Part shown: positions 1-64,000 of the stretch, in pieces | Layout: every line of letters starts with the position of its first letter | How positions within the stretch are numbered: position 1 is the stretch's first letter | Virus record (IMG/VR): IMGVR_UViG_3300045988_132703 | Length of the DNA stretch: 64,000 bases | Reading direction: 5' to 3' (one strand) | Origin: a virus | The notes under the pieces: model-generated | What the model was told of the DNA's origin: nothing | The model's input: the letters and a program-made list of their open reading frames with translations, nothing else | The model's database searches: none | Position numbers and translations under genes: made by a program

Positions 1-3000
1 TTACTTGAAGAATCAGACTCTTATGTTTTTAAGAATAACCCCAACTATTCTCCAACTCTTTATCCTGACCCAAATGACGAAAGCCAAAATATAGAAGGAT
101 ATATTCCAGATAGATGGACAAGAAATGTTTTAAAAATAGGACAAAATTCTTTTCCAATTAACGATTATGAGACTCATACGGAGCAATATTATAATACTCA
201 AAAACCAGATACTTATTTTGTAGGAACAAAAGCAATAGGTAACGGTAATTCAGAAGTTTATTATACACCTGTCAAAAATTTAAGTTACTATACTTATAAT
301 TATTCTTATGATGCGAGTAATAAGACTTATCAATGTATTGCCTCAAGTCACGCATCTGCTTCTACTCTTGTTAGAAGTAATATTTCTGGCATTGTTGAAA
401 ATGCAATAGTAAAAGATTCTACTGGCGCGATTGTATCTATTTCAGACAAAGTTACCGGACGAGATTTATTTAATGCAACAAATAATAATAAATCTATTTC
501 CTATTCTCTAGGCAGCACATCTATAGTTACTGAACAAGTTACAAATAATGGAGTATAGGATATTGTAAATGCCACTTATGACATTGTTTGGGGTTCAACA
601 GGAGAAAATAAAAAGAATAGTAATTTATATAATTTTACTGTAAAGCAAGAAATAACTTCCTATGATTCCAACGGCGCGCCAATCGTTACAGAAAACATTC
701 TTACTGGTACTCGTTCTTTACTCGGAATGAGCAATTTACTTTATATTGACGCAAAAACGGGTAGTTATCGTAATGGTTCTTCTTATCTCACAGAAGAAGA
801 AATTGCGGCAATTTAGGGCAAAGCATTAGCAAGTACAACTATTGATTTACTTAACAGTTCAACTTATTCTACTTTAAGTGAAGAAGATATTGATTTTAAT
901 AAAGATAACGAAACTACAATTTATACTGTAGAATTAGAAGATGAAAAAATTCAATATAATAAAACTACTTCTACTAATGAAATACTTACTCGTGAAAAAG
1001 CGAAAAAGAAAGGAATTATTGATAAAAATGCAGCTGATATTTTAATTATTTTAAGTTCAACAGATTCTTCTGTTGATTCATCAAATACTTTTTTTACCTA
1101 TGATGAAATTTCTAATATCAAAGATTCAGATTACGGATTATATACTTTGGGACGAGGATTGTCTGATGATAAATTAAGTTTAATTAGTCCTAAAGATTCA
1201 ATTAATCAAATTGGTGAATTAACTGGTAATTAGGTTCTTTATTTTACTGTCTTAAATAATTATTATGATAGTAATTATTACTATTTTACTAATTAGAAAT
1301 AGCCAGATATAAATTTTTAGATTAATGATGTCCCATATTACTCTTTTTTAGCTTATTCTGAATAGATTGCTGCGGGTAATAAACCTACCTCTTCTGAACA
1401 CGGATTATTAAATCATTTTACTTTTTAGAAGTCAAAAACTCAGATTTTACCTTTGTCAAATTCGTCTGTTGGTTCTGAAGACAATCCGCTAGTAACCTTG
1501 CAGAGATTTTTCCCTATTGTTTCTTCTCTTGCGGGAATGCCTTATAATTTTAAATATTACAAATTTAAAATTCAAGGTGGAACAATCAATGAAAAAGGTA
1601 CGGTTATTTATAATAGTGCTCCTCTTTATGAGTCGGGAAAAATCTTCTCTCGTAGTATTTTAATTGATTATAATAATTATGTCACCGATTATGATAGATA
1701 TAGAATAGAATTAATGTTAGCTACCTCTGAAAATGGTTTCTATTATTATTATACTTATTTATATCCTACAATTGATATGTTCCAAGACGATGAAAAAGAC
1801 GACCATTTTGCTTCTGTTTCTTACGATGAAGAAAAAGGAGCGGCAAAAATTTCTTGGACTAAAGATAACGCTTATCCTCCAGCATTAAAAGGAGTAGAAA
1901 TTACTGAATATGGTACTTATATCACCAATGGTAAAAAATTCCCATTAAAAGCATATAAGATTTCAAAAGATGGGTATATAACTTACTATCATAAAGGTAG
2001 TGAAATTTTAAATATTAATCCACTTCATGATTTTCAAATTAGTTTTACTATTGATAAGGTTTTAAAAGGACTAGACAAAATAACTATCGATCCTCTTATA
2101 GCTTTTAATAACACTCAAAATGCAACTGTCATTAGTCTTTCAGTAGAAGATAATATAATTGAATTAATGGAAGATAATGTTACAATCAAATCTTCTAAAA
2201 ATACAATTATTGAAACTGTTCAATCTTTTATTGATTGGGATGATGATGATACACACAAAAATCAAATTTTCCAATATCGTCTACCAGAAGCTACAAATAA
2301 AACAGAAGATGTTTTATTACCAACCAATGGTGTTCTCGCGCCAACAGAACAAAACTTATCTAAGTACTGTTTCCACTTTTATTTATTCCCCTGGTCTACA
2401 AAAGGCTCAAATGAAGCAAAAGCTTCTTATAAAATTACTCGTTTTTATAATGTAGACAGTTGTGCGACAAATGAACTAATCATGGAATCTGAAGATGAAT
2501 GGCGTTTAGGTTTCTATGGCGAAGGCGCAGGTAATAATGCGGATTTAAGCAATGGCAGTAATAATTTACCATCTGGCCCAACCAAAACTAATTTTGATAC
2601 TTCAAAGTACATTTCTGTTTCTTATCTCTTAAGCGGCGGACGTCCCACTTCCCAAATGTTAAATGGTTTAAGTAAAATTAATCTCTATGGCGAAGTTCTT
2701 TATTATGGAATTTTAGATATTAACCGCCGAGGCATAATTGCAAGTGAAGATAATTTTATTTTAAATTTTAATGATAGTAATGTTGGATTTTCTTCTTTAT
2801 CGCGCGAAGTATACGGTTATAGAATTTTCCGCAATGTTTATGAAAATGACAATGTAAATAGTAGAGATATAGCTCTTGATTTTATGCGCCAAATGGATAC
2901 TGTTTATGCTTCTATCTGTGGTGCAATTACACTAGATGATTCAAACCATAGTCCTCTTGGTAAATATGAAAATATTGTCGATACCGCAACTTATGTTCAA

Positions 3001-3852
3001 GGCTGGGATGAAAATGGAAATGCTATCGGATATATTCGTGGAGCAGATTTAAGAGCATTAGTAAATGATAGTTTCACCGATTTAAGACAGGCGATGGATG
3101 AATATTTTGCAGGAAAAGATTTAAGTTTTAATTTTAATACTGAGCCTTTTGATGAAATTTATAGCTTACTTGACGGCATTCAAACTCCTAACATGATTGC
3201 TAATGATATGATTGCGGACATTAATATTTTTAATTATACAATATCGGAAGAAGCTGGACAATATTATATCTATGATTATAACATTCCAAGTAATGGCTAT
3301 TTTAGATATTAGATTGTTCCTTTATTAAGAGATAAAACTTATAATGTTTTAATCGCCAAAACTAACAATAATGGTGAAACCATTATTTATATAGATGATG
3401 AACAATGGCATATGACTGACATAAAGAAACGTGCTGACGGTAGTTATGCTCCCGGCGATACTTGGAATTTCCTTTTAGGAGTCCAGAGTGCGCAATATAC
3501 TCAAAACTTTACAAAAACTCTTCAAACTGGTTTTGCCCCATATCCTAAAGTCATGACCAGTATGGCTAATTACAAGACAACTCAATTTACTGGTTATTTA
3601 GGTAAATTTAGTTTTAGAAATGGTGGCTCTAACGTATATGAAGATACCATCGATCGTATTGAAAAATGGAATGAATTTGCATATGCACGCAATCAAATTT
3701 TAGTCAAAGATCCAAAAGGTCACGTTTTCATTGCCGCAATTTCTGCAACCTCTGACATTAGCGATGCAGCAATTCCAGAAATGCCAACTCAAGTTACCTG
3801 CACCTTAACTCAAGTTGGAGATATTGATTCGTTTAAGGTATATTCTCTGTGA
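1..3852 (+). CDS. Large virion protein (tail fibre / host-recognition type), 5'-partial, read with TAG=Gln
   Basis: Frame 1 is open from nt 1 to TGA at 3850 if TAG is sense. There are 9 in-frame TAG (556, 814, 1231, 1294, 1300, 1318, 1363, 1426, 3310). It joins track ORFs 1453..3312 and 3412..3852. Function is inferred only from size and position upstream of a baseplate-like gene. Confidence 0.6.
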
Positions 3853-3861
3853 GGTGTTCAA

Positions 3862-5085
3862 ATGGAATATTTTAACTACACAGGGAAGGAGTATAGAGTA
3901 GCGGTTCAATCTGCTACTTTATATCCCGTTATAAAGGTTGAACTACTTGATTAGTTTGAAAATGCTTACGCCGAAATTTCAGAAGAAATTACAGATAATA
4001 GTGGCTCAATTCAGTCAACTTTATAGCAAGGAGTTCGTAATACAGTTTCTTTTTCTATTTTTGATCCAGCGGGAAAATTTATTCCAGATGCAAATAATAA
4101 TTTGTTTTGGGTTAGAAAAAAATTTAAATTATATGTCGGACTTGCGACTGAACAAAAAGCAATTTAGCTTAATGGTCAAACCACTGGAATTTCTGGAGAT
4201 ATATTTTGGTTTTCTAAAGGCGTTTACATCATTACTGATATAAGCGCGCAAAAAGATAGTTCTGGCAATCAGACAATTTCTTTTACTGGCGTTGACAAAT
4301 ATGGAGCTTTTACTAACGATACTGGTTATGGCGAAATGATTGGAACTTTTTCTTTTGATATAGGAATGTCAATCTCTTATGTCATTAAAAATGTTCTTAA
4401 ACAAGATATTGGTAATGGTCAAATGCTTGATCCTCTTGAACCAATTATTGATCCAGACCTTCAAGAATATAAACTTCAACTTGCTTTTAGTAAAGGTCCC
4501 GGCTCTTATATTGGAGACCTCTTAAATGATTTAGCTACTACTCTTCATGCTGATATTTATTATGACATGGATGGACATTTGAATGTCAAAAAGTCATTAA
4601 ATTTTGATGAATATAAAAATGTCCAAAATCAATGGGATTTTACAGAAGGAAGTGCAGAGTATATCTCTGCGCAAGTAAATTATTAGTTAAAAAATATTGC
4701 TAATTATATTTATGTAATTGGTGATAATCCTCTTGGGGGACAAATTCCTGTCGCAATAGCTGAAAACAATGACGCTCGCTCACCATTAAGTATCGCAAAA
4801 ATAGGACGTAAATCTCGTTATATCGAGAAAAGTACTATTTATTCTCAATAGGAAGCTGAAGATTATGCACAATATATTTTAAAAACCGCTTGTCTTTTAG
4901 GTAATCAAATTTCTTTTACTTGTACTTTAATTCCTAGTCTTGAACTTGATAATACTTTTTCTTTAACAGATTCTTACTATCAATATGATAGACAAGAATT
5001 TATTATTACTGCAATTACTTATCCTATTGGCGTTGGTACAATGTCTATCAGCGGCAGTAGCATAAAAGAATTACCGGAGAATTGA
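3862..5085 (+). CDS. Baseplate/tail hub-like structural protein (XkdQ/gpD-like, tentative)
   Basis: GAGGTG RBS at 3851-56, ATG at 3862, TGA at 5083. 5 in-frame TAG. Includes track ORF 4336..4686. Function is assigned from context and weak remembered similarity. Confidence 0.5.
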
Positions 5086-5087
5086 TT

Positions 5088-5654
5088 ATGGCTTTAAATA
5101 AGTATGGAAGATAGATTATTGAAGTAATAGATTAGAGAATTGATTCCTATATAAAAGAATCAAAAATTACAGTCCGTTATATTGGGCAAATAAAAGAAGT
5201 TCTTGGAAATAATAGATATAGAGTATAGCTTGTTGGCTATGATACTATTTACACTTTTCCCGCACGCCCCTATGTTGATTCGATTGTAAATGATTATGTT
5301 TATATTGAAAGCAAAGCTGGAAATATTGATAATGGTATAATTATTGATAAATTAAATGGTAGTTATGGTTATATTTACAATGCCAATGGTTCAGTAGACC
5401 AAGATTTAAATAGTCAAGGCGCAATGTTAAAATCAGTTTATGACAGAGACAACAATGGTATCGTAGATAATGCAACTCGTGTTAATAATCATACAGTTCA
5501 ATCTGATGTTCCAGCCAACGCGCAATTTACAGATACTACCGATGCTTCCGGTATCCGTATGGCAAATGGGCAAACTGTTGAGCAAATTATTAATTCTATA
5601 AGCGCCGCTGTAGGCAACAGCGATTCTATTGACGAAGGCTTTTACTATAATTAA
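5088..5654 (+). CDS. Tail-fibre-like protein
   Basis: ATG at 5088, 3 in-frame TAG, TAA at 5652. Carries the motif MLKSVYDRDNNGIVDNATRVNNHTV...VPANAQFTDT seen in phage fibre proteins. A related motif occurs in 39655..40158. Confidence 0.5.
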
Positions 5655-5660
5655 AATTAA

Positions 5661-5694
5661 AATAAGGGTCAAATTTCTGATCCTTATTTTTTTT
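5661..5694 (+). terminator. Rho-independent terminator
   Basis: 11-bp stem 5661-71/5778-88-equivalent (AATAAGGGTCA / TGATCCTTATT, one G:U pair), 6-nt loop, then a T-run at 5689-94. Confidence 0.6.
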
Positions 5695-5702
5695 AAATTT
5701 CA

Positions 5703-5730
5703 TTGGCAAATTTTGCCAAAATTTTATAAT
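5703..5730 (+). promoter_or_regulatory. Sigma70-like promoter with overlapping palindrome
   Basis: TTGGCA (5703-08), 16-nt spacer, TATAAT (5725-30). The perfect palindrome TTGGCAAA/TTTTGCCAA (5703-5719) covers the -35 and spacer. Confidence 0.5.
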
Positions 5731-5773
5731 TCTCAATTAGGCTTTTCGCTTTATAGATGAAGGGGTGAGATAG

Positions 5774-5995
5774 ATGAATGATAAATTTCTTGATGCAATG
5801 ATTGAGCAAAGTATTCAAATGATGACCGATGCTTGTCATGGAAAAACATTAAGCAAAGATGAAATGGCATTTATTATTGCTACACAAAAAGCAGAAGATA
5901 AAAGAAAACGTGCTCAAATACTACCAAATTTGATTAAAAATTCTCAAAATATTTTACCACTAATTAATTCATTATTTGGCGGTGGAGGTAATTAA
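5774..5995 (+). CDS. Small hypothetical protein
   Basis: Track ORF with RBS GAAGGGGTGAG upstream. No TAG, ends in TAA. Confidence 0.5.
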   Translation: MNDKFLDAMIEQSIQMMTDACHGKTLSKDEMAFIIATQKAEDKRKRAQILPNLIKNSQNILPLINSLFGGGGN

Positions 5996-6486
5996 TGAAT
6001 AATCTTTATCAGAATATGCAAGGATAGCAATTTAATCCTGCGACAATATCTTCTATACCCTATAAACCTATTACTTTTGAAAAATTATCTAATGTAATTG
6101 GAATGACTTATAATTTATCTGCCATTGAAAATATGAACACTATTTCTCTTCCTCGCGGTGGAGAACAACAAATTTTCTTTGTTAATAACGACGATAGAAT
6201 TTATACGCGAGCTTTTGACAACAGCATTGGCATTATTGCCTATAAACAGGACTATGTTGAAAGACTTCAAAAAGAATTAAATGAAGCACAATCCCAATTA
6301 CACGAAATTTTTGAATCAGTTACTCAAAATGAACAAAGTAATGAAACTTCTCCTTTTGAAGAAAGACTTTCAAAAGTAGAGCAACAATTAAATGAACTAA
6401 TATCTAAACAGGAGGTTGTTTCTAATGAACATCCAGAATCTAATAAAGCTATGGCCGCAATATCAAAATTGGCTGAAACAAAATAA
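5995..6486 (+). CDS. Hypothetical coiled-coil protein
   Basis: ATG overlaps the previous TAA (TAATG). 1 in-frame TAG. Extends track ORF 6103..6486 upstream. Confidence 0.5.
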
Positions 6487-6739
6487 TATTACTCCTAATA
6501 ATATCCAATAGAAGATTCCAGAATTTGTTCAATAGGTACGACAAAATCCTGAAGATTCAAAGCGCTTAGATTCCTATTTGTCTAATCCAAATTTGACAAA
6601 AATTGCCAAATCATAGTTTAATTTAACTGATGATTAGATAAATAAAATTAAAGAAGTTGCAGGCGTAAATCAAACACCAGTAGGTTCTGGAAATTTAACT
6701 CCAGAACAATTAAATTTAATTAAAAAGTTTAGAAAGTAA
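6425..6739 (+). CDS. Hypothetical protein
   Basis: AGGAGG RBS 9 nt upstream of ATG 6425. 4 in-frame TAG, TAA at 6737. Overlaps the previous gene by 62 nt in another frame. Confidence 0.45.
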
Positions 6740-6795
6740 GTGCGCATTAACCGACTAAACTTTAAATAAATAAAATTTTTAAGGAGGATTCATTT

Positions 6796-7515
6796 ATGGA
6801 TTCTATTGGCTTAGGCGACATTCTTGCTGTTATGAACCAAAAAGATAATGACGGTTATGGTTGGGGTGGCTCTTGGTTTTGGGTTATTATCCTTTTCTTC
6901 TTCTTTGCTTTCTTTGGTCGCGGATTCGGTGGCTATGGAGATTCTGGTGCATTAACTCGCGCGGAACTTTATGACGGTTTAAACTATACTCAATTGCAGA
7001 ATGGCATTCGTGAAAATCAATCTACTATGCGCGAAGGCTTTTATGACAATGGTATGAACAATATGCAAGGTTTTAATGTAATCCAGAAAGACTTATGTCA
7101 AGGCTTTAACAGCGTAAATTCTAATATAAGTCAAGGATTTGATGCTGTATCAGCACAAATGGCTCAATTAGGCTATCAGCAATAGAGCTGCTGCTGTGAC
7201 ATTGAACGTTCTATTGATAATGTTCGCGCAGAAAATTATAAGAACACTTGCGAAATTACTAATGCTATTCATTGTGAAGGAGAGCAAACTCGCGCATTAA
7301 TTAATGCTAATACTATGCAAGAACTTCGCGATCGTTTAGCAGATCGTGATCGCGATTTGCTTACTGCTAACTTCCAGCTCAGCCAGCAAGCCCAGAGTGC
7401 TAACATTATTAGTACTCTCCGCCCATTCCCACAACCAGCTTATATTACTTGCTCTCCTTATGAAAGCGTATATGGTAATGGCTGTGCTCACGTGAATGCT
7501 GGTTGCGGCATCTAA
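6796..7515 (+). CDS. Membrane-anchored Cys-rich protein
   Basis: AGGAGG RBS. Joins track ORFs 6796..7185 and 7315..7515 through the TAG at 7183. Has an N-terminal Gly/aromatic TM segment (WFWVIILFFFFAFFG) and an SCCCD Cys cluster. Confidence 0.6.
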
Positions 7516-7534
7516 TTATTAAAGGAGGAATAAC

Positions 7535-7945
7535 ATGGTAAATAGTTATACTAATACCAGTGTCGCTGTTGCTAGTAACGCAGCTATTCCTTTTGTTAAT
7601 AATAGATATGTAGTTGGTTGTGGAACCAGTCATACAGCTGGTTCTCCAACCGTTACTTTAAGGAAAACTGGATATTATTTAGTTAATTTCAGTGGTGTTT
7701 TAAGTGCAGCTAGTACTGGTTTAGTCTCAACTCAATTATATAATAATGGAGTTGCAATTCCTGGTGCGCTAAGCTCTATAACAATTGACACCGCTGGAAG
7801 TCTTAAAAATGTTTCTTTCTCAACAATAGTAAGAGTTCTAAATTCTTGTGCTTGCATAGACAATACAGCTAATCTGACAGTTGTTAATACTGGATTAGAA
7901 GCTACTTATTCTGATGCTGAAATTACTATCGTAAGATTGAATTAA
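7535..7945 (+). CDS. BclA C-terminal (C1q/TNF-like) domain-like protein, tentative
   Basis: AGGAGG RBS, no TAG. The beta-rich pattern (GYYLVNFSG...QLYNNGVAIPG...NLTVVN) recalls exosporium BclA-CTD jelly-roll domains. This is from memory only. Confidence 0.4.
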   Translation: MVNSYTNTSVAVASNAAIPFVNNRYVVGCGTSHTAGSPTVTLRKTGYYLVNFSGVLSAASTGLVSTQLYNNGVAIPGALSSITIDTAGSLKNVSFSTIVRVLNSCACIDNTANLTVVNTGLEATYSDAEITIVRLN

Positions 7946-7956
7946 GGAGTGTTACT

Positions 7957-8253
7957 ATGGAAATAGAAGCTCTGTTAAAAACAATGATGGATGAGCTAAA
8001 AGACGCATAGATGATGTATGATTATGCTTGTGGTTCTAAAAAATACGGCCATGATGACCTTATGACTTTTTATATCACTCGCGCAGAACAACGTTTAAAA
8101 ATGTTTGATGAAGATCATGCTATCATTCTTCGTGAAATAGGCAAGAAAGAAAAAGAAGGATATTTCGCAAAGGAAGGGAAATGGGATTATCTTTATGACT
8201 ATTACATGGATCAAAAATGCGATTTAGCTAATAAAGTCAAAAATTTTAAATAA
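7957..8253 (+). CDS. Hypothetical protein
   Basis: AAGGAG RBS, ATG at 7957, in-frame TAG at 8008. Extends track ORF 8011..8253. Confidence 0.5.
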
Positions 8254-8254
8254 A

Positions 8255-8300
8255 TAAAAAAAGAGAGAGGACTCTTAATTGAGTCCTCTCTTTTCGTTTT
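8255..8300. terminator. Bidirectional rho-independent terminator
   Basis: 11-bp stem AGAGAGGACTC/GAGTCCTCTCT (8264-74 / 8281-91), flanked by an A-run upstream and a T-run downstream. It lies between convergent genes. Confidence 0.7.
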
Positions 8301-9045
8301 ATCCCCATTGAAACATTTCAACAGGTTTACAGTTCCTAGTTCCATAACGCCCAATACAAATTGCATCTGCTTCATCTTCAGTAACATTTATATCGAACCA
8401 ATCTCTTACATGAACCTAAGCACTTCGTTTTTTATCAGTCCTTGTTTTACCTTTAATTCCAACATCAGCGCGCCAGGTAGACGAAGACACAACTTTAAAA
8501 TCTACGCCCTACTCGCGCAAAGAAACTTGAAGAACTCCGAGCAATTCAGCCAAAGCTTTATAAACAGTAACCCCATTTACGGCCTCGCCATTAAAAACTG
8601 ATTTTCCTTCAATTTTCTATTGATACTAAATATCTTCAAGTAAAACAATATCTGGTTTATAATTAATAATTAAATTAGTTAGCCACTAACGAATTTCAAC
8701 TAATCTATCAACAGTGTCTTTTGATTTAGCTTTAAAAACACCATACCGCAATAAAGTTTCGTCGTCCCATAATGACCAACCACTTATTTTTGTAGCCTAA
8801 TCTAGCGCGAGAATACGTCTAGCTTCCGTTTTTTGAATAGGAGACATATCCATTTTTTTCAAAGGGTTGGAATTACATATTGGACACTAAAATTTATTTC
8901 TAATTTTTTTATATGGCGCAATAACTAAATGACCTTCTGGGCATTCAAACTCCATGTCTGTTGATAAATTAATATATTCTTCGCTTCTAACTTTCCAACC
9001 TTTCTCAGCTAGATCAGAACGAATCTAATCTAGTGTTATTTTCAT
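8299..9045 (-). CDS. ruvC: RuvC-like Holliday junction resolvase with N-terminal Zn-ribbon
   Basis: ATG at 9045, TAA at 8299, 8 in-frame TAG. Motifs: ILALDQATKISGW (TAG supplies the Q), LLEDI, DEADAICIG. Confidence 0.7.
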
Positions 9046-9050
9046 TTTAA

Positions 9051-9827
9051 TTAGCGGCCTGATGAACCAAAGCCAGCTCCTCTATCAGTGGAATATTTTT
9101 CAAACTCTTCTTCAGAAATTTCTTGAGCCTGCATTTTAGGAGTTTGTTCAAGAATCATTTGTGCAATTCTGTCACCTTTTTTAATAACATAAGGTTCAGA
9201 ACCAGTATTCCAAACAATGACTCCGACCTCATTACGATAAGTGCAATCTACTGTACCTGGCGCATTTGCAACTCTAATGCCAGTTTTTAGACTCATACCA
9301 CTACGGGGGACTACGGAAATACGATAACCACCAGGAATAATCATTTTAACTCCAGTGTGAATAATCATTGTTTCACCGGGTTCAACAACTGCATCTTCAT
9401 TAGAATAAATATCTGCACCCGCGTCACCAATAGACTGATAAGCAGGAATAATTGCATCAGGAGTAACTTTACAAAATTTAACTGGAACCTTTTGGAAATA
9501 ACCATTAGTTTCCTTAATTTCTTTAAACATGGCTTGGCAGCGAGCCATAAATGAAAGAATCATTTCCTTTTTCTTGCCGGTACCAAAAACATTTTTTCGA
9601 GCCTGATCAACCCATTCATCAAATTGCTTATCATAATGATTAAATTCTTGAGGATTATTCGCGCGAGAATCAACAAGTACGCGAACAAAATCTTCACTAT
9701 TCATAATAGTTTCAATCAAAGAATTAATTTCAGTAATATCTCTACCGTCTTCAAAAGCTTGATCGGGAATCTGGACAAAATCATCAAAAAGTTTCAAAGG
9801 ATTGTCTTGTAAAAAATTCTCATTCAT
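9051..9827 (-). CDS. dut: dUTPase with N-terminal extension
   Basis: Motifs GDAGADIY, RSGMS, GTVDCTYRNEVG, GDRIAQMI, RGAGFGSSG. The ATG at 9827 is preferred over the track TTG at 9839. No TAG. Confidence 0.85.
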   Translation of the reverse strand: MNENFLQDNPLKLFDDFVQIPDQAFEDGRDITEINSLIETIMNSEDFVRVLVDSRANNPQEFNHYDKQFDEWVDQARKNVFGTGKKKEMILSFMARCQAMFKEIKETNGYFQKVPVKFCKVTPDAIIPAYQSIGDAGADIYSNEDAVVEPGETMIIHTGVKMIIPGGYRISVVPRSGMSLKTGIRVANAPGTVDCTYRNEVGVIVWNTGSEPYVIKKGDRIAQMILEQTPKMQAQEISEEEFEKYSTDRGAGFGSSGR

Positions 9828-9981
9828 AAGAGTTTTCAATCTCCTTTAGTTCTTGTAAAATTTTTCTTACTCCTTCTCGCCACATTGGCATATCAGGAGA
9901 ATATTCTCCATTTGCAATAGAAATATTTATCTTATTTTGAAGCTGTTTTAATTCAGCTTGTAAATCTTGAATAGTTTTCAT
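9820..9981 (-). CDS. Small hypothetical protein
   Basis: 53-aa ORF coupled by ATGA overlaps to both neighbours. Confidence 0.35.
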   Translation of the reverse strand: MKTIQDLQAELKQLQNKINISIANGEYSPDMPMWREGVRKILQELKEIENSYE

Positions 9982-11054
9982 AATCTAGGTCTCCATTTAC
10001 CACTATCTCGAACTTGGCGAACATTTAAATTAGCCAATATATACAAATTACGGTCAGCTTGGATTGTTTGATTTATCAATTTGCATCGCTCTTTGCCAGC
10101 AATATGATAAACTTCATCCATAACTGTTTTATTAGAAGTAGGATTCAATTTATAAGTAAGAATATTTGAAAAAGCTCTCATTAAAATCTCATAAACAGTT
10201 GCTGCACCATCCCAATCATCTGGTTTTAAATCCACTTTTATAGGAATTTTTACATTGCGCGAGGCGCCATAAAAATAAATATTTAATGCAGCAATAAGAG
10301 CTTTTCGACTAGTAGGTTTCTCATTTAAAGGCACATGATAACCACAGTAGCAATTAAAACAATCTATATATTTCATTAATTTAGTAATAGGTATCCCATC
10401 ATTATGAACTAAAAATAACGCCTATCTACTATCAGTTATTGCTTTACTATTGGAAGAATAATAAACAAATAAATCTAAATCTTTTATCTAGCTGCTGTGT
10501 AAAAATAATAATTCATTTCCTCTTGAAGTAAAATAGTCAAATATTTCTTTTGCATAAGAGCTATTATAAAAATTATAATCATATAAAATGATTTTTTGAT
10601 TAGAATAATTTAGTTTAGTATAATCAATTAATAACTCATTTCCATTTGTTATTCTTAATAAAATAAAATCTTCGCTTAAAATTTTCTTAACTATCTAATT
10701 TTTAGTTCTAGTGGTAAATACATTTTCGTGAGTTTTTACAAAAGTAGAATAAAATGTCCTATCAGGAGGACTATGTTCAACTTCTTCTGGAAGTTTTACA
10801 TAATTACCAGTAAAGCCTCTACCTACCCATTGTAAATTACTTTGCAATAAAAAAGAAGAAGGAAAGTCCTTCTAAGAAAGACTTTCCCTAGAAAGATAAA
10901 GTATATCATATTTTTCACTATCTTCAAAAGATAGGACAAATTCTACTATATCTCCTCTTTTTTTATGATAATAGGACAATTTCATCAATTCAAGAGATGG
11001 ACAAAACTTCGCAGGATTTAAAAGAATATCCTAATCAAATATTCCAATATACAT
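9978..11054 (-). CDS. Hypothetical protein
   Basis: ATG overlaps the dnaE TAA (TAATG). 5 in-frame TAG. Extends track ORF 9978..10376. Confidence 0.5.
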
Positions 11055-12468
11055 TAGTCTGTCCTCTCTGTTCTTAAAGTTAAATGTCCTGTTGAATAAT
11101 CAATATCTGAAATCAACGTAATTGGTTTATAGGGTGAAGTTTTATATGCTTTAGGAATTGCACTATCTCCACGACGAATACACTGAATAATAAGTTTATT
11201 TCCTCTTGTAAACCATGATTTTTCAGTAACCGTTTTTTTACCAGTTACTTCGTCTTTAATAAAAGACTGTTTATCATATTTTACAAATTGAGGTTTATAA
11301 ATTTTAACTTTTACAACTCCATACTGAGTTAATAGAGTTACAATGTTTTTCAGTTTATTTTTTTCAATTACTGTTCCTGCAATATTATGCAATTTATAAA
11401 TTGGAATTTCTTTTCCCTCTTTTGAAGTAAATATCGTTTCTGGAACTGGATCTTCTGGAAGATTAAAGAAATTATCAATTTCCCTTTCTTCAAAATCTAC
11501 TCCATCAAGTTCATGCGCACCATCATAATAACCAACGCTGTCCATTTCCCATTTAGGAATGAAACCAGAACAATATTTATTCCAAATCTCGTCAATGATT
11601 GCTTTATTTAAACTCTCTAAAACTTTAGGCTTTTTCAACCACGGACGAATTTTATCCATGTAAGCCTTATATATTTTTTCCATACGAGTTTGTTCAATCA
11701 TTGCTCCACTCTCTCCAAACTTAACTAAGTCTGGATTAAAATGTGCATTGAAAAATTCAAGAGAATAATCGTCAAGCAAATAATAAAGACCAGATTTACA
11801 ATTCTTTTTTAAGAATTTATTAAAATTATAAACTGCTGCAACATCTTGGTATTTATCTGGAATAATACCATACTTAATCAAAGTTGGCATATTAGCGAGA
11901 GTTAATTTATTTTTCGTTTCTGCAATACTTTCAATATAATTACGAAGAAGACTTTCGCGCGGGATAGAAGAAATTTTATCAAATGCTCCACATTTAATTA
12001 AATTAATAACTTGAAGTTTTGTACTTTTAACTTTCTTCAAGAAATCTTCAAAAGAATTATATGGCCGATTATCAATAATTTCATTTGCATAATCTGCACT
12101 AACTCTTGTGATACCTTTTAATCCATAAATAATTTTATGGTGCGCAACATCTGGAACAAAAGTATAATTTGAAGCATTAATGTCTGGAAGTTCAACATCG
12201 ACACCAAAATTCTTCATCTTGCCAATGGCAGAGCTAATTTTACCATATTGAACAGTTTTTGAAGATTTCTTTTTAGTATCTTCTTCATCTTCTAATTCAT
12301 CTTCAATATCATTGCCTAAAGTATAATCTTCATCTTTTGGATTATCTTCAAGACCACCACTATCAACAATTAAACAAGCCGTATCCCAATAAATTGGGTC
12401 ATAAAAATATGCCAAATTTAATTCTTGAATTGCTACTGTTGAATAAGCTATGGTATGAATAATACTAA
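11054..12468 (-). CDS. dnaE: DNA polymerase III alpha (DnaE-type), exon 4
   Basis: The junction restores GYS|FSIIHTIAYS (consensus GYGFNKSHSAAY). The exon starts after an intron-terminal G. Confidence 0.8.
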
Positions 12469-12778
12469 CTTGCCAAACATAATTTCTTATGCCATTTAAA
12501 ATGTTTTGGTCTGGACTATACCATCATCTTTAAGAAAAGATGTCCTTATTATAGTCTCTGAACGTCTATCTCAATTTAATATATTTTCTATAAAAAATAT
12601 ACTATTGGATATTTCGCTGCGTTTGATTATCCAATCTTAAACGATTTTACCTTACCGTTCCCATTACTGAACGCCGCAAATTAATTACTTAATTTGTTTG
12701 GTTGTTTAAGCTCTAAGGAGTTCCCCGCAATTTAAAGGATTTTCGATATACATCACTGTATAAAGTCGCTTAATTTTA
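12469..12778 (-). mobile_element. Group I intron (family A), ORF-less, in dnaE
   Basis: The 5' exon ends in U and the intron ends in G. Core motifs are TTAAATTGCGGGGA (P4-like), GCGTTCAGTAATGGG and ATAGTC. Stops occur in all frames. Confidence 0.7.
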
Positions 12779-13427
12779 ACGAATAACCCATCTGCTTTTC
12801 GGCTTGAGACCAAATCCAATCAATAATGTCTTTAGAAGTTCCTAATTCTTTTCCCCGTTGATACAAATTTTCTTTTAAAGATGCAATTTCTTTAAATTTC
12901 TTTTTAGCAACAGTTTTACGGACTTTATTTGCTTCATCAACATTATAATTTGTAAATGGTAACATAACCGCGCGCATAAGAGATTCTTGGCTGTCCAATA
13001 CACCACCAAATTCCTTCATAAACTCATAAAGTTTATCTTTTTCTTCAGTAGTAGCATTAAGATTATAAATATCTCTTTTTAATTTTTCTGGATGCTCTTG
13101 GTATTCAACAAATTCCTCAACAGGAGTTTTTTGTCCTTTTTCTGGCATTAATCGCATCAAACTATTTGACTGCGCAAGAGTAAGCAAATTTTTTGGTTTA
13201 ATCTGTTTCGCTGTTTGCAATCCAACAGGAGTATCAAATTGGAACAAACTAATAATTTTATTGTCGCCAACAAGCTTCCACATTTCCGGATTATCGTAGT
13301 CAATAACATCTGGATTTAGATATTTCATATAAGTAGCTTTTAAAGAACCTTGCCACTCCATTAAACCATCATTAAGAAGTAATTCCATTGTGGTACGGAT
13401 TCTATCCAAACCATCAATAGTTAAGAA
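12779..13427 (-). CDS. dnaE: DnaE-type polymerase, exon 3
   Basis: The junction gives IKYD|FLTIDGLDRI (consensus KFDFLGL). Confidence 0.75.
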
Positions 13428-13852
13428 CCTTTATACCCTCGGTTTCCCGATATTTATTAGGGGAGTAGACTATCTCTTCATCCTATTGCTAGGAGTCTCG
13501 CACTTCGATTTAAAGGGATTTCACCTACCAGAGTTTCACTGGCCCTACTTCTATTGACATTTATAAAGCTGTCTAAAGAATAGTCGTTACACCTTCTAGA
13601 TTAATCTAGCTTGGCACGGTATTACCATATTATTTAACTTAGGCTTTTACCGTTAGCCGCAAAGCGACACCCTTAAATAAGGTTCACGAGATTATAATAT
13701 ATTATTACTAATATATCAGACATTTGATATATTTAGAAATTTTAGCATATCTTGAGTTTTTCTTTCTAGAGTAATTTCTGAGTTAGTTGAAAGTAAATAC
13801 TAAACAATATTTTTAGTTCTAATATACTAATCATCCATAAATATATACCTTT
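13428..13852 (-). mobile_element. Group I intron (family C), ORF-less, in dnaE
   Basis: Its ends are near-identical to intron 14339..15125: GAAGAGATAGTCTACTCCCCTAATAAATATCGGGAAACCGAGGGTA at the 3' side and GGCTAACGGT...GGTAATACCGTGCC at the 5' side. Confidence 0.7.
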
Positions 13853-14338
13853 ATCGTACTTAATATGACCCGCGTACTCTTCATCATGTAATTCCCATTG
13901 GCTACATTTTACTCCTTTAGGACTCTTCATCGTCGCGCCAAGTTCTGTAAATTTATCGTTTGTTAAGATAATACCAGAAGCATGAACTCCACGGCGACTA
14001 ATCAATCCCTCAATGTTTTTTGCAACATTCCAAATATCTTCATGTTTGCCCATTTCTGCAATAAATTGCGGAATAGGCTGATACCCCTTTTCTTCGTCTC
14101 CGTAATAACATTGCTGTAAACTTCTAACAAAACCGCGGTCAATAGGAATTAAAGAACTAAGAAAACTTCCTAATTCTGGTTCGTATCCTAAACCACGTGC
14201 AGCAGTTTGCAATGCTGCTTTTGAAGTTTCAGTGCCAAAAGTTGCGACACTCGTTAATTCTCCGCCAATGGACTCAAAGTAACGACGAACTGCTTCAATA
14301 AATCTTTCACGCTTGGATGCCTGAGAATCAATATCGAC
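13853..14338 (-). CDS. dnaE: DnaE-type polymerase, exon 2
   Basis: Begins VDIDSQASKRERF. The junction RAELAD|VDIDS matches the palm PDxDxD motif. Confidence 0.8.
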
Positions 14339-15125
14339 CTTTAATTACCCTCGGTTTCCCGATATTTATTAGGGGAATAGACTATCTCTTCATCCTATTT
14401 CTAGGAGTCCTGCGCTTCGAACGGTGATTAAATCTGCTCTACTACTTAGTCGTTACACCACATCTATCCTATAATCTTTACAATGTCCATATTTTCTTAA
14501 AGAAGATATGCTACAGTCAAAATATTCTTTAGCATATTCTGCGGCAGCTTTCTTATTGTCGAAGATTTTTATAATAGAGTTAGTTGAAATTTGAACTAAT
14601 GCACATTTTATCTAATTGCGTGCTGGTCCCATTGTAGAATAAGAATCATATAAATTATATTTTCTATCACACCATTCAAGATTTTCTAATTTATTATTGC
14701 TTCTATTCTTATCTTTATGATTTACCTCTGGTAAATTATCTGGATTAGGAATAAAAGCTTCTGCAACAAGTCTGTGAACAGCGTAATGTTTTGCTATATT
14801 ATTTTCACATAAAGAAATATATTGATAACCAGCCATATTTGTCCAAGCAGACATTTCTTTAGGCTTTTTATATTTATATGAAATAACTCTTCCATCATCG
14901 GTTATCCCATAATCTTCGTGATTTTTAATTCTTTTTTCCATTAATTTTCACCTCTAATCAAGAAGTAAAAATTTATCAACTTTCCTCTAAGAAAAATAGA
15001 TACGGCACGGTATTATCTTTTCGGATTTCCACCGTTAGCCATTTTAAATGACACGCGATAATCAATCGCTTCACAGGATTTTCTATTATGATATTACTAT
15101 CATAAGCGGACTATGATATAAGTTA
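14339..15125 (-). mobile_element. Group I intron (family C) carrying an HNH homing endonuclease, in dnaE
   Basis: U before the 5' splice site and G at the 3' end. It shares its core with 13428..13852, and the ORF sits in a peripheral loop. Confidence 0.75.
14453..14941 (-). CDS. HNH homing endonuclease (intron-encoded)
   Basis: VHRLVAEAFIPNP...VNHKDKNRSNNKLENLEW HNH motif. Continues through the TAG at 14612 to the TAA at 14453. Confidence 0.8.
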
Positions 15126-16512
15126 ATCCGCGAGTTCTGCACGTCCTCTTGAACAAAATCTCCAATAAGGAAGTGCAGTTGGACTTTTCAATGGATCGCG
15201 CTGAATAATGTCCATCAAATATGCGCTTAACATTGAACCTACTGAACCACGCCAAGGACCGACTAAAGAGTCACCATCTGTCCAAGCAATATCAATAACT
15301 TTACGAACGGTGATAAAATAAGCACTTAAACGCTCTTGAATTTTTTCGGATACAATCCACATTTCTTGAAGTTCTTCTTCAAGTCTATCAAGATGAATTT
15401 TGTCTAAACAATCTAATTCAAGCCCTTTTTGAATAATACTATAAAGAAAGAATTTATCTTCTTCATATTCACTATTCAAATACTTATTTAAATATTCTCG
15501 TTCGCCAATGATTTTTTGTGGCTCACAGTGGATTAAATGCCAATCAAGAGGAATACGAGGAACAATTTGCTTATATGCCAAATCATATTCTTCAATCATT
15601 GAACAAACTTTATTACTATTTTCAAAAATTTGAGTAATAAAATCGTCATCAAAATAATTAAGTTTCTCTCGAATTTCCTCTGCACTCATCATATAAGTGT
15701 AAGCGTAGAAATCATCAGTCTCTCTATCTCCATCGCCAGAATTAAGAAAACTCTTATGAATTTCTCTATCCTCTTGACGTAAATAGTGGCTATCAGTCGT
15801 AACTGTGATATTAAAATGATTCTTTTTTGCAAACTGCGCAGCTAAAGTATTAAAAGTAACTTGTTCTTTACTCAGCCCAGGCTGAATTTCAATAAAGAAA
15901 TTTTCTTTACCAAAAATTTGTTCACACCAATGGCAAAAATTTAATGCTTTTTCATACTGTTGATTTAAAATCAAATAATCGAAAAAACTACCTAAGCAAG
16001 CTGTTTGTGCAACCACATGTCCAGAATTATTTCCGATAATTTCTTCAATGTCTGAATAATAAGTTGGAACACGTTCCATAAATTGATAAAAACTTCTATT
16101 CCAAGCTCTTGAAGATAATTCTCGAAGTTGTTTATTTCCTATTTTATCTTTTGCTAATAAAATAAAGTGCCAAAATTTATCTTCACCTTTAATAAAGTTT
16201 TTTGCACTTAAATTATCACGGCAAAGATAAATCTCATTTCCTAATACAAGTTTAAAATTTTTAACTTGATTAGCCCATTTATCATTTGGTTCTGTCTCTA
16301 AAATCTTTTTCGCCTTTGATTTTAAAGATTTCATGTATTTTAAAGCTTTGATATAACCGGAAACACTCTCGTGGTCAGTGATTGCTACACCCGTTAAACC
16401 CAATTCCAAAGCATAATCAATTAATTTATCTTCTTTGATAATACAATCGAGCATACGAATGTTAGACCCACTAAGAATAATGGGTATGATTATGTCCACT
16501 AAAATATCCCAT
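15126..16512 (-). CDS. dnaE: DnaE-type polymerase, exon 1 (PHP domain), with a recoding site near codon 13
   Basis: The RBS AGGTGA serves ATG 16512 (frame A: MGYFSGHNHTHYS-TAG). The rest of the PHP domain (NIRMLDCII...AITDHES) is in the +1 frame (track ORF 15123..16499). Confidence 0.75.
16464..16476 (-). other. Candidate translational bypass / +1 frameshift site (UCU UAG UGG G UCU)
   Basis: Take-off UCU (16476-74) is followed by UAG, and a matching landing UCU (16466-64) lies 10 nt downstream. The hop gives HNHTHYS|NIRMLD. Confidence 0.45.
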
Positions 16513-16584
16513 TATTTCTTAGAATCACCTCTCTTTCTAATGCTTTCAATAAAGTAATTTGATATTATTTCCATTTCTATAAAT

Positions 16585-16593
16585 ATTATATCA
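16585..16593 (-). promoter_or_regulatory. Extended -10 (TGATATAAT) upstream of dnaE
   Basis: The minus strand reads TGTGATATAATATTTATAGAAAT, sharing the conserved box downstream of the -10 seen at other promoters here. The -35 is weak. Confidence 0.35.
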
Positions 16594-16609
16594 CATTTTT
16601 GCGCAGAAA

Positions 16610-18127
16610 TCAAAACATTGCCCTACCATTTTCAAGCTCATAATCTTCTATGATAACTTGAGGAGTATAATTACCCATAAATTGATTTAAATTCATTTTA
16701 CCATAAACGGTAATTGCACCAATAGAATAAGACTGAACTTTTTGTGCAAAATCGGCATCTTTAAATTTAACAAAAGCAATCCCATCTTTTTCAATTTTAA
16801 CGGAATCTTTATTTTTGCCCATGATAAACACATCATTTTGGGTAAAAAGAATTTTATTGACAATAACTTTAGGTTCTTCAACACCTTTGCCATAAACATT
16901 TTTTATGGCGTCCAAATCAACACAAATAGATTCAATATCGCCGCAGAAATTTCCATCAAATTCAAAATCTACAAGATAGCTGTTTTCACCCAAATTGATA
17001 TTAGCCAATTTCTTATTACAGTATTTAATAAATTTATTCAAATTCTTTTCTGCAATCCCAATACCTGCCGCGCTTTCATGTCCTTCAGCATATTCGACCA
17101 ATCCACTCTTAGTACAAAAATCCTTAAAATTTGCAAGAGGACTATTTGAATTAACCCTAAAAGAACCTTTAAATACATTATCATCTGCTAAGCGAATTAC
17201 AATAGCAGGACGGTTATACATTTGACAAAGCTTCATCGCAATTAAGCCAGTTAAATTAGGATTGACATATCTTGATTCGTCGTCATCAAGGGCAACTAAA
17301 AGAACTTTGTTTTCATCTAAACATTCTTTTTCAATTTTCCCACAAAGAAATTGGACACTTTGGTCAATCATTTTATTTTGATGATTACGTGCATTAGTGG
17401 CGATTCGTGCGGCTTTATCTGCAATGACTTCTGTATCGCCAGGCTTTGCCCCACGTTTGGTAGATGGTTCAGTATCATTCGGACCGCTAATAAATGCTTT
17501 AAATAAAGTTTCTTTTTCTTCCATTGTCCCTACACGAATTACCGCATTAACGAGTGGCGCGATGAAAAAAGAAACATCTGTAGGAGTAATATCATCAATA
17601 TTTCCTATCGAGAAAGATTGTTTTAAAGCAAATCGAGTCAAACCATAATTCTTTAAATTTGTTAAACCTTGACTGATAATATATCTTGTCTCAAGATTTC
17701 TTAAATCCATCATGTCACCAACGATACCCATTGCTGCGAGATCAAGGAAATTGTCAGCGTAATTATAACCATATTTTATATCAAAATATTTAATAAATTT
17801 ATAGACAACTCCAGCACCAGATAAATCTCGGTTAGGATATTTCCCTAATTGATTATTAATAACAATCGCATTTTCGCTTTCTGCTTCACACAAGTGATGG
17901 TCAAGAATAAGAATATCAAAACCTTGTTCTTTTAATATTTTATGTTCTTCATATTGATTAGAACCTGCATCTGGAATAACAATTAACTTCGCTTCATGAG
18001 GAACTTTATCTAACTCAACACCATGCTATTTCCCAGAGTGCATAGACCAAAGAATTTGAATATTCGGTTTAATCAATTTTAAATAATTATAAAGAATAGC
18101 AGAAGATGTAACTCCATCCTGATCAGA
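16610..18127 (-). CDS. recJ: RecJ-like DHH phosphoesterase / ssDNA exonuclease, exon 2
   Basis: SDQDGVTSSAIL, ILILDHH (DHH) and GHESAAG motifs. 1 in-frame TAG at 18028-26. Confidence 0.7.
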
Positions 18128-18449
18128 CATTACTACCCCGACTTTTGTCGTATTTATTCAGCAATTGCTGAAATTTATTATACTTTCTATTTAAATAAAA
18201 AGTATAAATTTTAAGGGATTAGACTATACAATCTCTTTCGAGTCGGTATTATAGTCGTTGAACGTTTCTCTTATTTATTACTAGACTTAGAGACTTCGCT
18301 GCGTTTGATTACCCAATCTTCAATGTTTTTACCTTACCGTTCCCGTTACTGAACGCCAATATAAAATTTCTTATATATCTTGGTAATTGAAGTTCTAAGG
18401 GACTCCCCGCAATTTAACCGATTTAACGTGGACTCAGACTTTTAGGTTA
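18128..18449 (-). mobile_element. Group I intron (family A), ORF-less, in the recJ-like gene
   Basis: Splits the DxDxDG motif (VVD|SDQDG). U/G boundary rule holds. TTAAATTGCGGGGAGTCCCTTAG core. Confidence 0.7.
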
Positions 18450-18671
18450 ATCCACTACGTCATAAATAATTGAATTAGCATCTAAATGCTTCTTTAAAAG
18501 TTCCGCGCCAGCATCTATATTCTTCAAAAGAAGTGGCGAATAGAGAACTTCTTTCGAAGGTTTCAAATATTGAATCATTTCATCGTGATTCAATCCTCTT
18601 GCACGCAATAAAGTTTCGACATAAGATTCATTTGGCAAATGATTAATTTTACTATTTAATACATATTTCAT
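18450..18671 (-). CDS. recJ: RecJ-like protein, exon 1
   Basis: The track ORF ends ...IIYDVVD just before the intron. Confidence 0.7.
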
Positions 18672-19735
18672 TTAACAAAAACTCTCCTATTGAATAGTTT
18701 TTCAAATATCTCTACTCCACTATCAAAAGGAGCAGCTTTATATTCCAAAATTCCATCTGTATCAAAAATAAAAGAAAAATTAGCATAGTTCTTATATTTT
18801 TGGCACATAGAATAAAGTTTATTAAAATATACTTTTTGAGATATTTTATCATGATTCATACGGTCATAAGCCACAATTATATCAGTAACACCTAATTTAA
18901 CTAATTGCTTTACTAAAAATTTATTAAACTTATCACCGCAAGTTGCGACAACGCAATTATTATCTCCATACCAACCATCAGCAATTAAAGAACTTTTTTC
19001 ACCTTCAGCTAAAATTGCTAAATGATTCTTTTGGATAGCTTGTTTATTAAAATTTAATCCATAAAGATTATACATTAAAGGATGAGTATAAAATTTTCCT
19101 TGAATATATGCCGGCATATATTTACCACCATGATCAATTTTATATTCATCCAAATTTCTAACTCTAATCCCAATTAAATCTCCATCAATATTGTAATGAG
19201 GAATAATAATTTGATTATTAGCTTCAGAAAAAAGTATATGATATTTTTTCATACTCTTTATTGTAATTCCATCATTTATCCATTCGATAGGATAGAGTTC
19301 ATGAAAACAAGCAAGAACTTTACTATCATATATTTTATAAACAGGTTCTACATTGCCATTTACATATCGGTCACTAATGCTTTTATAAGAATCCGCGCTT
19401 TCAACTTTTTCAAAAAATACATCGGAATATTTACTAATAACATTAAAAACTGATGCGAAATCATTTGGCAAATTGCGTAGTTCAAGCATCTTTTTAACTA
19501 ACTCATAAATATCAAAGCTACCGCAATGAGTATAACAATGAAATAAATGAGTGTTAAAATAATAATATAATTTTTTACTACCGTCCTCTTGCTCAAGATT
19601 ATGGCAGATAGTTGGTAAAATCAGACAACCATTTGAAGTATTTTCTTCATAATTCAAATCTGGAATAAAATGTTGGATGATTTTTATTATATCATCTGGT
19701 TCAAGTTCCTCTTTTATTTTATCATAATCAATCAT
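18668..19735 (-). CDS. dnaG: DNA primase (DnaG-type Zn finger + Toprim)
   Basis: CHN...HCYTHCG zinc motif, AEGEKS Toprim Glu, VAYDRM. No TAG. ATGA overlaps with its neighbours. Confidence 0.7.
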   Translation of the reverse strand: MIDYDKIKEELEPDDIIKIIQHFIPDLNYEENTSNGCLILPTICHNLEQEDGSKKLYYYFNTHLFHCYTHCGSFDIYELVKKMLELRNLPNDFASVFNVISKYSDVFFEKVESADSYKSISDRYVNGNVEPVYKIYDSKVLACFHELYPIEWINDGITIKSMKKYHILFSEANNQIIIPHYNIDGDLIGIRVRNLDEYKIDHGGKYMPAYIQGKFYTHPLMYNLYGLNFNKQAIQKNHLAILAEGEKSSLIADGWYGDNNCVVATCGDKFNKFLVKQLVKLGVTDIIVAYDRMNHDKISQKVYFNKLYSMCQKYKNYANFSFIFDTDGILEYKAAPFDSGVEIFEKLFNRRVFVK

Positions 19736-20424
19736 AATAAACGAGAACTCACTTTCTTAATTTTAGGTTTCTTTTGAAAATCTATTTCGTTTTCAATATA
19801 AGTTGAACTTTCTGCGGAAGTAATAGTTAAAGGGCTGTTAAAAGGAGGCAATTCTTCTTTTGGCTCTTTAAAATCTTCTCTTGTTGCAACCACTTCTTCA
19901 TTCACTTCCATATTTTCGTTTTCTTGCTCTTCATTGCCTAAACCAATTTCAGGAGTTAATTCAGTTTCATTAGATTCTTCTACTGAATTTTTAAGTTTTT
20001 CAGTATTAACAAAATAATCAGTTTTAAATTTAATTTCTTTAAAATCTTTTATTTCTTCATAATCACCAGTCGTGATAAGAATATCTTTTTCGCGGCAAGT
20101 ACCCAAATCAAGTATTGTCCAAATTTTTACTTGATTATACCTACTACGACGATTCTTATAAACATCAATAACATGAGTAGGCATTGGCAAACCAAGAGAT
20201 TCAATTAATGGAGAAATAGTTGCTTTCTCTTCATCACTAATTCTAACCATGATACAACCAACATCAGCTTTATCTGCCACGGCTTTTGAAGAACGAATAA
20301 AACTTTGATCACGCACTCCTCGACCATTTTTAAAATCGCCACTTAACTGAGTTGAACTTGACATAAAAATATGAAGTTCAGTAGCTAAATCTTTTAAAGC
20401 AGTTGATAGCAAGAAAAGTTGAAC
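19732..20424 (-). CDS. dnaB: Replicative helicase DnaB-like, exon 2
   Basis: The junction LRED|VQLFLLSTALKDLATEL matches the DnaB SRxLKxLAKEL region. Confidence 0.7.
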   Translation of the reverse strand, partial: VQLFLLSTALKDLATELHIFMSSSTQLSGDFKNGRGVRDQSFIRSSKAVADKADVGCIMVRISDEEKATISPLIESLGLPMPTHVIDVYKNRRSRYNQVKIWTILDLGTCREKDILITTGDYEEIKDFKEIKFKTDYFVNTEKLKNSVEESNETELTPEIGLGNEEQENENMEVNEEVVATREDFKEPKEELPPFNSPLTITSAESSTYIENEIDFQKKPKIKKVSSRLL

Positions 20425-20663
20425 CGTTTAATCCAATGTTTCCATTGGCACTGACTATCTCTTAACTGTATTAAAACAGCTATACCCATTTCGATTAGCG
20501 TATCAATAGTTAATCTACTTCCTCTTGACAAGGAATAGTCGATACAGGATTTTATTCCCACGGGATTGCCCACAACTTTGCTTGTTTGGGTTTCCCCGTT
20601 AGCCATTTACATGACCCCGCTGATTAACGGAAAAGGTATATAAGAGGACATTCGTTTACACAT
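20425..20663 (-). mobile_element. Group I intron (family B), ORF-less, in dnaB
   Basis: Shares GGCTAACGGGGAAACC, CCCGTGGGAAT, CCTGTATCGACTAT and GATAGTCAGTGCC blocks with introns 27535..27861 and 29381..29612. Confidence 0.65.
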
Positions 20664-21758
20664 ATCCTCGCGCAGATTATTTGATTTAAATTCAGTCAAA
20701 AGTCCTGGACTTGAAAAAATATAATCATAAAAAACATACTCTATCTAATCAACTTGCTTATGATTTCTTACACAAGCTTCAATTTGATTAATAGACGGGT
20801 CTGGAATTTTATCCAAAATAAAATTATCGTTAAAACATTCAATTACATCAAGTGCTTCATCAATAATTTTTTCTTCGAGAAAATTACATTCCGCATTTAA
20901 AATTTTATCTTCATTAACACCAGATACATTTGCCAATAGCATTGTTTGGACTTCATCTCTATCCAACTCTGTTGTAATAAATAAAATTTTATTATTTAAT
21001 CCAGTATCAACCCAACATTCTTTATGCCAATCGTAATATTTAGGGATTGCTAATCTACAAGCATCTCCTACCGCAAGACGTGTTTTGCCTACGCCACTTC
21101 CTGCACTTCGAATATAATATTTACCTAATCTTGCGCCAGATACAACTGTATTATAAATAGAACCAGATAAAGGTTGCCCAATTTCTGGTTTCTTTTTTAA
21201 AGATTGTACTAACTCGCGCAAACCAACAGAAGCACCGGCGGAAGTATTCAAATCACTGGTATTATATTCTTTTTCTACTATTGATAAACGTTTTTTAACT
21301 TCATCAAAAATTGTAGAAATATCCGCCTGCTCAAAACGTTCTTGAGTTTCTTTGTAATTTGCAGCTAAAGGATTATCGCAATAAAAATAACTTATATCGA
21401 AGCCGCTCTTTTTAAGAGAACGGAGCAAAGAGTATTTTTTTAAACGATTATAATAATAATCAAAAGTATCTAGATTACTTAATCCTTCGCAGTCTTTAAT
21501 ATATTCAAGTCCATTGCGCTTTTCATATTCACTTTTTATTTCTTGGCGCTCTTGAAAGAAATTATCTAAATCGACAACACTAATCGTTCTCGCGCCAGAA
21601 GCATAAAAATTCTGAATTGCTTGATAAATATACCTATTCAACAAATCATCAAAATCTGTAAAATTTATATCGTATCTATCTGCTTGAGAAAGGATTGTCG
21701 TGTTTTTCATTAAGCATCCAATAACTTGCATCATTGAATTCTTATCAGACAATGGCAT
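20664..21758 (-). CDS. dnaB: DnaB-like helicase, exon 1
   Basis: Walker A GSGVGKTR. Reads through the TAG at 20747-45 into IEYVFYDYI (Walker B region). Confidence 0.75.
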
Positions 21759-21762
21759 TTAA

Positions 21763-22551
21763 TCACTCCAAATCTTTATAAAGTTCTGGGTTCGAAAAAC
21801 TTAAATCCCATCCATGAATACTTGCAATTCGTTGCTTCTTTTCATCTTCTGTTTCTACTTTCTTTTCTTTTGAAAAATCAATATCTACAATTTTAGAACC
21901 CATTTTAAAAGTAGCTGGGTTTATTTTTTGAGACGACTTTTCTATTGATTTAAAATATTCATTGGCATCTTCATAAATATATGGAACAATACCAATACCG
22001 CCATTAGCTTTTTCAATACTTTTATTTTTTACAATATACCAATAATTAAGAGCATTGTAAATGTCTTCATTGGTAAGTCCTTGCTTTATAAAAGTTATTC
22101 TTTGACGTTCTATTTTTTGGAAATCATATTTGCCAAAAGCAACTTTTAAAACACTATAAAGTTTATCAATCCATTGATCGTCTGCGCTAAAGTATTTTTC
22201 GTAACACTCTTTGTGCGCCCAACGAGTACCTACTCCAACCAAACAAGCATCATCAGTGTCTAAATCAATCATTTTATTACAGTATAAGCATTTTTTTGTT
22301 TTTGCCTTTTGCTCTGTAACAGTTCTACCATTTTTTTCAGCTTCTTCTTTTATCTTTTTAGCTGTTTTTAAACGATTAAATTCAGTAACTGGCATCCAAT
22401 TATATTGCTCGCCACAGTGTTGATGCGCATAACGGCGTGGATTTAGTTCTGTGCTGCCAAGCTCTTTAAGAGGACGTCCGTAAGGCTCAGTATTTCTATC
22501 AATAGGAAGTTCACAATAACAGCATTTTACAGGAGCTAATTTTCTTGCCAT
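21763..22551 (-). CDS. Replication-module Zn-ribbon protein (function unknown)
   Basis: Track ORF with two CxxC...H/C clusters. Sits upstream of dnaB. Confidence 0.4.
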   Translation of the reverse strand: MARKLAPVKCCYCELPIDRNTEPYGRPLKELGSTELNPRRYAHQHCGEQYNWMPVTEFNRLKTAKKIKEEAEKNGRTVTEQKAKTKKCLYCNKMIDLDTDDACLVGVGTRWAHKECYEKYFSADDQWIDKLYSVLKVAFGKYDFQKIERQRITFIKQGLTNEDIYNALNYWYIVKNKSIEKANGGIGIVPYIYEDANEYFKSIEKSSQKINPATFKMGSKIVDIDFSKEKKVETEDEKKQRIASIHGWDLSFSNPELYKDLE

Positions 22552-22583
22552 AATTTATTCCTCTCATATTTTCTTCTATAAAT

Positions 22584-22612
22584 ATTATATCATAACTAAA
22601 AACTTTTGTCAA
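22584..22612 (-). promoter_or_regulatory. Consensus sigma70-like promoter
   Basis: Minus strand reads TTGACA (22612-07), 17-nt spacer, TATAAT (22589-84), then ATTTATAGAAG. Confidence 0.6.
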
Positions 22613-22641
22613 TAAAAAAGGAGAGAACTTGCGTTCTCCCC
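22611..22641 (-). terminator. Rho-independent terminator
   Basis: Minus strand reads GGGGAGAAC-GCAA-GTTCTCTCC followed by a U-run. Confidence 0.55.
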
Positions 22642-22651
22642 AGTAATCTAT

Positions 22652-23635
22652 TTATAGAGTTTTATATAAATCTTCCAAATCAGAAACAGTAAGCTCAAGT
22701 GCATCCTGTTGTGCCGGAGTAGTTTGAGAAAGAAGAACTTGGGAACCAAAATTCTTCTCAATAATATGATTCATCTCACCAACGGTGGTATCTGAATCGT
22801 TCTTTTCAAGAATTTTAATCCAAATGTCTTTTGCTTCTGCCATCACTTCATCAAAAGGACGAACTTCAGATTGATAGAAGTTATCTCCTTTTTCAACAGT
22901 TCCCTCAGAGCCAACTTGCTTATCAATAGCATCATTAACGGCATCAACTAATTCTTGATAACCAAATTTTGCTTTGTCAGGAATATAGCGGAAACGAGAA
23001 CCGGCTTGCATATGTTTATTGCCTTTAAAGTACATATAGCGAGTACCAATTTCATCTTCCGCACTGCTATATTCAATGCCAATATAGATAATAAAATCGA
23101 CTAATTTATTTACGATGTTTGCGGCGATAGATGGACAAGCAGGGATAATTCGAGGATATTCTTCTCCATTCTCCTTAATAGTTTTTTCTTGCGCGTGGCT
23201 GATAAAAATAATACCATAACCCATCATTGCAATGTCGCGGAAAATTTTAGAAAACTCTTTCTTGAGTTTTGTCCAACCACCGCCATAAGGAATATCGCCA
23301 ATAGATTGAACTCCATTAGTACTGCAAATATATTGTTCACAAAGATCATAAGCAATATCTACGGTATCTATTGAAACAAAATCAAATTTCTCTTTTACTT
23401 TATCATTGGCCAACTGCTTTACCGCAAGTTTAAAATCTTTCCAAGAAGTAATATTAATTTTATAAATATTATTCAAGCCATTAGTACCTGGCTCAAAAGA
23501 AAAAATCAAAGACTTCGGGAAAGAAGCTACAAGACTAGTCTTTCCAATTTTAGGAAGGCCATAAGCTAAAATATATTTGCCTTTAAGGTCTCTTGAAATT
23601 TTAGTAGGTTCCAAATTTAATAAATCAATAGCCAT
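22652..23635 (-). CDS. AAA_24 / Sak4-like RecA-fold ATPase
   Basis: Walker A GLPKIGKTSL, Walker B-like FVSIDTVD. No TAG. Confidence 0.65.
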   Translation of the reverse strand: MAIDLLNLEPTKISRDLKGKYILAYGLPKIGKTSLVASFPKSLIFSFEPGTNGLNNIYKINITSWKDFKLAVKQLANDKVKEKFDFVSIDTVDIAYDLCEQYICSTNGVQSIGDIPYGGGWTKLKKEFSKIFRDIAMMGYGIIFISHAQEKTIKENGEEYPRIIPACPSIAANIVNKLVDFIIYIGIEYSSAEDEIGTRYMYFKGNKHMQAGSRFRYIPDKAKFGYQELVDAVNDAIDKQVGSEGTVEKGDNFYQSEVRPFDEVMAEAKDIWIKILEKNDSDTTVGEMNHIIEKNFGSQVLLSQTTPAQQDALELTVSDLEDLYKTL

Positions 23636-23673
23636 GTTATTTACTCCATATATTATATCTCAACTTTCATTTT

Positions 23674-23704
23674 AAAATAAAAAGGAGTGGATTGCTCCAC
23701 TCCC
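23674..23704 (-). terminator. Rho-independent terminator
   Basis: 8-bp stem GGAGTGGA/TCCACTCC with a 4-nt loop, then a U-run on the minus strand. Confidence 0.6.
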
Positions 23705-23713
23705 TAAAATTTC

Positions 23714-24601
23714 TTAGAAACCGCGGCTTAAACGATTTGCGTTAGCTTTAGGAGCAGCAGTTTGAGTATTCTTTAAACGCTCTTCAGTTACGCGCTTCTT
23801 TTCATTTAGTGCCGGAGCAACTTCGTCGATGTTATAAGCATTATCTTCGTCATACGGTGCGGAACCAGCAGTTACAATGAACTCGTGAATGTTACGAGTG
23901 CGAACTTTAGTAGGAGCTTCACCGAAAGCAGTTACATCAGCACTAGTAACTTCAACAGTTTCAGAACCATAACGAATCTTACCGCTCAATTTAACGGTGT
24001 TCTCTGGCTCCCAATTCTGCTCAATATAAGAAACAGCTTGAGGATTCTCAACAATATAACGAATCTTATCGGGAGTACCGTTATACTGAATTACAAGACC
24101 ATCAACCAACATACGACCAGTGGTCTCTTCATTCTTAACTTCATCTGCGACATTGGCAATGACAATTTCCTGCTCAAAAGATGCATCCTCTTCCTCTGCC
24201 GCAACGCCAGAACGCTTAGAGAAAAAAGAACCATTAATTACAGTAGTGGAAACAATAGTACCATCGCGTCCAAGGAAATTATTTTCCTGAAGACGACAAT
24301 TGCACTCATAAGAATCTGCCTTAGTCGGATCACCAGTTGCTGCAACAGAAATACCCTTAGTCATCAAATCTTTTGCATTCTGATATGCAGGATTAGGTTT
24401 GCCAGCATTGGTTTTCTCAAATGCGAAAACACGAACTGGAATAACTTCAGTTTCCTCAATATCGCTTACCATTTGATTGACAAGGAAAGTAACATCACCG
24501 CTGATATAATGGCGGCCGTCCTTTGAACTGTCACGCTCCTGCAAATTAATTTCATTGAGTCTGCCGAGAATATGTACATTATTATATGCTTGCTTCAACA
24601 T
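23714..24601 (-). CDS. Putative ssDNA-binding protein (OB-fold type)
   Basis: Position after the AAA_24 ATPase. Acidic middle region. Assignment is by context only. Confidence 0.3.
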   Translation of the reverse strand: MLKQAYNNVHILGRLNEINLQERDSSKDGRHYISGDVTFLVNQMVSDIEETEVIPVRVFAFEKTNAGKPNPAYQNAKDLMTKGISVAATGDPTKADSYECNCRLQENNFLGRDGTIVSTTVINGSFFSKRSGVAAEEEDASFEQEIVIANVADEVKNEETTGRMLVDGLVIQYNGTPDKIRYIVENPQAVSYIEQNWEPENTVKLSGKIRYGSETVEVTSADVTAFGEAPTKVRTRNIHEFIVTAGSAPYDEDNAYNIDEVAPALNEKKRVTEERLKNTQTAAPKANANRLSRGF

Positions 24602-24722
24602 AAAACTTTCTCCAAATATTTTCTTTTTATAATTATATTATATTACAATATTATATTAAAGTCAAAATTTTATAAAAGAAAAGGGGAGTAAAACTCCCCT
24701 AAATTATATTTTGGTGTATCTA

Positions 24723-25046
24723 TTACTCAGCGCTCTTTGCAGCCTTAGCAGCAGCCTTAGCAGCTTTCTCAGCAGCCTTACGCTCGGCTTCCTCAGCCTC
24801 AGCCTTCTCAGGATCGAAAGCCATGCCCTCGTCAGTCAAAGCAATATACTTAACAGTGGTCTTCTTACCCTCAACCTCGATAACATCCTCGGTACGAACG
24901 GCATAGCCCTTACGAACAAGACCATTGACAGAACCAGTAACAGCAGAAACGGTAATGCCGAGCTTCTCAGCAATCTCGCCAGCAGTCAAATTAACATCAT
25001 GATTGTCGTGAAGAAAATGAAATACATTCTTAGAATTCTCAGTCAT
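24723..25046 (-). CDS. Winged-helix DNA-binding protein with Lys/Ala-rich tail
   Basis: HTH segment LTAGEIAEKLGITVSAVTGSVNGLVRKGY and a C-terminal AERKAAEKAAKAAAKAAK tail. Confidence 0.55.
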   Translation of the reverse strand: MTENSKNVFHFLHDNHDVNLTAGEIAEKLGITVSAVTGSVNGLVRKGYAVRTEDVIEVEGKKTTVKYIALTDEGMAFDPEKAEAEEAERKAAEKAAKAAAKAAKSAE

Positions 25047-25124
25047 AATAGAATTACTCCTTAAACTTAAATACTTTTTAATTTATAAACATTTTAGAAA
25101 ACCTTTTCTTGATTTTCTATAAAT

Positions 25125-25153
25125 ATTATAGCATAAACATTATTGAAAGTCAA
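25125..25153 (-). promoter_or_regulatory. Consensus promoter
   Basis: Minus strand reads TTGACT, 17-nt spacer, TATAAT, then ATTTATAGAAAATC. A second TGCTATAAT box lies at 25235-43. Confidence 0.6.
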
Positions 25154-25259
25154 TTATTTAATAGCTTTTATTTTCAAAATTTAATTTTGAATAAATTTAA
25201 TATTTAATTTTCTATCTCTTAACTTTCTATAAATATTATAGCACATCGCGCGGTAAAAA

Positions 25260-25544
25260 TCAAGTAACTGATTTGTCAAGTTCCTCAATAAATTTTGTGA
25301 CTAGAGGAATTGTTAAATCAACTTTTTCCTTTTGAGTATTAAGGACGCGCAGACGATGTTCCATAATCATTTTTAATTGTTTTTCATTATAATCAGAAAT
25401 ATCATCATTGATAAGTTTATCCATCAAACTTTTATATTCTTCTATTGTATTACGAATCGTTTCTTTTGGACTATCTTTCAAGCCAGTATCTTTTGCGCTC
25501 TCAAGAAAGTTTTCTAAGTCTCGAATAGTAGTTTCAATAGACAT
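25260..25544 (-). CDS. Small hypothetical protein
   Basis: Track ORF with its own promoter upstream. Confidence 0.45.
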   Translation of the reverse strand: MSIETTIRDLENFLESAKDTGLKDSPKETIRNTIEEYKSLMDKLINDDISDYNEKQLKMIMEHRLRVLNTQKEKVDLTIPLVTKFIEELDKSVT

Positions 25545-25614
25545 AGTTAAAAGACCAAAGTTGTCTTTAATACACTATTTCATCGGAAACACCTCTGTTT
25601 GATTTTCTATAATT

Positions 25615-25660
25615 AGTATAACATACAAAACAAAAAAAGTCAAGGTAATGACACCTTGAC
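25615..25660 (-). promoter_or_regulatory. Promoter whose -35 lies in the 3' arm of a terminator hairpin
   Basis: Minus strand reads GTCAAGGT-GTCATT-ACCTTGAC followed by a U-run. TTGACT, 17-nt spacer, TATACT. Confidence 0.55.
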
Positions 25661-25668
25661 TTAAATAT

Positions 25669-27534
25669 TTATTCGACAATTAATCCGGTTACATATTGCC
25701 CATCTTTAAGATTAATAGATTTTACGCCAACCGTTGCACGACTAGTAGTAGGAATTTCATTCAAAGAAATTTTTATAATTGCTCCTGTACTAGCAACAGA
25801 AACAGTTTTTGAATCTTCGCGCACGGGTGCAAAGCCAGCTAATTTATCCCCATCATTTAGCTTATGAATAATTGCTCCTTTTGCTGCGCGGGAAGTAACT
25901 GAAAATTCATCTAAATCAGTCTTTTTAACTTGTCCTGCTTCAGTTACGGAGATAAGCTCCTTAGCATCTTTTCTAATGACACAAGCGTCACAAACTTCAT
26001 CACCAGGGCGCAGAGTAATTCCACGGACACCGATAGTATTTCTACCTTGAGTATTAATTTCAGTTAATGGGAAAATAACGACATAGCCGTTTTTGGTAGT
26101 GATCGCGAGATTATCTTTATTATTCACAATCATTACTCTTTTAATAAAATCACCATCAGTTAATTTAATCGCAGAAACGCCTTTAATACGCTTAATATTA
26201 TATTCTCTTAAAAGAGTCTTTTTAACAGTTCCCTTTTGAGTAACAAAAAGGACTTCTTCTCCTTGAGATTTATCTGTATCGCTGACAATATAAGTAATTG
26301 TCTCGTCAGGCGCGAGTTCAAGGATTGTACTAATTGGAGTTCTGCAATCAAGAGTGAGATTACTTAGTGCAAGATTGTATACTTTACCAAGAGAACTAAA
26401 AAGTAAAAGATTATTTAGATTAGAATCTTTTACCGTTTGAATAATTTGCTCATTATTGCCTAACTTAACTTTCATACCTCTGCCGCGACGTGCAGTGATA
26501 AGAGTAGTATCTTCATAAGCGTAAAGAGTATTTAAATTAGTTAAATGAACAACCATTTGTTTCTTTTCTATTGGCTCATCGGTCTCTTCATTAATGGTTA
26601 AATTCATAATTTGAGTGCGACGTTCGTCACCAAACTTTGATGCAACATCCTGCCAACCTTTAATTAATTGTTTATCAAATTCTTCTTCATTATCAAGAAT
26701 ATATCTTAATCCATCAATTTTTGCAGTAAGTTCTTCAGCTTCTTTTTCAAATTTCTCAACTTCCATGTGCGCTAAGCGAGAAAGTTTAATATCAAGAATT
26801 GCTTTAGCTTGAATTTCATCAAGTAAAAAGTTAGATTGCAAATTTTTATTTGCCTCTGCCGTTGAAGAAGATTTTTTGATTACTTCAATAACTTCTTCGA
26901 TTCGTGCAAGCGCAATTAAAATGCCTTCAACAATATGAAGTCTTGCTTCTGCTTTTGCTAAATCATATTCATAACCACGACGATAAACTACTTTCTCATG
27001 GTCAATATGAGCTTGAAGCAATTCTCTCCATCCAAATACTCTTGGGAAACGGCCATTATCAAGCATCGTCATATTAATGCTAAAATGATGCTGTAAAGAT
27101 GTTTCTTTATAAAGAATCTGAAGCACTTTAGAAACATTGGCTTTTTTAGTAAGATAAATTTTAATATTAGGAGTAGAACCTGTCAAATCATTATAGCGCT
27201 CAATACCAGGACAAAGTCCTTCATTTAAAATTCTATCAAGCTCTCCACGAATTGTTCCAGTATAAACGCTATAAGGGATTTCTTTAACAATTAAACAATT
27301 TTCACTCTCGTCATACTCAATAACAGAGCGGAGTTTGCAAGCTTTACCAACACCATTCTTAATACTTTCTTTTACTTCGTCAGCATTAAGTAAAATTGCT
27401 CCAGTGGCGAAATCTGGCGCGCAATAAATTTCATCAAAATCGCAGTCTGGATTTTGAAGCAAAGTAATTAAAGCGTTATTTACATCTTTAATATTAAATT
27501 GAGGACAACTAGAGCTTGCGGCGACCATGCCGCT
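25669..27534 (-). CDS. Type IIA topoisomerase subunit A (GyrA/ParC-like), exon 3
   Basis: The junction SGIG|SGMVAAS matches SGIAVGMAT. The 3' splice site is uncertain by a few nt. Confidence 0.75.
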   Translation of the reverse strand, partial: SGMVAASSSCPQFNIKDVNNALITLLQNPDCDFDEIYCAPDFATGAILLNADEVKESIKNGVGKACKLRSVIEYDESENCLIVKEIPYSVYTGTIRGELDRILNEGLCPGIERYNDLTGSTPNIKIYLTKKANVSKVLQILYKETSLQHHFSINMTMLDNGRFPRVFGWRELLQAHIDHEKVVYRRGYEYDLAKAEARLHIVEGILIALARIEEVIEVIKKSSSTAEANKNLQSNFLLDEIQAKAILDIKLSRLAHMEVEKFEKEAEELTAKIDGLRYILDNEEEFDKQLIKGWQDVASKFGDERRTQIMNLTINEETDEPIEKKQMVVHLTNLNTLYAYEDTTLITARRGRGMKVKLGNNEQIIQTVKDSNLNNLLLFSSLGKVYNLALSNLTLDCRTPISTILELAPDETITYIVSDTDKSQGEEVLFVTQKGTVKKTLLREYNIKRIKGVSAIKLTDGDFIKRVMIVNNKDNLAITTKNGYVVIFPLTEINTQGRNTIGVRGITLRPGDEVCDACVIRKDAKELISVTEAGQVKKTDLDEFSVTSRAAKGAIIHKLNDGDKLAGFAPVREDSKTVSVASTGAIIKISLNEIPTTSRATVGVKSINLKDGQYVTGLIVE

Positions 27535-27861
27535 CCACCATTTCGGGTGGCACTGACTATCTTTTACTTTCTATAAATAGAAAGGACACCATTTCAGACT
27601 GTGTACCAATAACAGCCTTACTCCCCCGATTCGGGGATAGTCGATACAGGATTTATTTTAATATGTCTATATCTTCGACCGCAATATATATCATTAAAAT
27701 ATTTCCCACGGGATTGCCTTCTAATTGTAAAATGCTATTCCAATTCCAAAACTTTAATTTTTAAATTAAATTTGGCATTACAATCGTTCAGGTTTCCCCG
27801 TTAGCCACATTAAGTGACCCCGCTGGTAAGCGGTAAAGTGTTACACAGGCAATTCTTAATT
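27535..27861 (-). mobile_element. Group I intron (family B), ORF-less, in topoisomerase A
   Basis: Carries the family B blocks plus an AT-rich insertion. Confidence 0.65.
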
Positions 27862-28149
27862 ACCAATTCCACTAGTGCCATTGACAATATTAAAATAGCC
27901 CTTTCCAGTTAAAACGGCAGGATATTGTTCTGTGTCATCGTAATTATCTCGCCATTCTTTAATGGTATTTTTTTCAATATCTTTGAATAGATATTCAGCG
28001 AGAGGGGACAAACGTGCAGAAGTATAACGAGGAGCAGACCAGTTTCCGCTTTCTGCGAGAGTACCGTAAGCGCCATCTACTTCAACCAAAGGATAGCGCA
28101 TAGAGAATGGTTGCCCCGCACGCATAATAACTCCAACACAAGATGAGTC
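27862..28149 (-). CDS. Topoisomerase subunit A, exon 2
   Basis: DSSCVGVIMRAGQPFSMRYPLVEVDG matches GDSAVYDTIVRMAQPFSLRY. Confidence 0.75.
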
Positions 28150-28378
28150 CAAAATGTTATCCTAAAAGCTTTTTATCTTTTAGTTCTTACAATTTCTTGT
28201 AAGTTCAGCATATCTTTTTAGCTCGCGCTATCGGGGCCTCGTGGAGAGATTATATCTTTTCACTCTCTATGCGTTGCGGCTGGCTATATTAAATATAGCC
28301 TTCACCTCTGATTAGCTTGACTTAAAGTTTTAGCCTTCCAGATTTTTTCCCCAATTTAACCACGGCAATTCAATCTTT
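28150..28378 (-). mobile_element. Group I intron (singleton family E), ORF-less
   Basis: Splits HPHG|D (here YIHG|DSS). Contains GGTTAAATTGGGGAAAA and AAGATATAATC core-like elements. U/G boundaries hold. Confidence 0.55.
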
Positions 28379-28588
28379 ACCGTGGATATACATTCTCATT
28401 GCTGAGCCTACTGCTTTCAAAGTCTTTTTAAAAGGCTTATCAGCAGTAAATTTATCTGTTTTCATACAGTAGAAAATTTGCCGAGCGGACGGTTTCAAAA
28501 AATCTCGCGCATCCACGAGAGCGCGAGACTGCAAAACCGCACCAGAATATTGAGCAAAACTTTCTTCAATAATCGGTGTTAGTTCCAT
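28379..28588 (-). CDS. Topoisomerase subunit A, exon 1
   Basis: N-terminal GyrA-like region ending ...RMYIHG. Confidence 0.7.
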
Positions 28589-28589
28589 A

Positions 28590-28976
28590 TTACTCCTTTA
28601 TTTCTGAAAAGTCAATTTTACTAAATACAAAATCTTTACGAGGTTGAACATCCTCGCCCATCAAATCATAAAGCATTTGAATAGAATCATCATCTGAGAC
28701 AAGAATATCCATTCGTTGATTCTCAGGATTAAACATAGATTCTTTTGCTTTTGCTGCACTCAATGCGCCCAAGCCTTTTTCACGACTAACATCGCCTTTA
28801 ATTTGCGCTCGAGCTTTGTTAAACTCTTCATCGCTGTAAAAATAAGTGTGTTTCTTACCATTTGTAACAATGTAAAGAGGAGAGCGTAACCAGCATAGTC
28901 TATGCTCTTGAATGAACTCAGGAGCAAGATATTGTAGTGCAGACATAATAAGCAAACCAATATGATAACCATCGGA
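28590..28976 (-). CDS. Type IIA topoisomerase subunit B (GyrB/ParE-like), exon 4
   Basis: The junction SDAD|SDGYHIGLL matches TDADVDGSHI. Confidence 0.75.
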   Translation of the reverse strand, partial: SDGYHIGLLIMSALQYLAPEFIQEHRLCWLRSPLYIVTNGKKHTYFYSDEEFNKARAQIKGDVSREKGLGALSAAKAKESMFNPENQRMDILVSDDDSIQMLYDLMGEDVQPRKDFVFSKIDFSEIKE

Positions 28977-29229
28977 CATTTATACCCTAGCTTTCGCTAT
29001 ATTTCAAGGGATTAGACTATACAATCTCAGTAGAGTCAGTATTATAGTCGTTGAACGTTTTTCCTTTTAAGGAAACTTCGCTGCGCTTGATTACCCAATC
29101 TTCAATGATATTACTGTACCGTTCCCGTTACTGAACGCCACCAAAATAATTACTTACTTGGTTTAGTTATTGAAGCTCTAAGGGACTTCCCGCAATTTAA
29201 CTGATTTAGTGCGGACTCAACTTTTGGTT
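28977..29229 (-). mobile_element. Group I intron (family A), ORF-less
   Basis: Near-identical blocks to the recJ intron, e.g. GAT|TAACC(A/T)AAAGT...GAGTCC...TTAAATTGCGGG. Confidence 0.7.
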
Positions 29230-29380
29230 AATCCGCATCCGAACAAATAGCAATTCGTCCATAACGTAGTTTAGAAGAATTGTATTTTCCGGGGATAATA
29301 TTCATCGCACTTAGGAGCAATTTAATTTCTTCATTTTCAAAAATTTTATCCTCGCTATTGGATAGGCAATTAATAATTTT
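29230..29380 (-). CDS. Topoisomerase subunit B, exon 3 (50-codon micro-exon containing a +1 frame change)
   Basis: KIINCLSNSEDKIF (frame 0) followed by ENEEIKLLLSAMNIIPGKYNSSKLRYGRIAICSDAD (+1). Together they align residue-for-residue with [27 protein letters not shown]. Confidence 0.65.
29336..29344 (-). other. Candidate +1 frameshift site AUU UUU UGA
   Basis: T6 run (29343-38 on the minus strand). The frame-0 TGA comes immediately after UUU, and tRNA-Phe can re-pair on UUU after a +1 slip. Confidence 0.45.
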
Positions 29381-29612
29381 CGCGTAATCCATTATTTCTA
29401 ATGGTGCTGACTATCTTTTAATAGAAAATTCTATTACAGCCATTTCGAACTATGTATCAATAATAGTCCTACGAGCCGATTAAGGCATCTAGTCGATACA
29501 GGTATTTTATTCCCACGGGATTGCCTTGCCTGCATAGGTTTAGGTTTCCCCGTTAGCCGCAATGAGCGACCCCACTGATAAGTGGCAAAGCTGTATTAGG
29601 GCAATTTTGTTT
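29381..29612 (-). mobile_element. Group I intron (family B), ORF-less
   Basis: Splits PL(R/K)G|K. The 3' end GGATTACGCG parallels the dnaB intron's GGATTAAACG. Confidence 0.6.
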
Positions 29613-30596
29613 ACCCCTAATGGCCAAAATTCCGTAATGCTTTTCATCTCGCGCAATGGCCATAGCTGCCGCAGCAGAATTTCCTTCTACAATTAAGAGA
29701 GTTGAATCTTGCCCAAGATATTCTGCATCAGACAATTTATCAGAAGAAAAAACTTTTCTCTTTTGATTCTTCTCAATATCTTTAGTTGCATTTAGAACAG
29801 CTGTTCTTGCTTTTTCTGCTGCTTTTTCTGCTTTTTCTTCCTTGGTAAGAAAATCTTCAATTTTCTTTTCTTCATTGGGATATTGTAAGCAGAACTTCTC
29901 AAATCCTTCGCTAAAAGCTTTACTTGCAAGACTGCGCAATTCTGGATTGTTAATCTTCGTTTTTGTTTGATTAGCGAAAGAAGGATTAACAACTTTACAA
30001 CTAACTGCATAAACCAAACCAGTTCGTGCAAGCTCGCCAGTTAAACTTTTAATTTTCTTTTGAAGAGTTTTAGTAATTGAAGTTTTTAGACCAGTGATAG
30101 GAGTACCACCTTCAGCATTAGCAACACCATTTGTGAAACAATAAAAATGTTCATTGCGCGCTTTCGTCCAAACACAAGCAATTTCAACTGAATTTGTTCC
30201 ATCGCTTAAAAAGTAAGAAATCGGATTTTCATGAACTTTATTTGCAGCTTTTTGCATAACCAAATCCATAAGACCATTTTCACTTTTATAGGTAATACTT
30301 TGTGCTGGAGAGACAGTTTCATCTCGAAGTTCAAAAGTCAATCCTTTGGTTAGAAAACTTAAATTTTCACAAGTCTTACATAAATGCTCAAATTTAATTT
30401 CAATAGGCTCAAGATTAAAGACTTGCGCATCTGGCTTATATTTTACAAAAGTACCGTTGGGCAAATTTTTATCATTATTCACTTCGGTATAATCAATCAT
30501 ATTTCCGCGTTCAAAACAAATTGAAGCTACTCGATTATCACGAACTGACACAACTGAAAATTCTTCAGATGAAAGGCAAGTAGCTTTCGCTCCAAT
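29613..30596 (-). CDS. Topoisomerase subunit B, exon 2
   Basis: IGAKATCLSS (junction GLNG|IGAK matches GLHGVGAS). Toprim EGNSAA. Confidence 0.8.
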
Positions 30597-31504
30597 CTTA
30601 AATATTCAACAAGAGTCGTTAATTCCTGCCCGCGACTTTACTCGCTGCTCATAGTTTCCTATGAGAATAGACTATATCTTTTTCAATCCCATTTCGACTC
30701 ACTTGAGTCTACTCTACTAATTATCTCTTGATAATTTATACCTAATAATTTATTCCAATCTGGACATTTATTTTCAAGAAGATATTTTTCGATAGTCGTT
30801 GAACTTTCATCTATAATATAACCAAATTCTCTCATTTTGTTAATTCTAAAAAGTATTGCTTGGCGTAGCGCTTCGTCTGCGCCGTATTTTCCAATTGAAA
30901 AACTTTTTTGTTTTTGCAATTTTCTTTTGTCATTATATCTGGTATCATTTTCAAAAGTAGACCAGCGAACCCGGATTCTTGGAGTTCCTCTAGCCCCTTT
31001 TTCTATGCTAATGCCATTAAAATTAAAAGAATTTGATTTAATTGGTTTAGAGTTCTTTTTATTTTCAGAACAGGTAACTAATCTTAAATTGGACTTTTGA
31101 TTATTTAATCCATTGCCATCTATGTGATCAACTATGATTTTAGGATTGGTTACTTTCATAATATAACGATGTGCTTTTCCATAAGTATCATGCTGAGCAT
31201 AATCAGTTCTTGAATTATGCAATTCTTTTGGTACCAAATACCAACCACTCTTAGGAAAAGTTTCATAATCCTCATCGTCTAAAAGAATCTCTTTTCCGCA
31301 TTTCATTAAAAATTTTTTCATCTATAACCTCTTTATAGGGTTATATTATAGATGCTTAGCTGCGTTAGGTTATCCAATCTTTAACGATTTTACTATACCG
31401 TTCCCGTTACTGAACGCCATTTAATTATTACTAATTAAATTTAGTTGTTAAAGCTCTAAGGAATTTCCCGCAATTAAAGATTTTTTAGAACAGCTATGAA
31501 GTCA
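30597..31504 (-). mobile_element. Group I intron (family A) carrying an HNH-AP2 endonuclease
   Basis: Family A 5' core, ORF, then an AAGATATAGTCTA 3' core. U/G boundaries hold. Confidence 0.7.
30683..31321 (-). CDS. HNH endonuclease with AP2-like DNA-binding domain (intron-encoded)
   Basis: VDHIDGNGLNNQKSNLRLVTCSENKKN, followed by an AP2-like GISIEK...RIRVRW segment. No TAG. Confidence 0.75.
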   Translation of the reverse strand: MKKFLMKCGKEILLDDEDYETFPKSGWYLVPKELHNSRTDYAQHDTYGKAHRYIMKVTNPKIIVDHIDGNGLNNQKSNLRLVTCSENKKNSKPIKSNSFNFNGISIEKGARGTPRIRVRWSTFENDTRYNDKRKLQKQKSFSIGKYGADEALRQAILFRINKMREFGYIIDESSTTIEKYLLENKCPDWNKLLGINYQEIISRVDSSESKWD

Positions 31505-31843
31505 ACCGTTCAAACCAACTGCAAACTGATAATCTTTTGATGTAAATTTACCGCCAGTATGCGCATGAGAATAAATAGCTTCAAGAACATTTTCGCCATT
31601 TTCTCTTGTTCCAAAAGGAACTCCACGCCCATAATCTCTTACAGAAATGTAATTATCAGGATAAAGTACAATTTCAATTTTATTACCAAATCCCATAATA
31701 AATTCGTCAATTGAATTAGAAATAATTTCTTGGATGCCGTTGTACACGCCTTCCATATCGTTGGAACCAAGATACATCGGGATTCTCATACGAACAGCTT
31801 CCTTAAATTGAAGCGTTTCGATAGAGTTTATATCATAACTCAT
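31505..31843 (-). CDS. Topoisomerase subunit B, exon 1 (GHKL ATPase N-terminus)
   Basis: EIISNSIDE, VRDYGRGVP, GGKF...GLNG. Confidence 0.8.
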
Positions 31844-31864
31844 TTTATCACTCCTTTTACATAT

Positions 31865-31913
31865 ATTATATCACATAATAGAAAAGAAGTCAAGAAATAA
31901 TATCTTGACTTCT
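31865..31913 (-). promoter_or_regulatory. Promoter embedded in a terminator hairpin
   Basis: Minus strand reads AGAAGTCAAG-N9-CTTGACTTCT. The 3' arm supplies TTGACT, then a 17-nt spacer and TATAAT (31870-65). Confidence 0.55.
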
Positions 31914-31921
31914 GAAAGTAG

Positions 31922-32464
31922 TTATTTTCTTTTTAATTCTTTAAAAATTAAATTATTTGGAAGAAAATTTCTACAAATGTAGATGCTCCCAAATGACGCA
32001 CCTTTGCTGACTTCCGTTTGTTCTATATCCTTAAAATATTGAACTCTTTTGTCAAATATTAAAGCTTCACAATCTTTAATATAAGGAAATCTTTTTTGCC
32101 CCTGTAAAGTTGGGAGTGGTAATAACATTGCATAAGGCCGATTCAATTCGTATAATCTTTTTAAAACTTCATCTTTACAAGAAAATGGTGGATTAGAAAT
32201 GATATAGTCGTAAGGTTCATCAGGTTCATAAGAAAAGAAATCTTTTCCTTCGTCAATATGGGAATGAATCACTTTATATCCAGCTGCTGAAAATACTTTT
32301 ACAAATTGACTTTCTTCTTTATCAAAAGGACACCAAATAGTATAATTTGATTTATTTTCTTTATCTAAATACTATAGTAAAGGTTCTACAGCATATGCTG
32401 GAGTGTAGTATTCATCTGATTCTTTTGTACTTTTCGCTGTTAAATATCCTTTATTAGTTGGCAT
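31922..32464 (-). CDS. DNA N6-adenine methyltransferase-like (NPPF)
   Basis: EYYTP and ISNPPF motifs. 1 in-frame TAG. Extends track ORF 31922..32272. Confidence 0.6.
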
Positions 32465-32501
32465 TGATTAAATTCCTCAAACTAAAATTTTTTAAAATGA
32501 A

Positions 32502-32933
32502 TTATAATTCATCTAAATAGCCCGCTGCTTGTGCCGTTCTACTTCTTTCAATTTGCTCTAAGTGCACTGCCGCGAACAAATCAGAATAATCTTTGCTAAA
32601 ACGTAATTTAGTCAAAAGTTTTAATCCACTCTTTTGACGGAAAATATTTGAATCAGCCTGCTTAATATCACCATCAAAGAAAATCCGTGTGTTTTCACCG
32701 CAACGAGCAACCAATAACTTCACATGATCTTCTGTTAAATTTTGTGCTTCATTAACAAGAATAATCGAATTATCAAAACTGCGCCCACGAGCAATAGAAA
32801 TGGGTAGCAATTCTAATTGTCCTTTTTCGTACATCTGGATTACTTCCTATTGACTAATTATATCACATAATGTACCAATGTATGGCAAAATCTTATCGAA
32901 CATTTCCGCAACTACTTCATCTTTCGATAAAGG
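32502..32933 (-). CDS. phoH: PIN-PhoH ATPase, exon 3
   Basis: ARGRSF...ILVNEAQN...FFDGDIKQAD. 1 in-frame TAG. Confidence 0.7.
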
Positions 32934-34169
32934 CTAGACTATATCTTTAAGTTTACAAAGAGGTTAATAAAAACTAATATTTATCATATTTTCTCTGAAG
33001 AAAACAAGTGCTGTTAGAATAGAGATAATTTAAAATTGAAAGAATCTAAATTCTCCCACGCCAATGACAGTTATAAGCATTGCCTTTTTCAATTTTATTA
33101 TGAAAATTTTTACCAATAGCTTTATCTATAGCTAATTGGAAATCTTGAACAAAACTTTCATAATATGCGCAAAAGCCGATTGAAGCGTCATTTTGATTTA
33201 CAATTGAACAAATTCCATCTCCATCATATAATCCACGAAGATAATGATGGAATAGTTTTTCTGGAATTTTATTTGATAAGTGAGTTAAAGAATAAGTTTT
33301 ATTAGGAATTATACCATATTGGGCTAAATCCTACGCCATTTTCGCAGAAGCCCATTCGATAGTAAAACATTCTTTATTGGCTCTTTTATCTTCTTGAATT
33401 TTGCAATCTAAACAAAGAATCTTTTTAATCCATTCTAAAGTTGCTCGATCATCAACTTGTAAACTAATTCCAATTGTAAAACTATTACGACTTTTTAAAT
33501 TTTTAACATAACCATCAGTAGTTAATAATCCCAAAAGATAAGCTTTTTCTTCAGTGTCAATTGTTTCAAAAAAATCTTCAATAATATTTTTATTAACTTT
33601 TTTCCAAGTGACTTTGTCTATTTGATTTTCTTTTAATACTCGATTAATTAAAGTAATATCACAATTATATTTTCTAGCAATTTCGTTAATTCCAGAATGG
33701 CAACGATACATATTTATTATATCTTGCTATTGTTCACTAGTAAAAAATTTTTTTCTAAGCCCTCTTTTAATTTCAATTCCCATAGATTTTAATGCTTTAG
33801 AAATTGTATCTGGTTTTTTATGATATTCTTTTGATAATTGCTAAATAGAAAATCCTTTTTGATATTTATCAATTAATTCTTCTAAAAGAACGTTATTTAT
33901 CATATAAATCACCTCAAAAAAGAAGTAATTTATCTAATAAGTCACTCTAAACTTACTCTGCATTTCGCTTTCGCTACTCCCGGCCAAGGGATAGTCGTTG
34001 AACCTTTTCCTCTAAAGGAACTTGGCTGCTGATTGCCCAATCTAGTTTATTTTCAAACATTCACAATTATTGTTTCCAATTTTGTTGTAGTTAAACTAGC
34101 TCTAAGGGGTTTCCAGCAATTAACAGAGTTTTTCAATACATATCGCTATGTAAGGGAGCTATTTAATTA
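32934..34169 (-). mobile_element. Group I intron (family D) with a LAGLIDADG endonuclease
   Basis: GGT|TAAATAGCTCCCTTA at the 5' end, as in 34293..35364. TTGCTGGAAACCCCTTAG block and GATATAGTCTAG 3' end. Confidence 0.65.
32953..33903 (-). CDS. LAGLIDADG homing endonuclease (double-motif) with N-terminal HTH
   Basis: LLGLLTTDGY and LRGLYDGDG motifs. 5 in-frame TAG join the track ORF 33331..33711 to flanking coding sequence. Confidence 0.75.
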
Positions 34170-34292
34170 ACCCGGCATAGTTCCTAATTCCATAGAATTT
34201 TCATTCTAACTATTATTAGGAACATAAACAATTTTATCTATATTTCCTTTCTATAATTCTTGTAAGGCGTAAGAAGTTAATAGGAAACTTTT
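34170..34292 (-). CDS. phoH: PIN-PhoH ATPase, exon 2 (41-codon micro-exon)
   Basis: The junction GSFGTG|KSFLL completes Walker A. Ends ELGTMPG (consensus LGFLPG). 2 in-frame TAG. Confidence 0.65.
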
Positions 34293-35364
34293 CCTTTATA
34301 CCGCTGTTTTCACAGTACTTTAACACCAATTCAATAGTCGGAGTAGACTATATCTTCTTCGTTATTATCCTCGAACAATATGCTTGCCTTTTCATATTTT
34401 CGAGCTAAAGATATTTTACTATCTTTATATAAAACAGTAGCCAACTGTTTTACTAAATGTTTTTTATTTATCCTGAAATGATAAGCTGTACCATAATTTT
34501 CAATTATAGTAGTAACAGGCTCGTCTAAAAATTGATTGCATAAATTTCTAAAATCTTCACAAATACTTTTATGGTAAGAACAGAAATCTATTTTATAACT
34601 TTTATCTTTCTATTGGTAAATACTTCCATCTCCATCTAACAATCCTCTCATGAAAGGTATTATAAAATTTGAAGGAATATTATTTGGAAGATGCTTTGTT
34701 TTATAAGTTTTTTGAGGAATAATCCCATATTTAGCTAAGTCATTGGCCATTTTTTGACTTCTAAATCTTAGAACTGCACATTCTTTATTTTCTCTTTTGT
34801 CATAAGTTAATTTTGAGTGCATATTTATTTCAGTTCTAAGCTTTTCTAAAATATCAATATCGGATATTTTTAAAGAAATGATGATTGACGGAAATCTTTT
34901 TCCATCTGAGTCTGGAACTATACTTCCATCAGTGAAAAATAATCCTAAAAAATAAGCTTTTTCTTCACTGTTGATATTTTCAAAATAGTCTTCTTTTAAA
35001 AGACGATTTTTTGATAGACCCTTTCTTTTAATAGGTATATTATATTTTAATAAAACATTTTTGATAGCTTCCGTACGACAATGGTAATTTTGAGCTAAAA
35101 AACTTATTGTCATACCTTCTTGATTATATTTTTCACAAATTATTTTTTCTGTATTTAAATCAAATTGTCTCATTTTTCTCCTGGATTGGCAAAACGAAGT
35201 GCGGCATTTCATAGTTTAAAAACCACTATTATTATTTTAGTCGTTGAACCTTCTTATTGGCTAGATAAGCTTGGCTGCTGATTGCCCTCGTCTTTACGTT
35301 AGGGGTTTCCAGCAATTAACCGCATTATTCAATATATATTACTACATAAGGGAGCTATTATTTA
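34293..35364 (-). mobile_element. Group I intron (family D) with a LAGLIDADG endonuclease
   Basis: Interrupts Walker A. Shares core blocks with 32934..34169. Confidence 0.65.
34331..35212 (-). CDS. LAGLIDADG homing endonuclease
   Basis: FLGLFFTDGS and MRGLLDGDGS motifs. Continues through the TAG at 34612-10 to the TGA at 34331. Confidence 0.75.
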
Positions 35365-36072
35365 ACCCGTGCCAAAGCTACCTCCAGCATAAATTATATT
35401 AGCTTTACTATAAAGGGCGTCTATTAAACAAGCCTATTCAATATTTCGAGCCTAAATTTTATTACCATAACTTATTTCAATAGATTCTCTTTTTATTGGT
35501 TTAATTAAATGATTTCTATAAACAAGAACATCTTTTACATTATCATCCTCAATAATAACTATATACTAATTTTCAAATAAAGTCAAATTAGTAAAATCAT
35601 TAATATATAATTCACTAATTAATTCATTATCTTTAGGAATATATAATCTTAATATTCCTGTATAAATTTCATTATTTTTAATATAAGATTCATACTATAC
35701 TTGTAAAGCTATACATTTAACTTGTAAATTAATATCATTGGTGATTAAAGTATAATTATTATCTTTACAGAGGTATAATAATTGATTATCAATAGAAAGA
35801 TTATTATAATTAGAAGTATCAATAAAATGAATTTGTGTATCTCTTTCTTCTATCTTTTCTTGGTACTTCTTTTCTTCGTCTTTCTCTGTTGGTTCGTCTT
35901 TTTCAAGCAAATCTCGCAATTTTCTTAGAACAATCCGTGCTTTCTTTGCACGCTCGCCCTGTGTAATTTTAATACGATCAAGTTCTTCAAGGACTGACCA
36001 AGCAATTCCAATATTCTCGTGAGTGACAATATCTGGATAATCAATTAAAACGTTGGTATCAATTATAAACAT
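35365..36072 (-). CDS. phoH: PIN-PhoH ATPase, exon 1 (PIN domain + Walker A start)
   Basis: AAGGAGG RBS before ATG 36072 (MFIIDTNVLID). 4 in-frame TAG. Ends GGSFGTG. Confidence 0.7.
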
Positions 36073-36154
36073 ATGATACCTCCTTATAAATTTGTACATC
36101 TATAAAGTAAAAAGTCAGCTAATCTACTCTATTAGATTAGCTGACTTTTGATTT

Positions 36155-37264
36155 TTACTGTTGTTCACCCATATATTTTTCAAAAGTACAATCTTCGATA
36201 GGAATATCATCGCGCATACGAACAAGCTTAGCATGACGAAGATTACCATCAGGAGTAAACATCATACAAGTTACTTCAATGGGTTTCATTGCATAATCGG
36301 CATAATTGGCTTTTACATCATCTTCAAGACCGCTCAAAAATCCAATAGGATGAATTTCTCCTTTATCCATAACGCCAATTTCAAGAGAGCCAGGAATCCC
36401 CATATAGTAATTTTTAGTAACAGGCTCGATACTTTGCCCAGCATCATATTCTTTGCACCAATCGCCAATCGGAAGAAGCTTATCATTTTTGGTATCTTCC
36501 CAATATTTCCAAGAATCAAGTTCCTTACCCGTATAAAGACGAGTTGCTTTTTTCGCACGTCCAGTAAAGAAACAGTCAATATGATGATCAAGTTCTCGTT
36601 TTACTTTAATAGTTTTCCAAGCAGTCCGTTTGCCCGGTGCAACAGTTGCAGTTTTTTTAACAAGAACGATACCTTCACCATCATGCGCAAAAACAGATTC
36701 CATTAATTCATTGATTTTAGTAGGCTCACTTTGCCAATTCGCGCAATCAATATATTTATTATTTTTAAGAAATTCATCATAAAGTTCTTTTACTTTTTGA
36801 ATACGAAATTCATAAGGCATATCCATTAAATTAGTTCCACGACAAAACCAACAATCATGAACATAATATCTCATTTTAGGATAATCTTTTTCTTGCCGCT
36901 GGACAGCTTTTTCTGCTTTACATCCAAGAATTTTCCCAGCTTCTTGAGAGGTCGTGTTGGGAATATATAATTCTCCAATAAGAATAGTTCCCCAAGGAAG
37001 AGTTTTTAAAGTTTCCGCAATATGAGGAACATGAAATTGCTTATCGGAATATTCACCAGTAACGGTACTTTTGGTCCTGCTCTCCATGCGCATCGCGCCA
37101 TCAAAATTAATGACTGTACGATTATAATGCCCATCAATTTTTTCTGAACCAATATATTCATTAGAAGCGATACGAGCAATAATTTCATTCTTCTTTTGGG
37201 TAACAGTATACTTTACGGGAAATTGCCAATAGCGCTCAGGATCGAGGTTAAACAAAGTAGTCAT
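36155..37264 (-). CDS. lig: ATP-dependent DNA ligase
   Basis: Motif I EKIDGH and a downstream nucleotidyltransferase/OB pattern. No TAG. Confidence 0.75.
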   Translation of the reverse strand: MTTLFNLDPERYWQFPVKYTVTQKKNEIIARIASNEYIGSEKIDGHYNRTVINFDGAMRMESRTKSTVTGEYSDKQFHVPHIAETLKTLPWGTILIGELYIPNTTSQEAGKILGCKAEKAVQRQEKDYPKMRYYVHDCWFCRGTNLMDMPYEFRIQKVKELYDEFLKNNKYIDCANWQSEPTKINELMESVFAHDGEGIVLVKKTATVAPGKRTAWKTIKVKRELDHHIDCFFTGRAKKATRLYTGKELDSWKYWEDTKNDKLLPIGDWCKEYDAGQSIEPVTKNYYMGIPGSLEIGVMDKGEIHPIGFLSGLEDDVKANYADYAMKPIEVTCMMFTPDGNLRHAKLVRMRDDIPIEDCTFEKYMGEQQ

Positions 37265-37959
37265 ATATTAATCAACCTTTCTAAATTAATCTTATCAAAA
37301 TCCCAATAAGGAATAATAATAAGAGGAATATTATGTTTTAAACAGTAATCAATTTTTTGTTTGTCTGATTTTTTCTATTCTTCAAAAGAACGCCTAAAAT
37401 ATTTATTTTCTTCGTAATGTTGTTTTCCATTATATTCTATTAAATGAGATAATTCTCCATTATCTTTAAATATTGCAAAATCAAATAATAAAGGAAAATT
37501 TTTATCTGAAAGTAAATCAGAAAAAGAATATTGAGTTTTAAAATTAATATTATTCTCAATTAAAATTTTATTAATTTTAAATTCACCTTTTGATTTTAAA
37601 CAGCCGCAAGAATACAATTCAGAAATTTCTCCTTGCCTTTTATTAAAAATTTTCCCGCAAGCTGTACACTAACATTGCCAAATAATATCGCCATGTTTAT
37701 TATCTTTTCCTACTGGTTTTATAGCTTTAACTGCTCCAAACATTTGATTAGTTAAATCTTTAGAAAAGAGCTTAGAAGCAGTCTCTTTTTGAACACATCC
37801 GCAACTAATTGTATCTCCGCCAGTTAAATGGTCAGAACGAATACTTTTAATTGTTTTTTCTTCACAATGCTAGCATTGACAAATCCAATAACATTTTTTA
37901 TTAGGATCTCTTTGTAAAACTTTTAGATAACCAAAAGTCTAACCTTCTAGGTGTAACAT
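37261..37959 (-). CDS. Free-standing nuclease-like protein with repeated Zn-ribbon modules
   Basis: Three C..C-x-C/SCGC repeats followed by a C-terminal nuclease-like domain. 4 in-frame TAG. ATGA overlap with the ligase gene. Confidence 0.45.
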
Positions 37960-37969
37960 TTAAACTCCT

Positions 37970-38548
37970 TTATTTGTTACAACCAACTTTAACAAACGCG
38001 TAGTTAAATACAGCATTCATATAATTTTTATCAATGACTTTTTCACCATGTCTCGCGCAAGCATGCATCATCTCATCAATAAATTCTTTAGTTTGTGGAT
38101 GCATTGCAATACCATTACTTTTCTTTTCATTCCACCATTTTAACTCGTCCTTAAAAGAAAAATCTTTTCCTTGATAAGCTCTTGCTGCGCCAATGTAATC
38201 GCAAAACATTTCAAAGGCATATTTTTGAGGCATTATAATTGGATTACCACCTTTATCAAAATTGTCTTGCCAATATTCATAATGATGAAGATTCCGTCCG
38301 CGATGATGAAACCATGCTTTTGAATAGCCATTTACTTTTTTGCTAACCTCAATAGGTGAATTAATGTCTTGATAATATTTAACACTTTCCCAAAATTCAA
38401 CTGGAGAAAATTTACTTAAATCATGAATAATACCTTGCCAATATAAACCAGCTTTAAAACAATAGTATCCAACCCAATATTTATGAACACAAATTTTTTT
38501 AAAATGAAGAAAAATATTTTTTAATTTTATTTTCATTTTTATCCTCAC
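37970..38548 (-). CDS. HD-motif protein (DUF5662-like, tentative)
   Basis: IIHDLSKF and HHRGRNLHH motifs. First gene after promoter 38561..38589. Confidence 0.45.
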   Translation of the reverse strand: MRIKMKIKLKNIFLHFKKICVHKYWVGYYCFKAGLYWQGIIHDLSKFSPVEFWESVKYYQDINSPIEVSKKVNGYSKAWFHHRGRNLHHYEYWQDNFDKGGNPIIMPQKYAFEMFCDYIGAARAYQGKDFSFKDELKWWNEKKSNGIAMHPQTKEFIDEMMHACARHGEKVIDKNYMNAVFNYAFVKVGCNK

Positions 38549-38560
38549 TTTCTTTATTAT

Positions 38561-38589
38561 ATTATATCATAAAATATAAAGATTGTCAA
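38561..38589 (-). promoter_or_regulatory. Consensus promoter at the start of the minus-strand module
   Basis: Minus strand reads TTGACA (38589-84), 17-nt spacer, TATAAT (38566-61). Confidence 0.6.
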
Positions 38590-38654
38590 ATCTTTATAAC
38601 AATATAATGTAAGTCTTACTTTAATTTAGAAGAAAACAAAGGAGCGTGCTACCG

Positions 38655-39074
38655 ATGGAAACTATTGGAATAGTCATTGGTGCTTTACTTGCTGTTGCTG
38701 CGGCTGTCTCGACTATCGGCGGCGCATGGAAGTACATCCAACAAATTAAACAACCTTATGAAGATTTGAAAAACAAGGTGATAAAGTTGGAAGAACAAAA
38801 TAAAGCATCAAAGCGCGATTTAAATGACCTAGAATTAAGATTGCGTAGATATGTTGATGAATAGAATAGTAAAACTGATACTGCAATTCATAATATCAAA
38901 GAAGATATTACCGCATTGCGTACATCAATAGAAGCAAATGAACAAGATACTAAATTAATATTAAAGGAAATTTTTCATTTAACTTCTTATATTACCTCTG
39001 GCGACAAAGAAAAATTGCAAGATTTGCTTGGTGTTAATAGTGAGATTTTAAATCATTTGATAGAACATGAATAA
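38655..39074 (+). CDS. Membrane-anchored coiled-coil protein
   Basis: AAGGAG RBS, ATG at 38655. N-terminal TM segment IGIVIGALLAVAAAV. In-frame TAG at 38862. Confidence 0.5.
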
Positions 39075-39075
39075 T

Positions 39076-39141
39076 TTGACAAATCCGAATAAATATGGTA
39101 TAATATAATTGTATTTTAAAATACCATATTTATTCGGATTT
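39076..39141 (+). promoter_or_regulatory. Consensus promoter nested in a 20-bp perfect inverted repeat (terminator/promoter module)
   Basis: TTGACA (39076-81), 17-nt spacer, TATAAT (39099-104). The arms 39081-39100 and 39122-39141 are perfectly complementary and are followed by TTTTATTT. Confidence 0.65.
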
Positions 39142-39162
39142 TTATTTGAAAAGAGTGATTTT

Positions 39163-39648
39163 ATGGAAGAAATGAAATTTATTAGTCCAACTAATGGACA
39201 AATGATAAAAAACGAAATTTATCAATTTTTACTTGATAAAATTAAAGAAAATCAAATTACTAAAAATCATGATTATAGTATTATTGTTGGCACAGATAGT
39301 CAAAATTTTTATAAAACAAAAATGGTATTAGTAATTTGTTTAATTGATAAAGGTCATGGTGGACGTTATTTTTATCATATTGATTGGTTAAATAAAATTA
39401 AAGATGTCAATACTAAAATTTATACTGAAACTGAAAAGAGTTTAGAAATTGCAAGAGAATTAAATACTTATTTACATGAAAATGGAGTGCGCGCTGAAGT
39501 TGAAATTCATGTAGACATAGGCCGCAATGGAAAAACAAAAGATTTAATTCAAGGAATTTTAGGATGGGTAACAGCAGAAGGCTTTAAAGCTAAAATTAAA
39601 GATGAATCTTGGGTAGCTTCTACCATTGCTGATAAAATTTCTAAGTGA
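39163..39648 (+). CDS. YkuK/DUF458-like RNase H-fold protein
   Basis: IVGTDSQ motif. The start is placed downstream of the promoter. No TAG. Confidence 0.5.
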   Translation: MEEMKFISPTNGQMIKNEIYQFLLDKIKENQITKNHDYSIIVGTDSQNFYKTKMVLVICLIDKGHGGRYFYHIDWLNKIKDVNTKIYTETEKSLEIARELNTYLHENGVRAEVEIHVDIGRNGKTKDLIQGILGWVTAEGFKAKIKDESWVASTIADKISK

Positions 39649-39654
39649 GGATAT

Positions 39655-40158
39655 ATGCAGATTAAACGATAGATTCCTGATTCAACAATTCCGAAACCAC
39701 CAGGAAACGTTGATAAAAATAAATATGGTGAAATTTTTGCTACAATAGATGGACAAATTTATTGTCGTGATAAAAACGGTTATCCAAAAAGTATTGCTTC
39801 AACCGCAAAATACGCAAATGAAGCAGCAAATGCGAGTTCAGTTAATAATCATTCAGTAAATATAGATGTTCCACAAAGCGCGTCTTTTAATGATACTACT
39901 TATACATTTTCAGAAGGTACAATCGACGGGAGTTTTCGAGTTGATTGGTCTATTGCTGGCCCAACTTCAGTTCGAGATTCAGGAACTAATATTAAAATTC
40001 ATGGACTAGGAACAGCGGCGTATAAAAATTCTACTGATTTTGTTTCACCGGCAGATTTGCGAAATGTTAATGCAGTTACTCTTGGCGGTAGCTCATTATC
40101 AGATATTATTAATTATATTGATAAAAAAACTCATTCCGGAGGCGGGATTTAGGATTAA
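39655..40158 (+). CDS. Tail-fibre-like small protein
   Basis: 2 in-frame TAG. The SSVNNHSVNIDVPQSASFNDTT motif is related to that in 5088..5654. Confidence 0.45.
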
Positions 40159-40215
40159 AATAGAGTTGATTAAATAAATTTTTACTTTCATTTTAGAATA
40201 AATGGAGGTGGATTT

Positions 40216-41640
40216 ATGACCCCAAAATATAAAGGTATTGATGTTTCAAAACATCAAGGAATTATTAATTGGGATTAGCTTGCAACTGATCCTAATGTGC
40301 AGTTTGTAATTATTCGCGCGGGCTATGGTAGTTATTATCCAGCTCAAGTTGATGCGCAATTTGAAACAAACTATAAACAAGCAAAAGCGCATAACATTCC
40401 AGTTGGTGTCTATTGGTATTCTTATGCTTCAACAGTAAGCGAAGTTCATCAAGAAATGGCCGCACTATTAAAAACAATAGAAGGAAAACAATTTGAATAT
40501 CCTATTTATTTTGATCAAGAATATGAAAAAGACATTGTCGCTTTAACAAAAGCTCAAAGAACAGAACTTGTCAAAACAGCACTTAATATCCTTGAAGGAA
40601 AAGGATATTATGCTGCACTTTATTGCAGCGCGGACTGGTTAAATAATCGTTTAAACTATAATCAATTAACTTCTTATGATATGTGGATCGCATAGTATGG
40701 GACAAATTGTTCCGCCAAACTTCCATACGGAATGTGGCAATATTCATCAAAAGGAAAAGTTAATGGTATTTCTACTGATGTGGATTTAGATTATTGCTAT
40801 AAAGATTATCCAAACATAATCAAGAAAGCTGGACTGAATGGTTATAAAAAAGATAGTTTAGCTACTCCATCAGCTTCAACAACCCCGATTGTTTCTTCTA
40901 CTGATTATGTGCTAGATTGGCCGCTACAAGGGCAGCATGTAATTACAGCTGGTTGGTGTTATTCTACTGGTTCACTACATTAGGCTATTGATTTAAGAGT
41001 AACTTTAAAATAGCCAATTTATGCTGCCGGAGCGGGAATAGTTAATTTTGTTTATACTTGGAACGGTAAAATAACTAATGGTGATACGAATAGTTATGGC
41101 AATTGCATAAAAATTCTTCATGATAAAAAGTATAATGGCAAAAACATTGAGACTCTTTATGCTCATTTAGATAGTTATGTCGTTTCAAAAGGACAAAGAG
41201 TTATGGCAGGATAGTTAATTGGCTATGCCGGTTACACTGGTCATGTTGTTCCTGCTGGGCCAAACGGCAAACATTTGCATTTTGAAGTTCGTTTGTCTGG
41301 CAAGAGAACTAATCCTTTAGTCTGGTTAGATGCTGATTTTACGACAAAAGATTCTTCTGTTTATACTTTTGGTAAGGGAGAGCGTAGCGCGATTCGCTCA
41401 ACTGAATCATCTAAACCTACTGCTCCAACTCAACCATCTATTCCTCAAAAGACTATTACTTTTAAGGATGGTCGTTGGAATGTGCGCAAAGGACCCGGTA
41501 TGGAATATGGCATTGTCGGATAGATTACTAGTCCACAAAATGGGAAATCAACTTGCATTAACTATTCTGAAATTAAAAATCAATGGTATAAAACTGTTTA
41601 TGGCTATGTAGGCCCAGCTGCAATCAAAAGCCATACATGA
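40216..41640 (+). CDS. Endolysin: GH25 muramidase + M23 peptidase + SH3-like domain
   Basis: GGAGGTG RBS. GIDVSKHQG...WIA(TAG)YG is the GH25 part. H(TAG)AIDL...YAHL...G(TAG)LIGYAGYTG...HLHFEV is the M23 part. 6 in-frame TAG (40276, 40693, 40981, 41011, 41212, 41521). Confidence 0.85.
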
Positions 41641-41960
41641 GGCGTATTATGAGTAAAAAAGATAAAATGCGCTTCAGCAAAAAAATAATAATTTTTACAA
41701 TGACTTGTACAGTAATTTATGCTATTGCTTATATGGTTTTATGTTATCGTATAGGTCAATTGCCAGATTATTCATTTAATGCTGGAATTTTTGCAGCATT
41801 GACCGCGGAGAATGGTTTTAATGCGTGGATTAAAACAGCAGAAGCGGGATAGAATAGTTCTACTGATAATACAGTTGATTTAACTGATTCGACTCCTATT
41901 GATGATTCAAACGATGATGATTTATTAGAATCTAATGTTTCTATTCAAGAGGAACCTTAA
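41637..41960 (+). CDS. Holin-like two-TM protein
   Basis: ATGA overlap with the endolysin gene. Two hydrophobic segments. 1 in-frame TAG at 41850. Confidence 0.5.
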
Positions 41961-41971
41961 AGGTGATTTAT

Positions 41972-42313
41972 ATGGTTGATATTACTCCTATTTTAACTTC
42001 TGCTTTGCAATTAGTTGCAGCAATCTTTACCATTATGGGAACTTTTGTAATTAAAGTTTACTTGATTCCTTGGCTAAAGTCAAAATTGACTCAAGAGCAA
42101 CAAGATCGAGTAAAAGAATATATTAAAGCTGCAATGGAAGCTGCCGAACAACTCCAAAAGAACGGTTATTTCGACGGTATTGAATAGTAGGGTAAAGCAA
42201 AGAAAGATTATGTAATCAAACAAGTAAAAGCTTATTGTGAGAAATATGGTTTTACTTTTGACGAAACTACAATTGATACTTTAATTGAAAGTTTAGTTAT
42301 CGACATTTCTTAA
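41972..42313 (+). CDS. LL-H family holin-like protein
   Basis: N-terminal TM, then GKAKKDYVIKQVKAY...IDTLIESLV. Tandem in-frame TAG-TAG at 42185-42190. Confidence 0.55.
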
Positions 42314-42317
42314 TTTC

Positions 42318-42346
42318 TTGACTTTTAAATCTTAATATGATATAAT
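42318..42346 (+). promoter_or_regulatory. Consensus promoter
   Basis: TTGACT, 17-nt spacer, TATAAT. Confidence 0.6.
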
Positions 42347-42385
42347 GGTAACAGAAAATAAAAAAATCTGTTACCATTTTTATTT
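42347..42385 (+). terminator. Leader hairpin with U-tract (terminator/attenuator-like)
   Basis: GGTAACAG-N13-CTGTTACC followed by ATTTTTATTT, immediately after the -10. Confidence 0.4.
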
Positions 42386-42395
42386 AGGTGAATAT

Positions 42396-43442
42396 ATGAA
42401 TCGTTTTTGGACAGTTTGTATTCCTTGCTATAATCCAGATGATAGACTTGATAATCTTTTGTAGTCAATAGTTAATTAGAATTGTTCTGATGATATTGAA
42501 GTAATTGTTATTGACGATTGTTCGACTGAAGATTTTTAGCCAATCTTGGATAAATATAAAGATAAATTATTTATTAAAAAATATGTAACTGAAATTAATG
42601 GCGGTCCGGGTCCATCTCGGCAGCGTGGAATTGAGCACGCAACAGGAGAATGGATTACTTTTATTGATCAAGATGACGAGTTTATTTCAGATACTTTTAA
42701 ATCAGTAAGAGATAAGATTGAAAAAAATCCAACTCTTACTACAATGGTAAATACTCCATTTTATATTATTAATGCAAAAACTGGAGAGACTACACAATAT
42801 CTTCCAAGTGCAGATAATTGGATTCATGGTAAGTTTTATAATAGAGAGAAATTTCTTTTAAAATATAATATTCATTTTTGTGAAGACTTATATTCTCATG
42901 AAGATATTTATTTTTCTACTCTTGTAAAAGGTATTTTAAATTGTTGCCATTTACCTTATTTGCAATGTGACGTACCAACTTATAATTGGTATACTTATGG
43001 CGATTCTTTAAGCCATAAACCAACTGAAACTGGATTGAATTATTTGGAAGAATATTATGGAGAATATATTGATTCTATTCTTGAACCAGTCATGCAATTA
43101 GATGAAAAATATCATGACGAAAGTTTTGTTCAAAACCAATTATTAACTCTGCTTTTATTTGGTTATTTTTATATTCAAGGTTTTCTTTATTATAATAGTT
43201 AGAATTTTAAACGTGATAATTTTACGAAATTTAAACAGTTGCTTGATTATACAGAAAAACGTTTGAGTGTTACCAATGATCAAATAATTGAATGGACATA
43301 TAGAAACCCCGCAACATATTTTGATATTCGAGAAAAAGCAGCAGGTGGAACAGGACCAATGATTGAAACTCATTCTTATGCCACTTTCATTAATATGATG
43401 AATCCACCTCAATAGGATGTAAATGATAACAAAGAAAATTGA
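42396..43442 (+). CDS. Family 2 glycosyltransferase
   Basis: CIPCYN, VIVIDDCS, FIDQDDEF. 5 in-frame TAG. Paralogous to 61116..62162. Confidence 0.75.
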
Positions 43443-43668
43443 TAGTGTAGGCCGCATTGTAATTCCGATGGAATTACGAAATAGTTTAGGCTGGAAGTCA
43501 AATGATGAGATTGAATTATGTGAACAAGATGGAAAGTTAGTTTTAACAAAGCATATTATTAAGCAAGGACAATGTGCGATATGTGGGAGTAAAGAGAAAC
43601 TTCTTTCTATTGAAGGTATTGATATTTGCCTGAACTGCGCGGAAAAGATAAGCCAAAAAATAAAATAA
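43423..43668 (+). CDS. AbrB/SpoVT-type DNA-binding protein with C-terminal Zn ribbon
   Basis: VGRIVIPMELRNSLGW swapped-hairpin motif and CAICG...CLNC. No TAG. Overlaps the GT2 3' end by 20 nt. Confidence 0.7.
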   Translation: MITKKIDSVGRIVIPMELRNSLGWKSNDEIELCEQDGKLVLTKHIIKQGQCAICGSKEKLLSIEGIDICLNCAEKISQKIK

Positions 43669-43746
43669 AAAAAGAAAAGCAAAAATAATAAGAATTCAAA
43701 ATAAGTTATGTCGGTTTAGGCAAATTTATTAAAAAGGATTTTTATT

Positions 43747-43972
43747 ATGAAAATTTGCAATTCTTTTAAAACTGGAATATTTATTGGAAAATTTTGAAAG
43801 TATTAATTCTTTTACAGTAGTAACTAAAATAAATAGAGAATTTGATTCTAATTATTTAGTTATTATTCATATGAATTCTAAATACTTTACTAAAGAAGAA
43901 TTAAATAATTCTTTAGCTGATTATTTTAAAAATTTACCCATTGAGTATTCTATAATAGTTGACGAGGGGTAA
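43747..43972 (+). CDS. Hypothetical protein, candidate +1 frameshift fusion (43747..43794 + 43796..43972)
   Basis: An RBS+ATG short ORF ends AAA UUU UGA at 43795-97. The downstream track ORF (43784..43972) lacks an ATG and RBS and is in the +1 frame. Confidence 0.35.
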
Positions 43973-43993
43973 AATACCCCTCGTTTTTATTTT
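43962..43993 (+). terminator. Rho-independent terminator
   Basis: ACGAGGGG-N7-CCCCTCGT followed by TTTTTATTTT. Confidence 0.7.
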
Positions 43994-44004
43994 GAGGTGA
44001 TTAA

Positions 44005-45756
44005 ATGCCTAAATCTAATCATTATGGGCGATTTTATAATAGTGGATTTTATAAAATATATAAACCTAAAGCAAGAAAAGAAAATTTATTTTTTGTTTTT
44101 GAACATGGCACAACGGAAAAAACATCTTATTCAGCAACAAAAATTAAAACTTTAAAAAAGCGTTTATTAGATTCTATTCGAGCTGCGGAATAGATCAGTT
44201 TATAGACAGAATATGGGTTAGTTACAGAATTATGTTCTCATTTAGATAATGATTCAAATTTAACAAAAACAATTAAAGAATATTTAAAAGCTGATGCTAA
44301 TTATTCTGAAATTTAGGGTATTATTCAAAAAGGCGGAGCGACTTCTCAAGCAGAATTAATGCAGTTTTTTAATAGTCGTTATTTTAACACAATGGCTGGT
44401 ACACTTACTGCAGGAGATATTGTTATAAATTCGCGCGGTGAAAAAGATTTAACTGACGCTTTTTGGAGAAAATTACATCAAGATACTTGGGGTCTTTAGA
44501 CTGCGGCATCAAAAGCTGTAACTTATCAAAAAGCATTTGAGAGAATGAAAAGTAAATGGAAAACTTATGGTCATACTCAAAAGGGAAATACTTGGTCTGT
44601 TGTTGGAGATTATTTTGGTTCTATGGGGCAAACATTTCAAGAAAGTGGTTTAGAAGATGAATTATTAATTTATTTTATGTCAGAAATATCTAAAGGCAAA
44701 AAAACACCAGATTAGATTAAAGCTCTAATAGCCTAGGGAGATTAGGCTAAATTTGAGATGCAACGAACTGACAAAGGAGATTTGACTCAAAAACATGGTC
44801 AATTTCAAGAAATATTAGCTAATATTTTAAATGAATTTTATTTACCATAGATTTATGGACAGCTAGGTGTTGGAGTTACATTAACTCATACGGGTAATGA
44901 TTCAAGAAAATATTCTAAAATGGATTTATCTTCTGGTAAATTAGTGAGAGCAGATGAATATAACGTTGGTTAGACAGATTTAAAAATTAATTTTAATTTT
45001 AATGACACAAGTAAATTCTCTTCTAAATACTAGGTAAATATTAGTGCTAAAATGAATCAAGGTTTTGCACGTTTAGAAAATGAAGAAAAACGGCATACAG
45101 ATAGATATTTAACTCATATTTATAGCGGTGGCACTTTAGGTTCAGCATTAAATAGAATTTATAGCAGCCCTGTTTTTAGTGAAACTGGGATGCTAACAGA
45201 AGATAATTTTATAGATTTAGCTTACCTTTTGATAAATGCTGCACAAGGTGGTATTTCTGAAAACAATAAAGATCAAGCTATTTAGGCTTATAAAGCAGCA
45301 ATTTCTTTTGTTGGAATGGAAGAAATTGGAAACACTTTAGGTTTTGATTCTAGCAAAACTGGTAAAAATATAAAAGTTGCAGGTTTAGATATTGGAGCTT
45401 CTACCGTTGTTAATTTATTTTTGATAAATGGTAAATATATAACTGCTTCGGCTTTCTTTTCTGCTCTATATGATTTTATCAATGATAATGAAACAAAAGC
45501 AATGTCAACTAATATTACTTTTGCTAAGACTTTTGATGAATCTGAATTAACGACTTCTTTAGAAAATCAAAGAGTTTATTCTCAAGGTTATTTAAATTTT
45601 ATAAATAGTAATAATTTAGGTTCTCAAAAATCTCATAATAATTTTACTTTTATTCAAGGTGATCCTGTAAAAGTTAGAGACTATATTATGTCAAAGACTA
45701 AAGCTCAAGAATTTAACATTAAATGGACAACTTTTTGGAGAACTTTTTCTGGCTAA
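44005..45756 (+). CDS. Hypothetical 583-aa protein
   Basis: GAGGTGA RBS. 11 in-frame TAG join track ORFs 44005.., 45052.. and 45316..45756. The weak D...(Q)TDLK motif is only suggestive of a nuclease. Confidence 0.5.
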
Positions 45757-45761
45757 ATTCT

Positions 45762-45790
45762 TTGACTTTCTCTTAACTTCATGCTATAAT
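45762..45790 (+). promoter_or_regulatory. Consensus promoter
   Basis: TTGACT, 17-nt spacer, TATAAT, then AATTATAGAAAG. Confidence 0.6.
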
Positions 45791-45839
45791 AATTATAGAA
45801 AGTTAAGAAAAATACATACTTAAAAGGAGTATATTTAAT

Positions 45840-46448
45840 ATGAAGAAATTTTATTGCTGCGACTATTGTGACGAGCTTTTTGAGACTGAAGCTGAATGTA
45901 AGGCTCACGAAGCGACTTGCTTTGAAAAGAAAGATTATGACGAGAGTCGTAAAATGGATAAAGATTCTCTAATTCTCCATCTACGTGAGTTCATCGAGGA
46001 AGTTGAAATCTTCAATGAAGCCTATGGCGCGGACATCATGGATGAATTGCTTAATGATTTCCGCGATGGCGAGTTGAGCTTCGATGGTTGCGAGCATAAG
46101 TGCAATGACACTTATGACTGTGATTGTGAAGATAAAGAGAATGATGAAGATTACGATGGAAATGACGACGAAATCTGCGATGAAGATTTTTATGATGATT
46201 TTTTTGGTATTTCTCATATAAAGAATGCTGAGGAACGTCTTGAGGAAATTCTTAAAGATTGCTGTAATAATGACAAAGAATATACTTTTTATCTTAATGG
46301 TAAGAAAGTAAGTAAAGAAGACCTCAAGAAAGAGCTGGCTGATATTTTTTCTGCTAAGATTGTCCCAGCAGCAAAAGATGCGACTAAAACCGCAGTAAAA
46401 AAAACTGATGATTTTTTGAGTGCGATTCTCGAAAAACTAGATAAGTAA
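45840..46448 (+). CDS. Highly acidic protein with N-terminal C2HC zinc-finger-like motif
   Basis: CDYCDELFETEAECKAHEATC. Long D/E-rich stretch. No TAG. Confidence 0.5.
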   Translation: MKKFYCCDYCDELFETEAECKAHEATCFEKKDYDESRKMDKDSLILHLREFIEEVEIFNEAYGADIMDELLNDFRDGELSFDGCEHKCNDTYDCDCEDKENDEDYDGNDDEICDEDFYDDFFGISHIKNAEERLEEILKDCCNNDKEYTFYLNGKKVSKEDLKKELADIFSAKIVPAAKDATKTAVKKTDDFLSAILEKLDK

Positions 46449-46454
46449 TTTAAT

Positions 46455-46487
46455 GGGAGAGACTAATTGTCTCTTCCTATTTTTTTA
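46455..46487 (+). terminator. Rho-independent terminator
   Basis: GGGAGAGAC-N5-GTCTCTTCC followed by a T-run. Confidence 0.65.
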
Positions 46488-46548
46488 TTATATAATATTT
46501 AACACTTTTTTACTTTAATCTTAGATAAAAAATGGAGGGATAAAATAG

Positions 46549-47622
46549 ATGGCTAATAAATACTATCTTGACCCTAGTAGACCTGGCGGTTAGCCAGTTC
46601 AAGAGTTATATGATACAATTAATTATCTATCTGGAATGTCAGCAAGTGGTACAGCTTCAACAACGACCATTGTACATGATACTCAGATGGAATTTACTAA
46701 TGGTGTAATATTTTCTTGTCCAACAACTTTTTCAAAAAAAAATACCTTTACTGGTAATTCAACTTTCTCTGGTAATGTTTCTTTAAAAGGAAAAAACGAA
46801 CTCTCTGGAACTTTAGAAACAACTCCAGGTTCTACATTGAATATTGCTGGTGGGATTAATTCTTCTGGAACAAATACCTTTTCAGGAAAAACTTCTTTTA
46901 CTACTAATCCAGTTACTATTTTTAACGGTTTAAATGTTAGCGGTCCCGCAAAATTTACTGGCTCTGTATCTTACTCAGATACTATTGATTCCACTGGAAC
47001 TACTAATTTAAATGGTACTTAGAATTTAGGTGGTTCAACAACTAACATTACTAGTGGAACATTAAATGTTTCTGCATAGACAGTTTTTAGTAACGATGTA
47101 ACTTCAAATAAGAAAATTACTGTTAATAATGAATTACAATCTAATTCATTATACGTTAAAAACAATATTAGAGCAGATGGCTCTATTACTGGTTCCCAAG
47201 TTTTTGGTTCTGTTTTTAATGACTATGCTGAATTTTTCCCTCGCAGTGGGTATACAGAACCAGGTGATATTATTGCTCTTGACATGGATTCTGAAAAAGA
47301 AGCCTATAAGCGTGCATCAGCTGGTGATAAATTATTGATTGGTGTTCATTCTAATCAATTTAGTCATTTAATTGGTGGCGAAAATCCACCAGAAGGAAGA
47401 AGTTTTGTTGAATATAATATCAACAAATATATTCCTGTAGGACTTGCTGGACGTGTAAAAGTTAAAGTTTTGGCTCCAATAGAAAAAGGCGATAAAATAA
47501 CTATTAGCGCAGTACCAGGAGTTGGTAAGCGTGCAGAATATGGCGATCAAGTAATTGGTTATGCTCTTGAAAATTATGACGATGATTTAAATATCGGTAT
47601 GGTCAATATGAAGATTATTTAA
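46549..47622 (+). CDS. Tail fibre with beta-helix repeats and peptidase_G2 / IMC-like C-terminal domain
   Basis: Repeated NTFTGNSTFSGNVS units. C-terminus reads DYAEFFPR...LIGVHS...VGLAGRVKVKV...GDKI. 3 in-frame TAG. Confidence 0.6.
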
Positions 47623-47632
47623 GGAGATTATC

Positions 47633-49633
47633 ATGGCTATTAGATTGTACTCTGAGAGCTATGATGGCTCTTTATTAGATGCTTCTAATGAGGGTTTTTC
47701 AACTTACCATAATATAGTTACTTACCAAACAAAACATAATACTATTTATTTAAAAGCAGATGATAATAAAAGATATACTTTAATAGAACTTTCATTACGA
47801 GGTAAAACTTATTTTCTTCAATATGCCATTAATGCTTCTTAGGCTTATTTAGATTTAACGAATGTTGATGGAATCGCGCCAGGAAGTATTTTAAAAGTTG
47901 ATAATGAAGAAATTTTAGTTGAATCGGTTAATTATTCAACTAAGAGATTAACTATATCAAGAGGATACCATTCTACAGTTCCTATGCAGCATAATTCATC
48001 AACAAAAGCAACTGTTGTTACGGATTATACTCAACTTTATTCTCTTGATTCATTAGGTAATAAAACTATTATGTCTTCTGGTATTCTCAATAGTAATATT
48101 GATCCTATTGTTTTATTAGAAGATATTGATGACAAACAAACTTAGTTTTTAATTGCTGACGTATTTGATTGCGCGGTAGGCGATGAATTTACTGATGGTA
48201 TAGAAAATTTTGTTATTCAGGATAAACAAGAAAACGGAACTAATTTTCTTATAACAGTCAAACGTAGTAATGCAATCTCGCATTTAAAAGGAGAAGTATT
48301 TTCTCTTTTCGCAATCCAAGATGATAAATATCATTATTGTTATTATTCAACTTCTCCAATTCGCGGTTCGTCAGTAGGAGAAAGGAATGATATTCAATTA
48401 ATTCTTGATTATGATTGCGAAAATCAATCCTATTCTTCTTCTTTTGATTTAAAAACCATTACTCGTTTAGCTATTATTGGTACTATTGGAGATTCTATTA
48501 CTGCTGGACACGCTGCGTTCCGTGCGGAAGATCATAAAGGTACTTACTGCTGCAATGGAGTAAGTTATGCTAATGATAATACTTCTGAAGATGTAACTTC
48601 TTAGTATCAATATTGGCTTAGTTATAGGCTTGGCAAAAATTATAATGTGTATAATTATGGTACAGGAGAAGAAGTTGGCTATCAAGTTAAAAATCGTTTT
48701 GAAAAAGAAATTCTTTCCTTGCATCCAGATTACACGATTATTCAATGTGGAACTAATGACCTTTCTTTGTTTAATGGCGCAACTGTGATTTCTGGTATTG
48801 ATTCAAGTGCAACAATGGATGAATGGATTTTCACTGAAACTCCAATCATACTTGAAAAGAACGGTATGCGAATAACTTATTATGGATTAGTTCCAGCAGT
48901 AAAAGCAATGATTACTTTGGCACTTAACAATGAAGTTGTTCCAGTAGTAGGAAATCTTTTACCTCGAAATGGTTTAAGTGCAGATATGAGAAAAGCATTT
49001 GATGCTTTCAATAATTGGCTTAAAGATTATGTAGCGTCTCTTGATGGCGTTTATATGGTTGATTTTTTCAATGCTCAAGAAAATGGAAAATATTTAAGAG
49101 AAGATCCTACTGATCCTACTAATTATCGAATGAATGATATTTATTCTTCTGGAGCAGAATTGAATGCAGATGGAACAATCAAAAAATCTGGTGATGGTAT
49201 CCATTTAAATTCAAATGGTTATCGTATTATGGGTTATTGTTTGAATATTGATGTTTTATTTGATGCTTCGGTAGAAGGATTTAGTCTTTACTTAAAACCA
49301 GACGCTTCAATAGAGCCACTTGAAGGACAATTAGATGTAACAACTAATAAGTTTATATATAAAATTCCTTTTAATCTTGTCCAATTAAATAAAGAAAAGA
49401 TTGCAACAAGATACCTTTATAACAAAGGCGTGCTTAATGAGCTTTGTTATATATATCCAAATTCTAATGATGATTTAGATATAAAACTTATTCAAAATGG
49501 TCAAGAAAAAGGACTTATTGCTGAAACTCTTGCGCCAGGTAATTTTTTAGAAATAAAGTTTAAAGTAATCGCTAAAGGTAATACGACGACTGGTCAAATT
49601 ATTGTACTTGGGCGACCAATAGAAACTCTATAA
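47633..49633 (+). CDS. Tail-associated SGNH/GDSL esterase
   Basis: GDSITAG (block I), CGTNDL (block III), DGIHLN (block V). 3 in-frame TAG. Confidence 0.65.
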
Positions 49634-49647
49634 AAGGCGGTGATATA

Positions 49648-50724
49648 ATGGCAGCTCAATTAGATTTTTATAGTTATGATGAAACAACCAAAATATCGAC
49701 CGCGCTAAATGGAACTTATAGCTTAGGAGATATTTTTAAAGGTGCTTCTGGTATAGGAGCACTGAGAATTTATAATTCTGGGACAAAAACAGCTGTAAAT
49801 CCTACTGTCTCTTTCGAAGCATATAATAATAATACTTCAATTTTAGACTGGAAAGGATTATCTTTTAGTAAAGATTATGATTATGATAAAATCCTTTCTC
49901 TTGAAAATATTGCCCCAGGAGAATTTGCGGTTGGTAAAAATATTTACGTTGAAGATTTTGATACTTATGATTATCAATCTGCACAACCAATATCGGGCGA
50001 TGATTGGAAAACATGGCACAATTCTGCATCAATTGATCCTTGGTACGCTTATTCAAAATCTTTATATTTTTATGGGGTAGATTCTCGATTTTCTAATCTT
50101 CCAGAAAATACCGATACAACTGCAATTTTAACACCGTCTGAAAATATTTTAGGAAAAGCAAAAGATTTTACTATTTCTGCAACAATGAGTTGCTTAAAAA
50201 ATTCTTTTATTGGGTGGATTTTTAGAGATAATTATATTATCACAGTTTCTGGGATAAGAGAAGATTTTAAAGATACAATTTATTAGCTTGGACATCAATA
50301 TGCTTTGTAGATTTGGTATGGCGATCCGAAGAAAAATAAAGCATGGTGGACTCCTCTTGAAGATTTTGATTTAGGAAATTCTGTAAATGGCACGAAGATT
50401 ACCATTTCTCTTGAAGATAAAAATGATATTCCAGTCTTTAAAATTTGGTTGGATACAATAGACACAACTAAAGATCCATCATTTGTTTATGTTTTAGAGG
50501 AAGATAAGCGTAAATCTTGTTATTCTGTAGCGGAGTCTATCCCAAAAATTATTGGCTATGAGCCGATTTCCGCTAATATGTCTAATATGGTTATTGATAA
50601 TATTAAAATGATAACTAAAAATGATTTAGGTATTATATATCTAAGAAGCCAAATTCCATCAGATACTAAGTTATCTGGTACTCAATATTTTCTTCTTGAT
50701 ATAGATTATGGTTCGGAGGATTAA
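49648..50724 (+). CDS. Virion-associated hypothetical protein
   Basis: 2 in-frame TAG join track ORFs 49648..50286 and 50449..50724. Confidence 0.5.
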
Positions 50725-50727
50725 TAA

Positions 50728-51840
50728 ATGAGTGTAAAATTATAGTTTTATGACGCGGCTTCTAAACTTTTAGATACTACTATTGGATTAGATTTAGGGA
50801 AAGTACGCAGAGGTTATGACCATATTTCAACCATTTATGTTAAAAACGATGGTGATGAAGCCGCGAAAAACGTAAGTATTATTTCAACAGCAGAAGATAG
50901 TACAGATGCAGATTCTGTATTGGCTTCTACTTGGCAAACTTTTAGCTTAGACGGCAGAATTTATTCTTCAACTCTTGATTTGGGAGTTATAGAAGCAGGA
51001 AAATTTGCTACTGGTCAAGATACTACTGCTGATTCTTTTAAAGACACAAGTTCAAGCATTTTTAAATATTTGCTTGGGAGCGCAAAGCAAGATTTTACTC
51101 CTCCTATTTTAACTTATTATCAAGATGATTCTACTTCTCAATCTTATGGGAGAAGTCAACTTGCTCTTGAGAACGCAAAAAATATTGACTTTTCTTTTAA
51201 AATGGGTTATACTTATAATAAAGAAACATTTAATAGCTTACCATCAAATTAGCAAAATGTTTCAATGGCTATTTTTGCAGCTCGTATAAATGGCATGGGC
51301 AATCCAAAAGATAATGATAATACTGGATATTTAATTGAATTTTTTACTAGTCCTAAATATGAGAATAAATTCCAATTAAAAATTACAGTTGGCGGAAAAG
51401 GCATTGCTGGATAGTCAGATAGAAGTTACGGTACAATTATTGCAGATACTGGCTCAACTTGGCTTGATTATTATCCGCTTTTGACAGATTTTAGAATCCG
51501 TCTTTATAATGATGAAGATGGAGTTCCTTGCTTTGAATTTTATAAAGATAATGAACAGATTGATTTATATAAGTTTGAATGGAACTCAAATAAAACAAGT
51601 ACCGTCCGCACAAATGAAAAGGTAAAAATTCTTAAAGATTTTGACAAAACTTATACCACTGGTGGAAAAACTTATTTTGATGTCAATTTACAAAAAGGTT
51701 CTTTATCTTATCGTTTGTCTGATTTCATTATTAGCTATGACAATGTGAAAGCTCCAATTTATATCAAGACTCATATTGATGATTCTGGTATAAATGGACA
51801 AAAATATACTAGTACAGCTACACTAATTTATCAAGATTGA
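50728..51840 (+). CDS. Virion-associated hypothetical protein
   Basis: 3 in-frame TAG join 50920..51252 and 51481..51840. Its N-terminus resembles that of 49648..50724 (Q/LDFYxxD...LG...G). Confidence 0.5.
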
Positions 51841-51850
51841 GGTGATTGTT

Positions 51851-52522
51851 ATGGGAATTTAGCTTCCAATAAAATTACCTACTACTTTAGACGAATATAA
51901 AATAGGAATTTAGCTTCCTATTAAATTGCCTTTTAGAATTAACCGTGTCAAAAAAGATGACATTTATTATCAAGAGAAATTAAAAATTAGTTCTATTCCT
52001 CAAGAAAGTATTGGCAATAAAGTCTTTTTAAGAATTAGTGAACGTCCGTCTGGCGTGTCAAATTTTTTACCTATTTCAGAAACGGTTTGGGCTTTTCCAG
52101 GTCTAATAGTTAGTGAGAATATTGTTTCTGCACGAAAAAATCAATTGCTAATTGATGAAAAGATTTATAGTCAAATTATTGCTTCTTTTGAGTTAATTAG
52201 TCCAACTCAATTAAAAGTTAGTTGGACTGGTTCAAGAGTTCCACGTGTTTAGGTATATATTAAATCTCTCGAATCGGAGAATTATACATTATATAACACT
52301 TACGCTTGGAACAGGGGTAATGTTATTATTCCTTTACAAAATCAAAATTATTATATTCGTTTAATTGGAATTAATGATTCTGGTTCTTCGGAAACTTATT
52401 TAATTAACACTCCTCTTGAAATAGGTATTCAACCAGAACTGAATATGGTTAATTCAATAGATAAAATTTATAATATTAACGTTCCTTACACATCTGAGTA
52501 TAAGATAGAAGTGGAGTACTAA
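51851..52522 (+). CDS. Hypothetical protein with duplicated GIQLPIKLP N-terminus
   Basis: 3 in-frame TAG. A 27-nt imperfect direct repeat at 51854-80 and 51904-30, each containing a TAG. Confidence 0.45.
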
Positions 52523-52626
52523 TATGGCAGATGCTTATGAATTAGACGAGAAAGACATTCAAATTCAATCTGATTCGTCTAAGAATACATTAATGACTGC
52601 TGAGGAAATTTATAAAAAGTTAGGGT

Positions 52627-54999
52627 GTGACGCGCTTGAATGATGAAATTTTGAATATCATTGAAAGCGCCAGAAAATCTCATAATAATAAACAGGCGTT
52701 GTTCTTAGAGAAGTATATTGATTATTACAATATGCCGGTTAAGAACAACGTTATTTTATATGAGTCATTTGCGGGCGCGGGTATGATTGATAGTCCTTAC
52801 GCAATTTTTCTGGAATTTTTGCATAATAAAAAATTTAATGACTATATTCATGTTTGGGTAATTAATAATTTTGAAAACAATAATTTTAGACTATTGGAAT
52901 ATGCAGATAAACCAAATGTAAGATTTATTTTATATGGCTCAAATGATTATCTTAAATATATCTCAATAGCACGCTATTTAATTAATAATAATACTTTTCC
53001 TACCTACTGGACAAAGAAACCAGGACAAATTTATGTAAATACTTGGCACGGCGTTCCGCGCAAGAAATTATTTTTTGATATTCCTAATAATAAAATGAAT
53101 ACTGGGAATGTTATGCGAAATTTTTTAAGTGCTGATTATTTACTTGCTAGTGATGATTCAATAGAAAAAATGTATCTGGGCGCTGCGAGACTTAATAGAT
53201 TATGCAATGATAAAATAATTCGCACTAGAGATTTTAGAAAAGAATTAATTATTCCTAAGAAACAAGTTTTTAAGCAACTTGATATGGTAGGAATGATAGA
53301 TTTATCAAAAGAAAGAAAACCAATCGCTTTGTATGCCCCCACTTGGCGTGACGGAAAGTATTCTGTTGATACTGAAATTATTCGAGAATTAGGAAATTAC
53401 GGTTATCGTGTTTTAGTTAAAGCGCACCATGTAGATTATGAAAATAGAGCGAGATATATTCCATCTTCTATTGATATAAATACTTTATTTCCAATTTGTG
53501 ATTTGTTGGTGACAGATTATTCAAGTGTTTTTTATGATTGGATAAATTATGGTAATAATCCAGTTATTTTTTATGCTCCTGATTATGAGGAATATTGTCA
53601 AAAGCAAGGACTATACCAAGACTTTCCATGTGCGCCCGCGAAGAATATTGAAACTTTTAAAACATATCTTGAGAATCTTGATGATTATTGGGAAAAAGTT
53701 CAACAACAAGTTTGGGAACAAGGGACTAATGTTTGGACTGATAAAGATATAAATATTTATGAATTTTTAGAAGGACTTTTGAGTGAAGCTGGTTTTAATA
53801 CTCCAAAAGTGAATGATAAAAAACGTTTGTTATTCTATGCTGGAGATTTTAAGCCAAATGGAGTAACATCTTCTATTCTTTCTTTATTCAATAGAATTGA
53901 TTATAGTAAATATGATGTTTCGCTTATTCTTTTGAAAAAAGATAATCCAGATTATTTGGATAAAATAAATGAAATTAATCCCAATGTTCGTTTACTTGTC
54001 CGCGCGGGAACATATAATCAAACATTACTTGAGCGTTGTGCGAATGAAATCTGTCTTAAAAAAGGAATAGATTCTTTTGAATTAGATAAAATGTTTCCTC
54101 GTGAGCTTTACCGCAGAGAATGGAGACGTTGTTTTGGCGACACTCATTTTGATGCGATAATCAATTTTACTGGTTATAGTCCTTTTTATGCTTATTTTTT
54201 TGCCTATGGTATTAAAAATTCTTCTACTATCCAAAAAATTATTTGGCAACATAATATAATGAAATTAGATCAAATGAGAGAAATTGATGGCAAGTATCCT
54301 TTAAAAGATTCTCTTAATGCAGTTTATTCAACTTACCCTATGTATGATAAAATAGTTTCTGTTAGTGAGCAATGCTTAGAAGCTAATAAAAAAGATTTTC
54401 CTTTTTATGAATCTAAAATGGTGCTGGTCCATAATTTTATTGCTCAACCTTATGATTTATTTGCAAAATCAAATCCCAAATATGCAAATTTTGAGCAACA
54501 TTCTTTTTCGACAGAAGCAGTTTATTTGAATGTTGCGCGTCTTTCTCCTGCAAAGAATCAACTTAATTTGATTAAGGCTTTTAAAGATTTTCATATAAAA
54601 TATAATAAGACTCAACTTTATATTATGGGCGATGGAGAATTAAAAGATAAGATTCTCAAAGAAATAAAAGACTGTGATTTCATTCATTTAATTCCATATA
54701 ATAAAAATCCATTTGCTAATATGAGGAATGCGAATTATAATATTCTTCCATCCGTCTACGAGGGGCAAGGACTTTCTGTAATTGAAGCGAAAGTACTTGG
54801 TAGAAAAACCATTGTTACAGACTTTGGCGTGGATAAGGGAGTAACGGATATAGCAGATATTTTAATTCATGGGACAGATGAGTACGCTATTAGAGCCGCA
54901 CTTGAAGATTCGATTCATTCTTGGAACAAACCTGTTATTGAATTTGATCCATATAAATATAATGAAGAAACAAAAAAGGAGTTTGACTCTCTATTTTGA
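52627..54999 (+). CDS. CDP-glycerol glycerophosphotransferase (TagB/TagF family) fused to a GT4-type glycosyltransferase
   Basis: VNTWHGVPRKK and LYAPTWRD (TagF-family motifs). C-terminal LPSVYEGQGLSVIEAKVLG (GT1/GT4 E-x7-E). GTG/TTG start is uncertain. No TAG in 790 codons. Confidence 0.7.
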   Translation: MTRLNDEILNIIESARKSHNNKQALFLEKYIDYYNMPVKNNVILYESFAGAGMIDSPYAIFLEFLHNKKFNDYIHVWVINNFENNNFRLLEYADKPNVRFILYGSNDYLKYISIARYLINNNTFPTYWTKKPGQIYVNTWHGVPRKKLFFDIPNNKMNTGNVMRNFLSADYLLASDDSIEKMYLGAARLNRLCNDKIIRTRDFRKELIIPKKQVFKQLDMVGMIDLSKERKPIALYAPTWRDGKYSVDTEIIRELGNYGYRVLVKAHHVDYENRARYIPSSIDINTLFPICDLLVTDYSSVFYDWINYGNNPVIFYAPDYEEYCQKQGLYQDFPCAPAKNIETFKTYLENLDDYWEKVQQQVWEQGTNVWTDKDINIYEFLEGLLSEAGFNTPKVNDKKRLLFYAGDFKPNGVTSSILSLFNRIDYSKYDVSLILLKKDNPDYLDKINEINPNVRLLVRAGTYNQTLLERCANEICLKKGIDSFELDKMFPRELYRREWRRCFGDTHFDAIINFTGYSPFYAYFFAYGIKNSSTIQKIIWQHNIMKLDQMREIDGKYPLKDSLNAVYSTYPMYDKIVSVSEQCLEANKKDFPFYESKMVLVHNFIAQPYDLFAKSNPKYANFEQHSFSTEAVYLNVARLSPAKNQLNLIKAFKDFHIKYNKTQLYIMGDGELKDKILKEIKDCDFIHLIPYNKNPFANMRNANYNILPSVYEGQGLSVIEAKVLGRKTIVTDFGVDKGVTDIADILIHGTDEYAIRAALEDSIHSWNKPVIEFDPYKYNEETKKEFDSLF

Positions 55000-55397
55000 A
55001 AACTGTCTTAACTTATGGTACTTTTGATTTATTTCATCAAGGGCATTTAAATCTTCTTCTCCGCGCGCGGAGTATGGGAGATAGATTAATTGTAGGTTTG
55101 TCAACAGATAAATTTAATAGAGATAAAGGAAAAGAATCTTACTTTACCTTTAGTTAGAGGAAAGAATTACTATCTACTCTTGATTGCGTTGATTTAATTA
55201 TTCCAGAAAATAACTGGTGGCAGAAAAAGCGCGACATAATGAATAATCAAGTAGATATTTTTGTCATGGGAGACGATTGGAAAGGTAAGTTTGAATCGCT
55301 TCGTGATTATTGTAGCGTAATTTATTTACCTCGCACCGAAAATATATCTAGTACCGATATAAAGGAGGAGATAAATAGTGCTAATACCAGAGTATAA
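54996..55397 (+). CDS. tagD: Glycerol-3-phosphate cytidylyltransferase
   Basis: GTFDLFHQGH, GLSTDKFN, VMGDDWKGKF. TTG start overlaps the upstream TGA. 1 in-frame TAG. Confidence 0.8.
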
Positions 55398-57540
55398 AAA
55401 GACAGAATGGATTGATAACGGTCCAGAGTATAATCAAGATAATTTTAATAATTTTGAGAATCAAATTGAAAAGTTAAGCAAATATGATTCTTATCATTAG
55501 AAGCAAGTTTATTTGATGGGTTAGAAGTAGTATAAACTTCGTACTTTTACACAATATTGCTGGGATACTCTTGCGGATACACATTTTAAGATTGCAATGT
55601 GTGGAGACTCTGTTTGGTTTGGCTATAATACTTTAAAATCAACAGGCGTTAATGACGATAATAACGCAACAAATTATTACACTGGTAATGCGAATGAAAG
55701 ATTGGATACATCGACTGTAATTGCTGTTCCTACTACTTTTACCTATCCAGATGGTATGTATAAAGACAATAGAAAAGGAACCGCTTCTGCTTTTGACCGT
55801 ATCTTGAAGAAGAGTGGTAGTACTCGTCAATCTAAAGTACGTCCACCAGAAGTAATGATTGAAGCGCTCAACGAAGTCTTTGGTAAGGGTATTAAAGATG
55901 GGCAAGAATTTGATAAGTTTGAGCTTATAAACCAAATTTATACTGGTGATGATGCCTATTGCGCGTATAATCGTTGGGGTGCTTCTGGTGCAGATATTTG
56001 GATGTGTAATCTTGGCATTAATGATGCAAGCGCGGATTTTGTTAATAATGCATATAAAGGTCATGTTGATGAGTTTTTTAAATATTATACTGCTTTAATT
56101 GAGCGCGAGCTTGATAATGGAACTCCTTGTGTAATTATTACACCAGTTCTTCAAACTCAAGCTGCTTCTTATGATTTTGATAAACGTCAGCAAGTTATGG
56201 CTTATGCGGAAGTTCTTCAAGAGATTGGTAAGTTGTATGGCATTCCAGTTATTGACGGAAGCGACTTTAACCGTAATTTTAATGGTAATCAATGTATTGA
56301 TTTTACCCATATGACCAATGACGGTAATAATACAGTTGGCAAAGAGATGGCATCATTGTTTATTGCTGGATACCTAGGACGTCCATTAGTTGTTGAAGAT
56401 GGCTTGTTCTTATCCGCCCGTGTCCAACAAGATAACATTAATGTACGTGGTAATGCCGTTATTGATTATTCGAAGCATTCTCCAACAATGCCTACTCTAT
56501 TAAACAGTCCAGATCTTTATGCAACTGAGCCAAGTCGTGAAAATATGGGCTTGACTGTTTATATGAATTATCCATTAAGCAATAATGAGACTGCGGAAAT
56601 TGTTGACGGACGGTTAGTATATAATACTCCAGATGGGCAAAAGATTGAGTTCAATTTGGACAATTTCCCTTATTATAACGTCTTATGGCGTCAAGCCGAT
56701 TTAAAAGCACGTTCAGACATTGATAGTGCAGTGGCGAAGATTGCATCTCCTATTGCTACAGCTTATGCTACTGATGTAGCTAATGCTGCGACGGATTCTT
56801 GGGATTCTGAGAAGATGATTGAGACCAAAGTCTATGGTGATGCTTATTGGGCGATGTATGAAAAAGTTTATTCTCTTTGCTACAATAATACTCAAAATCT
56901 TGCGGCTGGAACTACTTATTGGATGGATAATCCTAATTCAATTCCATCAACAGTTAAAGGTGATAGCAAATATAGCTTTAGTTTTGCAAAAGATATTAGT
57001 TTAGGAACTACTTATGCTGATATTTATGCAAATCAAATTGTTGAGCTAACTAAGCGCCATACTAATGCAAACAATTAGCAAGATGATGGAGCTATTTATT
57101 ATAGTTTTTATTGCCCTCAAGATGGAATGGTTGCAGTCCCTTATTTGTATGCAAGTGCTTCTTCTGTTTATACTGATGCTGAAAAGCAAAGCAAATTTAA
57201 GGTTGATTTAGCGCTTGACTTTGGCGCAACTCAAGGTTGCCCGCAGAATACATTCGAATGGAATAATGAAGAAAGTTTAATTGTAGACGACGGTGATGAG
57301 CACGCGACCAATGGAATTAGCGTCCCGTCTACTTGCTCTATTGAATGGAGAAATTTGAGTAACAAAGGCTATTATTCAAAATTCCAAATTAGGGATTATA
57401 CTGCTCCTGTAATTGATATAGTATCAAAAGGTTGGCACTCAATTCGCATTAATTCCGCAGCTGCTTCTACTTTTGAATTTTATGGATTGCAATTCCTTGA
57501 TCGCCACACTTATAATTCTTGGATAAAAAGCTAGGAGTGA
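55378..57540 (+). CDS. Tail fibre/spike with SGNH esterase domain
   Basis: AAGGAGGAG RBS, GTG at 55378. Fibre-type N-terminus (EWIDNGPEYNQDNFNNFENQIEKL). CGDSVWFGY, LGINDA, DFTHMTNDGN. 5 in-frame TAG. Confidence 0.65.
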
Positions 57541-57545
57541 TTTAA

Positions 57546-57920
57546 ATGGCACAAAAAATAACACTCCAACAGAATGATAATGGTATCAAGTTATTATTCA
57601 CTATATCTAAAGATAAACAAGTCTCAGATATAACTAATTCAAAAATTAGAATTAAATTTGCAAATCCTTCGGAAGGAACAGAGTTTTGGAAAGAAGCTAA
57701 AATTGTAGATGCTGAAAACGGACAAGCCCAATGTGTTTTATTTAAAAAAGATATTGTTGGAATAGGAACTTATTAGACCGAAGTTGAGACGACTTACCCA
57801 AATGGAGTTCGTCTTTCTAGTAAAAATCCATTTTTAGTTACGATTGTTCCAGAGATATTTGAAGAAACTCAAGAAGTAGTTGAAGATTTTCCCGACTACA
57901 AAGACGAAAATTTAGAATAA
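57546..57920 (+). CDS. BppU_N-like Ig-fold domain protein (tentative)
   Basis: 1 in-frame TAG at 57774. The pattern matches baseplate upper protein N-domains from memory. Confidence 0.4.
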
Positions 57921-57925
57921 ATTTT

Positions 57926-57956
57926 AGAGCATAGAGAAATCTATGCTCTTTTTTTA
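57926..57956 (+). terminator. Rho-independent terminator
   Basis: AGAGCATAG-N6-CTATGCTCT followed by T7. Confidence 0.7.
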
Positions 57957-58013
57957 TTAACAATTTTAAATTCTTATGTTATAATTATTATAGAAAATGA
58001 AAAAGGAGATAAT

Positions 58014-58244
58014 ATGAAAATCAAGAAAGTAGAGTATATTGTTTGTCTAAAGAATGATTTCTTTATGCCTAAGACTACTGTTAAACGGCAATCTTGCGGT
58101 AAGTTGGAGAATATCGCAAATGGTAGATTTTATTTTAGATTGAATGGTAGTAATGCTGTAGTTATTGTTCCTCATGCCGAGATTGATTGGATGGCTCCTA
58201 GTAAGGAATTTTGGGAGCGAGGATGTAGAAAAGAAGATATTTGA
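58014..58244 (+). CDS. Small hypothetical protein
   Basis: AAAGGAG RBS. TGTTATAAT extended -10 upstream (about 57979-87). No TAG. Confidence 0.5.
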   Translation: MKIKKVEYIVCLKNDFFMPKTTVKRQSCGKLENIANGRFYFRLNGSNAVVIVPHAEIDWMAPSKEFWERGCRKEDI

Positions 58245-58269
58245 CAAAAAACTGTAAGTATGCTATAAT
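58241..58269 (+). promoter_or_regulatory. Consensus promoter
   Basis: TTGACA (overlaps the TGA stop), 17-nt spacer, TATAAT, then AATTATAGAAAAT. Confidence 0.6.
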
Positions 58270-58301
58270 AATTATAGAAAATATGAAAAGGAGTAAATTC
58301 T

Positions 58302-58943
58302 ATGTTCGATAGTTTTAATAAAATGTTCCGAAAGATTCCTGCTGGTTGGTGTCGTCTTAGTTTGACTGGCGGCATTGCAGTTAAGACTTCTAATGGTTAT
58401 AAGACTTATGATGTTGCGACTGGCAATCTTGTCAACTGCTCTGATTTTGTGCTTGATGTTGGTGACGATATGTTCTTCTGCATTCCGACCAATACTCTAT
58501 TCAAGGGCGATATTATTCTTGTAAATAATAAGCCTGCTGCGGTTATCAAGGTTGAGAATAATCAGATTACTGCTTTCCGCTATGAAGATTCGACTATTGT
58601 GACTATCGTACCTGAGCATCTGGTTTTTCTTGGTAATACTTATTTCTATTCCAAGATTGTGTCTATGTTTGGCGGCGCGAATGGTACTAGCGTTGACCCA
58701 AAGAATATCATGCAGATTATGATGATGTCTGAGATGTTGAAGGGTTCTGGTTCTGGTGACAATAAGATGATGGCTTTCATGGCAATGTCAATGATGGGTA
58801 ATAATAATCCTTTTGCTGGGCTGATGAGTTCTATGAATCCCATTGCCCCTATCAGTACTACTCCGGCAGTAATGACTACTCCTGTTCAGACTGCCGCTCC
58901 TGCCGAAGCAGCAACTGCTAATAACGAAAATACTACTGTTTAA
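58302..58943 (+). CDS. Hypothetical protein with Met-rich low-complexity tail
   Basis: Track ORF with AAAGGAG RBS. No TAG. Confidence 0.55.
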   Translation: MFDSFNKMFRKIPAGWCRLSLTGGIAVKTSNGYKTYDVATGNLVNCSDFVLDVGDDMFFCIPTNTLFKGDIILVNNKPAAVIKVENNQITAFRYEDSTIVTIVPEHLVFLGNTYFYSKIVSMFGGANGTSVDPKNIMQIMMMSEMLKGSGSGDNKMMAFMAMSMMGNNNPFAGLMSSMNPIAPISTTPAVMTTPVQTAAPAEAATANNENTTV

Positions 58944-58963
58944 TTAAAGAAAGAGGTATATTT

Positions 58964-59836
58964 ATGGGTGGAGGTTCTTGGACCGCGCAGAGTTATACTG
59001 CATATCGTTCTACTACTAAAGCGTGCAACATGGACGCACTTAATTGCGCTTCTGTATATGACATTTATCAAGAGAAAGGGCTTAATCAGGCACTTTCTCC
59101 GATGAATGTAATGCGTGAGGCTTGTGATTCTGAGGAGCATCCTAATAGTTTGCCAGTTATTATTGGTCTTGATGTAACTGGCTCTATGGGCACTGCATCT
59201 GCTCGTTGTGCTCAGAAGTTGAGTGACATTATGACTGAGGTTATTAAGAAAACTAAAGACGTTCAGTTTATGTTTATGGGCATTGGTGACGTTGAATGTG
59301 ATCGTGTTCCTATCCAGCTGACTCAGTTTGAAAGTGATGTCCGTATCGCGCAGCAGATGGAGAAGATTTATTTTGAAGGTGGCGGTGGCGGCAACGATTA
59401 CGAAAGTTATACTGCTGCATGGTATATGGGTAGCCGTCACTGCAAGCTAGATTGCTGGGCAAAGGGTAAAAAGGGTTTGATTATCACTCTAGGTGATGAA
59501 CCGCTTAATCCTATTCTTGAATCCTACGGACTCAAGAAAGCAACTGGCGATAGTCTCCAGGCTGATGTTAAAACCAAAGAACTATATGACGAGACGGCAG
59601 AGAAGTATGATATTTTTCATATTTCTATTGATGACCCGTCTAGCAGCTATAATTATCGCGCAAAGAGAATTGACGAATCTTTTGAGAAGATTCTCCCCAC
59701 TGGTCATTATAAGGTAGCTACTCTTGAGCAGCTTCCGAATTTGATCACGGCTATTATCGAGGGGCATTATAACGGCTTTGAGACTCTTGAAAACGCGGAA
59801 CCGACTAGCGAAGATACCGCTTGGACTAACTGGTAA
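58964..59836 (+). CDS. von Willebrand factor A (vWA) domain protein
   Basis: MIDAS-like IIGLDVTGSMG. LIITLGDEP. No TAG. Confidence 0.65.
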   Translation: MGGGSWTAQSYTAYRSTTKACNMDALNCASVYDIYQEKGLNQALSPMNVMREACDSEEHPNSLPVIIGLDVTGSMGTASARCAQKLSDIMTEVIKKTKDVQFMFMGIGDVECDRVPIQLTQFESDVRIAQQMEKIYFEGGGGGNDYESYTAAWYMGSRHCKLDCWAKGKKGLIITLGDEPLNPILESYGLKKATGDSLQADVKTKELYDETAEKYDIFHISIDDPSSSYNYRAKRIDESFEKILPTGHYKVATLEQLPNLITAIIEGHYNGFETLENAEPTSEDTAWTNW

Positions 59837-59854
59837 TTAAAGAAAGGATTAATC

Positions 59855-61042
59855 GTGAAAGAAGTAAAGGTAGTTATTGGCGCAAATTATGGTGACGAAG
59901 GTAAGGGTCTAATGACTAACTACTTCGCGTATCAGGCTGATAAGAAGCATAAAAAGTGTTTGAATATTCTTTTTAATGGCGGTGCTCAGCGTGGGCATAC
60001 CGTAGAAAATGGAGGTTTCCGTCACGTCTTTCATGCTTTTGGCGCAGCATCATACCAAGATGCGGATACCTTTTACAATCATCATTTCATGGTTAATCCT
60101 TTTATTTTTCTTTCTGAGAAAAATGAATTAGAGAAACTCTATGTGAATCATGGGCGAACTTGGGTTGATTGGAATTGTGAAATTACAACCCCTTATGATA
60201 TTTTATTTAATCAAGCTCTTGAGCAATCAAGAGGAAAAAGTCGTCATGGCTCGTGTGGTTGCGGAATTTTCGAAACTTTTAATCGAGTAAATAAAGGATT
60301 TCATTTTACTTGTAAAGAACTTTTTATGTCTTTTGGTGAACTTTATAGTAAGATTAAATTTATTCGTGATAAATATTTTGCTGAAAAGCGAATGAAAGAA
60401 ACGGATATTGTTTTTACAATGGAGTGGCGTGAAAACTTCTTCAGTGAGATTACTCTTGCTAATTTTGTAAAAGACTTAATGGATTTTAAAAAGTCTGTTT
60501 ATTTTAGTTCTTTAGATGAAATTTCAGATTATTATGACACTTTAATTTTTGAGGGCGGACAAGGGCTTGCTCTTGATATGGATAATAAAAAAGACTTTCC
60601 GCATCTTACTCCGTCTCATACCGGCTCTGATTGGGTAATCGAGCAATTAAGAAAATTGGATGGAGTATTTGATGTTGAAGTATGCTATGTTACTCGGAGT
60701 TATTTTACTCGGCATGGCGCAGGCGCGCTAAAAAATGAAGTGCATGAACCATGCGAACTTGGTATTAAGAATATGGATAAAACCAATGTTAAAAATGATT
60801 GGCAGGGGTCTATTCGTTATGCCCCTTTCAATGAGAAAGATTACATTCAGCGAGTTCAGCATGATGTAGATAAATGGAGTTATGATTTGCTTCATAAGAA
60901 AATTGAGCATTTTAAAGTCTCACAATCTTTTACCCATCTAAATGAAATTTCTCTTATTGGAGAAGTGGATACTTCTTTATCTCCTTATGTTTATCTTTCT
61001 TTTTCCCCCAATTTTGATGATGTTGTTTATATCCATAAATAA
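59855..61042 (+). CDS. Adenylosuccinate synthetase (PurA/PurZ) superfamily protein, divergent
   Basis: GDEGKG P-loop, GGAQRGHT, GSCGCGIFET, FEGGQGLALD, VTRSYFTRHGAG. The Asp-binding TTGRRR loop is not conserved. No TAG. Confidence 0.7.
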   Translation: MKEVKVVIGANYGDEGKGLMTNYFAYQADKKHKKCLNILFNGGAQRGHTVENGGFRHVFHAFGAASYQDADTFYNHHFMVNPFIFLSEKNELEKLYVNHGRTWVDWNCEITTPYDILFNQALEQSRGKSRHGSCGCGIFETFNRVNKGFHFTCKELFMSFGELYSKIKFIRDKYFAEKRMKETDIVFTMEWRENFFSEITLANFVKDLMDFKKSVYFSSLDEISDYYDTLIFEGGQGLALDMDNKKDFPHLTPSHTGSDWVIEQLRKLDGVFDVEVCYVTRSYFTRHGAGALKNEVHEPCELGIKNMDKTNVKNDWQGSIRYAPFNEKDYIQRVQHDVDKWSYDLLHKKIEHFKVSQSFTHLNEISLIGEVDTSLSPYVYLSFSPNFDDVVYIHK

Positions 61043-61115
61043 TTGACAATATTTACCTCTTATGATATAATTATATTAGAAATAGTATAATTATACTCAT
61101 AAGAGGTATTTTTTT
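61043..61115 (+). promoter_or_regulatory. Consensus promoter nested in a 12-bp inverted repeat + U7 (terminator/promoter module)
   Basis: TTGACA (61043-48), 17-nt spacer, TATAAT (61066-71). Arms TACCTCTTATGA (61054-65) and TCATAAGAGGTA (61097-108), then T7. Confidence 0.6.
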
Positions 61116-62162
61116 ATGTATCAATTTTCAATAGTAATCCCTTGTTTTAATAGTTCTCCATATATCGCAGCGACACTTGAGTCAATTGTAAATTAGCATT
61201 TAGGTGATAAAATTCAAGTTGTACTCGTGGACGATTGTTCAACAGAACCATTTGATGAAGTAATAAAGCCTTATGAAGAAAAGCTTCATATTAAAAAAGT
61301 AAAAACAGAAAAGAATCTTGGGACTGGTATGGCTCGTCAATTTGGTATTGATAACGCCGATGGTGATTGGGTTATTTTTTGTGACCATGATGATTTCTTC
61401 GTGCCTAATACTTTCAACAGAGTTAGAACAATCATTCGCAATAATCCCAGCCGCAATATAATTCAAACTAGATTTCAAGAGGTAACTCAATCTGGCGAAA
61501 TAATCCCTTATTCTCTTGAGAAAGGGATGAATTGGGTTCATGGAAAATTTTTTAGAAGAAGTTTTTTAAAAGATTATAATTTAACTTTTTGTGACGGGCT
61601 TGAAACGCATGAGGATATTTATTTTTCAATTTTAACTCGTTTAATGACAGAGCATCTTGGCGCGCCAACTTTAAATTGCGATTTAATAATTTATAATTGG
61701 GTTAATCGACCAGAGTCTCTATCTCATAGACGTGAAACTGGTTTAGATTTATTTTGCAATCATTTTCAAGATTATGTTACAAGTGCACTAGGCCCTCTTG
61801 ATAAATTGCATAATGAATTATCTTTAGAGGAAATTTTATCTCAAGGTTTAAGTTCTTTCTTATTTGTTTATTTTTATGTACAAGGATTTTACCAACTCGG
61901 ACGTGGAGATGCAAAAGAATATCGTAGAATAATGCTTAATTGCGTTAAAAAGATTATGACTTACACTGGATTTAATTCACAACAATTAGAATCTATTCTT
62001 GGTCAAAATCCTGCGACTTTTTGTATGATTCGTGAAAAAGCTTTTGATTCAGTTGGTTATTTCTTTGAAGTTGATAATGTTGCAGAGATTATCGAGTCCG
62101 CAGAAGCAGAGTTAATTGAATCTAAGGAGAAAGAATTAAAGGATGAACAATCAGAGAGTTGA
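61116..62162 (+). CDS. Family 2 glycosyltransferase
   Basis: IPCFNS, VVLVDDCS, CDHDDFF. In-frame TAG at about 61194. Paralog of 42396..43442. Confidence 0.75.
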
Positions 62163-63135
62163 TGTTATAATTCCTTTTTACAATCAAAAAGATTTTTTAG
62201 TTAGATGTTTAAGTAGTATTCAAGTGTAGACGATTTCAGATGACATAGACGTAACTATTATAGATGATTGTTCTGATGAAAACATTGATGATATTATTAC
62301 GTTTTTTAAGCGTTTTTTAAATATAAATGTACTTCATTTAAATCGTAACAAAGGACCTGGCTATGCTCGACAACTAGGATTAGATATTACTTCTGCGCCT
62401 TATGTCTGTTTTATAGATGCAGACGACATTTTTGAAAACGCTTATGCTGTAGAATATATGCGTGGATTGATGCTTGTTAATAAGAAAAGACCTGCTGTAT
62501 TCACATCGTTCGTTGAGGAGTGCAGCGATGGACGAAAAATTCCTCATATTAAAGATAATACATGGATATTTGGAAAGATTTATTCTCGAGAATTTCTTAA
62601 TGAAAACAAAATTGTTTTCAGTGATAGTCGAGAGAATGAAGATAAAGGTTTTAACTGTGCAGTAATGCTTTGCGCGCAGAAAGATCCAAATAACGGAATT
62701 CGTTTTGAAGATCGTATTACTTACTCTTGGAAGTGGAATGAAAAATCTATTACAAGAGAAAATAATTTTGACTATCGTCATAGAGATTTAATTGGCTTTA
62801 CTTATAACACTCTTGATGCTATTCAAATCGGAATTAAAGCAAATGCTCCGATAAATGCGATAGCAAGGCAATCAACTGTTACTATGATATATCTTTATTA
62901 TCGTTATCTTGAAAATTTAAAGACTAATGATTATTCTAATGAAGATATAATTAAATATTGTTATGATTTTTATATGCAAGCGTATAAAAATTATGGTTAT
63001 AAACCAACAGATAGAGAATTTAAATTTATTAAAGATAATCAAACTACGACATTTAGAAAAAGAAATTTGATAGATGTAGATAGTGTCCCTATTTCTTTTG
63101 AAAATTTTATTCTAAATCTTGATGGAAATATTTGA
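62143..63135 (+). CDS. Family 2 glycosyltransferase
   Basis: IIPFYNQ, TIIDDCSD, FIDADD. 1 in-frame TAG. 20-nt overlap with the upstream gene. Confidence 0.7.
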
Positions 63136-63160
63136 CTTTTTACTCTATATATGCTATAAT
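63132..63160 (+). promoter_or_regulatory. Consensus promoter for tRNA-His
   Basis: TTGACT, 17-nt spacer, TATAAT, ATTTATAGAAAAT. Leader hairpin AAGAGAGGA-N7-TCCTCTCTT follows. Confidence 0.6.
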
Positions 63161-63205
63161 ATTTATAGAAAATCAAGAGAGGAAATAAAATCCTCTCTTA
63201 TCTAT

Positions 63206-63284
63206 GGCTTTAGTAGTGTAATGGTTGTAAGCACGCCAGTCTGTGGAACTGGTAGAGGGAGTTCGAATCTCCTCTTTAGCCCCA
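63206..63284 (+). tRNA. tRNA-His (GTG)
   Basis: Hand-folded cloverleaf. G-1 (63206) sits opposite C73. Anticodon loop is CTGTGGA (GTG at 63243-45). T-loop TTCGAAT, encoded CCA. The acceptor stem has two U:U mismatches. Confidence 0.75.
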
Positions 63285-63359
63285 ATAGAAAGGCTGTTGT
63301 ATGATTACGATTGCAGTTTTCTTCATTCTCCTTTTCGCTTTATGGTATATGTTTTTCTG

Positions 63360-63389
63360 TTGACTTTTTAAAAAATATATGCTATAATA
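63360..63389 (+). promoter_or_regulatory. Consensus promoter for the downstream tRNAs
   Basis: TTGACT, 18-nt spacer, TATAAT. Leader hairpin AATGTAAG-N14-CTTACATT follows. Confidence 0.55.
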
Positions 63390-63427
63390 TTTAATGTAAG
63401 GTTGAGAAATAAATCTTACATTGATAT

Positions 63428-63504
63428 GCCCTCGTGAGCAAATTGGCAAAGCTAAACGGCTCAAACCCGTTGTTTTGTGGGTTCAAATCCCATCGAGGGT
63501 ACCA
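63428..63504 (+). tRNA. tRNA with anticodon CAA (Leu codon UUG) but class I architecture
   Basis: 7-bp acceptor (G1:U72), anticodon loop CTCAAAC (CAA at 63462-64), 5-nt variable loop, T-loop TTCAAAT, A73, encoded CCA. Confidence 0.65.
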
Positions 63505-63720
63505 AGAGGTTCTGACGTGACGCCTCGTTAATGTTGAAAAGTCAGGGTAGTGGTGATTAAGGCTAGAAGTGCTAGAGTTCCAGCTGCTACCTAAAAGAAC
63601 AAGTAGGAATAGCATGCACTTTGGTTTCCTTTGTCAATACAGTTGCGTACGAACTGCGGACAAAAAAGATAACGGCATAGAGTTGTCAATTGCTAGGTTT
63701 GAAGGTTCCTAGCATTATAA
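63505..63720 (+). other. Structured 216-nt spacer between tRNAs (possible ncRNA)
   Basis: Several local hairpins (GGTAG..CTACC, AGGAA..TTCCT, TTGTC..GACAA, CAGTT-GCGTACG-AACTG, CTAGG..CCTAG). No credible ORF. Confidence 0.25.
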
Positions 63721-63791
63721 TGGGGTATCACCTAGTGGCAGGGTAGCGAGCTTTGACCTCGTGTGTAGGTGTTCGATTCACCTTACCCCAA
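63721..63791 (+). tRNA. tRNA-Gln (TTG)
   Basis: U1:A72, G2:C71 and G3:C70 acceptor as in bacterial tRNA-Gln. Anticodon loop CTTTGAC (TTG at 63753-55). T-loop TTCGATT. No encoded CCA. Confidence 0.75.
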
Positions 63792-63850
63792 GAAACACTT
63801 ATTACTCAACCTCCACGTGGTGTGTTTCGGGTAATGCTAATGGAGTAATT

Positions 63851-64000
63851 ATGGCTATTGTAGATAATTTTTCAGAATCAGAGTTAAGAGAAATTGTTCA
63901 ATCTTGTACTTCAAAACGTCAGCTAATGAAGGCTTTAGGATATAAGTCTTTAGGTGCAAATTTCGATACAATAGAAAGACGTTTAAAAGAGTATAATATT
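63851..64000 (+). CDS. Homing-endonuclease-like protein N-terminus (3'-partial)
   Basis: RBS AATGGAG, ATG at 63851. The N-terminal SESELREIV...RQLMKALGY...TIERRLKEYNI HTH-like module is typical of phage HNH/NUMOD proteins next to tRNA clusters. Confidence 0.4.
   Translation, partial: MAIVDNFSESELREIVQSCTSKRQLMKALGYKSLGANFDTIERRLKEYNI

What the first reader, a model, noticed from the sequence alone, without database searches (positions are those of the whole stretch)
16464..16512. Candidate programmed translational bypass (10-nt hop) or +1 frameshift at UCU-UAG at the start of dnaE
The only RBS-served ATG (16512) opens a 13-codon frame, MGYFSGHNHTHYS, which contains the PHP HxH metal motif and then hits TAG. 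The remainder of the PHP domain (NIRMLDCII...AITDHES) is in the +1 frame. That frame has no ATG or RBS of its own, and the track ORF starts at GTG 16499. The sequence is UAU UCU UAG UGG G UCU AAC. A take-off UCU is followed by a stop, and an identical landing UCU lies 10 nt downstream. A hop yields ...HNHTHYS-NIRMLD..., which matches the compact H-x-H-T-x-Y-S-N-x-R-x-L-D arrangement. This is the same logic as the matched take-off and landing codons plus UAG in T4 gene 60. A simple +1 shift would give ...HYS-SGS-NIRMLD. Because the stop is TAG, the event could sense suppressor or RF1 status.
Basis: partly seen in the sequence, partly recalled or inferred. Interest (0 to 1): 0.8.

Follow-up and report, generated by a model that had tools for sequence, protein, structure and literature searches.

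The report
Ribosome-hop cassette in phage dnaE
The phage's replicative polymerase gene starts with a 10-base insert that breaks the reading frame, and comparison with about 50 related phage contigs suggests ribosomes hop over it; this would be a second natural family of the T4 gene 60 type, again linked to homing endonucleases.

Summary
ATG 16512 opens MGYFSGHNHTHYS, then TAG. The rest of dnaE follows in the +1 frame after TCT-TAGTGGG-TCT.

It is not a sequencing error. The same insert occurs in dozens of independent assemblies across lineages with 59-100% DnaE identity. Sister contigs that lack exactly these bases read HYSNIR in frame.

Related phages carry homologous micro-inserts of 5, 7, 8, 10 and 11 nt after the first His, Asn, Thr or Ser of PHP motif I. 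Each has a stop codon directly after the last homologous codon. Each ends in a codon synonymous or near-cognate with that codon (TCT>TCT/TCC/TCA, ACT>ACC, ACG>ACT, AAY>AAY/AGC, CAT>CAA). Gap length varies within a cassette family (5/7 nt; 5/7/8 nt), so the frame offset changes. A +1 frameshift cannot explain the family; a P-site tRNA hop can.

Leader codons change mostly synonymously in frame 0. Full-length HNH or GIY-YIG homing endonuclease genes often sit directly upstream. The window keeps only the HNH 3' remnant. The cassette ends exactly at the landing codon, as in the T4 MobA/gene 60 element.

The phage also reads TAG as Gln. No experiment exists. Hop confidence is about 0.72.

The parts
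16585..16613 (-). Promoter-like site TTGATT-17-TATAAT with an extended -10 TG, upstream of dnaE
   Evidence: The sequence is conserved in relatives. The 5' boundary of the cassette lies just downstream of it.
16515..16565 (-). 3' remnant (about 16 codons, ..SNYFIESIRKRGDSKK) of an HNH homing endonuclease gene. Its TAA stop (16514-16512) overlaps the dnaE ATG.
   Evidence: The full-length 214-216 aa ORF sits at the same place in L003, L007, L020, L009 and L070-72. It hits PHROG HNH endonuclease at 4e-16 and Pfam HNH at borderline score.
16524..16533 (-). Shine-Dalgarno sequence GAGAGGTGAT serving ATG 16512
   Evidence: Conserved in all relatives.
16474..16512 (-). 13-codon leader ORF MGYFSGHNHTHYS, which is PHP motif I with the HxH metal ligands. 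It is the first coding segment of dnaE.
   Evidence: Substitutions among cassettes are mostly synonymous in frame 0, with 9 extra synonymous codon variants against 7 amino-acid variants. The other frames give 3/13 and 1/15.
16474..16476 (-). Take-off codon TCT (Ser13)
   Evidence: It is the last codon homologous to in-frame relatives and is followed directly by a stop.
16467..16473 (-). Untranslated coding gap TAGTGGG, with TAG at 16473-16471. The next frame-0 stop is TAA 16464-16462.
   Evidence: These bases, together with one of the two TCT codons (10 nt in all), are absent from L005, L006 and L029.
16464..16466 (-). Landing codon TCT (TCC in a sister lineage). tblastn alignment to uninterrupted DnaE starts here.
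15126..16463 (-). dnaE exon 1 after resumption (NIRMLDCII...), containing the PHP domain and the start of the Pol III alpha domain
16508..16526 (-). 5' arm of a long-range helix, GAUUCUAAGAAAUAAUGGG, covering the SD tail, the spacer, AUG and GG
16465..16484 (-). 3' arm of the long-range helix, CCCAUUAUUCUUAGUGGGUC, covering the His-Tyr codons, take-off, UAG, the gap and the start of the landing codon. The same bases can form an alternative local 8-bp hairpin, ACCCAUUA[UUCU]UAGUGGGU (16485-16466).
   Evidence: Local hairpin: -9.8 kcal/mol, z = -3.9. Start-region/take-off duplex: -18.2 kcal/mol, z about -3. 86.5% of cells are paired against 37-53% for slid controls, with no double compensatory changes.
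11057..15125 (-). Remainder of dnaE. Coding pieces are 14344-13853, 13424-12807 and 12517-11057. They are separated by three intervening sequences: one at about 15125-14345 holding HNH ORF 14947-14615, and group I introns at 13736-13446 and 12788-12496.
   Evidence: The pieces are collinear with a 1186-aa uninterrupted homolog.

Best explanation
The 10 nt (one TCT plus TAGTGGG) are the 3' end of a decayed homing-endonuclease cassette that replaced the 5' end of dnaE.

The intact cassette runs from just downstream of the promoter to the landing codon. It holds an HNH endonuclease gene, a new RBS and ATG, its own copy of the first 13 codons, and the gap.

To make DnaE, the ribosome initiates at ATG 16512 and translates MGYFSGHNHTHYS. 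It then pauses with peptidyl-tRNA(Ser) on UCU in the P site and UAG in the A site. The tRNA unpairs, the mRNA slips 10 nt, and the same tRNA re-pairs with the second UCU. Decoding resumes at AAC. This yields ...HNHTHYS-NIRMLD..., the canonical PHP motif I.

Shown: the anatomy; conservation across lineages; alleles with and without the insert; matched codon pairs at four different codons; variable gap lengths; frame-0 selection on the leader; the endonuclease linkage; and the clean cassette boundaries.

Inferred: that the ribosome actually hops; that the insert protects the carrier genome from its own endonuclease by destroying the target in the conserved motif I DNA, as proposed for T4 MobA/gene 60; and that the complementarity between the start-codon region and the take-off region helps the hop.
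For: (a) The junction recurs in about 50 contigs. This specific insert occurs in lineages with 100, 83, 72, 61 and 59% DnaE identity.

(b) Clean presence/absence pairs exist. L028 and L082-87 read TCT TAGCGAA TCT AAC, while L029 reads TCT AAC. L003, which carries the HNH gene and the insert, was compared with the uninterrupted contig L005. Identity is 99.7% upstream of the -10 hexamer and 98.3-98.7% downstream of the landing codon, but only 89% in the leader, and the Ser codon and RBS differ.

(c) Eleven junction types were found at four codons. Ser: TAGTGGG, TAGCGAA and TAGCG gaps, landing on TCT, TCC or TCA. Thr: ACT|TGAA|ACC and ACG|TA|ACT. Asn: TAGGG, TAGGGTG and TAGGGTTG gaps, landing on AAC, AAT or AGC. 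His: CAT|TAGTG|CAA. In every type a stop follows the last homologous codon. The codon before resumption shares its first base and at least 2 of 3 bases with the take-off codon, and is synonymous in most. Wobble-position differences argue for selection on tRNA identity rather than a simple DNA duplication.

(d) Insert lengths of 5, 7, 8, 10 and 11 nt give both +1 and +2 offsets, even within one cassette family.

(e) H10, H12, S16, N17 and D22 are invariant in 32 diverse in-frame homologs. HxH-to-Asn spacing is 4 or 5 in all 103 in-frame sequences.

(f) Leader substitutions are mostly synonymous in frame 0, including Ser TCC/AGC/AGT.

(g) An endonuclease gene lies directly upstream in 13 of 33 interrupted 5' contexts, against 3 of 69 uninterrupted ones. 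It is HNH with the Ser-type and one Thr-type insert, and GIY-YIG with the Asn-type and the other Thr-type.

(h) dnaE is otherwise complete and present as a single copy in the window.

(i) The architecture parallels the published MobA/gene 60 element: HNH gene, element-borne homology region, bypass cassette, and an insert that ends at the landing codon (bioRxiv 10.1101/2022.08.31.505936).
Against: There is no protein or reporter evidence. All sequences are metagenomic, and none of the cultured-phage homologs whose match coordinates were inspected is interrupted: searches found 721 and 138 matching records but listed coordinates for only the best 40 and 60.

The gap has no room for the gene 60 signals. 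The nascent peptide is only 12-18 residues long. No RNA structure is shared by all types, and the local hairpin is broken in the TAGCG variants. High efficiency is therefore not explained.

Some landing codons are only near-cognate (AGC for Asn, CAA for His).

The phage reads TAG as Gln, so UAG is not necessarily a stop when DnaE is made.

No insert length is a multiple of three, which a frame-independent hop does not predict.

For the 10-nt and 7-nt types taken alone, a +1 shift also restores an open frame.
Confidence: 0.72

Rival explanations
1. Programmed +1 ribosomal frameshift at UCU-UAG (a 'shifty stop'). The ribosome skips the U of UAG and reads AGU GGG UCU AAC, giving ...HYS-SGS-NIR...
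For: The 10-nt and 7-nt inserts put the body in the +1 frame, and that frame has no stop inside the gap. A stop in the A site is a classic +1 stimulator. Between the two 10-nt Ser variants, AGT to AGC is synonymous in the +1 frame.
Against: UCU-decoding tRNA cannot re-pair with CUU, and there is no SD 3 nt upstream as in prfB. Homologous cassettes with 8-, 5- and 11-nt inserts need a different shift. L073 (gap TAGCG) and L028 (gap TAGCGAA) differ by 2 nt in an otherwise homologous cassette. Asn- and His-site inserts would split the invariant HxH. No in-frame homolog has 7 residues between HxH and Asn. GGG to GAA (Gly to Glu) is tolerated in the gap.
Confidence: 0.1
2. There is no recoding. The leader is a separate 13-aa upstream ORF. 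DnaE starts downstream, by reinitiation at GTG 16499 or at the ATG of R-M-L-D, and works without the HxH of PHP motif I.
For: Gene callers annotate it this way, as MDIIIPIILSGS... or MLDCIIK.... Some Pol III alpha PHP domains are catalytically degenerate (general knowledge).
Against: Leader codons stay under frame-0 purifying selection after the cassette spread. The 8-nt lineages L126, L133 and L148 have no start codon in the downstream frame before the invariant S-N-x-R-x-x-D. GTG 16499 has no RBS. The stop always falls exactly after the last homologous codon, and the next homologous residue always follows one matched codon. Reinitiation does not require either feature.
Confidence: 0.08
3. 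The gene is a pseudogene or is decaying. The insert inactivated dnaE, and replication relies on another polymerase.
For: The window's HNH gene is itself degraded, and the gene is riddled with mobile elements.
Against: All four coding pieces are intact and collinear with a 1186-aa homolog. The insert persists in abundant lineages down to 59% identity with no further damage. No second copy is present in the window.
Confidence: 0.05
4. Sequencing or assembly indel.
For: None beyond the a priori possibility.
Against: The identical junction occurs in dozens of independent assemblies from different studies and assemblers.
Confidence: 0.01
5. The insert is removed at the RNA level, by an unknown site-specific mRNA cleavage and ligation, or by polymerase skipping of the hairpin.
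For: The local hairpin brings the two TCT codons together.
Against: No known bacterial or phage mechanism excises 5-11 nt from mRNA. The hairpin is not conserved across variants. There is no homopolymer for transcriptional slippage.
Confidence: 0.03

Closest known systems
Phage T4 gene 60 translational bypass with the MobA/MobE HNH homing-endonuclease element (bioRxiv 10.1101/2022.08.31.505936; review PMC5009743)
   Same: Matched take-off and landing codons, with UAG directly after take-off. An HNH endonuclease gene sits immediately upstream. The element brings its own copy of the displaced coding segment and ends at the landing codon. The host gene is an essential replication gene. The presumed role is self-protection of the carrier allele.
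   Different: The gap is 2-8 nt rather than 50 nt (20 nt in one Aeromonas clade). The nascent peptide is 12-18 aa rather than 46 aa with a defined tunnel signal. There is no UUCG take-off stem-loop. The take-off codons are Ser, Thr, Asn or His, not Gly GGA. The target is the 5' end of dnaE, so the gene is not split. There is no sequence homology to the gene 60 cassette. GIY-YIG enzymes are also involved. The host phages recode TAG.
Synthetic 'stop-hops' and short +5/+6 hops in E. coli (Weiss et al. 1987, as summarised in PMC5009743 and in the introduction of the 2022 preprint)
   Same: Peptidyl-tRNA re-pairs to a matched codon a few nucleotides downstream, across a slow A-site stop codon. The event is frame-independent.
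   Different: Those were engineered or adventitious low-efficiency events. The review notes a paucity of naturally used cases. Here the configuration is conserved in natural essential genes.
Mitochondrial 'byps' of Magnusiomyces capitatus (described in PMC5009743)
   Same: Many short mobile inserts in coding sequence are corrected translationally, using matched take-off and landing codons.
   Different: The byps are 27-55 nt long, with an unused codon in the A site. They occur in a mitochondrial system, and no endonuclease gene is attached.
prfB (RF2) +1 programmed frameshift
   Same: A stop codon in the A site acts as the trigger, and an upstream short ORF is fused to the main body.
   Different: prfB needs CUU-U re-pairing and an SD 3 nt upstream. 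Neither is present here, and the offset is not constant among the homologous cassettes.

Membership tests
Programmed translational bypassing (gene 60 type) | Take-off codon and landing codon are readable by the same peptidyl-tRNA | tested here: met
   The window has TCT/TCT. Relatives have TCT/TCC, TCT/TCA, ACT/ACC, ACG/ACT and AAY/AAY. The near-cognate pairs are AAY/AGC and CAT/CAA.
Programmed translational bypassing (gene 60 type) | A slow or stop codon lies immediately 3' of the take-off codon | tested here: met
   TAG in the window, and TAG, TGA or TAA in all 11 junction types. Caveat: TAG is a Gln codon in this phage.
Programmed translational bypassing (gene 60 type) | Coding resumption is set by the landing codon, not by the gap length or frame | tested here: met
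   Gaps of 5 and 7 nt occur in the Ser cassettes, and gaps of 5, 7 and 8 nt in the Asn cassettes. Each predicts the same product.
Programmed translational bypassing (gene 60 type) | Stimulatory mRNA structure (take-off stem-loop or 5' stem-loop) | tested here: inconclusive
   The window has a local 8-bp hairpin with z = -3.9, but it is broken in the TAGCG variants. The start-region/take-off helix is enriched in Ser-type cassettes, with mean duplex energy of -17 against -9 kcal/mol in uninterrupted alleles and 86.5% of cells paired. It shows no compensatory double changes and was not detected in the Asn, Thr or His types; the test window was placed at the Ser site, so those take-off sites were only partly covered.
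Programmed translational bypassing (gene 60 type) | Nascent-peptide signal, and one polypeptide made from two ORFs | not testable with these tools
   This needs proteomics or reporters.
Free-standing homing-endonuclease cassette with self-protecting insert (MobA-like) | An endonuclease gene adjacent to the modified target gene | tested here: met
   Relatives carry a full HNH ORF, and the window keeps only its 3' remnant. The ORF hits PHROG HNH at 4e-16 and the GIY-YIG ORF hits a PHROG homing endonuclease family at 3.5e-25. Pfam GIY-YIG scores 35 bits against a cut-off of 22.6, while Pfam HNH scores 21.3 against 21.4.
Free-standing homing-endonuclease cassette with self-protecting insert (MobA-like) | Discrete element boundaries, and alleles with and without the element in otherwise near-identical genomes | tested here: met
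   L003 against L005: 99.7% and 98.5% identity in the flanks, 89% within the element-borne leader, and the element ends at the landing codon.
Free-standing homing-endonuclease cassette with self-protecting insert (MobA-like) | The endonuclease cleaves the uninterrupted allele and spares the insert-bearing one | not testable with these tools
   This is inferred by analogy only.
+1 programmed frameshift (prfB type) | P-site tRNA can re-pair in the +1 frame; an SD lies about 3 nt upstream; the offset is a constant +1 | tested here: not met
   UCU to CUU does not re-pair, and there is no nearby SD. The 8-, 5- and 11-nt homologous inserts need other offsets.
DNA polymerase III alpha (DnaE) with PHP domain | PHP and Pol III alpha domains present, with motif I HxH...D | tested here: met
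   Pfam PHP at 3.5e-24 from residue 7 of the hop product, and DNA_pol3_alpha at 2e-11. PDB hits are 2hpi, 5lew and 3f2b.
Genetic code 15 phage (TAG = Gln) | In-frame TAGs at conserved positions of real genes; a suppressor tRNA | tested here: inconclusive
   TAG aligns to an invariant Gln in the RecJ-like gene. Five TAGs lie inside the GH25 and M23 domains of the lysin. No tRNA(CTA) is present in the window or in the related loci examined, and the rest of the genome was not seen.

The most novel reading that the evidence does not exclude
These micro-hop cassettes may be a general self-immunity device of free-standing homing endonucleases, and at the same time a decoding-state sensor. In these TAG=Gln phages the dnaE body avoids TAG, and the take-off codon is followed by UAG. 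Early in infection (RF1 only, slow A site) ribosomes would hop and make DnaE. Once the phage suppressor tRNA accumulates, UAG would be read as Gln and ribosomes would terminate two codons later at UAA, shutting off polymerase synthesis. The helix between the start-codon region and the take-off region would supply the forward pull that the 50-nt gene 60 gap obtains from its stem-loops.
Probability: 0.2. Interest if true: 0.93.

Novelty: new variant of a known kind. Interest (0 to 1): 0.86.

Why it matters
Programmed bypassing has essentially one well-studied natural system, T4 gene 60 and its homologs, plus the yeast mitochondrial byps. The 2016 review (PMC5009743) notes a paucity of naturally used cases. 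Short stop-hops over a few nucleotides, 9 nt counting the landing codon, were studied only in engineered constructs.

If these cassettes are hopped, they provide dozens of natural, independently varied minimal hop sites: four take-off codons, three stop codons and gaps of 2-8 nt. That would make the minimal requirements for take-off and landing directly testable.

They would also show that the pairing of a homing endonuclease with a translationally corrected insert has arisen repeatedly, with both HNH and GIY-YIG enzymes.

There is a practical point too. Gene callers truncate or mis-start these dnaE genes, so annotation pipelines need a rule for them.

Tried and rejected
- DNA searches against GenBank phages found no close relative. 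tblastn against cultured phages found homologs, but every match whose coordinates were listed (the best 40 of 721 records, the best 60 of 138) starts at or before the HxH, so no interrupted isolate was seen.
- Pattern scans of IMG/VR and JGI metagenomes for other gap lengths after ACCCATTAT or TATTCTTAG returned only the known TAGTGGG type plus chance hits.
- A close-relative scan with P0038 gave nothing useful.
- I tried to extend the window's tRNA array to look for a suppressor tRNA. The search found no match, and there are no tRNAs in 13 related loci.
- RNAalifold on the Ser-type cassettes gave no covariation. It chose the local hairpin, which is broken in the TAGCG variants.
- The long-range helix test showed conserved complementarity but no double compensatory changes.
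- SD-like G-rich gaps were considered as a common signal and rejected, because the TAGCG, TGAA and TA gaps lack them.
- Target-site duplication was considered as the source of the repeated codon. It was rejected as sufficient, because several pairs differ at the wobble base.
- -1 slippage was considered for the 8-nt type. It was rejected because there is no X XXY YYZ motif.
- My per-locus ORF-gain statistic for recoding was unreliable, because ORFs that run off the locus ends are not counted. I replaced it with alignments.
Full report
OBSERVATION

On the minus strand the sequence reads GAGAGGTGAT (SD, 16533-16524), an 11-nt spacer, then ATG GGA TAT TTT AGT GGA CAT AAT CAT ACC CAT TAT TCT TAG TGG G TCT AAC ATT CGT ATG CTC GAT. 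The ATG is at 16512, the take-off TCT at 16476-16474, TAG at 16473-16471, the second TCT at 16466-16464 and AAC at 16463-16461.

Frame 0 gives MGYFSGHNHTHYS and then a stop. The +1 frame is open from there to 15126 and encodes the rest of a PHP/Pol III alpha protein. The mechanical ORF starts at GTG 16499, which lies 24 nt from the SD. A promoter-like TTGATT-17-TG-TATAAT sits at 16613-16585.

NOT AN ERROR

A protein search returned 2,498 homologs. Among the best 120, many gene calls at 100-62% identity begin MDIIIPIILSGSNIRMLD or MVYTTTPIILSESNLRMLD, which is the +1-frame reading of the same junction. Others begin at the Met of R-M-L-D. Sister proteins begin ...HNHTHYSNIRMLD in frame.

DNA from IMG/VR shows the identical TCT TAGTGGG TCT in 7 contigs of the window's own lineage and in 4 contigs of a lineage with 59% identity. 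Two of those four have TCC as the second codon. Nine metagenome contigs and ENA/Logan contigs at 83, 72 and 61% identity carry it too. Six independent assemblies of a 62%-identity lineage carry TCT TAGCGAA TCT.

ALLELES WITHOUT THE INSERT

L029 is identical to L028 around the site except that the 10 nt are missing. It reads TAT TCT AAC.

L005 and L006 are 97-99% identical to the window's DnaE and read CAT TAT AGT/AGC AAT. L003, which carries the insert, was compared with L005. Identity is 99.7% in the 300 nt upstream of the -10 hexamer and 98.3-98.7% downstream of the second TCT. It is only 89% in the 27 nt of leader, and the Ser codon, RBS and start differ. A discrete segment that ends exactly at the second TCT has therefore been swapped in.

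THE SEGMENT IS A HOMING-ENDONUCLEASE CASSETTE

In L003, L007, L020, L009 and L070-72 the segment contains a 214-216 aa ORF whose stop overlaps the dnaE ATG. The ORF hits PHROG HNH endonuclease at 4e-16. It hits Pfam HNH at 21.3 bits, just under the cut-off of 21.4. The window retains only the last 16 or so codons (16565-16515); the rest has been deleted.

MORE CASSETTE TYPES

An alignment-based scan of IMG/VR, a junction parser, one look-up and one pattern scan revealed further micro-inserts in PHP motif I of more distant dnaE genes, at 40-50% identity.

| Site | Take-off | Gap | Landing | Insert (nt) | Loci |
|---|---|---|---|---|---|
| Ser | TCT | TAGCG | TCT | 8 | L073 |
| Ser | TCT | TAGCG | TCA | 8 | L126, L133, L148 |
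| Thr | ACT | TGAA | ACC | 7 | L081 |
| Thr | ACG | TA | ACT | 5 | L100 |
| Asn (inside HxH) | AAY | TAGGG | AAC or AGC | 8 | L174, L179, L172, L180 |
| Asn (inside HxH) | AAC | TAGGGTG | AAC or AGC | 10 | L181, L176, L178 |
| Asn (inside HxH) | AAC | TAGGGTTG | AAC or AAT | 11 | L173, L182, L175 |
| His | CAT | TAGTG | CAA | 8 | L124, L129 |

In L126, L133 and L148 the landing TCA is also the Ser codon at that position in the uninterrupted relative L138. In L100 the stop TAA overlaps the landing codon.

Three rules hold in every type:
- A stop codon directly follows the last codon that is homologous to in-frame relatives.
- Exactly one extra codon precedes the next homologous codon.
- That extra codon is synonymous or near-cognate with the take-off codon.

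Several pairs differ only at the wobble base. This argues for selection on which tRNA can read both codons, rather than a simple sequence duplication. AGC can pair with the Asn anticodon through a central G-U pair, which is my inference.

GIY-YIG homing endonuclease genes lie directly upstream of the Asn-type inserts and of one Thr-type insert. They score 35 and 23.5 bits against a Pfam cut-off of 22.6, and PHROG 3.5e-25. HNH genes accompany the Ser-type inserts and L081.

Over 102 non-identical 5' contexts, an endonuclease gene is adjacent in 13 of 33 interrupted genes and in 3 of 69 uninterrupted genes. These sequences are related, so this is indicative only.

HOP VERSUS FRAMESHIFT

Insert lengths of 5, 7, 8, 10 and 11 nt put the gene body in the +1 or the +2 frame. 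Gap length varies within single cassette families: TAGCG against TAGCGAA, and TAGGG, TAGGGTG and TAGGGTTG. A fixed +1 shift cannot serve them all. No site has an X XXY YYZ motif or prfB-like features.

Translating the Asn or His inserts after any shift would turn HxH into H-x-x-x-x-H. H10, H12, S16, N17 and D22 are invariant in 32 diverse homologs. The HxH-to-Asn spacing is 4 or 5 in all 103 in-frame sequences inspected. The hop product has a spacing of 4, while a +1 product in the window would have 7.

The leader is translated and under selection. Among ten Ser-type cassettes, the ten codons before the stop show 9 extra synonymous codon variants against 7 amino-acid variants in frame 0. The other frames show 3/13 and 1/15. 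H-N-H, Y and S never change, while the Ser two positions after the second His (TCC, AGC, AGT in L126, L133, L148) switches between codon families.

A P-site tRNA hop from the take-off codon to the landing codon is the one mechanism that gives the canonical protein in all types. For the window's own 10-nt type a +1 shift remains formally possible.

POSSIBLE RNA HELP

In the window, ACCCAUUA[UUCU]UAGUGGGU can form an 8-bp hairpin with the take-off codon in its loop (-9.8 kcal/mol, z = -3.9). The TAGCG variants break this hairpin.

A better conserved feature of the Ser-type cassettes is complementarity between the SD tail, spacer and AUG-GG on one side (cuaagaaAUAAUGGG) and CCCAUUAU-UCU-UAG plus part of the gap on the other. 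Duplex energies run from about -14.5 to -24.5 kcal/mol. The mean is -17 kcal/mol (z = -2.1) for all interrupted genes, against -9 kcal/mol (z = -0.2) for uninterrupted alleles. In the alignment, 86.5% of cells are paired, against 37-53% when one arm is slid.

The 3' arm is invariant, so no compensatory double changes exist. The changes in the 5' arm are mostly wobble-compatible. ATG-GG(N) (Met-Gly) and ACC CAT TAT are specific to the cassette and absent from L005, L006 and L069, the uninterrupted contigs whose Ser codon is AGT/AGC and which show no trace of a cassette.

This resembles the exit-side pairing recently proposed to drive gene 60 bypassing (bioRxiv 10.1101/2024.12.09.627546, listed). 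It is only a hypothesis here. No comparable helix was detected for the Asn, Thr and His types, but the test window was anchored at the Ser site and only partly covers their take-off sites.

GENETIC CODE

The phage reads TAG as a sense codon. The RecJ-like gene just upstream has TAG aligned to an invariant Gln. The lysin at 40216-41637 has five TAGs inside full-length GH25 and M23 Pfam matches. The endonuclease ORFs in L131, L133 and L020 have only TAG as in-frame stops, mostly opposite Gln.

The dnaE bodies of L126, L148, L131 and L138 have no TAG in about 670 codons. The UAG after take-off may therefore be a true stop early in infection and a slowly decoded Gln codon later. If it is read through, frame 0 ends at TAA 16464-16462. 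No suppressor tRNA was seen in the window or in the related loci examined.

THE REST OF THE GENE

dnaE is complete. It has four collinear coding pieces covering residues 17-1181 of a 1186-aa homolog, and it is a single copy in the window. It is interrupted by two group I introns (Rfam E = 1e-8 and 3e-7, below the gathering score) and by a third intervening sequence that holds an HNH ORF.

KNOWN WORK

T4 gene 60 and its MobA HNH element have the same logic and even the same element layout: the endonuclease gene, an element-borne homology region, a bypass cassette, and an end at the landing codon. Short stop-hops are described only from synthetic constructs, and natural use of bypassing is called rare (PMC5009743). 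Searches of the open literature found nothing on dnaE or on micro-hops of this kind. No interrupted N-terminus was seen among the cultured-phage matches listed (best 40 of 721 and best 60 of 138 records).

VERDICT

It is a new variant of a known kind: minimal, natural hop cassettes linked to homing endonucleases in a phage replicative polymerase. The endonuclease-immunity role and any regulatory role of the UAG are inferences.

Noticed in passing
window 40216-41637 (+), 16613-18136 (-), many + strand ORFs in 1-5085 and 40174-63135: The phage appears to use TAG as a Gln codon (code 15-like). TAGs lie inside the GH25 and M23 domains of a lysin and at an invariant Gln of the RecJ-like protein. 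Treating TAG as sense joins many fragmented ORFs. No tRNA(CTA) is present in the window.
   Followed up: partly
window 12496-12788 (-), 13446-13736 (-), about 14345-15125 (-): dnaE is split by three intervening sequences. Two match Rfam group I intron at 42.9 and 38.2 bits, below the gathering score of 50. The third carries an HNH endonuclease ORF (14947-14615). Relatives such as P0001 (620 aa) lack the first of these.
   Followed up: partly
window 18137-18449 (-): The RecJ-like gene upstream of dnaE is also split. Residues 1-66 are at 18647-18450 and residues 64-571 at 18136-16613. The roughly 310-nt intervening sequence is probably another intron.
   Followed up: no
L005 and L006 about 1440-1500; L069 about 2420-2500: The uninterrupted alleles whose Ser codon is AGT/AGC have no ATG, GTG or TTG at a workable distance from their SD. 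The in-frame candidates are ACG or ATT in L005/L006 and ATA in L069. The cassette alleles have a good ATG. This may mean dnaE is normally initiated at a weak non-canonical start.
   Followed up: no
L020 4175-4822; L003 and L007 same region: The full-length HNH gene in the window's own lineage has a single in-frame TAG exactly where the L009 and L070 orthologs have CAA (Gln). This fits TAG=Gln and late expression of the endonuclease.
   Followed up: partly
all junction types: None of the observed insert lengths (5, 7, 8, 10, 11 nt) is a multiple of three, although a hop should be frame-independent. This is unexplained. It might reflect that in-frame TAG-led inserts would simply be read through in TAG=Gln phages.
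   Followed up: no
window 32953-34119 (-): An ORF with LAGLIDADG-like motifs (LLGLLTTDGY, LRGLYDGDG) and about 10 in-frame TAGs. It looks like another homing endonuclease.
   Followed up: no
L090 543-1256 and about 1500: An in-frame dnaE allele (MTYFSGHSHTHYSNIR) has a GIY-YIG gene directly upstream and no micro-insert. It may be a case where protection is achieved in another way.
   Followed up: no
L081 1871-2560; window 16598-16461: The upstream endonuclease ORF is in the same reading frame as the dnaE body in the window lineage, in the L070 lineage and in L081. The two are separated by a single stop codon (TAA, TGA and TAG respectively). This is probably coincidence, but in L081 a TAG=Gln reading would fuse them.
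   Followed up: no
window 63207-63791 (+): A tRNA cluster (His-GTG, Leu-CAA, Gln-TTG) lies at the very end of the window and probably continues beyond it.
   Followed up: partly

What the first reader, a model, noticed from the sequence alone, without database searches (positions are those of the whole stretch)
58014..61042. TAG-free, separately promoted four-gene cassette: small protein, Met-rich protein, vWA protein and a divergent PurA/PurZ-family enzyme
This cassette sits inside the heavily TAG-recoded late region, yet these four genes contain no TAG at all. They lie behind their own promoters (about 57979 and 58241) and are closed by the terminator/promoter module at 61043. The last gene keeps the adenylosuccinate-synthetase GTP/IMP core (GDEGKG, GHT, FEGGQG, TRxGAG) but not the aspartate-binding TTGRRR loop. 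It may therefore ligate something other than Asp, or act on another nucleotide. It is translationally coupled in series with a MIDAS-containing vWA protein. I do not recognise this gene combination as a described system. Candidate roles are nucleotide or DNA modification, or interference with host nucleotide-based signalling or defence.
Basis: partly seen in the sequence, partly recalled or inferred. Interest (0 to 1): 0.75.

Follow-up and report, generated by a model that had tools for sequence, protein, structure and literature searches.

The report
Conserved vWA plus PurA-like phage module
The cassette is real: it carries a widespread, apparently undescribed gene module, found in many large phages and some bacteria, that pairs a metal-binding vWA protein with an adenylosuccinate-synthetase-like enzyme that keeps its catalytic core but has lost its aspartate-binding residues.

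Summary
Window 57926-61116 is an insulated transcription unit: terminator, two near-perfect sigma-70-type promoters, four genes, then a terminator hairpin overlapping the next promoter. It has no in-frame TAG in 974 codons, against 7.9 expected (P about 4e-4). Its GC and Gln codon usage are foreign to the surrounding TAG-recoded late genes.

The unit that recurs elsewhere is not four genes. The invariant core is the vWA-like protein plus the PurA-like enzyme, adjacent in about 155 of 160 loci fetched from viral and bacterial collections. They co-diverge (r 0.81). The same pair occurs in about 200 cluster C mycobacteriophages (Bxz1 gp248/gp250) and in Rhizobium and Vibrio phages.

Gene 1 is variable. 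Here it is a Met-rich protein. Elsewhere it is a J-domain pseudokinase or a Ser/Thr kinase. The 76-aa gene is lineage-specific.

The enzyme is neither PurA nor PurZ by HMM cut-offs. P-loop, catalytic Asp and His and the nucleotide site are invariant in 151 homologues. All Asp-site arginines are replaced by an invariant DxTNxxNxxQxxxRY loop.

Most likely it activates a 6-oxopurine nucleotide and couples it to a non-aspartate amine, together with the vWA partner. The biological role is unproven. I found no description in the databases and papers searched.

The parts
57926..57958 (+). Intrinsic terminator closing the upstream tail-gene operon (10-bp stem, loop 4, T-run)
   Evidence: sequence read
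57957..57985 (+). Promoter P1: TTAACA-17-TATAAT with TG before the -10, followed by the leader ATTATAGAAAAT
   Evidence: exact copy of a motif found 19 times in the window against 1.6 expected
58014..58244 (+). 76-aa protein of unknown function. It is lineage-specific and not part of the conserved module.
   Evidence: No Pfam, PHROG or PADLOC hit. tblastn finds it only in near-identical phages L005 and L007-L012.
58241..58269 (+). Promoter P2: perfect TTGACA-17-TATAAT with TG before the -10 and the same leader motif. It overlaps the stop codon of the 76-aa gene.
58302..58943 (+). Gene 1 of the module, variant A. It has an N-terminal beta-rich domain (two SH3/KOW-like barrels, residues about 9-121), a conserved Met-rich helical segment (YMMMSEMMKG...MLPFMMM) and a low-complexity tail that is acidic in most homologues.
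   Evidence: Alignment A3. AF2 model with pLDDT 62, about 80 in the N-domain. Weak eIF5A/HEX-1/KOW similarity by HMM (E 0.03) and by Foldseek (E 0.04). Sits immediately upstream of the vWA gene in 66 of 79 IMG/VR loci. Remote Met-rich counterparts occur in Rhizobium and Vibrio phages.
58964..59836 (+). vWA-fold protein with a MIDAS-type motif: D70-V-T-G-S74 (59171-59185), T150 and D178. It also has a conserved N-terminus MGxxx[W/Y/F], a conserved aromatic C-terminal residue and disordered tails.
   Evidence: phrog_2971, E 1e-55. No Pfam hit at threshold. AF2 pLDDT 72, pTM 0.76. Foldseek against PDB gives integrin I domains, TFIIH p44 and NorD vWA at E about 1e-7. Motif statistics. The family has 1347 representatives at 50% identity with E<=1e-10.
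59855..61042 (+). PurA-like (adenylosuccinate-synthetase superfamily) enzyme with a GTG start. Features: P-loop G13-G18 (59891-59908); catalytic D14 and H48; Q236; the substitute loop D308-x-T-N-x-x-N-x-x-Q-x-x-x-R-Y322 (60776-60820) in place of GATTGRRRR; T360-H-L-N363 in place of TKLD.
   Evidence: PF00709, E 3e-29, profile positions 1-278 of 416 only. phrog_1211. NCBIfam purA and PurZ scores far below their cut-offs. PDB PurA alignments. Conservation over 151 homologues.
61043..61071 (+). Promoter P3 for the downstream TAG-containing glycosyltransferase genes: perfect TTGACA-17-TATAAT
61054..61116 (+). Terminator of the cassette: a 25-bp hairpin plus U7. Its 5' arm overlaps the -10 element of P3.
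   Evidence: dG -28 kcal/mol, z -9.35, 0 of 200 shuffles fold as well

Best explanation
Window 57926-61116 is an insulated, early-type transcription unit. It is TAG-free, driven by host sigma-70-like promoters and foreign in codon usage, and it has been inserted among TAG-recoded late genes.

Its cargo is a horizontally mobile module. The invariant core is (i) a MIDAS vWA protein and (ii) a divergent adenylosuccinate-synthetase-superfamily enzyme. A variable adaptor gene precedes them. Here the adaptor is a Met-rich SH3/KOW-like protein. Elsewhere it is a J-domain (HPD) pseudokinase or a Ser/Thr kinase.

Shown here: the anatomy, the conservation, the co-divergence, the fold assignments and the residue pattern.

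Inferred mechanism:
1. The enzyme still binds Mg-NTP and a purine 5'-monophosphate and still phosphorylates the 6-oxo group. This is the PurA first half-reaction, and D14, H48, K17 and Q236 are all invariant.
2. The second half-reaction no longer uses L-aspartate. Every Asp-site arginine is gone, replaced by an invariant Asn/Gln/Arg/Tyr loop, so a different amine displaces the phosphate.
3. The vWA protein is an obligate partner. It either presents or gates the acceptor, or it completes the active complex. Its conserved terminal peptides are probable docking motifs.
4. The gene-1 product links the pair to host proteins, which is DnaK in the J-domain variant.

Inferred role in the phage: an early host-takeover or counter-defence function that acts on a nucleotide pool or a nucleotide signal. 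It is not Z-base synthesis and not simple AMP supply.
For: Anatomy, TAG and codon statistics.

The pair is conserved:
- Rhizobium, Vibrio and Mycobacterium phages, at 35-39% identity.
- vWA directly upstream of the PurA-like gene in 77 of 79 IMG/VR loci.
- Present in 77 of 80 GTDB loci.
- No other gene family is shared by more than 15 of 86 viral-set loci (the 85 loci then held plus the window).
- GenBank phage counts by genus match for the two genes: Mycobacterium 200 vs 201, Rhizobium 10 vs 10, Vibrio 6 vs 6.
- Pairwise distances of the two proteins correlate, r = 0.81, with 0 of 500 permutations as high.

The enzyme is under selection as an enzyme. In 151 non-identical homologues, G13, D14, K17, G18, H48 and T49 are in 150, and S133, R144, E233, Q236, G237, R281, Y283, T285, H287, T310, N311 and Q317 are in all 151. 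R321 is in 150.

The Asp site is lost. The profile alignment to Yersinia PurA puts the family's TNxxNxfQG-SlRY on GNEYGATTGRSRRTG. The R131 position is variable.

It is not PurA and not PurZ. It keeps D14 where PurZ has S14.

vWA fold and MIDAS. Terminal motifs.

Gene-1 variants.

Early or accessory-region context in other phages, among antirepressors, methylases, SAM synthetase and toxin-antitoxin genes.
Against: - There is no biochemical or genetic datum for any member.
- The 5'-phosphate site is altered (N38 to Gln, T129 to Cys). The counterpart of the dimer-contributed R143 is only guessed to be the invariant R144. The substrate could therefore be something other than IMP or GMP.
- A remodelled loop could still bind aspartate in a new way.
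- The physical interaction of the vWA protein and the enzyme is inferred from linkage and co-divergence only. Genes inherited together in one operon would co-diverge anyway.
- The module sits in bacterial chromosomes among housekeeping genes, and next to NrtR-type regulators in about 25-27 of 80 loci. That fits a regulated metabolic or stress function at least as well as a conflict function.
- Early expression is inferred from promoter type and TAG absence. It was not measured.
Confidence: 0.42

Rival explanations
1. Auxiliary purine metabolism. The enzyme is a true, if divergent, adenylosuccinate synthetase (IMP + Asp + NTP). It raises AMP, ATP or dATP supply during infection, or repairs an adenylate pool deaminated by the host. 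The vWA protein only regulates or stabilises it.
For: The best PDB and HMM matches are bona fide PurA (133 bits). The catalytic residues are intact. In a metagenome study, phage contigs with unmodified DNA carry PurA-clade genes. Nearby genes include NAD salvage in Rhizobium phages and nucleotide-metabolism genes (RNR) plus a NADAR protein in Vibrio phages. NrtR-type regulators flank the bacterial copies.
Against: All three arginines implicated in Asp binding in E. coli PurA are absent (R131, R303 and R304/R305; their role is from my recollection of the Fromm and Honzatko mutagenesis work). A different invariant loop has replaced them. The protein scores a fifth of the purA equivalog cut-off. 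A simple metabolic enzyme does not explain an obligate vWA partner plus a chaperone-linked or kinase-like adaptor conserved across phyla.
Confidence: 0.2
2. NTPase-driven vWA machine. The PurA-like protein acts as the nucleotide-hydrolysing engine, as MoxR AAA+ ATPases do for their vWA partners, and not as a ligase. Together with the vWA protein and a chaperone adaptor it remodels a target protein or loads it with metal. The adaptor would be the J-domain protein acting with DnaK, or the Met-rich protein.
For: vWA proteins typically work with an NTPase; NorD vWA is among the structural matches. PurA belongs to the SIMIBI P-loop class, which also holds metallochaperone GTPases (general knowledge). 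The J-domain HPD motif is conserved in variant B. Gene 1 of variant A has a Met-rich segment. The kinase-like domain lacks catalytic Asp residues, so it looks like a scaffold.
Against: Residues that matter only for chemistry on the purine are invariant in 151 homologues: H48, Q236, the S133-C134 and T252 phosphate-site positions, and TRHG. That is not expected of a mere switch. No metal-enzyme client is linked.
Confidence: 0.15
3. Defence or exclusion module. The same chemistry serves as an abortive-infection or superinfection-exclusion effector, depleting IMP or GTP or making a toxic nucleotide. It is carried both by bacteria and by phages. The vWA protein and the adaptor act as the sensor.
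For: The module is a stand-alone operon in bacterial chromosomes with variable neighbours. It has sensor-like accessory domains: J-domain pseudokinase, Ser/Thr kinase, and one vWA-U-box fusion. It is mobile and foreign in composition in this phage.
Against: There is no PADLOC match. The few bacterial neighbourhoods inspected were housekeeping genes and not defence islands. The module is a fixed gene set in about 200 lytic cluster C mycobacteriophages, which fits a phage-beneficial function.
Confidence: 0.13
4. DNA base modification. The enzyme acts like PurZ and makes a modified purine deoxynucleotide, such as 2-aminoadenine or an N6-substituted adenine, for incorporation into virion DNA.
For: PHROG 1211 pools this family with PurZ. 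The superfamily has a precedent in Z-genome phages.
Against: The PurZ model scores 29 bits against a cut-off of 300. PDB PurZ chains match only the N-terminal 60 residues. [quoted passage not shown] The module occurs in bacterial chromosomes. No DatZ, MazZ or polymerase gene is linked in 165 loci.
Confidence: 0.05

Closest known systems
Adenylosuccinate synthetase PurA (PF00709; TIGR00184)
   Same: It shares the fold and the N-terminal 300 residues: P-loop GDEGKG, catalytic Asp and His, FEGxQG, and TRxGxG. It probably shares the first half-reaction, NTP-dependent phosphorylation of the purine 6-oxo group.
   Different: It scores a fifth of the equivalog cut-off. The Asp-binding arginines are replaced by DxTNxxNxxQxxxRY. 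TKLD becomes TH-x-N in two thirds of the family. The C-terminal domain is shorter and divergent. It is always encoded next to a vWA protein.
PurZ (succino-amino-deoxyadenylate synthase of Z-genome phages)
   Same: Both are phage-borne PurA-superfamily enzymes with altered specificity, and they share the PHROG family 1211.
   Different: This family has Asp14 and not Ser14. The PurZ HMM scores 29 against a cut-off of 300. PDB PurZ chains align only over about 60 N-terminal residues. No Z-cluster partners are linked. The family also occurs in bacterial chromosomes.
MoxR AAA+ / vWA pairs (NorQ-NorD, CbbQ-CbbO, RavA-ViaA, BchI-BchD)
   Same: A MIDAS vWA protein is genetically coupled to a P-loop NTPase. 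NorD vWA is among the structural matches.
   Different: The NTPase here is a PurA-type ligase fold and not AAA+. No MoxR gene is linked, and no client metalloenzyme is linked.
TerY-P triads (vWA protein with a Ser/Thr kinase and a PP2C phosphatase; recalled from Aravind-lab comparative genomics, not re-read here)
   Same: A vWA protein sits in an operon with a protein-kinase-fold partner, and it is spread by horizontal transfer.
   Different: There is no phosphatase. The kinase fold is mostly catalytically dead and fused to a J domain. A PurA-like enzyme is the constant partner.
Phage J-domain proteins such as Rki of phage RB43 (recalled, not re-read)
   Same: The variant-B gene 1 carries a J domain with the HPD motif, implying recruitment of host DnaK.
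   Different: It is fused to a pseudokinase domain and tied to the vWA/PurA-like pair. The window's phage uses the Met-rich variant, which has no J domain.

Membership tests
PurA (canonical adenylosuccinate synthetase) | Scores above the curated equivalog cut-off (TIGR00184 395.55 bits; NF002223 402 bits) | tested here: not met
   76.5 and 79.8 bits. The Pfam domain hit covers profile positions 1-278 of 416 only.
PurA (canonical adenylosuccinate synthetase) | P-loop GDEGKG with catalytic Asp13, catalytic His41 and Gln224 | tested here: met
   D14, K17, H48 and Q236 are present and are found in 150-151 of 151 homologues.
PurA (canonical adenylosuccinate synthetase) | Aspartate-binding loop GATTGRRRR (T300, T301, R303, R305) and R131 | tested here: not met
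   The family loop is DxTNxxNxxQGSxRY. The profile alignment deletes R303 and puts a hydrophobic residue at R305. The R131 position is variable.
PurA (canonical adenylosuccinate synthetase) | Guanine-specificity motif TKLD (K331, D333) | tested here: not met
   The window has THLN. In the family the D333 position is Asn in 101 and Asp in 49 of 151. The placement of this motif rests on my recollection of the E. coli sequence.
PurA (canonical adenylosuccinate synthetase) | Catalyses IMP + L-Asp + GTP to adenylosuccinate | not testable with these tools
   Needs enzymology or purA complementation.
PurZ | Scores above the NF038379 cut-off (300 bits) | tested here: not met
   29.1 bits. PDB PurZ entries 6fm1, 6fko and 7odx match only the N-terminal part of the profile (about 60 positions for 6fm1 and 6fko, 110 for 7odx).
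PurZ | [quoted passage not shown] | tested here: not met
   Asp14 is in 150 of 151 homologues. The criterion is taken from bioRxiv 10.1101/2025.10.22.683976.
PurZ | Z-cluster partners DatZ and MazZ (dATP and dGTP hydrolases) in the same genome | tested here: inconclusive
   No other gene family recurs next to the enzyme in 165 loci. The rest of the window was not searched for HD or MazG domains.
vWA / MIDAS domain proteins | Rossmann-like vWA fold | tested here: met
   AF2 model with pTM 0.76. 314 PDB matches at E<=1e-3, led by integrin I domains, TFIIH p44 and NorD.
vWA / MIDAS domain proteins | MIDAS residues DxSxS...T...D | tested here: met
   D70-V-T72-G-S74, T150 and D178 are invariant or nearly so in A2. 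The motif Dx[ST]GS is in 146 of 160 homologues. Metal binding itself was not tested.
MoxR-vWA systems | Adjacent MoxR-type AAA+ ATPase | tested here: not met
   No AAA+ family recurs in the neighbourhoods.
Known anti-phage defence systems (PADLOC-DB v2) | Any of the four proteins matches a PADLOC model | tested here: not met
   0 families at E<=0.1.
NrtR regulon | Adjacent Nudix + NrtR winged-helix regulator | tested here: not met
   Absent from the window and from viral loci L001-L085. Present in about 25-27 of 80 bacterial or MAG loci.

The most novel reading that the evidence does not exclude
The PurA-like enzyme is a protein-directed ligase. After phosphorylating O6 of IMP or GMP, it couples the purine C6 to a protein amine instead of to aspartate. 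The best candidate acceptor is the almost universally conserved N-terminal Gly of its own vWA partner (MGxxx[W/Y/F] in 146 of 150), exposed after Met removal. The product would be an N6-linked nucleotide-protein conjugate, adding 330 Da from IMP or 345 Da from GMP. That would be a new kind of post-translational modification, or a protein-tethered nucleotide, used in phage-host conflict. The gene-1 adaptor (the Met-rich protein, or the J-domain protein acting with DnaK) would deliver or release it.
Probability: 0.1. Interest if true: 0.9.

Novelty: new variant of a known kind. Interest (0 to 1): 0.72.

Why it matters
A PurA-superfamily enzyme has kept its activation chemistry but swapped its amine-binding site, and it is locked to a MIDAS vWA protein. 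The partner family is large: 1347 representatives at 50% identity with E<=1e-10.

The module spans Firmicute gut phages, Rhizobium and Vibrio jumbo-type phages, about 200 cluster C mycobacteriophages, and chromosomes of Proteobacteria, Cyanobacteria and Clostridia. In public records the partner is 'hypothetical' and the enzyme is mislabelled as adenylosuccinate synthetase, or as '2-aminooxy adenylosuccinate synthetase' under the PHROG family that holds PurZ.

If the inferred chemistry is right, it defines a new purine-nucleotide ligation reaction and a new class of early phage function. The PurZ precedent shows that such variants can have large biological consequences.

It is directly testable in tractable systems: Bxz1-type phages on M. 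smegmatis, Vibrio phages and Massilia isolates.

It also gives a clean example of how TAG-recoded phages keep early-expressed, horizontally acquired genes TAG-free inside a late region.

Tried and rejected
No complex model could be made.
- PADLOC gave no hit.
- Rfam on 11 bacterial loci found no riboswitch in front of the module. The only finds were an unrelated cobalamin riboswitch downstream in L139 and a tRNA.
- The sequence profiles of the vWA-like and Met-rich proteins against PDB gave nothing significant.
- The fold of the Met-rich protein gave only weak SH3/KOW/eIF5A-like matches (E about 0.04). I considered a hypusine-like acceptor lysine and dropped it, because the loop aligned to the eIF5A hypusine loop has no Lys.
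- Eight literature searches found nothing on the gene pair: PurA-like; adenylosuccinate with vWA, von Willebrand, DnaJ, NrtR, defence or phage-encoded.
- The Vi01-like phage paper lists both an adenylosuccinate synthase and a vWA protein among its genes. Those phages were not among the tblastn hits, so this was not pursued.
- My first promoter pattern had a spacer one base too long and found nothing. This is a tool-use error and not a negative result.
- The 7407 'homologues' of the enzyme were not used as a family size, because the tail of that list may include true PurA.

Full report
**1. What is in the window**

- 58014-58244, 76 aa.
- 58302-58943, 213 aa.
- 58964-59836, 290 aa.
- 59855-61042, 395 aa, with a GTG start.

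The GTG start is the right one. The conserved N-terminus MKxxKVVIGANYGDEGKG lies upstream of the first ATG. Public gene calls of 376 aa therefore lack the P-loop.

TAG recoding of the + strand late region is real. ORFs delimited only by TAA or TGA carry 56 in-frame TAG in 6892 codons. Examples are 11 in 44005-45756 and 6 in 40174-41640. The cassette has none in 974 codons, against 7.9 expected (P = 3.7e-4).

The cassette also differs in composition. GC is 0.41-0.43 for genes 2 and 3, against about 0.31 in the flanks. Gln codons are CAG:CAA = 18:8, against 18:188 in the late genes. So the cassette looks horizontally acquired, and it is readable without the TAG suppressor. No tRNA-CUA lies in the window.

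**2. Transcription signals**

- A terminator lies at 57926-57949 plus a T-run. It is followed by an 11/12 promoter at 57957-57985.
- A 12/12 promoter with an extended -10 lies at 58241-58269, and another at 61043-61071.
- The two cassette promoters share a -10 plus leader motif, TATAATnATTATAGAAAAT. This motif occurs 19 times in the window against 1.6 expected. Most copies lie in front of - strand genes at 12-31 kb.
- On the + strand the motif also precedes ORF 45807-46448, which is TAG-free too, and the tRNA cluster.
- At 61054-61116 a 25-bp hairpin plus U7 (dG -28 kcal/mol, z -9.35) overlaps the -10 of the 61043 promoter. Read-through RNA from the cassette can form the terminator. RNA started at the promoter cannot.
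- The gene junctions are TAA-TTAAAGAAAGAGGTATATTT-ATG and TAA-TTAAAGAAAGGATTAATC-GTG.

Early expression is my inference from these signals and was not measured.

**3. The proteins**

*Gene 4, the PurA-like enzyme.*
- It matches PF00709 at E 3e-29, but only over profile positions 1-278 of 416.
- It scores 76-80 bits on the purA equivalog models, whose cut-offs are about 400. It scores 29 bits on the PurZ model, whose cut-off is 300.
- A family profile scores 133 bits on PDB PurA. It scores only 37 bits on PurZ, confined to the N-terminal 60 residues.
- In 151 non-identical homologues, G13, D14, K17, G18, H48 and T49 are in 150 of 151. Q45 is in 149. S133, R144, E233, Q236, G237, R281, Y283, T285, H287, G288 and G290 are in all 151. 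T252, S254 and T256 are in 147-150. The protein is therefore under selection as an enzyme.
- The PurA loop GATTGRRRR is replaced by D308-x-T310-N311-x-x-N314-x-x-Q317-x-x-x-R321-Y322, which is itself invariant. In the profile alignment T300/T301 fall on an aromatic residue and Gln, R303 is deleted and R305 is hydrophobic. R131 is variable.
- The guanine-recognition motif TKLD reads TH-x-N in 101 and TH-x-D in 49 of 151. The placement of this motif rests on my recollection of the E. coli sequence.
- PurZ is defined by Ser14 replacing the catalytic Asp (bioRxiv 10.1101/2025.10.22.683976). This family keeps Asp.

*Gene 3, the vWA-like protein.*
- It has no Pfam hit at threshold but matches phrog_2971 at E 1e-55.
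- Its AF2 model (pLDDT 72, pTM 0.76) is a vWA fold. The closest structures are integrin I domains, TFIIH p44 and NorD.
- MIDAS residues D70-x-T72-x-S74, T150 and D178 are conserved.
- Both tails are disordered in the model but carry conserved end motifs. The N-terminus is MGxxx[W/Y/F] in 146 of 150. The last residue is Trp or Phe in 126 of 150.

*Gene 2, the Met-rich protein.*
- It has a beta-rich N-domain with weak SH3/KOW/eIF5A-like similarity.
- It then has a conserved Met-rich helical segment and a tail that is acidic in most homologues.

*Gene 1, the 76-aa protein.* It has no detectable relatives outside near-identical phages.

**4. Conservation elsewhere**

- The vWA and PurA-like genes are neighbours in Rhizobium phage RHph_TM2_3B, Vibrio phage phiKT1024 and mycobacteriophage Cane17. 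In Cane17 the vWA gene is interrupted by an intein-sized insert.
- GenBank phage hits for the two proteins have matching genus counts: Mycobacterium 200 vs 201, Rhizobium 10 vs 10, Vibrio 6 vs 6. Bxz1 gp248 is the vWA homologue.
- In 79 IMG/VR loci fetched with the enzyme profile, the vWA gene lies directly upstream in 77, downstream in one, and is absent in one. The Met-rich gene lies directly upstream of the vWA gene in 66.
- Clustering all ORFs of the viral set (86 loci, counting the window) finds no other family shared by more than 15 loci. The module is therefore autonomous and its neighbours vary.
- In 80 GTDB loci, 77 have the vWA gene.
- The vWA-like family has 1861 representatives at 50% identity (1347 at E<=1e-10), nearly all about 300 aa.
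- Pairwise distances of the two proteins correlate, r = 0.81, with 0 of 500 permutations as high.

**5. The variable third gene and the bacterial context**

Of 151 non-identical loci, 79 carry the Met-rich protein and 57 carry a protein of about 335 aa.
- This 335-aa protein has a J domain with a conserved HPD motif (Pfam DnaJ 3e-8). It also has a protein-kinase fold (Pkinase 4e-9 in Cane17 gp250).
- In the metagenomic forms the kinase fold lacks the HRD Asp and has GGWW in place of DFG.

Other arrangements also occur:
- A Melainabacteria locus has a complete Hanks-type kinase upstream.
- Some Proteobacteria and Acidobacteria have only the pair.
- Rhizobium and Vibrio phages have remote Met-rich counterparts, up to 16.5% Met.

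The module also sits in isolate chromosomes: five Massilia, Clostridium drakei, Inquilinus limosus and Ruminococcus. There it lies among unrelated housekeeping genes.

In about 25-27 of 80 genome loci, a Nudix + NrtR winged-helix regulator is adjacent. It is divergently transcribed in Proteobacteria. None was found in the viral loci.

In other phage contigs the module lies in accessory or early regions. Its neighbours there are antirepressors, DNA methylases, SAM synthetase and toxin-antitoxin genes.

**6. Interpretation**

Shown:
- An insulated, TAG-free, compositionally foreign transcription unit.
- A two-gene core conserved and co-diverging across phyla.
- Intact PurA activation residues, with loss of the Asp-site arginines.
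- A MIDAS vWA partner with conserved terminal peptides.
- Interchangeable adaptor genes.

Inferred:
- The enzyme phosphorylates the 6-oxo group of a purine nucleotide and passes it to a non-aspartate amine.
- It works as a complex with the vWA protein.
- The adaptor couples the pair to host factors (DnaK for the J-domain form).
- In this phage it is expressed early, for host takeover or counter-defence.

I put 0.42 on this package. The rivals are:
- A genuine AdSS used for adenylate supply (0.20).
- An NTPase-switch vWA machine (0.15).
- A defence or exclusion effector (0.13).
- DNA base modification (0.05).

The most novel reading not excluded is ligation of the purine to a protein amine, for example the invariant N-terminal Gly of the vWA partner (0.10).

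**7. Known or new**

PADLOC has no model for any of the four proteins. Pfam has no family for the vWA-like or Met-rich proteins. GenBank calls the partner 'hypothetical'. Eight full-text searches found no paper on the pair.

The enzyme is a new subfamily of a known superfamily. The gene system has no described counterpart that I could find. I rate it a new variant of a known kind. The system-level architecture may prove to be new in kind once its chemistry is known.

**8. Limits**

- No complex could be modelled, and no residue-level structural superposition was possible.
- Loci were fetched with the enzyme as bait. The co-occurrence is therefore 'enzyme implies vWA'. The converse rests on the GenBank genus counts and on one exception: P0409, a vWA-U-box fusion with no PurA-like neighbour.
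- MAG-derived 'genome' loci may include binned phage contigs. The chromosomal claim rests on the isolate genomes.

Noticed in passing
window 61054-61116: A 25-bp perfect hairpin plus U7 overlaps the -10 of the consensus promoter at 61043-61071. Upstream read-through transcripts can form the terminator, but transcripts initiated at the promoter contain only its 3' arm. It is a compact terminator-within-promoter design.
   Followed up: partly
window, 19 sites, e.g. 12583, 16572, 22571, 25112, 25222 and 25602 (-); 45785, 57980, 58264 and 63155 (+): The motif TATAATnATTATAGAAAAT (-10 plus leader) is strongly over-represented: 19 sites against 1.6 expected. It marks a phage promoter class used mainly for - strand genes. 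On the + strand it precedes only the cassette, ORF 45807-46448 and the tRNA cluster.
   Followed up: partly
window 45807-46448 (+): This is a second TAG-free ORF (213 aa) inside the TAG-recoded late region, behind the same promoter class. It has no Pfam hit. It may be another early-expressed insert.
   Followed up: partly
window 63207-63791: A tRNA cluster encodes His(GUG), Leu(CAA) and Gln(UUG). No CUA-anticodon suppressor tRNA lies in this window, although TAG is clearly read through.
   Followed up: no
window 61117-63135: Two family-2 glycosyltransferase genes directly downstream carry in-frame TAG codons (3 and 1). In the related contig L005 a glycerophosphotransferase/GT1 gene and a cytidylyltransferase gene lie upstream. 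Together these suggest a teichoic-acid-like or glycosylation gene set next to the tail genes.
   Followed up: no
L003 3909-5726 (Mycobacterium phage Cane17 gp251): The vWA homologue is 605 aa. The match to the window protein is split around an insert of about 240 aa, which is the size of an intein. Other cluster C phages have the uninterrupted form.
   Followed up: no
P0409 / L166 258-1487: This member of the vWA-like family carries a C-terminal U-box domain (Pfam E 2.7e-14). The gene after it has no PF00709 match. It is the only architecture seen without the enzyme.
   Followed up: partly
L086 6059-6766; L124 3199-3867 (-); L139 3141-3797 (-); others: An NrtR-family regulator (Nudix + NrtR winged helix) lies next to the module in about 25-27 of 80 bacterial or MAG loci. 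In one locus it is fused to a radical-SAM/HemN-like protein (L096 7213-9480). This hints at control by ADP-ribose or a related nucleotide.
   Followed up: partly
L005 16785-20988 and L006 7349-11552: In contigs of the same phage type, two radical-SAM genes flank a protein with a faint match to a Cxxx-repeat radical-SAM target family. This looks like a RiPP-like maturation set about 6 kb downstream of the cassette.
   Followed up: no
L110, L123, L125, L131, L149 and L163 (about 5097-5987 in L131): In some Lachnospiraceae and Saccharofermentans loci, an extra gene of about 296 aa with no Pfam match sits between the vWA and PurA-like genes.
   Followed up: no
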